The notes beneath the pieces are model-generated. The model was not told the origin of the DNA. It made no database searches and saw only the letters and a program-made list of their open reading frames with translations. A stretch of 64,000 bases of DNA from Takakia lepidozioides. Lineage: Eukaryota; Plantae; Bryophyta. Positions 1 through 64,000 of the stretch are shown here, one piece after another. Location: NCBI GenBank assembly GCA_030704615.1, contig CM060731.1, forward strand, positions 44,640,001 to 44,704,000, in the 5' to 3' direction. The position numbers were made by a program, and so were the translations under genes. Numbering within the stretch: the first letter of the stretch is position 1; each line of letters begins with the position of its first letter.

Positions 1-381
1 CCAGGGCTTGAGGCAAGTTCTCCCCAAGAAGGGCTCAGTTTGTCCCTTTCCAATTCCTATCTTTAGCTTGAGGAAAGTTAATAAGCAACGGAAGCTTTAA
101 TAAGTTAAAAGGGTCACTCAATTTACCTTTTAGTCACTCAAGTTCTTATAAGTTCAAAAAGTTCAATCAAAAGTCCTAATTCTTATATGGGAATTTCCTC
201 ACCAAGAAAATTAGGAAAATATTTATAAATTCAAAAATCCGAAAAAAATCTCCCAGGAAGAATGTCATGGGGGAAGCCCAAAGGTGCTAAAATCGCCCCT
301 AACAGATTGCGGGAACATCAGGGAATGTCGGGGAACGTTAGGGCCGTCAGGGAACAAGTTCCCCGTCATTGGGAACTACTG
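1..381. mobile_element. Right end of a probable hAT-like DNA transposon/MITE (truncated by window edge)
   Basis: Ends ...gttccccgtcattgggaactaCTG (reverse complement begins CAG, like the confirmed hAT at 62177). Clustered GGGAAC/GTTCCC subterminal motifs at 310-380. Other TIR and TSD not visible. Confidence 0.4.
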
Positions 382-387
382 CACCGT

Positions 388-1997
388 TGTGGATGTACTG
401 AATCTGTCTAATGAAGCCCCTTGTTCATTCGTTAGTTCTTAAAACGTGCCCTATTGAGGTGCAAATGCAACCTATGGTGGGGCCAGGGACTATTTCGTCC
501 TAACTATATTAATTTAGGGGATTCCAACGCGTTCCCCTCTCTGGATTCGGTCATCCTCTCCGTGGGGAATGACACGTTGTGCCACTGTAGCCGTGGAACC
601 CGGGTAGTGTACTTTTGATCCACCCCCGTCTCTAGCTGCCTCTACCTCTCCTGCTCAACTTGGTGGGTCGCGCCTGCTCCTCTCTGGCTAGGCTGAACCG
701 CCTCCACCTAGGCTCTCTCTCATTCCAAGCACGGAATTTTTCTACCGCTAACAAAGGAGCATGCACACAATAATCCCTTAAGGAGGTATACATTAATCAA
801 ATAGTGTAGAGTGAGAGACCCCCCCTTAAAACCCGCGACCAGCGGTCGTGGGGTAAAACGTGACGGCGACCACCACGTAGCGATGCACCAGGCCTCGCGG
901 GCGCCGCCTTGCGGTCAGTCGGTGAACTCAAAAAAATCAGCACGTGGGGGCTGTCCCAAGCCCCGCCTTCCCTGCCGTGCACTGCTGCAGTCAATTCCTA
1001 TTTTCGGCCCCGTGCGGAGAGCAGCGCCAGGGCGCCTCAAGCTGGTTGACCTCCAGCTATTGATGGTTGACCTCCTCGGCTATTCCACTACTTCCCACGC
1101 CCTACCCGGGGCTATGGTGGAGGGGGCCAGGCCTGATCAACAACAAAATAAACAAAACAAACAAAAAAAGAAAACCAGCCCCCTAGCCCAAGGCTTAATG
1201 TCTTCCTCTTTGGGGAGACTGTTAGCGATATCCTTCGGCCCCTGGCCTATAATTGATCTGATGTCCCTTATGGACAACGGCCTAGCTAACCTCTTGTTAG
1301 TTAGAATAAAACAAAGCAAAACATTATAGCTTCGAACCTCTCGAGCTTAAAACAATTGAACGCTCTTCCTCTTTTCTAGGACAGGAGTCAGGGGGCCACA
1401 CACACTCCCCTAGTTGTGACCAAGGCCCTCTTGGCTCACACACATACAAATCAACAAGACAACAATCAAATCTAAATTTTAGACTTTCCACATGACCTTC
1501 TCTTGAAAATCAGAGCTGCTTGTTCATAGCAATGCAAATGGCTCAACAGCCGACAATGGGTGGGGCTAGATTCCAACTCTAGCCCCCATGAAATAAACAA
1601 AGAAATAAACAAAGTATGAGGAAAGCACAAGGAAGAAACAAGGGGGCCTTGCCTCCTTTTTATATTGTTTTTGAGCCTAATAAACTCATGAAAATATTCA
1701 TTAAATTATTGTTTCTTTGGAAGATCTATAATATAATATTTAACATGGATAAAAAGTCTTAGAGACAAATGAAAGCTGGCTTTCATCCATCCAATTGGAT
1801 GACCAGTTGGCGAGAGTTGTCATTTCATCCATCCAGCTCCTCCAGGCGAATTTCAGGATTTTTCATCCATCCAAGAAGTAGAAACTCAAATAATCAGCTC
1901 CCATGAGTGTCATCGACTCAATAATTTGGCGCTGCTGCTAATCTGCTCCATAAATCACCAAACTTGGTGAAAAACTACAATTATATACCCCGTATCA
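388..1997 (-). mobile_element. Possible solo LTR (Ty3/Gypsy-like)
   Basis: Minus strand reads TGATACGGGG...ACATCCACA (TG..CA ends), about 1.6 kb non-coding, with TATA-like TATAAAAAGG near 1655-1664. No matching 5-bp TSD found. Confidence 0.35.
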
Positions 1998-2704
1998 GCT
2001 TGTAAATTCTCAGGTCCATCGGTGGTAAAAAGTTGCGTCTTTCGCCATTCGTCGTGCTTTCGCTACATAAAGATTTTGTGATATTGTTGGAAATCAAATC
2101 CCTGGTGATGGCTTTGGGGTCTTTGACCCTGCCACTGAGTCATAAGTTGTCCGGAGTCCCCTCCAGTTGCTAACAAGTCCACGCTTCACCGTTTGAAGTC
2201 GTCTTGACCTGCTGTCATTCCGATGCAGCCATTTGCTTTGTTGCGATATTTCATCGCTGTACATGTCGCTTCCACCAATTGCCAAGCTCCTCGCCGTGTG
2301 TTCCTACTGGACTTGAAAAGCAGAAGAAAAGATAGATTGCAATCTGGGACTGGAACAGTCGTCCTGTATTGTTTCATGATTACTTTGCCGTTTCTGGTAC
2401 CGAATTGGCAGCCTAATCTGCTGTCGATGCAGCTTCCTACAGTCATATTGACGCCGGAGTTCCTCTGCATGGTCGTCGCAGACATTGTCTATTTCCTATG
2501 TGCTTTACCAACGATATCCAGGCAACTAACAAAGTAACCTGTTTTGGCAGTACAATGCCGAAACCGCTTGTCTTATGATAAAAAACGATCTTAAGAGAAA
2601 AATATACCAACATATGCATCTACAGGCTTGACAAGATATAAAGATGCGTTCTATTGATTCTAGGATGGCGGAAGAACATCATACACACATGATGCACCTT
2701 GAAA

Positions 2705-3350
2705 CTAAAGCCACTCCCCAACTTTAAGTACCCTGTTAACAATCTGCCATAAGAAGGCTGCTATTTTCGCCGGACGGGTCTTTATCCAGACAGATCCCCA
2801 AATGGTAGACCATTTCTCCTCACTGAAACCATGCAACCCCAACTTTGCTTCCCATTTTTTTGTCATTTGTGGAGTGGCTGAGAGGGCTCTATATCCCTTC
2901 TTGGTTGTATAAGTGAAGAAAAGGTCTGGCTGGTTTTGAATTTCCAAGACCATTCGTGGGGGTCTATTTCAATTTCTTTAAGGGGTCTCCCAAGGATCCA
3001 TACAAAGGTATTGGAAGCAAGCCAGGCATGGGTAGGGCTGGTAAGAGGTGCCTGGGGATTTGGCCGGACAAGACCAACAGTAGACTCTCACTGGGGTGAG
3101 GACCACCGGTTGTAACACTAGCGGTTGAGGAGAGGTAAGAGTCAGAATCAGAGAGGTGGTGTTGATGCTGAAAGAGTATACCATGAGCCTGATAGGGTCA
3201 ATGTCTTTGACAAACAGGAGTGTTAGCTGGCCATTGAGAATCACAAGAGCCCAAGACTCTCGGGTTGGTGGTGTCGGACCAGTGGCTAGGGTTGCCAGCC
3301 ATTGAGGTGGGATTGCTTGCACCAAATCATCCCGCCGGAATGCAATAGCC
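2705..3350 (-). mobile_element. Degenerate L1/Tx1-type LINE ORF2 fragment (zf-RVT region)
   Basis: YTTKKGY...W...IWGSVW....AKIAAFLWQIVNRVLKVGEWL matches the region preceding the zinc-binding motif of plant L1 ORF2. Broken by frameshift and stops. Confidence 0.7.
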
Positions 3351-4990
3351 CTCGGAAGTCAAGAGACACCATAATTTACGCTTCCTTGGGGAGGCATCAT
3401 ATATTATTATTATAATTAGGGCTCTTCCTCATAAGCAATGACATTTCACAACGTCACCCAAAGAGCTCTTCATGACGACTATGGCTGCTAATTCCGATGC
3501 CAGCGGCGATGTCCGATGGTACAGTGGGGTTGGATGAGAGATTACAGGAATGTGGTTACGGAGCGGACAGAGGGTTGGCGTTCTTCTTTTGTTGCAGTTT
3601 CGATGAGTATGTAAGCGTTTGGGCGCATCTGTCTAAGCTGTGACTGGCACAGACCCTGCCTTCACATTGAACACAGACCATTATGAACATCAGCTGTGTT
3701 CCTAAGAATGAGGTCCTCAATTTCCCTGCACAAGCGAAGTCTGACCCTCATGCCAGGCGATTTTCTGTCTGTCTCAAAAATTGACTCTTTTCGGAGATTG
3801 ACACATGATATTTTGTCTCTGGGACAAGTCTTGCACCATGTCTCCATTTCCTAAAAATGTTCAATCTGTTTGTCTCCAGGCAACAGGCAACAACAATTCC
3901 TATTCAAGCATCCCTAGTTTGCAGTGCCACTGGTCATAGTTTGTTGTTCAAGTTGGTAGCCATACTGTTTAGCATAGTACTTCACTGACTCCATTGGAAG
4001 GCCCGTTTCCAGCTTATATTGTAGTAATATCATCCAAGACCTCGATATTGGCTGCTAACATGGCCCTACGTGAGTGAAGGGAGGTGCAATCCAATCGACA
4101 GAACAATATTTGGTGGTCTCCTTAGCATCAGCAACAGGCAGCAAAGCAAGTGACTCCATTTTGACAATGCCTGAACAAGTAACCCTGAAGCGATAAGGTA
4201 CGCAAGCTCACTCTGCTGATAAGGTATAAGAGGGACCAAAAGTGAAACAATGCATGCATGTACACAGCACAACTCAGTGCAAAGATGAAAGATAAATCCT
4301 CCCTCTCCATTACCTCTTAATCACATGAGAATAATCCTTATCATGCACCTGAAATATTAGGCAGCCTTAGTTGCAGAGTTCTTGCTGAGTAAGCTTTGAT
4401 ATGCCATCAGTGGGCCCTAATTTAGGGTGAACAGAGAATCTCCATCAGGGCACAATAAGGAGTCCACCTGCATTTTCCAGCCCTCCATCACAATTGTTTT
4501 TGAGTAGGCTAAAACTAGTCTTCTAATAAAATCTCGTACCCAAGCAATAATGTGCTAGGCTATGTGACTCAAGTCTCCAAGTTGTGATCCAATGTGAATC
4601 CCACTTCAATACTCTGGAAAGTCCCCCACAAAACTCCCATACAGTTGACGACATTCTCAACTGCATGATGGGGACTGGCCTCTCAGTTATATCACTTCAT
4701 CCTACTAATTCATCATGTTTAATAGCACATCTCAGCAGTCCGTTTTGATTTGTGGTTGCCTATTCCCTAGCAAAGGATTATAGAGCATCAGAAATATACA
4801 GTATAGGTATCCTGTGCTCGTCAGAAAAAAATCGTATATTGTTGAATTGCATTTGCAATCAATGTTGAGCGGCAGGTCTTCGTCTCAATCCTTCCATATC
4901 TTGTGCCTCCTACGGTACATCCAACTGCTGCTTACTTGACACCTTGTGTTTGAGCAGTCAATAGCATGGAACCCCCATTTCATGAGAAAT

Positions 4991-7900
4991 TTAAACAGAT
5001 GCGCTTGTATCTTCAAAAGGCAGAGGAACAGTCTTGATGGCCCGGTATTTACCGACATTGTTCAAATGCTCATTCTCTAACCTGCAGCCCACACCATCAA
5101 ACCAAAAAGAATATGGTGAAAATAGAAGCAACGAACAATTGTAGACAAGCTGCGCTATTTGGAAAAAGGCCTAATAGTCTGAAATCCTTTCAGCTGTCTA
5201 GATTTAAAGTTGTACTTGGGAGTCTCACTTTCCTCTTTTCATTTGCCACATGATCGCTCTGAGTCTACATTGGTTTCTTGATATGCATGGACTGTTTCAT
5301 AATAAACATACATGTATAAGCGAAGACTTGTTGGTATTCCGAGAGTGTAGGTACTACTGAAACTTTGCTTGCCATAGCGAATGTAGTCATAGACCCAATG
5401 CCCAGTCCAGATGGGGAGGAAAGAGGGAGAAAAAAAGAAGTGGTCGAAATACTATAACATCCACTGAAGCGCAGAGGGGTCTATTGGACATGGTATACCT
5501 GAAAAGCCTAGCAAAAGATTGCAACCTCGGTTGTTGACAGAATGTCTCAGGCAGCTAAGCTGTTAACCACTTAAGACAGAGAAACGAAACGAAACGAAAT
5601 GAAATGGTGCTTTATAACGTCCGCGGAAAGCTCAGAGAGCTTGACTTTTAAAGAAAGACTTTTAAATCTAGTTCTAGTCCAAGAGCCCACCCCCCGGAAG
5701 GAGGCAGCAGCCGAATGGTGAAATGGCTCTTAGTTACGCCAGCTTTTGGCCAGAATCTTTTTCTTCTAGTCCAGGAATTAGAATTAGGTGGGAAAGGCAA
5801 AAACAGATACACACAAATACTTACTTTTTCAACTCCACAGGAAATGTGCAGCAGGTGGGCTATGCTTCAAAATAGCTCTAGAAGCTTGGGCTAGTTCATT
5901 TTCTGTGAGGTCTGCTGCCCCTTTTCATTACCTTTGTGGATTCTTGACATTTAGGCTACAAGAAGATATTCAAAACTCCCATGGCCTCATAATAGAAAAA
6001 TAAAGAACACATCAAACCCCAAATGATGTATGGAGGGAGAACTGCAATCAAAACCCCGAAGTATTGCATGGTCAGGATTTCAAAGCACCTGTAGAAATTC
6101 CAGTGTCCTCGGCGTATTATCTCCAGAGATGCAACAATAAAGTCTGTGACACAACCATCCAGAGCCCCAAACTTAACAGGTGTCACTGACTCCAACCATG
6201 TGAGCCGCAGCACCAAGTTCAGCATCTGCAACATCAACCCCATGCACAAAGGAACTGTGTTGTGTCCTGAGTACAGAAGATTTCGAGAAAGAAACACAAC
6301 AGATAAAACATTTTTCAACATTGCCTTCCCAGGGCTGCTCTCTTTTTCCATCTATGATACAAGAAACTGAGAGGGGAGATTGGTTGTTCCCAACTTTCTC
6401 TGGTCAACTCATTCATTGTGGGGGAGGTGGGGACACTCTACATCACGATTCAGCCAGCCCACATCTCAAACATGAGGCAAGACCTGGTAGCTTAAAAAAG
6501 ACCTTGACAGAGCAAATTGAGATAATATGAGTTTAAAGTTTGCCCCGAATTTTTAAATTACGAACTGCTTAGATGACAGTAGTGAAGAAAAGTCAACTCA
6601 CACAGTAAAACTGTAATAACCATAGCCCTCTATCAATTTTGCTACGAAAGGTTCTTACCATGGACGCAAAGTAGATCCACTTTTGATCAAGGATGAGTTG
6701 GTCTCTTAGCCATGGGTTCAGTGAATTGCGGCGAAGAAGGCCCCAGTCCACCACCAGGTCCCAATAGACTTGATATACTGTTGCAATAGAATTAGCAGTG
6801 AAGAACATGACCAGCCATCCCAAAGTGGTGTTCCTGCTATATGTTATCTTCAAGGCCACTGCCACCATAGCTGACAAATACTTCCCTGCGTTTGCTAGAT
6901 GTACATTATCGGTCTCATCAGACCAGCGCCTCATACACTGTTGTCAGCCATAAAAACGATGGTCAATGCATACACACCCCTTGGACAGTGTAGAAGGAAA
7001 GCAGTTTTATAAAGAGAGTTTAGAAAGGAAGAGAGAAATGAAATGGTACTTTATAACGTCCGCGGAAAGCTCATAGAGCTTAGAGAGCGAGAGGGGAAAA
7101 AAACCTTTATTGCGTCCACCGGAAGTTGAGCTTATGGGACTGAAGAAAGCATGGTACAACAAAAAAGTGGGGCTACCAACAATCAGCTCAAAAACTATGA
7201 TTCAAGAGATTCTCTAAGGTGGCGTCCTCATTTAGATTTTCTGCCAGGCATCTCTGATTGTCATAATGAAACACCTCTATGAAGGAGTAGCTGTCTGTAA
7301 ATAAGCAGGAGTAGCCTCCCCAGATTTCACAGTAAAGAGGGCAGTGAAAGCTCACATTAAATAAGTAGTAGTAGCGGCCCTGATTTTGTAGTAGAGAGGA
7401 CAGTGAAAGAAGTGTTCCTCAGTTTCAATTCCTGCCTGTCTTGTCTAGCACAAGCGGGTAATAAGCGTTGAGCACGCTGCAACTTATCCCATCTGCCGCT
7501 CTCTATGCTCACATTATGTGAGGCCACCCTGGACCTCCCAATGCCCATAGATGGAGAAAGATGCGAGAATAATTATTGGGCTGTAACATTGTATCCTCTT
7601 GGAGGATGAGGGTAGAGAAATGACATAACGTCCACTGAAAGCTCAAAGAGCTTATTGGGACAAGAGAAAGCAAGAAACAAGAAAGAGAGAGGGGCCCACA
7701 AACAACTACTGCTCAAAGGAATGTCTAAGAGTCAACATCTCATGCAGGTATGCTGCTAAGCATTTCTGATCCTCGGAATGGAAGACCTCCATGAGAGATT
7801 GGGGAACAGATAATAGAATCTCTCACGAATCTGATAATAGACAGGACAGTGAAAGACGAAATGCTCTTCACTTTCGATCTTCCTGTTGTTCCCAGCGCAA

Positions 7901-10900
7901 GTGGGGCATAGATGGTCCTCAGAGAAAGAAATTGATTAGGTCTGCAAGAAGAATTGACATAAAATGGAAAGAAAGAAGGAGATGCTATGACATCCACAGA
8001 GGGCCCATGGGACGAGGTAAAACAAAGCAAGAAAGAACAAGAAGAAGGAATATAGGGAGAGACCTGGCACAGACGCCACCAGTAAGGTAGTAAAGCAAAG
8101 ACATATGTCCAATAAGTAAAATTCTTGCTATTGAGACACGAATCGCTGTCCTTGGTTGAGAAGAAACCTCCGCAGTAGTAGCATATTACAAACTCCAGAT
8201 TTTTCAGCATTGGAACCTGCAGACACTAGGCCCAAATCAGGTCTATAGGTCCACATGTGCCAATTTCACCATTTATCCCACCTAGCAGTACATGAGTAGC
8301 ATGGAGCAGCAAGATACTATTAGGATGTAGCACTTAGAATGATGGAAATTGATGTCACCAAGGGAATGCAGAGAAGGCCAAGTGATTGCAACCTGGCTTG
8401 TCAATTGATCAGCGAGAAAAAAGTCAGCAAGCACCACCTGCCAAAGCATACAATTGTAATCATGTCGTTTTCTGGTGCATCGAGCTACATATTAAGGCCT
8501 CCAATTGGGTGAGGAAGAAATGAAATGAAATGAACTGGTGCTTTATAACGTCTGCGGAAAGCTCATAGAGCTTATGGACAAAGAAAGAGACAAAGAAAGG
8601 AGCTTTGTAATGTCCACAAGAAGTCCAAAGAGCTTATTGGACAAGAACCTTATAGTAAGGGAGAAAGCACCTTATAGAGGGGTGCACTCAAGACGTGCAG
8701 GAAGACACCTAAAAAGAAGAGACGGCTGGAGCGGTAGCACACATTGAAAGGATTCAAGAGTACTGCCAGAAACACCTGTCCCCATCTCCATCATCCAGAA
8801 ACTGATCATACCACTTCCAGATACTTGTGGAACATTTGTTATCAATTTCTTCTTTTGCATTTGCAATTAATTTTGGAAGTCCTAAGACTAAAAGGTTGAA
8901 TAAGCCCAAGGCCCTCAAGTATGCAGATCCCAGAAAAACATCAAATGTATGATATGAGTTTGAAGGACGCAAGACACGTGGGAAAGTGCAGGATTAAAGA
9001 GCCGTTGCATGAATTCAGATTTTGGCCTGGATTTCTAGATTTCATGACAGATAAGAAACATGTAAATGAGTGAAAAGCAGTAAATACAGTGAGATTTAAC
9101 AATCTAAGTACCCAGGGACACGAACCTATTACAAGGCACTGCTCTCAAACACAAGACTGATTACCAGACAAAACTAGTAAATGTGCTGCATCCAGAAGAT
9201 CAGTACTTTCTATGGACCAAGTTCAAATTATGTTTCTTTCACTCTAGCTCATAACTTTGGACTTTAGTGTAGGAAGCTTTCGCATTCACTCAAAGAAGAT
9301 GAGCTCGTGTCTGTGAATGCGAGGCATGAGTCATGGAACAAAAGAGAAATGAAATGAAATGGTGCTTTATAACGTCCGCGGGAAGCTCATAGAGCTTATG
9401 GGACAAAATGGAACAAAGGAGAGAATGATACAAAAAACGAAGGGACAAAAAAACATCATGATGTCAACAGGAACTCCAAATGGCCTACAGGGAGCATGGC
9501 ACAAGCAAATGAAATGAAAGACAGCACAAATGAAATGAAATGGTACTTTATGACGATTAAAGAGCTTATGGGACAAAATGGAAAAAACAAGAGAGAGGAA
9601 ACAAAACCAGAGCCAAAAACAGCCCAAAAGCACATGCCTACAACTACAACGAAAGAAAGGAGCATGATGTAAATCTATGCCAACCCTCAAAGAGATCTAG
9701 CTACGTAACAAAAGCCAACACACTTCTATAAGACTGATTTTTTGTTTTCAGATCCATTTCAAAGCATATGTTCTCTTGAATGCCATCACAAGTCAGATTC
9801 TTATTTGCAACTCAGTTCAAGTCAACCAGGCAAGGAATTCATCACGCAAGAGGTCTTGCAACAATGCAGGCTGATGGATGACTTACCAGCAACACTGCCA
9901 GGGGAATGAGGTCGATGTAAACAGATGCCTGCGCGTGGATAAGAGATGAATGGATACTCAAGTGGACCACCATGGCTCCTATTAGCACCGTGGTCAGCCC
10001 TGTGCAAACTAAGAGGACTTCCCGATATCGGAGCTCGGAACCTGGGGAAAATTCGAAGATGAAGGCGTAGTTGATGCGTACACGCCTCCATATATAAACA
10101 TTCCACCCATACATGTACATATGGAGCAATATGAGCGCCAACATGCTGGCCATCCATCAACAGTATGCCACACAACCATATATATCATGCCACAATCTTG
10201 GGTTTACCGAGTGGTCAGGTGACAATGGAGGATAGAGCTTTCTAAGTCCCATAGTCATTGCTTTTGTTAGGCACCAACTTTTGTTTTCAAGGTATTTGAT
10301 CAAAACTTGGGACAAGTACCGGATAAACACAAAGGATGGCAGGACCCAAGCAACCAGTTAGATTGCACTTTCTCAATACTCAAAAGGAGGCCCAAGCAAC
10401 ACATCACAGTTTGCAGACTAGCAAAATGAGTTTGTGGTAGTCTAGGACAGAGGTTCCTTGTGACTTAGTGCTTGATGCATCTATAATACCAATAGGTGAA
10501 CAAACATGCAGATTCATGGGAAGTCACATGTAATGAAAGAGGGGAAGGAGGAGACCCTGGAAACAAGACCGTGCCTGAAAGTGGGAAAGATTGACTGCAG
10601 ATAGGTGATTCTATCAGCGTCCTTGTAGTCCCCGTCTAGTTGGAGTATAAGTCCAAAGGCGACAATTAGGGCCACTGAACACCCTGTAAATAACCCTGCA
10701 TGCACCATTAAGTAAAAAAGGGGCTCCTACTCAGGCCAGTTCACTGTGGCAAGCAATACGATTTCTTTCATGGTGATGGATGAAACATGTAAGACAATTT
10801 GTTTGTGTGATGGAGTATTATTACACACAGGAGGCACACACAGCCTTCATTTATGTGACGTCCGAGAAGAAACAAACAAACAAACACTTCATAATATCCA

Positions 10901-13900
10901 CAGGAAGTTCTGGAAAGCAGAAAGCACCCATACCCAGAAAGTAGGTAACCGTGTGGGAGGCTGTCTGCTGCATGGGCCTTAATGATGCCATAGCATGCCG
11001 CCGGTTTTCCTTGGCAAAGTGCTCTGTGAATATGTCTTCCACCTTCCCCATAAGTTTCACAACCTGCCCAGCCCAAGGAAGGCAATGCATATGCTTACTA
11101 TGGTTTCATCTGGTTCACAAACTTTTCCTTTCACATTTTTCTTGGAGGATGGTCATAAGAGTTGGTTACAACCATTTGAAAAGGATATTGACGTATGAAA
11201 TCTACATTCAACAGTACCAAATCCGGACAATTCTTGAAATGACTCCAGCACATCAACGTCATGACATTGTACTGTCCACTGGTCGAGTCCAGTGGCTCTG
11301 ACCGACACTCCAAATTGATGTGGGCTCCAATGTATCCTGCATCCATTTTCACCGTGTGCATTGTATACAACCAAGAGATATCCCTGATGATCAAGGGACC
11401 GTGTAAGAGCAGTGAATTTTAGGCCTTAAGCACAGAATCTGTACAGGCTAATTCTCAACCTTGCAGTCCTAAAATCTGATCTCCAAAAGAGAGAATTTCT
11501 GACGATTATAGAGAATTGCCTACTCTGTCAGAGGTATTGATGTAGGCACGCTCCACCTGGTGCATGTACTTTTCAGCTACACAGTATCCAGTTACCTGCC
11601 CCAACCCCACTGGACTAAGAAAACATTACACCGGAAATCTCTGAAACACTTCTAAGTTTCTACGACCGAAATCCTCTTTGTGCATGCGTAGATACATATA
11701 CATGCAACTGACATTAATACGCACTTGCAAGAGAAGGCATACAGCGCATGCAAGCAAAAATGTCGAATGATCTCTAGCAGCCTTCAACAGTGAAGTCAAG
11801 GTCGCATCCAGGCTCACCAAAAAACACAAGAGAGAACACTTGGAACCAAGCAACAATTCAAATCCACAAAAAGTACAAAGTTCTCTCCCTCTTTGGTGAT
11901 GTAGACATGTGTTTTCACATCACATAACACAGATCCAGTGACTGCATTTCGTCCCATAACTGTACTCATTAAAGTAGGAGTAGATGACCAAAGATTATGC
12001 GATAATTCAAAGACTGTTTAGGAAGAAGATAAACAACCTTGTCGTATTTTTTCATAATCTTGGCAAATGCAACCATATTCAAAGAGCTGCCACAACCCCC
12101 ACAAGTCAAGCTCTGCTCAAAAAGGAATACAGAAATAGCTTCACTTTTCAAATGACCTGTCAGAAGCAACATCTCAGGTTGGGGGCTAAACTAGCCAGAC
12201 AAAAAGACAACAGAAATGAAATGAAATGGAAGAAAGAAACTTTATAATGACCATGGCAAGCTCAAAGAACAAAGACACTCAATACACGAAAGATTTGAGG
12301 CCCACAACAAGCAGCCCGAAAGCAGGCTCCAAGGGCCCATGGAAAGCAATTGGACAACCAAGAGGAATGACAAGGAATTATTGGAGTTTACTATGTCCAC
12401 GCCAGGTCCAAAGGACCCAATGGAAACAGAATACAAACAGAACCATAGAACTGCTATGGACGGTGACACTACGTATACAAGAACAAATGTGGTCTGAATG
12501 TGGAGGAAGAGGGAGAGGCAGCAAACCTGTAGCTCTTGAGCAGCCCAAGCCCGCGGTAAAACTCTATGAATGCAGCCCGCAGCATGCTCTCAGCACTTAG
12601 TACCTTCTTTCGGCTGATTACGATATCCTCTTTCCCTCTGTAATCTGTCGCTGTCCTTTTTGACTGACGTAACACATCATCCCATAGCATCTGTGTGAGA
12701 GTTGAAATTGTGGCCACAGGGTTGGTACGTGGAATCTTTATTCTCACTTGAGACCCATTGATGGAGCTCCTGGTGACGCTTCCTGCAGGGATCTCTGCTG
12801 GAATCACAACTGCACTGGATAGCAAGCCACTTGGCTCCAAGGAGTCTACAGTCTTTAGCCTCAGTGGCAAGCCAGATAAACCAGTTGCTGCAGCTGTTGC
12901 CTTGGCAATTGCATCCAGCAGATCTTCATTTTGTTCAAGATAACCTGACTCCAACGTCAGTTCAGAGATTCCTGCAACACAGTATGTGTGATGGCCTTGG
13001 GTCAGTCACTGCTGAGCAATGCGGGTGATCACCTCTGATCAAAATGGTAATCAGTCAAAAGTAAGATTACAGCTACAGAATCCTTCAGACTTCAAGTCTC
13101 TGGATTAGAAGGTTTGTGACTAGCTGAGCATCAACCTATTTAAGATTTCCAGATTCCCCACTGCAGTATGCCACCACCTTCTATTACCATCAATTTCGCC
13201 TGTGAAAGGCTTCAAGCGGTCTTGCTCCAGTAATTTCTTCACTTCAGTGAGCGTGTAGATCTGCTTGTCCAAAAGTACTCCACGCTGTGCAAACTCCTCC
13301 TCTTTGCTTTTATAGAACTCGTTAACTTTGTTGAGCTGGGCATCCAAAGTTGTAAAAAACTTTTGATCGTACTCTGACTGGGCAATAGGCCCCAGTAACT
13401 CAGTTTCATAGATGAGATCATCTCCCATGTCTGACTTCTGGGTATGTACCTGCTTCAAATCAAGCAAAGACACCTAGGGATTATTAAGGTCCAATGTCTT
13501 GTCCTGGTGTACTCATCCTGCTGCTGGTATGCCCAGCTTCAGTACCTTCTGGGAAATTAAGGCATCTAGCTCACAGTGCTCCACGGTATCCAGCAATACT
13601 CAGATTTTATGCACTCCACACCAGATCTACTTGGCTTTCCTGTTTGCCATTGACTCCATCAAACGTTGCTGAAGGTTGCTAGTGTGCCCAGTGGGCAAGC
13701 CACCATTTATTAGAAGCCTTGATGAACGTTTTGATGTTTACATGCGCCCCCTTCACCTGGAAAGCTCCAGCAACTACATTCACTATCTCCAGGAAGCAAT
13801 TAAGAGATGGAGGTGCCCAACACTAAAGAAAGGCTTAGGATGCTCACCAGCCCAATCATAAACAGCAGATCCACCCCGGATGGGTTGAGAAACTAAAAGT

Positions 13901-14340
13901 TTCAACATACCATGAGGTGCCACAACTCAAGCTAGTCCGATCTGTAAGACACACAATACATAGAACCCTCAAAATACTCTATGTTTCAAATTTATTTTAA
14001 ATCCCTGAGCCCTGCAAACCTCTCCTACCAATGTTGGTTTTGGGGCTCCATCTACAAGTCTAGTAAACTTACCATGTGCTACTGTCCATTCCTCAATGTT
14101 GGAAGGCATGTCTGCAGGCCTTACCTTGATGAACTCTGCATAGGACCAATTGCTTTTCCGACGTGAAAGATGCTGACTAAAACTGAAGGGACTTGCTGTG
14201 AACACAGGAGGGTCATTTGGAATACAGTGCAGCTGCTGCCGGAGTTTCTTCAAGTCCTTCTTCAGGAGTTTATATTGGCAATAGGCCCCCCTCCATTCTG
14301 GCACCAGCTGTAGCTCCAACTGTTTTGAAAACTTCACCAT
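4991..14340 (-). CDS. PHO1: PHO1-family SPX-EXS phosphate exporter, about 787 aa. Exons 14340-14125, 13449-13188, 12971-12527, 12086-12038, 11595-11524, 11063-10934, 10695-10575, 10145-9887, 8775-8671, 8437-8393, 8216-8064, 6937-6659, 6225-6089, 5081-4991
   Basis: MVKFSKQL..W...Y..YKLLKK and KIMKKYDK (SPX basic clusters); [61 protein letters not shown] (EXS). All exon phases join into an open frame of 2364 nt. Confidence 0.95.
5581..5642 (-). mobile_element. Short (CATTT)n-tailed retro-element copy (PHO1 intron 13)
   Basis: Core AAGCTC-nnn-GAGCTTTCCGCGGACGTTATAAAGCAC(CATTT)n on the minus strand. Confidence 0.75.
7035..7140 (-). mobile_element. Two tandem copies of the short (CATTT)n element (PHO1 intron 11)
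   Basis: Near-consensus copy at 7035-7082 and degenerate copy at 7105-7140. Confidence 0.7.
7617..7663 (-). mobile_element. Degenerate copy of the short (CATTT)n element
   Basis: ataacgtccactgaaagctcaaagagcttattgggaca. Confidence 0.65.
8517..8644 (-). mobile_element. Two tandem copies of the short (CATTT)n element (PHO1 intron 9)
   Basis: Near-consensus copy at 8517-8582 and degenerate copy at 8599-8644. Confidence 0.7.
9346..9613 (-). mobile_element. Two copies of the short (CATTT)n element (PHO1 intron 8)
   Basis: Copies at 9346-9413 and 9528-9613. The latter shares extended 5' sequence with the copy at 40093. Confidence 0.75.
12213..12268 (-). mobile_element. Degenerate copy of the short (CATTT)n element (PHO1 intron 3)
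   Basis: (gaaat)3 gg...ctttataatgaccatggcaagctcaaag. Confidence 0.5.
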
Positions 14341-17300
14341 TACTTTGCAGGCCCTCCCTTCTTCTCACTGAGGTCGTAAACAATGCTTCTTTGATATAGA
14401 ATTTGGCCAATGCCAATCCAGGCAGTCTGGAATTATTGCCTGTTGGATGACAGATTGACAGGAATCTGACAACCGGACCCTCCAAACATCCTTCTTTCAT
14501 CGTGCCATCCTTCCTCTTGGAAAAAGGAGCAGATGAACTCCTCTCTACTGATCAAGTTGTTCAGATGCTTGGACAAGGAGTCTACAGACGACTGCATGAC
14601 AAAGGCTGGTCATACTCTTGAATTAATAACAGATTGATACTGATTCATAGGCTCCAATGTGCCCTATCCAAGCCTGCCAATCAAGAAACTTCACCCTACG
14701 TCCATGCGCAACTCTTTCCTACTGATTGAAGCATAGCACAACACTGTCAGTCGATGTAAATAGTACCAGCCATGGGCATTTCATGAATTTGTAAATCAAA
14801 ACTGCTGTGAAATCCCCTGCTGTGCCCTATCACAGAGTATGCTCCCTGCTAGCATGCAAGACACCACGCACAGAGATTGAACATTTAAACAAGAGTTGGA
14901 AAAATTAAGTAGGCACGCTTGATCCTATTTCTTCAAAACTATGTCCATTGGAGCATCCAGGAAGCCCGGTAGCAAATCTTTTTAAGCTGATTTACTCCAA
15001 CCTCCCTCTTCCAGCAGTGCCTGTAATTAGAGCTTTTGCGGGTCTACAAGGAAACGTCAAACTATAGAGACAATGGCAAGTCTACGACTTCAAAGTTTCG
15101 TGCAGCAATCGTAGACGAAGCCTAAAATTAGGTTATGTGCCGATCCAACACGGTGTTAGAAAAAAACTGCACAAATCAGATTTTGTATTTACAAGCTAAC
15201 CTGGTTCCAATGAAACAACATACCTGATCTATAAGGGTAACCAGTGGCCGGCGTCTACAAACTCTCAGCAGCAGGATTCGTGCTCGATACATTCTCGCTT
15301 GCGAACGGAATTTGCAGATCCAAACTGCAACATGCACCTGACACTCATGAAATAGGCAAGACCTCCGGATTCTCAGTGCATAGAATGCTGGAATGGATGA
15401 CTGACCAGTTAATGGGCGCAGCCTCAAACTTAGGATCATCCTTCAACTGTCTATCAGGCGAATATGTCATAGGCAAGACAGGCACAGGACAGGCTTAAGC
15501 TAAGAGTGCACGTGTGAAATTTCCCCGCTCAAGACTTCAGATCGACCACTATTTTCGAGCTCTGACACAGCAGGCGAAAACATACTTTCCCCTCCAGGCC
15601 AAGCGAGATTTTTCAAGAACAAAAAGTACGACCTGCATTTGAGCCCCAACACATCTCCACAGAAATATACATTTACTTCAAACAAGTACCGGAGATATTG
15701 ACTTGACATCTTTGCCACTCCAATTCTTGCAAGGCGTGAAGACTTCCAAATTTGAAGATTGTTGATGTGCAACAAAGAGCAACCATCTTAAACGTTAACA
15801 AGCTGTTCAATCACATCAATGCAGGGCCCGCTTCTAACCTGCCTTGTTGATAAGCGTTAAAAACTAATCCCAGATGTTTGTGGTTGGTCTCAACTACTGG
15901 AAAGGCTGTTCATGTCAGTGCTTTTAGGCCGTCTCCTGCTTGATTCGCCTTCTCCCGCTTCTGGAAGCCATTCGTCTCAAACCTCCATAATAGCGGAAGG
16001 TTTATGGAACTGCTTTCAAGAGTGGAAGCCGCAATGCAAATAGTTAATGACAGTGGCCTATAGCAGCCACATTATAGCAAAAAGAGAAAGAAAGAACAAA
16101 GAAAGATAGAAAGGACCGTCACAAAACACAGAAAGGCTTGAATTGACATTGAACAGTTCAGTATCTATGGATTAAGGAAAGAGCGCTGAAAATGATTATT
16201 TGTACTTGTTCTCAGACTCGGACAGACGCAAAGAGAAAGAGAGGGGGGATCAAAGCATGACACTGCACAATAATCTTACAATTGGATAAAAGAAACGATA
16301 GCAATCAGACAGATTTTTCGAGTTCAATGATGTGTTTGCGAGAGGAAGAAGGGGGACAGAGAGAGAGAGAGAGGCGCGACAGGCACCTGGAGTATCTCAC
16401 CCTGAAGAGAAAGACATATGCTGTAACTTGTGAGAGGAAGAGAATAGAGAAGAATAGATTATTTTGTTGCAACAAACCGCAGATATTTCGATCAGATGAA
16501 AGATGACTGAGATCGGAATTGAAATTTGCTCACGAGACAGGATTGAAATATTGTGCGATGAAGCGAAGGAACTTCTCATCGCAAATCTGAGGGGCACGCA
16601 AAATTATCAAGAATTTATATCAATGCTCTCTACCACCCCCGAATCTCGTGTCCTCAGTTTGCTTTCTGATGTCAATTTGCCGTTCAATCAAATTTTGTAT
16701 TTCATCTTCCGGTCACATAATGCGTCGCCAGGCACGCAAGAGTCACCCCGTCCGGTTTCCCGGTTCCGGCTCACCAGGGACGATCGGGAACCCTGCTTCT
16801 GACTTCTGACAGAAATACTTTCTTTTGGCTACAGCCAGCCACTCAAGTTTATGCAAGGCATTAAACTACCATGACAAAAAAGTACATCGGAACTGCGGGC
16901 TTCGACTGCTCTCAACGAACACTTGATCATCACCCAATGAGTACCGGCAAGGAGTTACCTACCACGGCTGCGATGTTCAGTATCTGCAGAAGAACGAGAG
17001 AAACCAGGAGTCATTTGGCCAATGCTCTACCAGTATTCAGTGCAGTGCAAGAACACGTGTGCTACATTCAGGGCAAGAACAGCAAGCCTGGCAGGGTTCG
17101 CTTGCCCTGCAAACCCGGCGCGTGTGCGCGCATACATGTAGCCGCATAGGATTGCAAGGCCAAAGAGCACATGATTTTGCATGTGGGACCCCACCGTGAC
17201 TCGAAATTCAGGAAACGGGTCGGAACTCGGTACCCATGTTTCTCCGGAGAGTCCAAATCTAGCAAACGTAAACTTGTGGGCCACGCACAGCACCACATTT

Positions 17301-17449
17301 CTTTCGCCACAATCCCGGTTGGGACTCGGGAGTTCGCCACTACACTTTCATGGGGAGTTGAAATGAAGTTGACTGTGGAGTCTCCGGGATTTCGTTTCCC
17401 TACGTGAGTCGATCTGTTGTCCCGTGCACAAGATTCTTAGAAACCCCTT

Positions 17450-17457
17450 GGATATTC
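17450..17457. promoter_or_regulatory. P1BS-type motif (GNATATNC) upstream of PHO1
   Basis: GGATATTC fits the PHR-binding consensus, but a single site is expected by chance every few kb. Confidence 0.25.
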
Positions 17458-18369
17458 GGATATATCTGAGCAACTTCCAAGGCCATGATAGAGTGTGACG
17501 TGACAGAGCACAGCCATGGGGTGACATCAGGCCTTCACATGCACCCCATTGCGACAATCTGCGAGCGAAAACCAGTGTACATAGAATGGAATTGAAAGGA
17601 AGTATTATGACCGACTCTACAAACCAGTTTGAAGCTGGATCAGTGCAAGCCATAACGGGGGACAAACACCATACAAACGTGCGCACAAAACGCTTTGCCA
17701 CCAAAACTTACCAGCACCCAGCACCAACCGACAGCACATGGTTCTGACTGTCCACAAATATTGTGGAGAGGGGCAGCTGCCACAGTATGGAGATTCGAAC
17801 CTGGAACCTGGAACAGCTAGTTTAGGCTGCCCCAGTACAGTCGTAAACCGTCAGGGCGGCTAAAAAGCGTTGGTTAGTCCTTTGCAGAGACGGTTACCTA
17901 TCTAATCGGACGGGCCCACACGATGTTGGCGTGCCCCGACCGACTCCGAGCTCAAATCCCTAAACTCTCGAGATAGTCATGTTGATTTCATCTGTATACA
18001 CAGCTGAACCACCCTTTTGTCGTATAAATAAGGTGGCACTCGTTGAACAATAGAACCGCATTTTCCACGTTTTTCTTAAAAGGGTGAGATTTTAGAGCCT
18101 AGGGTTTTGAGTCGTCGTCTCTCTAGGGAGGGCCCGCAAGAACCTCTGCAGCTACAAGATGCTCTCGGGCTGTTGTGAGCCTCCTTCCGTGTTCATATTT
18201 AAGTTAGCCTTTGCGGAGTTCGCAGTTGGCAGGTCTTCTCTGACTGAACGCATGTCCGCTTCTTCGTCAGCTTGCTACCGAAAAAGCTCCTTGGACTGAA
18301 GTATTGGCAACAGAAGACTGTGTTTGAACTTCGAACGCTCCTTGGGGCCTTGGCTCAAAACAATTGGGA

Positions 18370-19000
18370 TGGATGGGATGGATGACGGTCTATGAGGCAG
18401 TTGTGGAGTCGGCACCCTAACAATATGGCACCAGTCGGTGTGCAAGCGATGGGATTTCCTGCCTTCTAGTCCCGGCTTTGTCGTACTCAGTCCTTGTTAA
18501 GAATCGTACTTCTTCTCTTTCGATTCCCAGACCATGGATGCAGCATTTGGACTAAGCATGAGGACTGTGTTCTCACGTGTTTTCAACCAGCTCTTGAGCT
18601 GCTGGAAGCAATTTCCATCTCTGATTCTTCGAGCCAGTTCTAACAGAACTGGTGGTGGACAGATAAAAGGCCTACGAGCTTACCATGGTAAGCTTGACTC
18701 AGATGATGACATTGGACCTGTGAAGCCGCAAGTGTATGACTCAGTTTCCGCCGGTTGGAAAGAGACTGAAGACCTGCCACATTTTATTGACAGGGTTTAA
18801 GACACATGTGATCTGTGGCAATGTTATCTACGCCATGCTCACCACGGATCTGCCAAGCGAGTTTGTTTGTATATGACACAGCGAGTGGTATATGGAGTAA
18901 GCATGGACGCCCAATTCTCTCAATTGTCACGGACGCCTTTTAATGGTTGGGGCAAAAATGATGTGCCGAAAGCCATTCTCCTGTGGGAATTCAGAGTTTT
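18370..19000 (+). pseudogene. F-box pseudogene, paralogue of the gene at 23895-25091
   Basis: Collinear fragments SVCKRW..PSSPGF, VFNQLLSCWKQFP, QVYDSVSAGWKETEDLP, HVICGNVIY, VYDTASGIW, AILLWEFRV align with the intact F-box ORF. Multiple frameshifts, deletions and stops. Confidence 0.8.
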
Positions 19001-21308
19001 GACTGGCTTCCTGATCGACTGAACCACAGATTACACAGTTTGACCAACGCATGTTGATTTGCATCTGGGACTGACTTTCCTGCTCCTTTCCACCCTAAGG
19101 AAATAAAGATTTTGTCTTCAAATGATAGGCCTGCTTTAGCTTCGCTGTACTCTGCCCCAAGGTAGAGACTATACCCATGGTTGTATACAGTCACTATGTT
19201 CTGCAATTTGCAAGTACATGTCACCGATGGGGTTATGTGCCATGCACTCCTCCCTTTCAGGGGATTCACAGCATGAGTAGGTTTGAGAGGCCCAGGCTAA
19301 CATGAAGAAGGAATCTCAATGACCCTTTTTGCACTTGTAATTTAGTTCTACGCCAGAGCCCTTGCATGGGGCACTGCTTGTGTTCAGCGTGGAATGTGTT
19401 ACCTCCTCCTCAATCAGGGGCCACTCAGTACCTGTCGGATGATTGTAGGTGGATGAGCAGGAGGCAGCAGTGGGGCCAAATGCCTGACCGGGCATTACGA
19501 TTTTATACCTAAGGTGATATCCGCAGCACACAACTGGAATCAAGAAGCATAAACGATAGTGAGAAAAACATTTGCGCGGAGAGCAACTTATAGACCTGAA
19601 GACATTCTGGGTCAGCTGCCACAAGAAGAGGGGAGGGGAGGGACGTGACATATTTCTGAAGGAAGCGTTTGCCATAACAGACACTAGAGAGAAGGGAACG
19701 AGGGGTTTTGGGCAAGGAGAGACATGCAAAAAGCTAGATGAGAAAGTCGAGAGATTCTCTGAGGTGGAGAGGTGAGAGAGAGTGAAATGGTCAAACCACA
19801 CTAGAGAAAGGCAAAGAAACCAGTACAAGGCTTGAAGTCACTAGCTCAATGGCTCGCAGGAATAGCAAAAGAGACGCAGTCTGGAGAAAGTGTGCAGAGA
19901 GCTACCTAACTCGGACAAGCAGGGTAGGTGAAGATTGTCACAAGTGATGGAGATATTCCGCCACTAAGTTGCCATGATTAATGCAATGCTCTTCCCATGA
20001 AGCTTTTTGCCACTCAGGACATTGCTCAGTAATAGTATCAGAAACTGCAATCAGACTTAAGAGTTTCTGCTACCACCTGGGGGTCCTGCAGTTCAGTTCA
20101 GCAATCATGATCCAAAAGCTGTCGATGCAGGAGTGACCAAATGGGTCAATCGATGGAACCAAACTGCACTGCAGATGGAGGTGGATAAACCCTGTTTTTT
20201 TCACTCTGCTTCCAAGGTTCCTTTGCTGTTGTCCAAACAGGAGAAATAGTTTTGGAGGGAATTCTGGTGTTGCAAGTGATCAATACACAGCAAAGGGATC
20301 AAAATAAACCTAAAAGATTTCCCTGTACCAATAAGAGCTTGTACGAGTTTTGCAGTGTCTTGCACTTTTTGGAGATCAAATAGGAGGAAATGCTCTGGGC
20401 CATGATCAAACGTTGTTTCAACTGATTCAAGGGCTGAATCCTCAAACTTACGTTCCTGACAAGACAGTGAGAGAAACCACCGATATTTGGCAGAACCAGT
20501 AACTCGAGCGATTAAGTGCTATCATCTGTGCAGCACAAAAAGAGCCCACTGTTATTTCTTTTCGCTCACATTTATGAGACATTTCTCAGGCGTAGGATGG
20601 TGTATGTCTTCAGTGTTTATACTCATGAATATTAGACTTTAGGCTGTGAGACCATTTGTTGATTTTTAGGCAGATGTTTGGGTAAAGAAAACATCCCAAC
20701 TTGAGGAAGCTCTTGCATGAGCTTTTTGACATGAATAAATTGAAAATTGAGCTGATTACTGACTTGGCATGATCACTAACTTATGGCTACCCATGTTTCT
20801 GGTTTCCTTTCACTATCATACTGCACGTTGTATGATAGTGGAATCAAACCGGAAACATGGGTAGCCATTGTAAATTTATACACACATACCAAGAGTTGTG
20901 TCCCTCCAAGATTCACCATATGACGTGTTGAATCCATTAGTGAGCAGCCATTAAAAGGCTCATCTGGACACAATTATGTTGAAAGGGCACAACGGAATTC
21001 ATACAAGATGGGCGGTCCTCGAGTGAAATGGCAACCGTCGGAGCCCTGAAAGGGTGCATCACTTGAAGAGGAAGTCCATCTTCCGCGGCGAGGCGTTGAT
21101 TCTAGGGAGAGAAAGAGCATCTAGTTCTATGATCTTTGCTTACATAGCAGGTTGATACTTCTAAGGAGATTCAGATGCATCCACATGTGGGGTGGAGTTG
21201 TTCTAGCTAATTTTTTCTGTCCAGACTCTTCATGTCTCTCTTTTACGATTCGATTGACATAGCAAAAGCTACAATTAGGTCGAGCTAACGGTGTTTTGTG
21301 ACTATAGG

Positions 21309-21962
21309 ATGGGTTGCAATTCTTCAAAGACGGTGAGAATATATTGCAAGGCCAACCCTGACTACCACTTGGCTGTTCGGAAGGGAGTAGGAACTGGGGT
21401 GGTCTTGGTTGGTTCGGATACTAAAGATAATAGTACTTTGTGGATCCTTGACCTACGTATGAGCAAGAAGTATCAGTGGAAGGATGCATTCTCAATCGTC
21501 CATAAGACAACTAAGCAAGCTGTCAAACATGCAGAGGCGATGGGTAGGCAGGTTATATTGACTGATTATGATCCGAAGGTATTGAATGAGAAGGTTTTGT
21601 GGGCCCCTAGCGGGGATGTGGGTGGTGGCTACCGTGCACTAGCCCCTGCAAAAAGACCTCCACCACAACCAGACAAGAAAGGGAAGAACAAACCAAAAAA
21701 GAAAGAACCAGAGAAAACAGCCGTGGAAAAGCAAGAATCAGTCGAAGAAGGCAAAAATATATCTGAAGGAAAAGACGAGGACAAGTTGGTCTTGCATGCG
21801 TTGCGATGCATGGCATGCGCTGAATTGGAAGGACCCACCGGGAACGACGAGCCACATCGTATGAAAGAGAATACACTCGTCATTCTCTTCAAGGACAGCA
21901 CACAGGATGGACCTGGAAAAGTCGCTCTCAACCAGCTCTGGAAAATGGACCAGGCTGTATAA
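21309..21962 (+). CDS. EUL (Euonymus lectin / ricin-B-like) domain protein with MGCxxS N-terminus and a K/E/P-rich insertion, 217 aa
   Basis: TVRIYCKANPDY.L, AFSIVHKTTKQAVKH, LTDYDP..LNEKVLW..SGDVGGGYRAL and NQLWKM match EUL motifs. ATG at 21309 follows a splice-acceptor-like tatag|g. Confidence 0.8.
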   Translation: MGCNSSKTVRIYCKANPDYHLAVRKGVGTGVVLVGSDTKDNSTLWILDLRMSKKYQWKDAFSIVHKTTKQAVKHAEAMGRQVILTDYDPKVLNEKVLWAPSGDVGGGYRALAPAKRPPPQPDKKGKNKPKKKEPEKTAVEKQESVEEGKNISEGKDEDKLVLHALRCMACAELEGPTGNDEPHRMKENTLVILFKDSTQDGPGKVALNQLWKMDQAV

Positions 21963-22894
21963 TTGAACAATATATGATATGACTCCCTCTTTACAACCAC
22001 TTGAACTTACCTGGATGATTGTATAGTGCAGCAAAGGGTTACATTACAATAACTCTAATTCGTATGCTAGTGGCTGGACACTTTCCTTTCTCAAATCACG
22101 AATGCATGAACTATGAGGCGGTTGAAGCGACGGTCGATTTCATGTTCTATGCATCATTTGGACAATCTTGATCGGCTAACTATTCACATTGAAGTTTCTC
22201 AAATCCGAGCTACCGGTTTCGTACATTTACATGAACATGAGGTAATGGAATTGGGGGATCTCAAGGAGAAAGTCCCCCTCGGTACTAGTAAGCGAAGTTG
22301 GCACTGTGCTTAACATGGGGAAGTCACGTAATGGGGGACAAGTTGGGTATACTAATTCATTACCAATGCAATTGGTGAACTATTTAATCCAATGATTTCA
22401 TGGATCAGAATAAGGGGAAGAGATGTGACCACAACGCCCTGTCTATCGATTTGGCGAGAAAGGTAGACGAGAAGATTATGGAGTGTCGGAAATGGAGGGG
22501 TGGTGAAGGAGAGTAAGAGGGTCTTGATCAAATGGGGAAGGGGCATAAGTAAAGGTGAAGCTTTACGTACGTATGAATCTCTTGAATCAGCATAGCATTC
22601 CTTATCCAGCGAGTCTCTCGAGTAACCATCAGAGAATTTCTTGAGGACGAGTTCAATCACACCTCATGTTTAGAAATCATATACAAGTCAGTTCTATACC
22701 TATGTAAACTTGGTGATGGTGATCTCTAATTTTTTTCTAACGTCCACGGAACTTAGACCATAGATGGGACGATGAGGTAGGTCTGCTGTACCATGAGGAG
22801 CAGTCCGATGGAAAGATTTGAATGGCGAGGTGTTTTACAAGGTCTAGACCGACCTTCGATTGAATACCATTTTAAATGTATCAAACTTGAATCC

Positions 22895-22985
22895 AGCTCA
22901 AGGAAAATAATGACATGCTTCTGGATGAGTACATGGCCATTAAAAAACAAAAAATCCAGAAGCATGTCATTATTTTCCTGGAGCT
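22895..22985. repeat. 32-bp inverted repeat (1 mismatch) with 27-nt loop
   Basis: agctcaaggaaaataatgacatgcttctggat ... atccagaagcatgtcattattttcctggagct. Confidence 0.9.
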
Positions 22986-23894
22986 ACCCGGGAGCTACCG
23001 CTCACATACAGGCCCCTTAATTATAGTGAGAGGAGAAAATAACCTCTTTCACAGTAACCTCGCCATGAAGCACAAGGCTCAAGGGACAACGCAGGGGGAG
23101 AAGACTCTACCACATCCGTCAAGGTAGCAAGATTTAAACCCAAATCACCTGGGTGGTATCCAATTTGAGCTCCGGACTGGTGGTCCATTTTGGGTTGTCG
23201 AGATTAAGAATTTGTAGGGTGCTGCATGTTAGCATGCAAACGTTTTGAGGCTCTTGTTTCAGATTAGCATCTAGGCTGGTTGTGAAGATTTTTCTCAAGA
23301 ATGTCTACCGAATGGTAGGTGATGATACCGAACTGCTAGTATGGATGTTGACGTGCTTCATGTGATTTAGTCAAAAACGTAATTTCAGGACGATGGAAAT
23401 TGGCAGGTGATTGCGAGGCCTTAAATAATCCACCTCATCATGGATTCATGTGCATCTCTACCGCTTATCATTCTATGGTCTCAAGAAATTTCCTTTACAT
23501 CTATCTAAAAGAAGTGTGTCTAATTACAAAGTAGGAGAATACATTGTCACAATGCTTCAAGATTGCATTGTGAACGAGACCCTAGCTCAACAATTTTGAC
23601 ATTTAGCGGGATTTCAAGAAAATTCTAGACCTTGATGTTGCCGTCTACAGCCATACTACTGATTTGTCTTGCCCTTTGAGCATCTTGTTGTAAATTGAAG
23701 TCGCAGCATGGGCTACCAAGCCGAAAAAAACAAAACAGCGTTCCACATGTGACCCATTGCAGTGAAACCAAGATATTACACCACACTCAATGGACCCTCA
23801 ATTAATAAAAGGTGCATCGGGCGAGAAGAGTTTTGTCTTGATGTACTGGCCAGTATCCAATTAATAAGTTGCACGAAGATGCACTAAAGACTAG

Positions 23895-25091
23895 TTAGGC
23901 TATTGTACTAAAACTAAGAGAGCCAACCACGCTGCTACAATATTCTACATGTGTCTTTGGATTGAGACGCAGCCATCGCCACTCTGCTTGCACCAAGTCG
24001 TACACCACAGTTCGGGATGTTCCGCCTGCAACCAAGACTACGAGATCACAATACAACACCGGCTGTACTGAATACCACCCAGCAAACTCTGAAAAATAAC
24101 TGTGGTCACGCATTTCATCAGGTAGTCTCGCAATCTCCTTCAGCTCCAAAGTTGAGACCTTCAACTCCCATAGTAGAATCGCTCTTGGTTCCTCCCTTGC
24201 TCTTGCTCTCCTATCAATGCCAACTACTAATACGCGCCCCCGACTCTCCAAAAGGTGTGGCCGGTCTAAACAAGTGGGCATCTCTATTGGAACCTCCCTC
24301 CATACACCACAACGAATGTCGTAAGCCAACGTGCAATCCCCAATGAATCGTCTGCGAGATGTAGTCTTGAAACCCAATACGTATAATAAGTTGTCGCAGA
24401 TCGCATGTGTTGAAATGGTCCGATAACCAACGTTTAAGGAGTCCGGCAAGTTTCCTGTTCCATTCCAACACTTGGAAATCGAATCATACACTAGCGTCCT
24501 CGAAGGTCCGTTTATTATATCCTCCTCCTCATGGGTTATCATAATAATTTTGTACGCCTTAGTACATCGATCTACTACAAGTTTTGTTAGGGGCGAGCGT
24601 CGACATTTGTAAGGAAAATCTGGAAGTTGGATGCAGCACTTCAAGAGAGGGTTGCAGACACAATATATATGCGACTCCTCGGACGTACTTGATCGAATCA
24701 AAAGCAGTCCTGCATCTGCAGCAATAATGCTGTCAATGAAAATCTCTGTCTTTATAAATCCCTTTGTGCGACGCAAGTGGTCTTTCAGGAATTGAATGTC
24801 GATTGCGTGCAGTAAGTTGCTTATGGGATCAAAAACTGTGATGTAGCTCAAACTGTCAACCGAGATGAAGTACAATGGTTCCCCTTCACCAGGGGCAAGC
24901 CCAGACGAGCGATGGCTGATGCAGAGCTGAAGGAAACTTGGAGATGGCAGGAGAGAATTCCATCTCTTGCACACTGACCGTAGCCGGCACAGGTGTGGAT
25001 ACGGCAAGCGTACTAACACTGTGTGCGCTACTAACTCCAAAGGCAGCTCAGGCAACTTCTGGATCTCTTGTGGCTCCACACTCTCATCCAT
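23895..25091 (-). CDS. F-box protein with kelch-like/FBA C-terminus, intronless, 398 aa
   Basis: LPELPLELV...LVRLP...L.RLRSVCKRWNSL F-box; GLL...VCNPL.....LP and VYDS....W repeats. Confidence 0.9.
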   Translation of the reverse strand: MDESVEPQEIQKLPELPLELVAHTVLVRLPYPHLCRLRSVCKRWNSLLPSPSFLQLCISHRSSGLAPGEGEPLYFISVDSLSYITVFDPISNLLHAIDIQFLKDHLRRTKGFIKTEIFIDSIIAADAGLLLIRSSTSEESHIYCVCNPLLKCCIQLPDFPYKCRRSPLTKLVVDRCTKAYKIIMITHEEEDIINGPSRTLVYDSISKCWNGTGNLPDSLNVGYRTISTHAICDNLLYVLGFKTTSRRRFIGDCTLAYDIRCGVWREVPIEMPTCLDRPHLLESRGRVLVVGIDRRARAREEPRAILLWELKVSTLELKEIARLPDEMRDHSYFSEFAGWYSVQPVLYCDLVVLVAGGTSRTVVYDLVQAEWRWLRLNPKTHVEYCSSVVGSLSFSTIA

Positions 25092-25569
25092 CTTAGGGCC
25101 CTAAGCTAGAAGTAGCATAGCAATGGCAGAAAGGGCGAGAGTGGAAGACTCGTGCACTAGCAATCTGACCCTCGAGGATCCGGATAGTATGAACAAAGAT
25201 AGAGAAACCTGGGACTCGGAAAAACCCTCCAAGGTACCCAAAGCAGGACCACTTGAGCTAGGTATAACACGTGAGTGCTTGAACTCGCAATAGTTCCTAG
25301 AGGCTGTCCTCGAGCAATATTTGCTGGATACCATCAACAAAGTGAACACAGTGTATATATAAAGAGTTCGAACTTTAACGGTCACAGCTTTTCATATTTT
25401 GGTCATACTTTTCTCCATTTAGAGACGGATACTACTTTTTCAAACGCATAACGTTTCTTTAAAGTTTCCGATAGTAATTGTGTCACCCCGTGCACAATTG
25501 GTTATCCCAGAACATTGGGAACAGAAATTTTCTTAACGAAAGTCGCTACTTAACAGATTAACAGCGGAA

Positions 25570-28500
25570 ATGGCTGCTACTAACGGGAAGTCTGGACCCC
25601 TTCTTATGTTTCTGGGTTGTCATAGTCTTCCTTTCATCTCTCAAAAATGCCTCCCTTGTCTCAGGCCATCTCTCTGCCTTGTCAATCCATTTCTGGGTTA
25701 TGTGTCGTCCTCACTATTCCTCATCAGGCACCCTCTTCTCGCTCTCAAACCCACTCCGCCTGGTCCTATGTATCTGGCATGCATCACCGTGTGATAGCTT
25801 TGAATTCTCTCACACAGCCTGGCGTGGTTCCTCTCTCGCATACAAGCGTCTTCAATTCTCCTCCTCCCCTCCTCGCAATCTTTGAATATTCCTATAATCG
25901 CTGCAGGACTAGCTACAAAAGACTGCTAAGGGCGAGTTTGGAGTGTGAATGTATGTCTGGTGTCCCTCAGTGTCCCCGGTATGCTCTCCGTTCCTATCTC
26001 TTTGGTGCCGCAATTCTTTATGCACTCTGCGTGTATAATGTCGTACTCAATCTCTCTGGTATGATGTTCATTTTAATGCTTAATCAATCCGTGACCTGCC
26101 CTTGGGTAATCTGCAAAGACTTCCATATCCTGGTAGGCTAGCTCAAATCCAGCTGAAGGAAAGCTTCTGTGTAAGGTGTACCATGAGTATTGTATTTGGG
26201 GGAGATGACACGCATGTGCGACATCACCCGCTAATTGATGTTAGTTTTCCAGCTGTATGGAAAATGAAGAGGAGACACCATTCAAAACAGTAAGTTTGAA
26301 TGGTGAGGGCCTTATACGGCGGCGTACATTTGGGACTGGCACAGTAGCAGGGGTGGCAATACTACCATTGGTAGTGGAACTTCCAGGTACTCTTTTGCAG
26401 GTTTGCTACTTATCTTACTGTTTATATACTACATCCTACCATCCTAAGTTCTATACAGAGCACGTGTACCTCACTTCCTCCTTTATATTACGGTTGATGA
26501 ACCTTGGATAGGTTATGAAGACGAACCAATTTGAATTCCATTCTGTGTTTATCAATATTGTATCGATTTGAAGCCTCCAATGCTTAAATTGCATGCTAGA
26601 ATTGTGGACAATTTCAGGAAATTTTTCTACCATTCAAAACTTTAAGAGTCAATTCAGAGAGCAGTACTCGTCCAGAGCTGTTAATAACTCAGGACTGATT
26701 TCAATAGTCGTTCTTACATGAAGTGAACATATTCCTCAGTTCTTACTGTTTTATTCAGTGTTCTCTTGATTTTCTCATAATAAATATCAGAAACCCTCCA
26801 TCTACCTTCTCAGACATTAAAAGAAAGGTATCCCTGATTGACATTTTTCTTATCTGTTCTTGCTCATTGCTTATTATGAATGTTTTTGGAGTGTGTAGTT
26901 CTGAAATCACATTTTCTATGACTTGCAGCAATGGCACTTGGTGATTCGACAGTGACCATTGAAGAAGTTACCCCGCCCATCGCTCCCTCAGGCAAACTAC
27001 CTTCTGCTGAGGTACCTTTAGCACATTTTGATTTGTTGCTTATCTATCACTCTGATCAACATAACGGAGTGTGTCTCGTGGGGAGAGAGGGAGAGAATGT
27101 ACTCAGAAGACTTTCGTAGCCTCGGACTTAGATTCAGATCCTTGAGAATCTCTTCTACTCTCTTCCGCCAGGACTTAGCCTGTCTGACAGGGCGATCCTG
27201 CTTCCAAGATATAGAGTCGGCAACTTGGGATATCTGATATTTGTCATATGTTGCAACTGGCCCCACCATGTGACCTTGAATTCATCTCGTCGGGAGCTTA
27301 AGGGAAGGATGCCAAACTCACCCCGAACAGCCACATTTGGCTGTTTGGAGCATGCTGACATGCACTCCTTAAGCACTTCCACTTGAATGGATTCTAGAGA
27401 CTTAGCCTGGTTGGAGTACTGCAGATGCGTACTCCAAGGCAGGCCTAATAAACCAGCAAAGAATGGTTTTTCTTACTACACAGTTGATCCCTCTGCAGTG
27501 GAAAATTTAGTGAGACCCGATGCTTTGCACTTACCAGATTGAACAACTTTTTGAATATGTGTATCCCAATTACAGTTGGAGGAGAACTCAACACCAAGGT
27601 ATGTGTAGGAAGGGAGGACCGGAATCTCTTGGATTCTGAGAGAGAGACAGAGAGAGAGAGACCCTAGGCATCCCTATGCATTAGGGATTCCAGATGAAGC
27701 ACAGTGGGGTGGCAGCATCACTTGAGAAAGGTCATCTAATAACCATTGGACAAACTATGCACAATTATGTAGCAACTGGCACAAGGCAATGCCACATTAC
27801 CAGCTAGGATTATGAGATAAGGTGGTGCATGGTGGACTATGTGGTAGGAGTGCACTGTGGAACTGTTTGAGCGCAACACCTACTCAGTTGTCAATATATT
27901 TGATGTCACTCTACGGCCACAAGTCAACATGACGGGCTCCGTTGAGGTGCGGTACCTCTCTGTTTGTTTTCTCTCCCACTCCTTTCCTGCTCAGCGCCCC
28001 AAAGTAGCCTGAGGATGGATGTATGGTCACACTTTTAACTGTGGAGGCACAAATGGTGTGGCTGAAGGGATGAAGTGGCCTGGTGCCTTCAGATGCAATT
28101 AAACGCATCCACATTGCCACATGTAAATGTTTGAGGAGGGCCCATGTGAGAATTACAGAGGTTTATTCAAAGTGAGTTGTCTTCTTCATAATGTTACGTC
28201 TAAAATCTGTAAGCTTACCAAAGTACTTAGACAGGCTTGGTTGTAGGTTGCAAAGAATTTTTTGATTGAAGTTGTGGATTGCTCGAGGACTGGGGGGACT
28301 TAATGCACCCATGTGGGGATGGTGGATGGTGGGGTTTGAAGGTTCCAGAAGGAAATGGAACAGGCATTATCTGGGACGCTCAAGGCCATATTGTCACGAA
28401 TTTCCATGGTTGGTTTTGGTCTATTTTTATCACTTTCCGTTGATGTCTGCTTTCTGTTCCCATCCATCTCACCTGCATCTTTGATCATACCTATGAACTG

Positions 28501-31279
28501 CATACCTATGAACTGCAGAAATATCCAGCTTACCGTGTGTCATACCACAGTCAACCAGGGGTGGAGTTCATCATTGCAACATTAAAGCAAAGATATACCA
28601 AATTGTCTTACCTCCTCTGTACATGGCTATATGACCAAGTCTTTACTTTTTCTGAGGTTGCAGTGATTGGAAGCTCGCTAGCACAAAATCCACCTCCTGG
28701 AAAGGTTGTTGCTCGTGTCACCCTGCTTGGTGCTGATGGGTAAGCTCCTCCATGCTTGACTCACATCTGTATTTACACACAGGATACCTGCAGGGCTGAC
28801 ACCTATAATCAGCTCACTGCTCTTTTCCTCCATCTTCTCACTTTTAGGATCCTGGCAAGTCATTTTTGGTTCAGTAGACGTTTCCGAATTGTGCTTGCGG
28901 TTTACTGATTAGGCACACAGGGACTCATTTGTGATAATTGCCTTGACCATAAATAGGGAGTAGATCCTGAGATGGCCCCTGGGAATGGTAGGTTTCAGAA
29001 GAACTTGGAGGCAAAGTTGGTAGGCGCTGACAAGACCAAAGACCTTGCTGTCCTCCAGGTATGAATTCTTGCACTCCCTTTCTGTTTTTGGAGATAGAGA
29101 GATTTGAAATTTATCATTCTGTCTCTCTTTTGGGCACATGCCTGGAAAAAGCTATATCTGTTCACCTTGGGGAGGGGGAATCTTACCATACAGATCTGAC
29201 AAAAATGTCTTGCTCATTTAGGTGGATCTTTACCTCCTCTTGATTAGGGATCTCTTAGTGATTGGCATGGTCTTGACTGTCCTCACTCCTAGAGATCATG
29301 AAAGATTGTGCTAAGACTGGATGTACCAAGCACTATGGCCTTCCTATATGACACATTGCTATTAGGCAGACTCTGTAATCAGGAAGAGCCCAACTGTTGC
29401 AGGACGTGTCGAGGAAAGATAATGCTCTGTGACATATTGTTCCTTAAAATGTCCCGTCATAGGACTTTCAGACTCCATAATGGGTTGTTGAGGAGTTGTT
29501 GGCCTTCTGAGCATGTTTTGACATGGACAAGGTACACTTTCTGTGATAGGTGGATGCCCCGATTGAGCTTCTACGGCCTGTCAATATAGGGCAGTCTTCA
29601 AAGCTCAAAGTAGGACAACGCTGTCTGGCCATTGGGAACCCCTTTGGTTTTGACCACACATTGACAGTAGGAGTTGTGAGTGGGTTGAATCGAGATATCT
29701 TCAGCCAGACTGGTGTGGTCATTGGGGGCGGTATACAGACTGATGCTGCCATCAATCCCGGAAACAGGTACATTCTCCTGCTTAGGCATGAATGTCTTCT
29801 GAGGCGGGAGAGAAGGGAGAAAACTGGTATGAGGCACCAGGGAGAGGTTAAGAATGTTATGTGAAGCGGATTCTGGCATTTTGAAAGTTTCATGCAATTA
29901 ACTGTGCAAAGTTGACATGTGCAGTGGCGGTCCTCTTTTGGACTCAAAGGGCAAATTGATAGGTATCAACACGGCAATTTTCACTCGCACAGGTCAGTGT
30001 GGTCAACCTGAAATTAATAACTTCCAAATTTGTTTTTACCCTCTCATTTTGCCTATGGAATCAGATGGTTTTACTACGTCCTAATCCTTATTTGGTGATT
30101 TTTTTCTTTACGAAATACAGGGACATCAGCAGGAGTGGGGTTCGCTATCCCGATAGACACTGTTGCCAAACTTGTCCCTCAGCTGATTGCATACGGAAAG
30201 GTAATAGTCTACCATTCATTTTTCTTATTGTAACCCTGCAAATGTGATCAATTGTCAGTTAGACTCCCAACAAGGTCAGCCCACCAAACTGACATTTACA
30301 TTTTTTCAACCTTTCTTTGATTTGAAAGGCATGATTACGGTAAGTATGATCTTTGCGGGACCTCCATCATACTTTGGAACTTGCAGTCAGATGGTAAGCA
30401 GGATGGAAGCATCGTTGGTGGTGCATATAGGTTATGCGTCCAGGATTGAATGTGCAATTTGCACCCGAATCGGTGGCCAGACAACTCAACATCTGGAGTG
30501 GTGCGCTTGTTCTCTCAGTAAGTCTATGTGCTAACGATCTATGTAGTTCAGTCCCAACTCAGTATACCTGTTTCTCAAGTGTAGCATGCTTTGATCACTA
30601 TGAAGAGAGATAGATATGTCAGTGCATAAATGGTATTCAAGTTGTTACCTTGTGCCCTACACATGTTATTACACAGTGGCATTTGCAAGAGAGAGTCTTT
30701 GAGCGGTCATCATGGCTTGCAACATTGTGGTGGTTTATGAATGGCAATTATTCTGGAGCATCTGGTGTTATGTTGCACAGGCTGATCAAAATTACCTAAG
30801 ATAAAAACATTTGTTTTGGAAGGTGCCGGACACAAGCGCTGCGGCTAAGGCTGGGCTTAATCCAACAAGGAGAGGACTGGCTGGAAATATCATTCTTGGT
30901 GACATCATTGTCGCTGTAGGAGAATCTATGGTAGGCTACCATCGATTTACTGTGTTGTCCTTCCACAACCTTTTCCTTTCATCCCGATGGAAAAAATTGG
31001 AACTTCTTGACAAACTTTGAGCAGGATTGCCCAGATGCATCTTCAGAAGGCATCGTTGCTTGAGCCCAGGAGTATGTTCATGTCGCTTCACAACTAATCA
31101 TCCCAGTTGTGAAGCTTGCCTAGTCATATAACACTTTTCTTTGGTGGCAGGTAAAAAATGCACAAGAGCTGGCCAAAGTCTTGGATGGTTACCAAGTAGG
31201 CAACCAGGTGGTGCTGAAAGTCCAACGGAAAGACTCAATTGTGGAGCTGGCCTTTACTCTGGAAGAAAGCCTGCGGTAA
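25570..31279 (+). CDS. DEG8: Thylakoid lumen Deg/HtrA protease DEG8. Exons include 26253-26387, 26929-27011, 27848-27946, 28342-28408, 28664-28739, 28992-29058, 29550-29767, 29925-29992, 30121-30200, 30431-30517, 30823-30930, 31151-31279. First exons and start uncertain
   Basis: Twin-Arg IRRRTF and AMA|LGD cleavage site; [20 protein letters not shown]; triad TNFHV, KDLAVL, GNSGG; [27 protein letters not shown]; PDZ region [12 protein letters not shown]. Confidence 0.92.
27097..27632 (-). mobile_element. 5'-truncated, internally deleted RTE/RTEX-like LINE copy in a DEG8 intron
   Basis: Homologous to about 48089-48588, joined directly to the family 3' end (ggctacg..gtcttctgagtacat). (TC)-rich flanks on both sides. 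Confidence 0.85.
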
Positions 31280-32301
31280 TCCTGGGTTTCAAAACACTAC
31301 ATGCATCATATATTCAATTACATGCCAATCAGGCCTCCCTCCATCTTTGATGAGGAAGGGGTTTGTGGGACTCCAATGTGAGTTACTCCTTTTTCTTTGA
31401 AAAGACGTGTGTCTGCAGGCATGTCCTTTCCATCCATTTCTTCCCCAGATCAATGGAATAGGTGGGGATTTCTGAAGTCTGACAAGATATTGGACATGTA
31501 TTTATTGCTTGTATTCTTGAAGTAATTGAGAAAGGCATCAGTTGATAATATCTGTAGCTGGTCATTTTTTGGAGCTCGTCTAGATAACCTATGGAAGTCA
31601 GTACATCATGGTTTGTATTTGTCAATATGTCACCCTTGTGACAGTCCTTTCCCTACAGAGCAGACAGGTAAGTTGTGTGTAAGTGATGTAATTCACTGCC
31701 CTCTACTAACAGCCTCCTACCTTGTGTTGGTAATCATATCCCGAGCATATCCCAGCACAAAGGGAACCATACATCTTCGATGTTGGTTGGTAGGCGTGGT
31801 CCTTCTGTCACGATCAAACTACAAATAGTAACTGCTAACAGACTAAGCACAAGCTCAGCAAGTTGACCTCCCAACCATGAGACCTCTATTGCTACTTGCT
31901 AATTGGTGCTGAATCTCTACTACTTCGGGAACCAACGAGTCCTTAACACGAGGGATGTGGCTACTAAACAAGAAGTTAGTAGGATTCTGGCTATTAATGA
32001 AGTGAGTGGAGAGTTGGTGTGACTATCTCCATCTCTGAAGCTCCCATCTTGTTGCCTCCTGGAGACTGCTCTTGAATTCTTGTTGTCATTTCTGGTATCG
32101 GAATACGAGTACAAAGACACATCATTTAGTCTGTGTTCAAGAAGTCCAGTTGCAGTTTAATATTAGTTAAGTACTTGGCCCTGTTCAGACAGTTGCACTT
32201 GAAGAAATAAAATATAGAAGCTGCACCTAGTTTACTGCCGGAATGGTTTCAACTAAGGCTTGTGTTGATGCTTTGGATCAATGATCGGCACCTAAAATTA
32301 C

Positions 32302-32460
32302 CTGATACTTCTTGAAGGAATGGTCCTGCTGTGCAACTGCTGGTGGAAGTTCATCACTTGATGGGCCAAGCTCTTCTTGTGCTACATACCGTTTGCGTGG
32401 CATAGCGCTGAGTGCAGTGCCTGGCAATGGTATCAAAGCGGGCACTGTTGTGCTTGTACT
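32302..32460 (-). pseudogene. Possible isolated exon of a UBC37/UBE2T-like E2 enzyme
   Basis: Bounded by tag|...cag|gtaa. Translates EYKHNSARFDTIARHCTQRYA, resembling the C-terminal helix of E2 enzymes. Confidence 0.35.
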
Positions 32461-32861
32461 CTACTCAAACGGATAACTGCATTCGCAAATTCTTGTTATC
32501 TTAACATTTGAAAGATGGTGAGAACCGCCAGTGTGGAAGTGCTCTCTCTCTCATATACAGTCGCCATTCTCGAATCAGATTAGTAGTAAAGGCAGAACAG
32601 ACGGTCATCATTGGGGATGCAATGACTACAGCCTCATTACCCCGCAATGAGAGCAATAAACAACAATGGGAGAGGTACAGGGAGAAGGATCCCCATCTCT
32701 GGACACAAAAGACACCCGCAGCCGTGTGAGAGATTGATGGAAGACTATGACACCCTCTTCTACTCCACGTCTCGCAAACATGTAGCGAGCAGAGCTTCTG
32801 ACCGAGAGAGCCGTGGAGGCGGATATTTGGGCTGCGCGTGGGCCTCCCGACAGAGGCTCGT

Positions 32862-33004
32862 ATGGCCGTGGGGGTATTGGGGAGGTCAAAGAACTGCATT
32901 CGTGTGGGCAGGAGGTCTGGAGAAGGCAGTGCAATATGCCTACCGCGACCGAACATGCGTGGCCTCTGGATTCAACGCATCAATGCAGCACTCGTGAGCG
33001 CGGG
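32862..33004 (+). pseudogene. rpl20: Frameshifted relic of nuclear-encoded mitochondrial ribosomal protein L20 exon (also candidate exon 1 of the PPR gene)
   Basis: GRSKNCIRVGR, LEKAVQYAYRDR, MRGLWIQRINAA and TRERG in shifting frames, collinear with bL20. Ends at a GTGAGT donor. Confidence 0.85.
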
Positions 33005-35943
33005 GTGAGTTCCTTCTCACTGTTCCTCTCCATCATGGGCCCAATGGACTCATTTCTAGGTGTGACCGGGATTGCCATAGCGTTGGTTACCCAGTAATTT
33101 CTTGTCTCTTCTCCTTAGCGGAAGCTCTCACGTCATGCGCCAGGGCCTTTGGATTGAGAGAGGGTCAAATTCCCCTTTGGTGAAAGCACACGGAGCTGGC
33201 ATACCATGTCAAGCACAGCCTGGTGCCGGAGCGAATATGGATGTATGCCATGGAGCTCCAAGTGAACAACACAACAGGTACTGATTTGTTTTGATGGTTT
33301 TCACTCAAACTGCTACAGATTTAAGTTGTTACATGTACATGACGGTTGTGTTTTCTGCGAGTTTGAGTATCCCGTCTAGTAATTAGGATTTTTTAGTCCT
33401 GCAGGATGGCAAGGTTGAATCGGGAAGAGTTGTATGTTGGACATCAGACTGGCGGAAGGGGTAGCACCTCCACCACCGCCACTTCTTTTGAAAAAGACGG
33501 AGTCAACAATAAATTTTCTGCCTCTTTTGGCGAGGTGAGGACACTATGTAAGGCAGGACGATTGAAAGAGGCGCTGCACGTCTTGAACCAAACAATCATT
33601 CCGGCTGACTCCAATACTTATGTCTGTCTCCTGAAAGAGTGCATCAATATGCAAAGCCTGGCTGAGGGAAAGAAGGTGCACGCCCACATTAAGCAGAGTG
33701 GATTCAGGCCAAACATCTTTGTACTCAACAACCTTCTCAACATGTATGCCAAGTGTGGAAGTGTGGTGGCTGCACGTGAAGTGTTTGACAAAATTCCTGA
33801 ACGAGATAAATTTACTTGGACTATAATGGTGGCAGGATATGCTAGGCACGGCTGTGGTAGGGAGGCTTTCAAGATCTATGAGCAAATGCAACACGAAGGG
33901 GTGATGCCCAATAGGGTCACCTTCATTTGCATTCTCAAGGCATGTGGCAGCCTGGGAGCCCTTCAAGAGGGCAAACAGGTCCATGCTGACATCATCAAAG
34001 CTGGAATTGCTCCAGATATCATTCTGGAGACTGCCCTTGTCGATATGTATGCCAAATGCTGGAGCATGAAGGATGCACGCCACGTGTTCGACAATATGGC
34101 TCAAAGAAATGTTGTTTCTTGGAGTGCAATGATTGCAGGGTATACCCAGCAAGGGTGTAGTAGAGAGGCTTTTGAGATCTATGAGCAAATGCAACTGAAA
34201 GGTGTGACACCTGACAGGGTCACATTCATTTGCGTACTCAATGCATGTGCCAGGCTAGGAGCACTGGAGAAGGGCAAGGAGGTGCATGTGGACCTTGTCA
34301 AAGCTGGAATCCCCTTATGTGTAAGCTTGGAGAATGCCCTTGTGGATATGTATTCCAAATGTGGCAGCATAAAGGATGCACATCAAGTGTTTGATCATAT
34401 GGCTCAACGCGATGTGATCTCATGGAACTCCATGATGGGAGGATATGCTCAGCAGGGGCTTGGTAGCAAGGTTTTCGAGATGTATGAGCAGATGCAATGG
34501 GAAGGGGTGACACCTGGCAAGGTCACATTCATTTGCATTCTGAATGCCTGTGCCAGCCTTGGGAGCCTGGATAAGAGCAAAGAGATCCATACTGACATCA
34601 TCAAAGGTGGGCTTGTGCCAGATATTATGCTGGAGACTGCCCTTGCTCATGTGTATGCCAAATGTGGGAGCATGACAGATGCGCGGCAAGTGTTTGGCAA
34701 TTTGGCCTATCGAAATGTGGTCTCATGGAGTGTGATGATTACAGGATATGCTCAGCATGGGTGTGGTAGGGAGGCTTTGAAAATCTATGACCAAATGCAA
34801 CGGGAAGGGGTCATGCCTGACAAGGTCACGTTTGTTTCTGTTGTTAATGCGTGTGCCAGCCTAGGAGCACTGGAAAAGGGCAAAGAGGTCCATGCCGACA
34901 TCAGGAAGGCTGGAATTACGTCATACATTAGTTTGGAGAATAGCCTTGTTAATATGTATGCCAATTGCGGGAGCATAAAGGATGCTCGTCAGGTGTTTGA
35001 CAATGCGGTTCAACGAGATGTAGTCTCTTGGAATGCCATGATTGCAGGGTATGCTCGCAATGGGTGTGCTAAGTTGGCCCTCCAGCTATTTGAATTGATG
35101 CAACATGAGCGCCTGAAGCCAGATGGTATCACCTTTATATCAATACTCTCTGCATGCAGCCATGTTGGCTTACTGGATGAAGGCCACCACCACTTTGATT
35201 CCATGACTCGAGATCATGGCCTGACTCCTGCAGTGGAGCATTTTGGCTGCATGGTGGACCTTCTTGGCCGTGCAGGGCGATTGGACGAGGCAGAGGATTT
35301 CATCAATAGAATGCCAATTGAACCAGGTGCTCCGGTCTGGGGGGCCTTGCTTAGTGCTTGTAGAATTCATGGGAATTTGGGGTTGGCTGAATGGGCGGCA
35401 AAATGCCTTCTCAAGTGGGACCCCCAAGATGCGGGAATTTATGTGCTGCTGTCAAACATCTATGCTGCGGCTGGCAGGTGGGATGACAAAGCGAAAGTGA
35501 GGAAAATGATGGAGGACAGAGGCGCCAGGAAGGAGCCAGGATGCAGCTGGATTGAAGTGGACAACCAGGTTCATACATTTGTTGTTGAAGACCAGTTTCA
35601 CCCAGAAATTGGAGAAATTCATGCTCAACTGCAGAGACTGTCTGAGCCGATGAAGGAGGCTGGATACGTGCCTGACAACCGCTTTGTGTTGCATGATGTG
35701 GAGGGGGAGCAGAAGGGGATTTCTCTTGTCCACCACAGTGAGAAGCTGGCCATTGCTTTTGGGCTGATCAGGACACCCCCTGGGACGCCAATCCGCATCA
35801 TCAAGAACCTACGGGTGTGCGGTGACTGCCACACTGCAACCAAATTCATCTCAAAGATTGTTGCACGAACAATTGTTATGCGGGATGCCAACCGCTTTCA
35901 CCACTTCCAAGATGGGGTTTGTTCTTGTGGGGATTACTGGTGA
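32862..35943 (+). CDS. PLS-class PPR-E1-E2-DYW (DYW:PG) C-to-U RNA editing factor. Main exon 33405-35943, proposed upstream exons 32862-33004 and 33119-33277 (946 aa)
   Basis: 17 P/L/S motifs, PGCSWIE box, HSEKLA and CGDCH deaminase motifs, terminal DYW. Upstream exons splice in frame but are less certain than the main exon. Confidence 0.93.
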
Positions 35944-35952
35944 AACAAGCCT

Positions 35953-36185
35953 ATGTATGCAAAATGTGGCAGTATAAACCATGCACATCAAGTGTTCAAC
36001 AATATAGCTAAATGAGATGTGGTGTCATGGAGTGCAATGATCACAGGATATGCTTTGCATGGGGTGCAGGGTGGAGACTTTGGAGACATGAGCAAATGGT
36101 GCATGAGGGGCTGACACCCAACCAGGTTACGCAATTCATGTGCGAGCCTGGCAGCCCTGAAAAAGGGCAAAGAGGTTCATTGTGA
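35953..36185 (+). pseudogene. Degenerate S-P-L PPR motifs immediately after the DYW stop
   Basis: MYAKCGSINHAHQVFNNIAK*DVVSWSAMITGYALHG...ALKKGKEVH, with stop and deletions. Confidence 0.85.
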
Positions 36186-36239
36186 CACAACGAATGTTGG
36201 AATTGTATAGACAAATCAATTCTCAACTGGGATTCACAG

Positions 36240-36385
36240 GAAGATGGCCAGTAAGATCTACTTGAGGCAAGGAATTGGAGTGGGTGCAACAGGGTCAGAC
36301 CATCTCATTTCGTTAGTGGCTCCATTGCCAGCGACTGCCTGAAGCAGCTAGAAAGCATCGACCTTATTGAGAAGGATCCTAAGGG
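36240..36385 (+). pseudogene. RPS19: Isolated exon of cytosolic ribosomal protein S19 (eS19)
   Basis: MASKIYLRQGIGVGA..RVRPSHF.SGSIA...LKQLESIDLIEKDPKG between cag| and |gt, with internal deletions. Confidence 0.8.
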
Positions 36386-38022
36386 GTTTGTGTTTTGTGC
36401 TTCTTTTGAAGTGGAATTGTTCCATTCTTGAGAAAGGGTGTAAGTGGTGACTATGGTATTTCTCCCCCTGCCATTAGGGCTTTCTGCCAAAGCCGCAGTC
36501 CTTAGGGGAACTGTAATTGTGACACTTCAAATGATGTCCTCCTCCATCGTAGGGCAGTGTTATGGGGCTTGTGGATATGCTCTTTCCTTTCCTCCTTGCA
36601 AGGTTGGCATGGATATTTGGGTTTTGCTCAGTTGCAGCTACAGCATTTAAGATTACTTCGCTGTTGTGCAAACCAAGCAACAACAGAATAATTCTTTAAT
36701 GCAATGTTTTGAATGACAGAGGGAGGGGGCTAACGTCAAATGGCAGCGGGATTTGGACCAGGCCGCATTGCGGTTGCTGGTGCTAAAGTTGTCAGTTGTC
36801 TTGTGGTTGTATTCATGCCAAATTATCTTCAGCAGTTGGCTTGGAATGGGAACGTCCTGGGGTATTGCAATGTAAATGCCAGTTGCAATAGCATTCCTTT
36901 GTATTACATGTATATGGCTCTTCATTGTTGGTGCTGCAACACGACTTTTTGTGATGAGGTAGACAACAGGAATTTCTGTGTTGATCTGTTTCAAGTTCAT
37001 CTTGTAAGAGTTGGACGTGAGTCCAAAGAATTCTTCCCCGGTGTTTCGACTTTTTATGAAAGATTTTCTATCCTGGATTATGGAGATATGTGACCAAGAC
37101 GATTCTTTGATTTTGACCCCAGAAATAAAGTTGTCCTCATCCAAGCACCCTTCAAATACTGAAAATGGTGGAAGATGCTGTCTTTCAGACCTCCTTAGCA
37201 GGGCTCCACTCCGTAGGCTTGTCCAAACAACAGCAGTCCAGCTTCTAAAAGGTATCAGGCACAGTAAACTAATACATTCCTCTATTGACATCCATATACA
37301 GAGGAGGGTGGCATCAGAACTCACTTGGAGTTTTTAATAATGCCAAGTAAGACTACCACGTCACCGTGGTTCGCTATACGATGGAGGGCATGCTGCAGAC
37401 TGGTTGCTGTGAGTTCCATGTTTGCATCCATGACCACCACGATTCTCTACATGCCATCAATTCAACAGGTGAACATTGGAGTCAACCACTTCACCACATC
37501 AAACAAAAAAAGTCTGAGAGAGTACAAGATGACATCAAGTAGTCAAGAAGGAGGGGTCATTGACAGTTTCTTAACAATGAGGGACAATGCCTTTCAAAAA
37601 AACAAATGATGAAGAGAGAAATCAGCCAAACCTTGATATCGGCCATTTCAGACAGGAAACAAGAAGCCGGAATTTGAGGAATAGTATACAGAGAAGCTAC
37701 CAGAAAGGCAAACTTGCAACTCCGGTGTATGCAGGGAGAATTATTTACCTCAAAGTATCCCTTACTGACTTCAGAGTGTTGTGGATCCTTCCCTTTGAGA
37801 CGAAGATTGGATATAGTGCCAATTACAACCTGCCTGTAAGCTACCTCAGTCCAAACAAACTCCACACTAGCCATGGACTAGCATAAAGCAACAACACTAT
37901 GTAGGAGGCTTTCCCCATTCCCCCTGGTCTCTTTCTAGTTTTCTCATTTCACTTTTCATCCACAATATTCATCCCTATGATCCACAATTGCTTTCACACT
38001 AGGATCTCTACTTTGTATATAT

Positions 38023-38508
38023 AGTTTCCTTGGAAAGAGGGAGGGAGAGAACTTCTTCCTATTGCGAATTTTTAACCTAAGGTTCTGAGTATAGAGTTAT
38101 TCCTGGTCCAAGAAAGAGAGAGAAGGGAGATTCGGCCGAGGAGTTTCCTTGGAAAAGAGGGAGGGAGAGAACTTCTTCTTATTGCGAATTTCTAACCTAG
38201 GTTTCTGAGTATAGAGTTTTTCCTTGTCCAAGAAAGAGAGAAGGGAGATTTGGCCGAGGAGTTTCCTTGGAAAAGAGGGAGACAGGTTGGTGTCGTTGTT
38301 CCAATGTAGCATTCCTCCGAGACTGGAAGTCACAGAGTCTTTAAAGATGAGGGAACAATGCTGGTCTCGATGAGGGCTTCAGGCTGTCCTCGACCGAATC
38401 TCCCTTCTCTCTCTTTCTTGGACAAGGAAAAACTCTATACTCAGAAACCTAGGTTAGAAATTCGCAATAGGAAAAAGTTCTCTCTCTCCCTCTCTTGCTG
38501 CAAGGAAA
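38023..38508. repeat. Foldback/MITE-like element: about 119-bp unit x2.2 in tandem plus one inverted copy
   Basis: Units at 38023-38141 and 38142-38259, partial 38260-38281, inverted copy 38388-38508. (TA)n runs on both flanks. Confidence 0.8.
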
Positions 38509-40092
38509 AGGAGAGAGATATATATATAAGTATATGTATTTGGTACATAGCCACTCAAGAGTTGGATACGGAAGTTGGAGTCAGCATTAGATGTGAAAGA
38601 GTCTGGAATGGAGGAGGCACAATTTTGGAAGGCTCAATTTGATGTGTGGAATGATTGCAAGGGCTTCAACCCAAAGCTACTGGCTGCAGCAGATGTTATT
38701 GAATCGCTTCAGATGCGTTTAACGTCTTTTTTGAAGACGCAGCGTTTTTACTTTCATGCAGGGGAGTCACCTTCGGTCCCTTTGCAGCCGAATTAGCCAC
38801 TCTGTCGTACCAGAACCTGATCTGGCATCAGTCGAAGTTGACTGCCTCTGCAACTCTTGAGAACCGCTGGTGTGGTATGCCATGAGCTTTGCAGAGAGGA
38901 AATATGTTGAAGACCTTATGTTGAAGGGCTTTGACTTACCTAAAGACCAAATTGACCAAGCTATGGTAAACTTGAGAAAGGACGCAGTATATTATATTAC
39001 TTCACTGAGTTGAAGGCAGATACTCAACGGAATGACATAGCTCATGTTTTCTCAAATGCAGTTCAACAAAAAGTGTATACATCTGGGCCCATGGTAATAA
39101 GAATAGATCGTTATGTGATATTCCAAAACGGTCAGTTTCAGGGGAACGGAAAGAAAGCTTGGTCGCGATGATAGAGAATCTTTCGAACCTTTCAAACCTG
39201 CCTGGAGGCCTGGAGGTTTTGACAACTGCTTTTCCTATGCAACTTTTCTTTCTCAAGAAGCTACTGACCATGTAGCGAAGTAAGTTGCCACCATGGTCAA
39301 TGTGACGGTTGGAGTTGGAGTGTACAGTGGAATTTTTAACGGTAGTTCTGTGTTGGAGGGCGCTGCAGCATCCCAGAAGGCGTGCCGAAGGATGCGTTTG
39401 TTCAAGCATAGGTCAATTCAGTTGTAAACAGGCGAGTAGATTGGTGAGGTAAGGCTGAGGTAGACACACGAAATGGGTCTGTAGAGGAGCTTGCATCTAC
39501 TGTAACCGTGGAGTGGCTTTCCTTGTGAGCAATCCACAGTACAGTAGTAGAATGTAAACATAGCATTTTGGTACATCTTGCTGAATTGGAAACAGCTCAG
39601 TTCACAGTATTTTTTGAGTGATTAGTGAATGACTCGGTGCTGTTTCTCCTATCATGTGCCAAACACTAGCATTGTTGCAGCTCAGACACTAAGATGCAAG
39701 TTGGCATTGTGTAGACATGTAAGCATTGTCTTTCTCTCTACACTGTCGCCCCTATCATCACTTTCCATGTCCATGGGCATTGTTCTGTCCTCCACCACCA
39801 TTCTGGATGCATTCTACATTTAAGACCCACAGGTTTATTCCGTGCTTGGTCCAACCTATTGGAGCTTTGCAGTCCCCACCATCTCCATGATTTCTCGCAT
39901 TCTACATGAGCCGTTGACTCTTAGACAACCCCTTGAACAAAAGTTGTATTTGGGCTGCATGTGGAGGGCCCCCTCTCTCTTTCTCATTTCATCCTTTCTC
40001 GTCCCAAACGCTCTTTGGGCATAAAGTATCATTTGATTTTATTTCTTTCTCACGAGGCCTTCACCCTTAGACAATCGCTAGAACATTAATTG

Positions 40093-40196
40093 TGGTTTCT
40101 GGATTTGTTCCTCTCTCATGTTTTCTTCCATTTTGTCCCATAAGCTCTACGAGCTTTCCGCGGACGTTATAAAGCACCATTTCATTTCATTTCATT
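40093..40196 (+). mobile_element. Short (CATTT)n-tailed element copy, opposite orientation
   Basis: ttttgtcccataagctctacgagctttccgcggacgttataaagcac(cattt)3. Confidence 0.8.
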
Positions 40197-41645
40197 CTCC
40201 ATAAAATCTTGTAACCCAGCTTGCTAGCCTGCTGAGGGGACATAAGTGAGCAAGCAATCTGGCTGTAAAGATCTGATGTGTGGATTCTTCGGTTGGAGCA
40301 TATGTTACAGTTTTACAGTAAGCTAGCAACACCAAGGCTTTGTTGAAGTTTCCATCCACAAGTTTGGGCGAGCGCTCCCAATACTATAAGAATTGTCAAG
40401 GTTCAGTGACATCTATCAGGGATGTATTCTTCCCAGTGTTTTGGGTCAACTTCTGTTGCAACTGGAGACTTTGCAGGCAACAGGATTCAGAGTATGCCTA
40501 ATAGCTGGAGTCTGCTTGGTAATGTCTTAACCATCTGTTCTTTCCAACTCAGGCTGATGGGTGGGATAAGATTGTTGGACTCAGAGAACCCAAGTAGTGG
40601 AGGATGGTACCAAGAATTGAGGAATTTATCCCTGAATCTGGGAATGGCTGCACAACCATCCAAGTGGATTACCAGAGAGACAGACAGTTGTACCAAGCTG
40701 GGGCAAACAAATGCAAGCATTTCCTTGACAGCTATGCGCTTCTTTCACTTCACCCTGGTGTTATAGTCCTCTTTCCATTGCCCAGGCCATGATGTTTACA
40801 GTGGATAGTTGTGGTCTAGATGTGCACACTACCACCAGCAGGCCCTTTGCCTTACCCCTCTCTTCATGCCTTTCCAGTGAAGACATCATTGAGGACATCC
40901 ATTCCCCTTTTACATGAGAGCAAATGACTAGAATTTTCCAGTGAACTTGAATTTGGCAGCACATTTGGCAGTAACTTGTGGAAACTGAAAGGGCCAACAT
41001 AACCCATGCAATCCAGAAAATTGGGTGCAAATGACTCTCCTCTGGCAAGTGTCATGAGAGCCTGGTCTGTAGCATTCTAGCATTTAGACGAGTGACAGTG
41101 TATAACCGTGTCAGGCACATATCACAGTATTTCAACCTGAGTTCCTTTATTTGTCAACTTGCTCCATTGGACTGAACAACAGCACCAAAAAGCACACAAG
41201 GAGAAGACAGAAGATGCTATAGAGAAGGCCTACAAGGCAATGTTGAATTCTGTAGACATTGTCCGTCAGTTGTGTTCAATATGTTGACCTCTCCCTAAGT
41301 ATTTGTTCAGCAAATTTGTAGTGGAAGAAATGAGACTCTGATCTCTTCTTGACTTCATATGGTGCAAATTCCTTTTGTTACAATCTCAGAAACAACATGT
41401 GAAATGAATCGAGTACCTGACATGGCGCTGAGAGAGCCAGCCTGGAAATTTCGATGTAGGCAATACAGAGTGCTTAAGAAAAATAACAACAAATTAGCCC
41501 TGCCCTCAACAGAGTCCACCGCCGGTAGGGCAAATAGCCACCTTAGTGGTGAAGTGACTCTTAGGAGTTTCTCATTCCAATTCAAGAGGCAAACTTACTC
41601 AGACCCATGGGTGCCAACAGTCTCTTCGTCTCTCTGCTGATTCTC

Positions 41646-43422
41646 CTACAATTGCAATTGGGATGCACACATCCGGAAAGTTGTTCAAACTGGCAAGGGC
41701 AAAGCTCTGGGGCTCACTAAAGTTTTCCACTGCAGAGGGGTCAACTCTGACATTATTAGACCTGCCTTGGAGTACGGATCTGCTATATGGGTTGATAACT
41801 CCAACCAGGCTAAGTCTCTAGAATCCATTCAAGTGGGGGTGCTTAAGGAGTGTATGTCAGCATGCTCCAAAACAGCCAATGTGGCTGTTCGGGGTGAGTT
41901 TGGCATTCCGTCCTTAAGCTCCCGACGAGATGAATTCAAGGTCAGATGGTGGGGTCAGCTGCAACATATGCCTAACACCAGATATCCTAAGTTAATCGAC
42001 TCTATATCTTGGAAACAGGACCGCCCTGTCAAACACGCTAAGTCCTGGCAGAAGAGAGGAGAAGAGATTCTCAAGGACCTGGACCTGGATCCGCAAGTCT
42101 TGACCCTGCTGGATAAATCTGACTTAGAGGCTGTAGTGTCCAAAGCCATGTCTGTTGCCATGAGATTGTCTGATGAAAATGAAGTTAGGCAGAAAACTTC
42201 CCTGAACTTGTTTCCAGTCTGTGACATGGGGGAGGACATCTTGGATGACCTCAAGGGTCTACCCACTCTCGGCACTAGACTGAAATTTAAACTCAGGGCA
42301 GGAAGCCTACCTTTGAACAGCAAACAGAAGCAGAGAGGAAAGGGAGAGTGCAATTGCCCGCTGTGTGGGCAATCTGAAGACAGTATTCATTTTCTGATAC
42401 ACTGTCCGGGGTTCTCTCACCAAAGAGACGCTCTCTTCAACTCTATCAAGGGAATTGTGCCTGTTCCCCTGTTTAACAATTTTGAAAGTCTCGAGGCTGA
42501 GCCAAAAGCCCAGGCCCTTCTGAGGCCTAGTTTTTGGCAAATCACACACAGCAGATTGATGCTTGTGTGAAGGGATTTCTAGAGGATATCTGGAAAACCT
42601 GGATTAATTCTATATATGATGGTAAGTCACACTACCAACGTCAGCCCCTGACAGAGGTAGGTTCTGTCCCTTTTGTTCCCGCTCAAACTGGGCGCGGGGT
42701 TAATGGCCACAAGGCTACGGCAAACAACGTCTTATGAGTACAATCTCACTCCCTTCTCAAGGACCTGGACCTGGAACCGCAAGTCTTGACCCTGCTGGAT
42801 AAATCTGACTTAGAGGCTGTAGTGTCCAAAGCCATGTCTGTTGCCATGAGATTGTCTGATGAAAATGAAGTTAGGCAGAAAACTTCCCTGAACTTGTTTC
42901 CAGTCAGTGACATGGGGGAGGACATCTTGGATGACCTCAAGGGTCTACCCACTCTCGGCACTAGACTGAAATTTAAACTCAGGGCAGGAAGCCTACCTTT
43001 GAACAGCAAACAGAAGCAGAGAGGAAAGGGAGAGTGCAATTGCCCGTTGTGCGGGCAATCTGAAGACAGTATTCATTTTCTGATACACTGTCCGGGGTTC
43101 TCTCACCAAAGAGACGCTCTCTTCAAATCTATTAAGGGAATTGTGCCTGTACCCCTGTTTACCAACTTTGAAAGTCTCGAGGCTGAGCCAAAAGCCCAGG
43201 CCCTACTGAAGCCTAGTTTTTGGGCAAATCACACACAGCAGATTGATGCTTGTGTGAAGGGATTTCTAGAGGATATCTGGAAAACCCGGATTAATTCAAG
43301 GTAAGTCTTACTACCAACGTCAGCCCCTGACAGAGGTAGGTTCTGTCCCTTTTGTTTCCGCTCAAACTGGGCGCGGGGTCAATGGCCACAAGGCTACGGC
43401 AAACAACGTCTTATGAGTACAA
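41646..43422 (+). mobile_element. Head-to-tail dimer of 5'-truncated RTE/RTEX-like LINE 3' ends (41646-42743 and about 42755-43422)
   Basis: Both units near-identical to the 47522-49238 copy and both end ttatgagtacaa. 15-bp TSD TCTCTGCTGATTCTC at 41631-41645 and 43423-43437. Confidence 0.92.
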
Positions 43423-43982
43423 TCTCTGCTGATTCTCTCTTCTACTGTCCTTCATTTTTTGCTTCTATGTTTCCACCTTGGCCTTTCATCAGCTCTTAGG
43501 AAATTTACTTTTCCTCTATCAGAATCTGGTTTTTTTTCTACTCGGTCTCCCCCGATCATCTATTTTAGAAAGAGATTATCTTCATTTTATTTCTCAATAT
43601 GTCAATTTAACAATAAGAAGCAGCTTTGCCAAGTGTGAATTGCTTGCGGGCGGCTGCACTGTTGAAGCCTGATCTTGCACGGTTTGCTTTGACACCAGCT
43701 CAATGGCGATCGAAGGTTCTTCACGAGGGTGAAAATAGAAAGAGCGAGGGAAGGAGAGTGCAAAATGTTCTGTGTTCTGGACACTTCGATCCGAGACTGG
43801 TGTAGTTGGCCTTGAAAAGTAGTTTTGTAGCATGTCATGAAGGGTGGCTAATGAAGGTGAAACGCGCGACAAGTGTGTGAGTCACTGGCAGTACGTAATC
43901 AATTCACTTCTAGTAAGTATGGCTACTTGTCTGCGACACCTTATATGCGTGTCCCTTCCCATGGTCTCTACAAGTTTCGTGA

Positions 43983-45438
<1,456 letters not shown>

Positions 45439-46189
45439 TTGTCAAATTGTCAAATGTAAACCCACATTTATCTCATAATTCTAATATTGTGGGCAAAAAG
45501 TGCTATCCCAATTTATGGAAGATGAATTAATTGCACTTTATCTTTCGGTGCTCATGCTACTACCATATCCAATTGTTCATCTTTGCTGAGTTTCATGTGA
45601 CCTCCTGAAAACTACATAAGATTTCTTCGCCTTGCAGCCTTTGGTAGCATTCAACTTGTTCTCCATTGCAATTAAAAATTGGCAGTTCTTTGAAATCCTA
45701 TGATGTATTTGGAACTCCCATAGCAAACGTAGCTATAGTGAGTTTATATTGTCTGGTGAGATTTCCGAAATCCTGTAAATACCACATACAGTGGATGAGA
45801 AATAATCACACTAACACAATGTTATTGAAGTAATACATAGTTGTTAAAATCCATCTTACCACTTGATGTTTGCTTTCTATTGTACATTTTCTCTGTGTTT
45901 GAGATGTTTGCCCTTTCTCTACTTTCGGGTATCATCCGATTTGCAGTTCTCCAAGAATGCTACATCAAACAGAGATATAAACTGTAAGAAAACAAATAAT
46001 TCTAGTAGAGCAGGAATAGGGTGCCAAAGTGCCACGTCATCATCACCACATCACCATCACCACATCATCGTCGTCAACTGTTTTGGAATCTGCCAGAGAT
46101 GCCCAAAACTAAGCGGTGTGTTGCAACGCGGGGAAGGGATGACGATGTCCCCCGCATGCTTGAGTGAGGAGGGGTTTTACACCGATCTG

Positions 46190-46700
46190 GAATTTGCACG
46201 ATGGTGGAACAACCGCAATCGCAAGGTGTGGCTCTTAATGTAGGATGTGAAGAAGTTTGTCCATCCTGCAAATGTGGCTCTTGGCTCCTGTCATGACCCT
46301 CTCCATCATTTGGTATTCTTCCTGATGTTTACAAGGTTCTTGGGAGAGTCAGCTTGGTCTTAGCAGGTCGTGTTTCAATCTCCGCCTGCTTAGCTGCACC
46401 ATGGTGGTTCGCACATACCAAACCGACATTACCTGACTACAGACACAAGCAGCACACACGAGGTCCTTTTGGGTTGATGGTGGTTAAATCCCCCATGGGT
46501 CATGACACAAGGTCAAGGACAATGTGGTGAGGGCACCTTCTTCTTTGACCTATTTCAGCCTGTTCATCAGACTCGGCCCTTACAAGTTACTGCCGATGTG
46601 GCAGCAGTAAAGTATCCAAAAAAAGATAACAGAGATGAGGAGAAGCTTTGGAATGAACACTTTTCTCACCCCAGTCAATGGTGGGACAATGGAGACAAGT
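46190..46700 (+). pseudogene. Degenerate fragment with OSB-type PDF motifs (organellar ssDNA-binding)
   Basis: WWNNRNRK, KPTLPDYRHK....WVDG..NPPWV and EEKLWNEHFSHPSQWWDN, frameshifted. Confidence 0.6.
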
Positions 46701-46855
46701 ATCGTCCGCGGCGGTAGGAGGGACGTTTGTAAACTTTGATAAATTCCCTCCACTCCCTCTCTCCTCTCTCAACTCATTTCCATTTCAAATTATGGAAGTA
46801 AAAGTATGAGCTACATCAATTGCGCAGGTAGAGCTGTCAGAATGGTGCAGGCCTC

Positions 46856-49800
46856 TTATGCATAGACCACTGGCTTCAGTACTCCCACATATGGAAGACT
46901 CCGGAATCGTTCAGCAAAGTCCATTCCATATCCGACTACAAAACTGTCCGGACACTGCCAAAGCGAACAACAAAAACCATATGTACTATGTCAATAATTT
47001 ACATTCGGGCCCACTGCACCCGGGTTGGGCACATCTGAACCTGCATCACTGTTCTCCTGGGAGAAACCCACCCCTCCCTTGGTCCCTTGGCTACTTCTAC
47101 ATTCACTCAAACTGGCTTTGGCTGCCATCTTCTAATATTTTGAAGAGAAGAGGCAAGACCCCAAATTAAACTTTATTTCGTGATACACTCTGCTGCGAAA
47201 TGCCACAAAGGCCAAAGGCCCACATAGAAACTTGGCTAGCATTCCAGATCAGCCAAGAGTCTGAGCATGCACACAACATGAAGACACATCTGACAAGTAA
47301 AAAACACTGACCCAAGAAACAGATGCTCCCACACCAGCACCACAGGTATGTTAAACCAGTCGGCCCACTAAAGATAGCAATAGGACCCAAAATGGCTTTC
47401 AGGAAAGACTACTGACAGGAGGTAGCAGCCTCAAGGATACACGCCCTTCCTGAGACTTGGTGTAGGATTGCTCCTGTAGGATTGCTCCTGCCAAAGATCT
47501 CTCTCTCTCTCTCTCTCTGCTTCGGCGAAACAGGGGCTGTGTGGATCATATCTTCACTCTAAGCCAGATTATCCAGGGAAGGAAAAAAGAAGGGAAACCC
47601 ACACTTGTCTTTTTCCTGGATGTCAAAAAGGCTTATGACACAGTGTGGAGAGATGGCCTATGGTTCCGCCTCTGGTCTTGTGGGATCAAGGGAAAGATGT
47701 GGAGAGTTGTCCACAACTTGTATGCTCACACCAAAAGCTGTGTCACTGTTAACGGACAGAAGTCCAACTTCTTTGACATAGACCAAGGTGTAGCTCAAGG
47801 ATGTACTCTCTCCCCTTTGCTCTTCAATGTTTTCATCAATCAACTCCTGGAGGATGTGGAAAGTGAGGGATTTGGGTTAAGGGTGGGTGATACCACCATA
47901 CCAGCCCTTATGTTTGCGGATGACTTCGCAGGCATAGGGGAGACTCCAACCAATCTCCAGGAGTTCATTGATTGCGTGAAGAGATACTTTGATCTTTGGG
48001 GGCTAGAGGCTAATGTCAGCAAATGTGCAGTGGTAGCATTCAACGACAGAGGAGAGGGAGGAAGTGATCTTAAGTGGCAGTGGGGTAGCCAAGAGATCCC
48101 GGTCCTCCCTTCCTACACTTACCTGGGCGTTGAGTTCTCCTCCAATTGTAATTGGGATGCACATATCCGGAAAGTTGTTCAAACTGGCAAGGGCAAAGCT
48201 CTGGGGCTCACTAAATTTTTCCACTGCAGAGGGGTCAACTCTGACATTATTAGACCTGCCTTGGAGTACGGATCTGCTATATGGGTTGATAACTCCAACC
48301 AGGCTAAGTCTCTAGAATCCATTCAAGTGGGGGTGCTTAAGGAGTGTATGTCAGCATGCTCCAAAACGGCCAATGTGGCTGTTCGGGGTGAGTTTGGCAT
48401 TCCGTCCTTAAGCTCCCGACGAGATGAATTCAAGGTCAGATGGTGGGGTCAGCTGCAACATATGCCCAACACCAGATATCCTAAATTAATCGACTCTATA
48501 TCTTGGAAACAGGACCGCCCTGTCAAACAGGCTAAGTCCTGGCAGAAGAGAGTAGAAGAGATCCTCAAGGACCTGGACCTGGATCCGCAAGTCTTGACCC
48601 TGCTGGATAAATCTGACTTAGAGGCTGTAGTGTCCAAAGCCATGTCTGTTGCCATGAGATTGTCTGATGAAAATGAAGTTAGGCAGAAAACTTCCCTGAA
48701 CTTGTTTCCAGTCTGTGACATGGGGGAGGACATCTTGGATGACCTCAAGGGTCTACCCACTCTCGGCACTAGACTGAAATTTAAACTCAGGGCAGGAAGC
48801 CTACCTTTGAACAGCAAACAGAAGCAGAGAGGAAAGGGAGAGTGCAATTGCCCGTTGTGTGGGCAATCTGAAGACAGTATTCATTTTCTGATACACTGTC
48901 CGGGGTTCTCTCACCAAAGAGACGCTCTCTTCAAATCTATCAAGGGAATTGTGCCTGTACCCCTGTTTACCAACTTTGAAAGTCTCGAGGCTGAGCCAAA
49001 TGCCCAGGCCCTCCTGAGGCCTAGTTTTTGGGCAAATCACACACAGCAGATTGATGCTTGTGTGAAGGGATTTCTAGAGGATATCTGGAAAACCCGGATT
49101 AATTCTTTATATGGAGGTAAGTCTTACTACCAACGTCAGCCCCTGACAGAGGTAGGTTCTGTCCCTTTTGTTCCCGCTCAAACTGGGCGCGGGGTCAATG
49201 GCCACAAGGCTACGGCAAACAACGTCTTATGAGCACATTCTCTCTTTCTGCTGTTTGCTTTCTGTGGTTCTGTGGTTCTGTGTTGTTGTACTTGTGCCTT
49301 GGGGGCCTTGGCCTCCTGCCAAGTTGTGAATTTCTGTGTCTTTCTCCTTTTCACTATCGAGACCTCAAGAGCTCAGGAGGCACTCCATCTCCAAGCAACA
49401 TCTGGGTGTATCTGAGGTTGTTTTGGTTTTCTCTTCTTATTCTACTGTCTACCATAGGCCTGTCTCTGACAAATTTCTCCTTCAGTCTAGACCTACAGGA
49501 TCCAATGGCCCATGCGAGATCCTGTACACCTCATAGATTCTTTTTCTCTCTCCGAGCTTCCCATAAAGTCTCTTTCTATTGTGAAATTGGGTGCTAGAAA
49601 CCCCCATGGTGTTTCGAATCATAATGTCTATGCCATCCTACATCAATTTCCTGTGCCGTGTTGATTAGCTGAATGAATTATACCTTGGGGGGCTGTTCAT
49701 AGGCTCTGGGGGGGTTAGTTCTCTGTAGAATATGCTCGTAGAAGTACGCTCCTTGAGGAACTCATAGCCAATGTCCGCACTTTCTCACCTAAAAGCTACA

Positions 49801-51580
49801 TCTAACAACTACATCTCTCTGCCATGTTCCTTTCGTGCACACCAGATCCACACATATTTTGGGCTAGTTGCTTTGTATCCCCCTAAAGACTATGCTCGTA
49901 AAGACACATAAGAGCCAAACATTACCAGCAATGGCCAATAGGGAGATTCTCACCTTAATATGCAGGAACCCTATCTTCAGCACTGACATGATATTCAAAC
50001 CAATCATGGTGACCAACAGATTGTGACTCATTGGATATACCTCAAAGCCTACATAGTACTTGCCCCCACCAGATAATTGAAGAGGCACGATCCGCCGGGA
50101 CACTTTGTCAAGCAGAACACATACTGAAACAGATGCTGCCCCTTTGACCGCCAAATGAGCTACAAGCTTCGATAAAGTAACGCCAGTGTCAATGATATCC
50201 TCCACCTGTGGTCCAACAATAATTGTCCAACCAAAAACCTCTGAAGCGATTTGAGCTCAGCCAATTTGGTGCCTCACTGCTGAAGTAAGTGGCTTGCAAG
50301 GTAGGGCAAAACTAAAAGCACAAAGCATGGGATAGAAGTCTGTGACAAAGGGGGAAACGAAAAGGAAGTAACAAACAAATAATGTTATGACATCCACAAA
50401 AGCACTCATTGGATGAGTCAAGAAAGACCAGAACGACATAGGTTCACAACGCACACAGAAAGCGGATGGGACAGGAGAGATATAGAGAGAGGTCTGCACC
50501 ACAACAACATGCATGTCCAATAAGTCAAGCTTGCAGTCAGTGGAGATGGTGGCAACTCCGCTAGATTTGGTGTCTTTCCCGTAGGATTGCACGCGCACAA
50601 AGTCGACCCCCACTGGCTCTGTTATATTCCTTACCAAATCTGCCACAAACATGAAGGCCCCAGTCGCCACCTGCATGCATTCCCGCATAAAAAAAAGAGC
50701 CAATTCGTCCAAACTATCACCTGCTGAAATCCAAATCTGTTATGTCTCCATTAAGTGAAAGTCGTGCTCGCTAAACAACTGTTTCATATAGTGCCGAACA
50801 CCCCTCGAATCAACACTCTTTCAACCCCGTCACCCAATGCTATTATCTGTGGGTTAGCACGGTCGTAATGGTGTTTACAGAGAACGGTCAAAGAGCACAT
50901 CGTTGGCAACCACACTGACGGTTGAGCAAGCATGGTAAAAATACGGAAACCACCAAGAAGACTAAAATCCTAAAGCAAACCCCGGGCTTTTCAGACTCCT
51001 TAATGAAAAACTGGTTTAACGCAGGGGTGCGAATCCTTTTCCTCAGACACAAATGGATCACTCTCTTCGGAAAATAGGGTAGATTTGAATATATACAGCT
51101 GCAGACACCATATATATTACGAAGTTCTTTAGAAAAGAAATGTCCACTAAAACAAGTGCTGACTTATATATACTTAACCAATCTTTCCCATTGTAGGAAA
51201 CGCAGACAAAATGCGCACTAGCTTTCAGTTCCTCTACAAATTTTCCCAGGAAGAGTCCAATGCTCTCGAGTTCTGAGAAATGCTGCAACTTCCTTTTCGT
51301 AAAATTACGCCAACCAACAGAATCGCCCCAAAGAACTCTCTCCCTCACACACATACACACACACATACCCGCACAAAGAGCCAGTGAAAAATTGGCCAGA
51401 GAAACCCCTCAGTTCAAAGACAGAAACAACCAAAGGGGCACATTACAAGAAGCATACCCCGATCACAATCAGAGGAAGCCCCCCGAAGTCATGCGAGATG
51501 GAGCGCCCCAGCTCCGCCACGCGCTGCTGGATCTGGTCCGCACTCCACAGCACTCTCTCCACCAACTCGTCCTCCTTCAT
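46856..51580 (-). CDS. HGPT: Hypoxanthine-guanine phosphoribosyltransferase, 185 aa. Exons 51580-51458, 50670-50500, 50205-50041, 46954-46856
   Basis: [29 protein letters not shown] motif, [26 protein letters not shown]. All exons join at phase 0 with GT-AG. Confidence 0.95.
47522..49238 (+). mobile_element. 5'-truncated RTE/RTEX-like LINE (RT plus C-terminal CCHC), antisense in HGPRT intron 3
   Basis: Open 563-aa frame with [42 protein letters not shown]...HFLIHC. 14-bp TSD with 1 mismatch (47508-47521 and 49239-49252). Confidence 0.93.
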
Positions 51581-52278
51581 CGCTGCCCTGCCACTCTCTT
51601 CCTGTCTTCTCTACACGACCTCATCTCTCTCTAACCCATTCATTCGCCGGGAGCTCCCATCCACAAACATTCATCCTACTCAGTCCTCTTACTTTCCGTG
51701 TGTTGTTTTCTTGTTGGTATGTCTCTGATCAACCGACTCATGCAGAACATAGTAAGCCATGGTCTGTCTGACTGCTCCGTTATATGTTGCAGATTGAAAA
51801 ATCACTAGCTATGTGCCAACGTTCTCAGTTACCAACATCAGAATAGGGATGCACATTTGGGTCCGAGTCACACAATCATTGAATAGAGAACCTGAGAAGG
51901 ATCAAATTCTGCACATGAGATCTTTGGAGTAAAGGCGTGACTAAAGGAGAGACTAGAGCAATAAAAATACATTTTGCACATACATGCCAAGCCTGTAATT
52001 ATGTTGTCAGTAGGGTGCCCAAGTGCGCAGCACCCAGGAAGCTCTGACAGCACTGCATCATCAACCATTGGACTGGGGATCTACCCTGTCACAAAAAATC
52101 TCTCTCAGGATCCATCTCTTGATCAAGCTACAATCCTGCTTCTCTCTTAGTGTACTGCACATGGTTAAATGTATACGAGTACACGCCATCTATGCCAAAT
52201 GGAGCCTGCAGTATTGGCACTATCGTTTCAAGAGGTCAACAATTCAACTGTTGGAAGTGAATCAATCACAAACTTAGT

Positions 52279-55200
52279 TTACAGAAATTTCCTGGGTGCA
52301 TCTTGTGTTGAGCCAAATCGAGAAGCAAGGCCTTCTGTAAATTTTTTTGGATCCAAATTGACTGCCTGCCGCCCAGCTGTGAGATCCTTTTCCCGATCCC
52401 ATGGCTTCCAAGGATGATTCCCAGCCCACTCCCTCTCATGTCCTGGACCTTCCGGCTTGCCTGCTTTCTTGCTCTTCTTCTTGCTCTCCTTAGAACGCTC
52501 ATGTTTGTGTTTTTCCACAAGAGACTGAGAACGCGTGTGAAGGTTGTATGTGTCCATGAGCTGGGCTTCCTTTTCTGCCCTCTCTTTCTCACGCCCTTCC
52601 AGCTGTACTTCAGCGACACTCGGCCCATTTGTCAGTGCAGCTTGCTTGTAAGCCTCCAGGTACCTGCTCCCAGCCCGCAACTTGTTGGGAATAACACACA
52701 TGGTGCTTCGTTCGGACATTTGGACAGTGAGACAAATTTGAAGAAAAAAGTTTCACCACTTTTCCCAGCTTGCAAGATTAGATTACTCTCAGAAGTTTTT
52801 CATGCTGACATGAAAATGACAAAGATGGCACTTACTGCATTTTGGCTTTCTGAGCCTTGTCTGCCGGCGTATCTGTCCAAATGCTCGTATCTCCTCGTCC
52901 ACTTTTCTCAGTCTTGCTGAAAAAAGTATTGTGCTGTGAAGCTCCGCGTGCCTGCATTCCCCGTCTTATCAAGAGCTGTACATCTCTGCCTAGAGCATAA
53001 AGTCATGGCATTAATAGTTGGCACAGTCCTCCTGGTGCCGGTGGTGGGGTATTAATGCACCAGGGTATGAAACTTGGGACCAAATTGCCATACCAGTGCC
53101 CCTAGACAACTACTATCAGGTCACTGAAAGAGAGGATGCTGCTGATTTCAGCACTGCAGCTCTTCACAAAGATATAAATAAAATGTGACATGGGAGGTAA
53201 GTGAAGGGTGATGACCTGTCTCTCCGGGGGAAGCACAGTCATCCATTCATCTCGAGAGGGCTCTTGAGGCCCTCCACTGAGCAGTTCATCGTCACCAGGC
53301 TCTGGTTCTCCTGTCCACCAACCTTCTGTTAAGTTCAAAGCATACTATTTCCTAGAAGAGAGAACCCTGCACCACAGCTATAAACAAGGTTGCAAAGTAC
53401 TACCAAAGGTCACATAGAACTTTTCATACACATAGGGGTCGCAGCTGAGATGAGTACCTCGAACGCGCCGCCATTGAGCAGCCTCACGCTGAGCTCTGAA
53501 CTCCGCCTACACGTCCCCCAATATCCCTATCATTCTTACTCCTGATGCTCAACCCACAACCCCTAGCAGTGTCAACCACAAAGCAAGCCATATTGCCAAC
53601 TCTACTTTTGCTATTTTTCAAAGGAGGGGGAGTGCAGCAATGTGGGCGCATTACCTCTGCTTCTTCCCGGCGCTGTTGCTCAGAAACCTTGCGGTCAATC
53701 TCAGCTCGCTGCAATAGCATCACCACACACAAATGTTGGCAGCAATTCATCTTCATTCTCCTCTTCAGCTGTCTACTTTTGTGGAACATCGGTTCAACTG
53801 AAAGAATATTGGAACCTTAAGGGTCCATGCATACTTTTTTGCAGAACTCCAGTCTTAGTAGTTCCATATTCCAAGGTAAGCCACACTCATTAAAATTTTG
53901 TTTTCCTGCCAACCTTCATTCAAGCATAGTGACAGATGTTCTTCATGTCATCACCAAAACAATAACTAACATGTGCAGATTCACCACAAGATAACCTTCA
54001 GAGGGTCTTGAAGCTCTTTGAATGCTTGATTGAGTGCCATAAAAGCCTGTTGTGCTTGTGGATGTGAACACTTGTCAGGATGAACTAGCAGTGATAGCTT
54101 CCAGTACCTGATCATCCAGGCCATTGCTTCGGTGACTAGGTGAAAATATCACAAACATGCCAATTAACAATAAATTGCCACTGAACGTCAGCTGTATCAG
54201 CTGAATTATCAGCTGTATCAAACAGGGAGAACTGCACAAATTTGAATCAAAGCATGATCACAGTTAAGTAAAGATGACGGACTACTGTCTAGATACCTAG
54301 ATGAGCAGCAGGCAGGGGAAAACTAACCTCTTCTTGAGGATGGAGGGCGACACATCCGGCTTCACCCCCAGCAGCTCATACGCATTCCCCACATCAGGTG
54401 CTACCATTCTAGTCACCTGCCCAGCAATCCCACACTACTACTCTCAGTCACTCTGTCATGGTTCCTTACCCTAAAACACTCTAATAGAGAAAAGAGAACC
54501 ACAACCAGCACTATAAACACAATATACCTCTTCAAATCGTTCTGCATCGTTGGCAGACTCCACCTCGGCCACCAGCGTCGGAGGAGGAGGCCCTACAAGT
54601 GGGTCATTCTCTAGTTCCTCTTCGGCTTCCCTGTTACACCATATCACACCTTCCAGTCAACACATCTGCAGCTCTGAATTAATACTAGGGTGCTTTAAAG
54701 GAAAGATATGAACATCAGTATACAGAAGTTGGTAAAGAAGATTTGAAAAGAGCACAACCACACCTGAGAGCTGATTCAGCCTCTGTGAGCCTTGCGGCAG
54801 CAGCCAGCATGTCTGCAGATGGCATGGCTGGACCTATGACCCTGCCATGCACAAGACGTTACAGTACTATTGAGCAACCAAATTGCCAGTATAGTGTCAC
54901 TCTAATAATAACCTTACCTCATCCGTGAGCCTTCATGTTGAAAGTCCACGATGAAAACACTTCAAAGGAATTTTTTAGTTATTGCCTAAGCAAGTAATTC
55001 AAGAATCAGCACACATTTGATGGACCCTAATGTTACAAAAGCATGACAAGCCATTCATTCAACCTGAGAAAGCAAGAGTGTGTAAAACCAATCTACTAGT
55101 CCAGTTTTGGAAGGTGGAGGAGAGGAGAAACAAAACAATAATATCACAACAACTCTCCCATATTTGCTGAACTCATTGCCCCACCTGCGCTTTGACACTG

Positions 55201-56238
55201 TAGTTGCTGTCTCTGCATGACGAGCTGGACCAACACTTGGAGTTGGAGGCAGTGGGGTCTCCCTCTCTGCTGTTGTGACAGCATGACCATTCACATCATT
55301 GCCTGTCAGAGCATATGAGGGGTTTTGTAGAAAAAAGGGGGCAAGGATTTCTGAAGTGAGTTGTGCTCCACTAGGGAGTAAGTAAACGTCCCGTTGGGGA
55401 GAAGACAGATGTAAGGACTGGAACAATTTTCTAAGATGAGTGACCAATGCCTTGTTTGGTAAGCCGCTGACATCCACAGCTTGCCCACTATCCACCATCT
55501 CCAGCAGCTGCAATCCAGTCCAGTTTTCACACTCTTAAAGCATTTCATCCGCAAGACCACCTTTCTTCACAAAACGTTACATGTTTCCCAATGTATATAT
55601 TTGAAATTTGGTATATATTATTTGGTCTAGACTGCTAGGTCCCGAGAGAGAGGAGAGAAGAAATATCTTTCGTCCTAGAGAGTGCGAGACAGAACCCAAA
55701 CATGCTTAGGGTGGACTGGAAGTACCTGTTTGAGATCATTTGCAACTTCCGGAAATGTTGCTACAATATCGGCAGCGATAACTTCAGGCTTACGGATCCC
55801 TTCACTCTCAGAATCTGAAAGATGGTCTTCGGAGTCAGAAGAAATGGCTCTATGCTTTCCACCGCTCTCTTTCCGCCTTCGTCTTTTTGACTCCCTCTTC
55901 TCTTTCCGATCCCGCTTACGGTCTCTCTTTTCTCGTGATGCTTTGGATGAACGTCTCCCTCGGCGATTACCTTCACTGGAGTCGCTACTTGTGTGGCTGC
56001 TCCCCCTCACTTTCTTCTCTGATTTTCTGTGGCTATGCTCTCCAGCCTGCTTCCTTCCTTCCTCTCTCGATTTCCCATCTTCGCTTCCGCTCTTCTTTTT
56101 TAGTCTATCCCTTTTGCGTCTCCCTCCATCTTCAGATACCTCTTGCTCATCTTTCTTCTTGCGCTTATGCGGTCTTTCCGCACGACTAAACTGAGCTACA
56201 GATTCCAAAGCATCCACCAATGTTCCTGTGCGAGACAT
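52279..56238 (-). CDS. DnaJ-domain protein with GPALPP1/DUF3752-type C-terminus, multi-exon
   Basis: K/R/S-rich N-terminus, FPEVANDLKQLLEMVDSGQAVD, GPAMPSA, GPPPP, J-domain YELLG...YWKLSLLVHPDKCSHP, RDEWMTVLPPER, WKPWDREKDL. Confidence 0.88.
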
Positions 56239-56970
56239 CTCTTTCTCTTCCAGATGCAAGAGCAGAGCTAACTAACTCCTTCCATAATCTGGCCTTGTCC
56301 TTGCCCACTTGCCCCTCTCCCCTGCATCCCTGATCGTTCAGTTAGGAAAACAAGCTGAAAGAATGAAAGTCGATCACCTAAATCACAAAACTTCCAAAGA
56401 TCCAAAACAGATCAGCAACTGCAGCTCTTGTAAAAGCGGATACTATAAATTCATTGAGGTAGGCAAGGATTGTGAAAAGAATTTCTTCAATTAGGTCTTG
56501 ATAGCTTGTCAGAGAATGACTCAAGGTCGGGCGAGTGGGGGAAGCGAACAACAAACATGTATAACGCCTGCTAGTATCATATCTTGGTATTACCAAGCGA
56601 GCAGCAGTATTTACACCACGAGAGTTGTGAGACTAGGTTTACAGTGACAAACTAATGGTTTGCGAAGGATACCGCTATGCTTTTTGTGGTAAGTTCTTCT
56701 CTGCATCCCATGTCCTTCTGTGAGATGCCTTGGATGTATCCAGACCCTAATCTATGCCTTGGAAACAGATACTTTCAGTGGTTGTTACCTGCATAGCGAA
56801 ATTGGAGGACTCGCAGGGGTTCCATCGCGCTCGAATTACATAATGCGAGTTTGTGAATAAGATGTTGTACGCGGGATGTTATTCCAATGAGGAAAACAAA
56901 GCAGCCTGTACCAAGCGCCTCTGCACGGCTGTGTCTTGTGTAGTTAGCAGACAGGTGACGATTCAGTCTC

Positions 56971-59103
56971 ATGGAAGGGGAACCAATGCAAGCAGCGGGA
57001 AGTGCCAACGAATCTAGATTAATGAGCAGTGGAAGAGGTCAAAGTGTTTATGTAACAGTTGGACCCCGGGTGGGAAGCAAGGTGCTGGTACTGTTGATAA
57101 AGGAGCTGGTATGCTACGTGCTTTACATGCATCAGCAGATTCCATGGTCCCTTTCCTACCCTATTCTCAACTTCCTCTTGCATTGATGTGTGATGGAACT
57201 TTGGAAACTTTGATGCCGATACAACTTCCTATCCAGCGTCTTGTTTTTCGGTGTGGGAGATTGCTTGGTCCAAAATCTTCTCAATGTGTGTTAAGATCGC
57301 TGAAGTTATGCACATGTTTGGCACTGATACCTTGTCTTTGTCTGCCTCGCGATGCATGTTGGCCGCCTGCAATCTGTAGCATTTACGGTCAACTTCAACG
57401 CGACTCTGGATCCCTTGTATGACTACTACTTCCCTTCCTTTCACTCTTGTGCACCCTCTCCTTGTGTAATGGGATCAAACAAACCTGGTGCCTCACCTCA
57501 AATATATTATGCTTCACTTAATCCTACGCACGTTAGATGGACTAAACGTGCCAATTGGCAAGTCAGCTTTAATGTCCTAATGGAGGTGCATTTTTGCAGG
57601 TTGTCTCTGGGGTAGAGGAAAAACCTTGTCGTAGAGCAAAGCGACAGAGGGCTAGAGAGACAAAGAAGCTGCAGGAAGTGAAGGATTTGGTGGACAAGCT
57701 GTTGGCAGCTGTCGAAGCTGCAGTGGAAGAATTGTATCCGAGTCCGTACGTCATCCTGCTTCTGCTTGGTCCCAGTGCAGTGCATCCCCAAGAGGTCTAC
57801 AAGCTCCACATTCCCCACTTCAGTGGAGAAGTTGGCCTGTCAGAAACTCCACAACAGAATCATGATAATCTCTCTCGAAAGGTATCATTTGCCCTGCAGA
57901 CCATGTCAATGAACTTGACTTGAAGGTCACACTAATTGGTCTAGCTGGCCCGTATTTTTCTTCCAAGGCTAAATTTGATTTTGGCTCTTCTAGAATGAAG
58001 TTAAACCACACACTGCAGTTGCAGACTCTACTTCGAATTTTGTATGACAAGGAGGTTATATGATGCAGCTGGTGCGAGCTCTCATTGCGAATGGTGCAAG
58101 TGGCTCGTCAGTGGGTGAGTGGATTGTCAAACCTGCATTCGAGTCCCAGCATATTTGCATGGATACATGTCTCTTTTCCAGAGAGGAGGATCTGAGGCAG
58201 GAAGTGTAACAAGATGCACGCAAGGCTTATGGTTGTAATGGAAGACCTTGCCCCCACATTTTTATATCTCCCACGGTCGCAACACAACGTAGCAAGCCCA
58301 CTTGTATTTCTACAGGACCGACCAAGCTGTTTTTACTGATTCAAGCCCCTGCCACTAGCAATCTTCCACCAGAGTTCCTGCCAAAGCGAGGCTTCACATG
58401 GAAAAGTAAAAAGGTAGTCAATCGGTCAGGGAGACACGTTATTTTGTTGACATGTTATTCTATTTCTAGTGCTTCAGCATGTCAAGTAATGGCATAGTGT
58501 GGACTTGCAAAGGAAGGGCAATATTTATTGTTGCTTTAATTCTCTTTCAGTGCTTGATAAGGACTTAGGGAATGCTCTAATCTGGCTGAGCAAGACTTCA
58601 ACTGGTGGTTTTCTATGCTGTTATGTATGCTTCCCTGTTATTGTATCTTATCAAACCCGTTTTTGCTATTTTCCTTGTGCATTGCAGGTTGAGCCCATTT
58701 CAGTTCATTTGGTTACAACTATGCTGACTGACAGTGACACTGAAGAAAACACCTCTAATGCTGCTGCTGATTTGATATGGTGGGGCCACCTCACCTGTCT
58801 GAGAGGGCTGCTGCTGTAGCTCTCTGTACTGCCTTTTTCACTGCCCAGCTCCCACACTTATAATAGTTTTCACCAAAGAAATCCTCTTCTATCTCCATTT
58901 CTGTTTGTCTTGGGGTTGCTAGAACGGGTTTTTGGAAATCCGTTGTCTTGAACGTCTCAAGTCTATCACCTGCACCAATGCAGGCCCGAGGTATCAGTAG
59001 CTTCTGTCTAATTGGTACTTCTTGATTCTGTCTCGCTTTATGCAGGTTTCAATGCCGTATTGCTGTGAAGGGCTGGGCATCTCCAGTCACCGGGGTGGAC
59101 TAA
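56971..59103 (+). CDS. COMET: p31comet / MAD2L1-binding protein, 262 aa. Exons 56971-57146, 57380-57416, 57600-57881, 58069-58114, 58316-58413, 58688-58779, 59046-59103
   Basis: VLYMHQQIP, LLGPSAVHPQEVY, LSRKLVRALI, GPTKLFLLIQAP, FLPKR.F, DLIWFQCR..VKG. Exon phases consistent. Confidence 0.88.
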
Positions 59104-59804
59104 CTGCAGAAGCATTTGGCTACACTTTTGTGGGAAAAACTAGTGCTATAGTGGGTTAGAGGGTTTAAGGTTTAGACCAGGAGATCTGGCTAATCTTTGT
59201 GGGTTTCGGTGGGTGATGCTAGTCGTGGATTGCAGGCAAATATTAGGTGGGGAGTATTTCGCTTGATAAGGTTCGTTTACTGAGGAGGCAGATCAGATCC
59301 TACAATTCGGCTTTTTATATCAGAAAATGAAGCATAGACCTGCTTAGTGTGCATGCCGTTGTGATGGATCTAATTGATGAGCAGCAGAGATTCCTGGGAG
59401 AAAGCACCAACGTTTCCTTAGAAAAAGAGACATGTACAGTTGTGTCAGAGCCCCCTGAGAAACCCACTGAGAAACAGGTGTGTTTAGATGGGGTACCTGT
59501 CTCCATCATTAAGGTTAATCCTAGGCCTAACAAGGAGCTGGATAAAGCCATTTTGGTCAGAAGTGAAGTTCAAGGAGGTGGAACGACAGACAGCTGAGGT
59601 TAGCATTTAGTGTAGCATTGTTCCTGGGAGCTCTGGACAACCTACCCTAGTAAGCTTGCAGTTTATTTCTACCCGTTGTGTATTATTCCCTGATATTAAT
59701 CTTTGCATGGAGTAAGTAAATAGTTTGTTGTAATTTCCCACCCCCCATCTCTCACCATGCTTTTGCCCAAGCAAGCTGCTAAATGCATCTCGTATCTGGT
59801 GGGT

Positions 59805-59968
59805 AGACAATTCCTACCATGCTAAGTCTCTAGAATCCACTGAGGTTGCGTGTTGTAAGAGAGTATGCCAGCTTGCTCCAGAACAGCTAGTATGAATGGG
59901 GAGGAGTTTGAAATACCTCCTTTAAGCTCTCAATGTGATGAGGCGTAGGTCAGATTGAGGGGTCACTT
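59805..59968 (+). mobile_element. Old degenerate fragment of the RTE/RTEX-like LINE
   Basis: gctaagtctctagaatcca...ttaagctc...ggtcaga..ggggtca aligns with about 48303-48451. Confidence 0.7.
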
Positions 59969-60049
59969 AGCTCTCAAGGCTTGATCTTGCTAGATGAAGC
60001 TAACTTGGAGACTGACTCCTCCCCTCCCATGTCTGCCTCAGAGTGAAAC

Positions 60050-60540
60050 AGTGAGATTTTTGGACCTTTTGTTTCGCTGACCCTACCAGGTCGGATCTCC
60101 TCCCATGCACAGCCTCATCACAGGGAGAGGAGCGAGATTACCGGGAATGTTACCACACAAACACATTCCTCCCTTTGGCGTCGAGATTTTCAGTTGTTTG
60201 CAATATCAGTTCAACGACTTCCTTCGCATATGTGCCCACCGTGCAACAAAGAACAAAAGAGTTGGAAGCCCAAACGCCTCTGTCCTTGTAGCCTTCTTTA
60301 GACAATGAGTTTCTGTTGCTTTACAAAAGGCTCAAGCTATTTTGTGTCGGGCAGAGGTTGCCGGGGCGGCTTCATCTCACCTCCCGGCAGGTCCTTCTTC
60401 AGGCCGTATGTGATACTAGAATAGTTTGGTTTCTCTTTGTTAATATATCTAGCTTCCAGAGATATGTTTCGCTCACTCTACCACATACTTATAACATGAT
60501 AGATGGTTTCAACAAGTCCATTCTTTCCATAAGAATAAAC
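60050..60540 (+). mobile_element. 3' fragment of a CRE-like (RLE endonuclease) non-LTR retrotransposon
   Basis: FADPTRSDL...ERDY...F.PFGVEIFSCL..QFNDFL...FFRQ*VSVALQKAQA is typical of CRE-type C-termini. Confidence 0.65.
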
Positions 60541-61544
60541 TTAGTCACAGTCTACAAAAGGCCCGGGATTTTAATGTGGACTTGCCACGCACTCCTCGGA
60601 CAAATTCCTAGGGCTCAAGATAAAGAAAATAGTTGAAAACCTGAGTGCATCAGGTAGTAATGCGAAAGAAAGGGCAAAGCCAGAATGCTAGAGAAAGAGA
60701 AGAGATTGGGTATCTAGTATGTACACAACCTTCTGGCCTTGCTAGTATATGAGATTTGGCACTACCCTTATGTGGCCCCAAGGTGTGGATAGTTGGTGAG
60801 CTCATATCAAAAGTTCTTGCAACGACTGAAGGATAGAGATACCAACAGTCAGTTGCTGTTGGATAGTGCACTAAAGTGCCACATAGATGATTCTGCAGTC
60901 AAATCCTACTACCTTGATGCATGTGGTATGTTCGGTGTCCCTTACGAAAGCTTCTTTTTTCTTTTTGTTTCTCTTTTTAATAGAAAAAAAAACTTGGGAG
61001 TGACAACCACAATTAGCGAAAGCCTTCACTTACTGTAAAAGAGGTTATTTGTTATTTTCTCTAATTAAGGGGCCTGATTTGTGAGGCGTCTCTCCAAGGT
61101 GTTTAAAACAAGGTGACATACACGCTGGCCCTGTCATCTACATACGTAAGACATAAATTTGGAATTCATATATTAGGATAAATTGATGTTTTTCAATTGT
61201 TGGTAAAAGAATACGTATAATTGTTATAATGGTCAAAAATCTAGCAACAATGCTATAGCTATAATGTTGCATCCGATTAATTTTTTGTTGGATGAATAAA
61301 ACGATTAACATGGCCAGAAGATTGGCTGTAGTTCAAAAGAAAAGCCATGGAATCAAAGAGGGAATCTCCGGCAACAAACGGACAGTCATGTTGTCGAACC
61401 AATCCTTCTTTTAACGACTCTGTATCAATGTCCCTCTCCTGGTGTTTGGCATATCTAAATGTGACGAACAAGAATGATGGAATATCAACGTGCAGTATCT
61501 GTACGGATTTCAAATGCCCAATATTTTTTTCCTCAATACAGCAC

Positions 61545-61672
61545 TCAATTCCAACACCAATATGTACAACACTGAATACTTTTGCACCGATATTGGCACT
61601 TAGGCCATTTCAATTCCAACACCAATATATACAACACTGAATACTTTTGCACCGATATTTGGCACTTAGGCC
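61545..61672. repeat. Tandem direct duplication, about 65-bp period x2
   Basis: tcaattccaacaccaatat.tacaacactgaatacttttgcaccgatattggcacttaggcc repeated. Confidence 0.9.
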
Positions 61673-62176
61673 GAAAATGTCATAACAGAATGTCCAAAAC
61701 CATGACCAGATTTTCGATACAACATTACACTTGAATCTGATCCATATAATATTTACATATATCATGCATCTATGCATGATCAAGTATTAGACTTGAAAAC
61801 AATACTTGGTGCAATATATGTTAGTAGTAGTGAACATGCTTAAACAGCTTTCATATGTACTAGATAGCCTATATATCAAGTAGATATAAGACATAAACAT
61901 ATCTAGCATATGTGCGTGTAAGACCCACAATCTCAAAATAGATCATGTTGTAGTATGTACGTATGTACCACCCTTATGCAGTTCTTATTCAGGTCCGGGA
62001 AGTTCCACTCCATGGTACATCAGTGCCTTCCACCTGGCATTCTCTCTCTCTTTCCCTCCAGCATGCCATTTAAACAATAGGAGAACATATACTGACTAAC
62101 TGAAGAACCTAGCAAACAACCAGGAAGTGTTTGTAGATGAAGGGAGTATGCGTACCCAATGTAGTTTCGTAGATAC

Positions 62177-63408
62177 CAGTGTTGGGAGGGTATATTGATT
62201 TTTTCTACCCTCAGGGTAAGGGTATACATGATTTTGGGGGTCAAACTTATCCTCGGGGTAAGGGTATAATCTATTTTTTGAAAACATTTACCCTCCGGGT
62301 AAGGGTATATATAAATTTTTGGTAAACATTTACCCTCAGGGTAAGGGTATTGGGTGCCACATATACCATGAGGGTAAGGGTAATTGCAGGATAATGGTAC
62401 CATTTTTATATCCGAGGGTAATTATAAAGGGTAGAATTAATTTTTTAAATTTTATTTGTGAATTTTATTAAATACTTATAATAAAGCTTCTTTTTTTTAA
62501 TAAAAGGGACAGAGGCCCTACAAAAACTTTATTGGAGTGGCAAAATGAGAACAGAGAGGAGGAAAAAATAACCTCCTAAGGGACCGTAAAGTCGTAAAGT
62601 CGTATCACATGGGGAACACCCAGCACTGGTAGGGAGTTGGGGGAGGGAGCCGGAGTTAACTAAGAACCAGAACCTCGGTGGGGGGAGGGAATTGCCAGAG
62701 GGCCTAACCAAGACGAAGCATTTCAACTATATAACATCCCCGTTATATAGAATTTAACGGGATATGTCTTTTATTTATATTTTTGTTTATTTTTTATGTG
62801 GCTTACGAATAGCAAAATTTTAGCCCTCATTTATGCTCCTCTAATGGCCCTAAAATATAATAACAAAACAACACATTTGATCATAATGAGGTCGCTCTGC
62901 ACCATAGATAAGAGAATGGCGGGTACTGAGGAAAGAGAGAGTGGCAGTGGCGGGGACCGCCACTAGCACCCGCCACTAGCACACGCTTTTTCCAAGGAGA
63001 GAGTGGCAAGGACAGGTCTTGGAGCACGAGCTGCGAAGAGGAAGACCAACGAAGGGGGAAATAAAATAAAATAAAAATGCTAGTGTTTGCCCTCTCTACT
63101 AGCAAATACCACACCTAAACCTAAACCCCTAGTAATCAAATTATTATACCCTTCGCTATTACCCGGCCATTGAACAGATGTACCCTCATGGTAAGGGTAT
63201 CCTTCGAAATTTCAAACCCCTTGGTATAACAAAAATAATTACCCCTGACAAGGGTAGGGTAAGGGTATTTTGGAATTTCCAGGGTAGGGTATATCCATAT
63301 ACCCTTATTGGATTTTACCCTCAGGGTATAATGGCAGATAAAGATAAAGATAAAGATTCTTTAATGTCCAGTGAAAAAGGGCAGAAAAAATGTATCCTCC
63401 CAACACTG
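62177..63408. mobile_element. Non-autonomous hAT DNA transposon (1232 bp)
   Basis: TIR CAGTGTTGGGAGG / CCTCCCAACACTG, perfect 8-bp TSD GTAGATAC (62169-62176 and 63409-63416), many TACCC..GGGTAAGGGTAT subterminal repeats. Confidence 0.95.
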
Positions 63409-63679
63409 GTAGATACGTCAGTGTCGAGAAATAAATTGCCAACATATGCTTGAATCTCCACTCTCTAATGTGTGGCTATTTTGTTGACTAGCACCTCCAC
63501 GTATTACTTCCAATCATTAGAAAAAACCAAAATGTAAACTCTCTTTCTGTGCCCCTCTCTGGCATATATATATATATGACGCCAACCGAAGCTAGCGTAA
63601 ATAAGAGCCTCTTCCCCTTGCGGGTACTGCCCCCTTTCAGGGGTGGGCTCTATCCGAACTGTAACCTGTTTCACAGTGG

Positions 63680-64000
63680 CTAGCTGGCCACTTTCAATCT
63701 TACGTTTATTGAGGATTAGGGATGTGAGTGATGAAATAGTCGTGAAATGCAAGGCTCGTAGTAGAGGTGTAGTGTATTTGGGTGGTAGGTTAAGATTATC
63801 TTTTAAACCTTGGATATTATGGGTATGAGCACCGCCCCTGACACCTGCAGTGATGACGGTCAGAGGTGCCGTGTTCCAGCCTCTGTGACGGAGGGCATGT
63901 ATGATTGGGTCATATTTTTCATGTTTGTACATAATTGATTGACCTGGATTTCGATCCATTATAACAGATGAGCGTTTTTATGACTTCACATATAACTATT
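63680..64000 (-). mobile_element. C-terminal RLE-domain fragment of a Dualen/RandI-like non-LTR retrotransposon
   Basis: KHEKYDPII.AL...GW...PL.VITAGVRG..H......LH...I..L..L.LNKRK.E. Confidence 0.55.

Follow-up and report, generated by a model that had tools for sequence, protein, structure and literature searches.

An intact PPR-E-DYW reading frame

The locus lies in a window of 64 kb, the whole stretch of DNA that was analysed, and contains on the + strand a PPR-E-DYW open reading frame (ORF) of 845 aa (33406..35943). A Pfam search with this ORF returned PPR (2.5e-88), E_motif (2.1e-23) and DYW_deaminase (7.4e-44), and its translation carries HSEKLA (HSE), CGDCH and a terminal ...CGDYW. The protein has the build of a PLS-class PPR-E-DYW RNA-editing factor: PLS repeats, E1/E2 motifs and, at its C-terminus, a DYW deaminase domain in which both HxE and CxxCH are found. 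Judged from its translation, the large exon 33406-35943 is intact and its catalytic residues are present. A PLS fragment lies directly 3' of the stop codon.

The ORF begins at ATG 33406, which has A at -3 and G at +4, and an in-frame TAG stands at 33394, four codons upstream. The nearest homologues, P0009 and P0097 from Diphasiastrum, are modelled from a Met equivalent to ATG 33406 and have equally short N-termini, so the need for an additional leader is not shown. These two models may be truncated, since their MASMAL start corresponds to an internal ...KMASMAL after the PDF module in paralogues. No gene record was found for the 845-aa product, P0009, P0097 or P0044.

A bL20m fragment upstream of the ORF

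Upstream of the ORF, a frameshifted relic of the ribosomal protein bL20m spans 32880-33010 on the + strand in three blocks. Block 1 (32880..32912), GRSKNCIRVGR, is in the frame of ATG 32862 and corresponds to GRAKNCIRIAR of Arabidopsis bL20m (6xyw_Aq). Block 2 (32917..32952), LEKAVQYAYRDR, is in another frame and matches PDB bL20 chains, and block 3 (32955..32990), MRGLWIQRINAA, returns to the frame of block 1 and reads MRGLWIERINAG in Arabidopsis bL20m. A possible continuation in the third frame, TRERGVSSFSLF (32990..33030, +), is weakly collinear with E. coli L20 residues 67-81. When the pieces were aligned with E. coli L20, the score of block 2 was reached by 0 of 1000 shuffles, that of block 3 by 2 of 1000 and that of the continuation by 65 of 1000 (p 0.065), and no Pfam or PDB match continued L20 past position 33005. 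If the relic does extend into 32990-33030, the GTGAGT at 33005 would be its Val-Ser codons.

The 56-aa piece in the frame of blocks 1 and 3 was searched against PDB and Pfam. The best PDB evidence came from mitoribosomes (Arabidopsis bL20m 6xyw_Aq, E 1.4e-5, with bL20m 9evs also matched); bacterial bL20 chains did no better than E 0.065, and the 14 PDB matches at E up to 10 included none labelled chloroplast bL20. The Pfam match to Ribosomal_L20 (PF00453) had E 6e-4 and 20.3 bits, under the 30.8-bit cut-off, and covered only profile positions 18-69 of 107. These matches assign the relic to the mitochondrial type of bL20.

The relic has no uninterrupted reading frame, and about 16 nt are deleted between YRDR and MRGLW. 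With block 2 frameshifted and these nucleotides lost, blocks 1 and 3 share a frame only through compensating indels, as an earlier note on this DNA had recognised. The relic has the three collinear blocks of plant bL20m (Arabidopsis 6xyw chain Aq), each with 9-10 of 11-12 residues identical, whereas it differs in its two frames, its ~16-nt deletion and the loss of any recognisable C-terminal half. As read here, it is a pseudogene fragment of a nuclear bL20m gene, with at least two frameshifts in addition to the deletion. The earlier note had taken it for a decayed mitochondrial rpl20 exon; the mitochondrial type stands, but the source is a nuclear gene and not the mitochondrial genome.

An intact plant bL20m gene was sought for comparison of its introns with the site at 33005. 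Word searches, limited by length window and word sharing, gave no candidates, and an exhaustive search gave only P0121 and P0122, which are unrelated repeat proteins. The hexapeptide LWINDR at 32271 was judged a chance occurrence. MRQGLWIER, in the segment 33119-33277, was considered as a second L20 copy and rejected, because the peptide belongs to the PDF module; DNA similarity between this segment and the relic-bearing candidate exon was at shuffle level.

Predicted exons and splice sites

As the earlier note had stated, ATG 32862 opens a stop-free frame; it runs for 48 codons and gives a candidate exon 1 of 143 nt (32862..33004, +) ending at the donor GGG/GTGAGT (slashes mark exon boundaries). 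It is followed on the same strand by a candidate intron 1 of 114 nt (33005..33118), T+C-rich with a polypyrimidine tract before the acceptor, by exon 2 of 159 nt (33119..33277) and by a candidate, T-rich intron 2 of 127 nt (33278..33404), which runs from CAG/GTACTG to TCCTGCAG/G. The four junctions read GGG/GTGAGT, ...TCTCCTTAG/CGG, CAG/GTACTG and TCCTGCAG/GATG. When 32862-33004, 33119-33277 and 33405 onward were joined by script, the model encoded 946 aa with a terminal stop only, 101 aa beyond the ORF, and the exon lengths of 143 and 159 nt place both junctions in phase 2. The frame arithmetic of the GT-AG path in the earlier note is thus correct.

Splice sites were scored with a rough matrix built on angiosperm frequencies. 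On this scale, donor 33005 scored 2.3 bits (top 4% of window GT sites), acceptor 33118 scored 3.1 bits (top 4%) and acceptor 33404 scored 9.0 bits (top 0.08% of all window AG sites), and the four proposed sites were the sole ones above threshold in 32700-33420. Upstream of acceptor 33118, no donor other than 33005 exceeded 2 bits over about 480 nt, the next one being at 32518. GC and T content alternated in an exon/intron-like manner along 32862-33404 (exon 1, GC 0.59 and T 0.19; intron 1, GC 0.48 and T 0.36; intron 2, GC 0.37 and T 0.42).

We also counted the in-frame paths available at the locus. If any GT or AG was allowed there were 4069, and every shuffled control also yielded in-frame paths, so in-frame splice paths alone are no evidence for splicing. 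With the sites fixed, the chance of exon 2 being open in the required frame was 0.146, and that of an in-frame ATG open to donor 33005 was 0.40, or 0.068 for at least 47 codons. The junction between exons 2 and 3 is probably real.

The candidate N-termini were compared by a composition heuristic. The first 20 residues from ATG 32862 include 5 basic and no acidic ones, in agreement with the Arg-rich, acid-poor rpl20-derived segment of the earlier note, and this N-terminus was the most presequence-like among the candidate starts. The N-terminus from ATG 33406, with two acidic residues in its first eight, was the least presequence-like.

Exon 2 and the PDF module

The PDF module has the pattern WWDNR...YPDFKHK...GLWI..NPxWVKAK and stands in front of the PPR repeats. 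Homology searches were run with the exons queried separately, and they identified exon 2 as a predicted, eroded PDF second half plus linker (core 33138-33197, RQGLWIERGSNSPLVKAHGA). Exon 2 matched P0063 by tblastn (E 0.003), and with a PDF profile built here it came second among the window's 3152 six-frame pieces. Alignment A2 showed 37% identity to the liverwort protein P0010, starting at the exon start, and the score of the PDF match was reached by 1 of 400 shuffles (p about 0.003). A PDF-like reading of exon 1 was not significant (33 of 400 shuffles reached its score). Exon 2 is open solely in the splice-compatible frame. It contains six ATGs, the first of which (33135) is in frame with the PPR ORF, and would therefore make a poor untranslated leader.

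The position of acceptor 33118 was compared with that of introns in the PDF-PPR-DYW family. In the liverwort locus L002 and in contig L003, an intron lies four residues before YPDFKHK, and GS... follows acceptor 33118 just as GSLRYPDFKHK begins liverwort exon 4 (P0010). Acceptor 33118 thus fits the conserved intron position of the family, although the phase differs: phase 2 is needed here, whereas it is 0 in these two outgroup loci. The paralogue relic at 46697 carries a phase-2 GT; a frameshifted PDF relic is found at 46.4-46.7 kb of the window.

Compared with the PDF-PPR-DYW editing factors (Diphasiastrum, Calypogeia and Ceratodon proteins), the locus has the same repeat, E and DYW architecture; the peptide of exon 2 can be aligned with their PDF second half and linker, and a predicted intron precedes it where the family has one. 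It differs in that the second half (RQGLWIERGSNSPLVKA) is present while both the YPDFKHK core and the first half with WWDNR are absent, which makes the module an eroded one. In the outgroup genes, moreover, the PDF second half runs on into the PPR exon without a break; at this locus an intron-like segment of 127 nt comes between the two. Upstream in the window, neither a first half of the PDF module nor a family N-terminus could be detected at any point, which suggests that acceptor 33118 has lost its native partner.

On these alignments, exon 2 is best read as the family's own eroded PDF second-half and linker exon and not as captured sequence. A native exon 2 indicates an old multi-exon gene with a remodelled 5' end, and the earlier claim that a new editing factor arose here is not supported. 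Exon 2 and the N-terminus of the ORF both resemble one and the same family linker, which suggests a patchwork.

Promoter-like elements

A motif scan detected a pair of site-II-like hexamers (TGGGCT and TGGGCC; 32828..32844, no strand assigned) 18-34 nt before ATG 32862; nowhere else in the window do two such hexamers stand within 30 nt of each other without overlapping. Site-II elements are promoter-localised and enriched in Arabidopsis and rice ribosomal-protein promoters, where they usually lie 70-110 nt before the start (PMC1832190). As a trace of a promoter the pair is a hint only, and if it does mark one, this spacing would place the start downstream of ATG 32862. A palindrome, TGGGCCCA, is located at 33036-33043.

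Origin of the N-terminus

We lean towards the view that an old PPR-E-DYW gene with several exons, of the OSB-type PDF-module subfamily, has had its 5' end remodelled at this locus. The large PPR-E-DYW exon would have been kept intact, and 33119-33277 would be the family's own PDF second-half and linker exon, spliced through a 127-nt GT-AG phase-2 intron into the PPR frame. The dead fragment of a nuclear bL20m gene, with its three collinear blocks in two frames, would occupy the place of the family's PDF first-half exon. The protein would start at an upstream AUG: either ATG 33135 in exon 2, or one of two ATGs of the L20 relic, 32862 or 32955. For the relic ATGs, the GTGAGT of the L20 fragment would have to be spliced, as a donor in phase 2, to the native acceptor 33118. 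From whichever start, the N-terminus would be what directs a site-specific C-to-U editing factor into the organelle. A start at ATG 33135 is proposed only tentatively.

It is doubtful, though conceivable, that the relic itself is coding. Transcription would then begin upstream of 32862, the relic would be exon 1, joined by splices 33004/33119 and 33277/33405, and it would supply an Arg-rich presequence; the L20 copy may also have supplied promoter elements. The frame arithmetic is consistent with this, as are the sole donor above 2 bits in about 480 nt, which is in phase 2 with an in-frame ATG, the N-terminus that scored best of the candidates, the apparent loss of the native partner exon of acceptor 33118, and the site-II-like pair just upstream (PMC1832190). 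However, the probability that a donor of the top 4% turns up in range, with the right phase and an open ATG frame, is about 0.06, no more than suggestive, and intron 1, at GC 0.48, has only a mild intron character and could be L20 coding sequence that has decayed. The site-II spacing also points to a start downstream of ATG 32862. No L20-like motif was seen in the N-termini of the 120 homologues retrieved.

A single-exon gene starting at ATG 33406 is another reading to which we assign a rather low probability. Its promoter would lie within the T-rich segment or immediately 5' of it. The L20 and PDF relics would both be dead remains of rearrangements in a PPR-rich region, and the in-frame path through them would be coincidental. 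Since the PDF match is short and lacks its core, the whole 5' region may be dead; the context of ATG 33406, the stop just upstream, the equally short N-termini of P0009 and P0097, the other PPR debris nearby (the PLS fragment after the stop and the PDF relic at 46.4-46.7 kb) and the in-frame paths in all shuffles agree with this. Against it, the top-0.08% acceptor 1 nt before ATG 33406 would have to be a coincidence, the N-terminus is the least presequence-like, and the homologue models that begin at the same Met may be truncated. It is very unlikely that exon 2 is joined to native exons farther upstream, with the L20 relic inside a long intron. Strong donors do occur 1.4-3 kb upstream (CAG/GTAAGT 31668, 8.0 bits; 31151, 5.4 bits; 30340, 5.8 bits), but none of the three has an in-frame phase-2 ATG, and the window holds no detectable PDF first half or family N-terminus in that direction.

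Under the favoured reading of a remodelled old gene, co-option of the fragment can be proposed with low confidence: a pseudogene piece from the mature part of bL20m may have become the first coding exon, and perhaps the promoter, and its Val-Ser GTGAGT would pair, as a phase-2 donor, with the native but orphaned acceptor of the PDF exon. That presequences can be captured from other nuclear genes is well established (PMC8317393). As in such exon shuffling, the sequence upstream includes a recognisable piece of a different nuclear gene, one that encodes a mitochondrial protein, with usable predicted splice signals, a compatible phase and an in-frame GT-AG path onto the recipient, and the resulting N-terminus is basic and acid-poor. 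The locus differs in that the donor is a frameshifted pseudogene piece from the mature part of a ribosomal protein and not a working presequence exon, and in that the recipient is a nuclear PPR gene and not a transferred organelle gene.

If the co-option is true, it would have rescued a gene deprived of its original 5' exons and given it a new presequence. Expression of the L20 exon would make this a clean case of a targeting peptide derived from the pseudogene debris of a basic organellar protein, and would show how one PPR gene, among the roughly 2000 of an early-branching moss (PMC13386178), outlived the loss of its own 5' end. If the exon is not expressed, the locus would be an ordinary one, a PPR gene amid gene fragments. 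Either way, in-frame splice paths read from sequence are cheap, and the PDF-PPR-DYW family gains one more eroded member.

Exon 2 probably belongs to the PPR-DYW family

The window is nuclear DNA from a land plant without seeds. The plus-strand ORF at 33406-35943 encodes an 845-aa protein in which Pfam detected a PLS repeat array, an E motif and a complete DYW deaminase, and its translation contains the HSE, CGDCH and terminal DYW signatures. The product had no exact match in the protein collection; its closest relatives were at most 55% identical, with the lycophyte Diphasiastrum at the top. The N-termini of 18 homologues carried one to three OSB-type PDF modules of the form ...FFSDPSQWWDNR..KK.PKYPDFKHK.T.EGLWIDGWLNPSWVKAKMASMALGHIQSG..., and the putative exon 2 (33119-33277), translated in the frame leading into the ORF, reads GSSHVMRQGLWIERGSNSPLVKAHGAGIPCQAQPGAG..., matching the second half of the module and its linker. 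This exon matched the homologue P0063 by tblastn (E 0.003), was 37% identical to the liverwort protein P0010 in alignment, and ranked second among 3152 six-frame pieces of the whole window in a search with a self-built PDF profile; its PDF-match score was equalled by 1 of 400 shuffles. The YPDFKHK core of the module is gone.

The intron position was then compared with two outgroup loci. In the liverwort locus L002, an intron lies four residues before YPDFKHK (...WWDHRLEK/GSLRYPDFKHK), and an unannotated metagenome contig, L003, has it at the same position (...WWDHRSEK/VNANYPDFKHK). Acceptor 33118 lies at this family position, with GS... after it as in the liverwort, and is therefore, together with the exon 2 reading frame, most likely ancestral. 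No first-half PDF exon was detectable upstream of exon 2 in the window. The intron is in phase 0 in both outgroup loci, whereas acceptor 33118 requires a phase-2 partner. Elsewhere in the window, the PDF relics of a decayed paralogue (46400-46700) include a phase-2 GT after WWDNGDK (GACAA/GTATCG), so phase 2 may be usual in the moss subfamily; alternatively, both copies may have acquired a 1-nt indel. The motif MRQGLWIER in exon 2 was considered as a second L20 copy and rejected, as its DNA similarity to exon 1 was only at shuffle level. L003, a 92.7-kb JGI contig, is a plant-like nuclear contig with a PDF-PPR gene; a prokaryotic gene caller began this gene at the large exon (VNANYPDFKHK), although an upstream exon ending ...KLWREFFSDPSQWWDHRSEK/GT can be seen some 190 nt ahead.

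The earlier note had proposed that a new editing factor arose by exon capture. Its description of the sequence holds, but its interpretation is supported only in part. Exon 2 is probably native to the family, which speaks against a new factor built by capture: as far as sequence comparison can tell, the gene is an old multi-exon family member with a remodelled 5' end.

Quality of the predicted splice path

Joining 32862-33004 (143 nt), 33119-33277 (159 nt) and 33405 onward in a script reproduced the proposed model, a stop-free reading frame of 946 aa, 101 residues longer than the ORF, in which each of the two junctions is in phase 2; homology searches were run exon by exon. With any GT and AG permitted, the 800 nt upstream contained 4069 in-frame, stop-free paths with one or two introns, and every shuffled control also yielded in-frame paths (median 978), so the mere existence of such a path is no evidence. 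Splice-site quality, in contrast, does carry weight. A rough matrix of angiosperm consensus frequencies gave only 33005 and 33278 as donors above 2 bits and only 33118 and 33404 as acceptors above 3 bits within 32700-33420, and ranked acceptor 33404, 1 nt ahead of the ATG, among the best 0.08% of the window's AG sites. Base composition alternates in an exon- and intron-like manner, with GC/T fractions of 0.59/0.19 in exon 1, 0.48/0.36 in intron 1, 0.54/0.19 in exon 2 and 0.37/0.42 in intron 2. With the sites fixed, the chance of exon 2 being open in the needed frame was 0.146; that of an in-frame ATG open up to donor 33005 was 0.40, falling to 0.068 when the open stretch had to reach the 47 codons observed. 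Together, site quality, composition and these chances suggest the splice path, not decisively. The junction of exon 2 with exon 3 is probably real.

The L20 relic derives from a nuclear gene type

The L20-like blocks at 32880-33010 were compared with ribosomal proteins. In the frame of the proposed exon 1, the relic matched bL20m of the Arabidopsis mitoribosome (6xyw_Aq, E 1.4e-5) and bL20m of 9evs, while the scores of bacterial L20 chains were much poorer and the hits included none labelled as chloroplast L20; Pfam Ribosomal_L20 gave E 6e-4, under the Pfam cut-off. Compensating indels do keep two L20 motifs in one frame, as had been described, and the block between them, LEKAVQYAYRDR (32917-32952, plus strand), lies in another; its score against E. 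coli L20 was reached by 0 of 1000 shuffles. Because this block is out of frame and about 16 nt are deleted ahead of MRGLW, the relic is read as a fragment of a pseudogene of the nuclear bL20m type. Mitochondrial genomes of land plants are not known to carry rpl20, and "mitochondrial rpl20 exon" should therefore be replaced by an exon from a nuclear gene that encodes the mitochondrial protein.

The segment EARMAVGVLG (32853-32882, plus strand) is identical at 7 of 10 residues to the post-PDF linker KAKMAVMVLG of P0063 and is also alignable to FKLAKGFRG of bL20m, which is not significant alone. Possibly the L20 fragment meets older PPR-gene sequence here, at its 5' end.

Possible translation starts

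That the relic serves as coding exon 1 is one of three readings of about equal probability, each less likely than not, and there are points on both sides. The fragment occupies the expected place of the family's upstream exon. Over some 480 nt ahead of the orphaned acceptor 33118, its GTGAGT (33005) is the one donor to exceed 2 bits, and it has both the right phase and an ATG in frame; on weak evidence, GTGAGT may simply be Val-Ser codons in the L20 frame. The first 20 residues from 32862 include 5 basic and 0 acidic ones (the first acidic residue is at position 21), which by its composition makes this predicted N-terminus the most presequence-like among the candidate starts. Two site-II-like hexamers lie at 32828-32844, 18-34 nt before ATG 32862; nowhere else in the 64-kb window do two such elements stand within 30 nt of each other without overlap. 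With a palindrome, TGGGCCCA (33036-33043), they form a cluster of TGGGCY/GGCCCA elements around the relic. In Arabidopsis and rice, site-II elements mark ribosomal-protein promoters and peak 70-110 nt before transcription starts (PMC1832190). By analogy, the pair hints at a promoter around the relic, from which transcription at the usual spacing would start downstream of 32862; the cluster may be what is left of the L20 gene's promoter, or it may be the promoter of the PPR gene. Against a captured exon, an L20-like leader was found in 0 of 120 homologues, and exon 2 and the ORF N-terminus both resemble the same family linker, so that the region looks like a patchwork. Such patchworks are expected because Takakia has about 2000 PPR genes, spread mainly by dispersed duplication (PMC13386178). 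A further point against the captured exon is that PPR debris is common here, as the PLS fragment after the stop and the 46-kb relic show. It is well established that targeting sequences can be captured from other nuclear genes (PMC8317393); if the proposed model is true, this gene would be another case, differing in its unusual donor, pseudogene debris of a mature ribosomal protein.

An in-frame ATG within exon 2 itself, at 33135, also speaks against a captured exon, and translation may with similar probability begin there. A start at 33406, with everything upstream dead, is about as likely: the context of this ATG is good, and gene models of the nearest homologues begin at the corresponding Met, but those models may be truncated. 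The annotated PPR-DYW models P0009 and P0097 of Diphasiastrum complanatum begin with MASMAL/MASMAF. As MASMAL sits internally in paralogues, after the PDF module (...WVKEKMASMAL), these two models may be without their upstream PDF and targeting exons. The use of exons further upstream is unlikely.

Other features of the window

A decayed PLS-type PPR fragment (35944-36210, plus strand; NKPMYAKCGSINHAHQVFNNIAK and DVVSWSAMITGYALHG... on either side of a stop) begins 1 nt after the DYW stop codon. It contains stops and frameshifts, and its DNA is about 78% identical to the gene's own repeat units, which suggests that an older PPR gene was the site of an insertion or the partner in an unequal exchange. 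The second PDF-PPR gene relic lies at 46400-46700 (plus strand), taken together with 47541-49232. One of its PDF modules is broken by frameshifts (LPDYRHK..., WLNPPWV), the first half of the next, KLWNEHFSHPSQWWDNGDK (profile E 2.4e-6), ends at the phase-2 GT, and a non-LTR reverse transcriptase ORF lies downstream (Pfam RVT_1, 3e-25). A compact structure at 38025-38496 resembles a small foldback or MITE element: its direct repeats, each about 100 nt long, share 90-98% identity, and its inverted arms measure 107 nt and are 93% complementary. The window also contains an intact 398-aa F-box/KIB1-like beta-propeller ORF (23895-25091, minus strand) and a zinc-type alcohol dehydrogenase fragment (44334-44894, plus strand).
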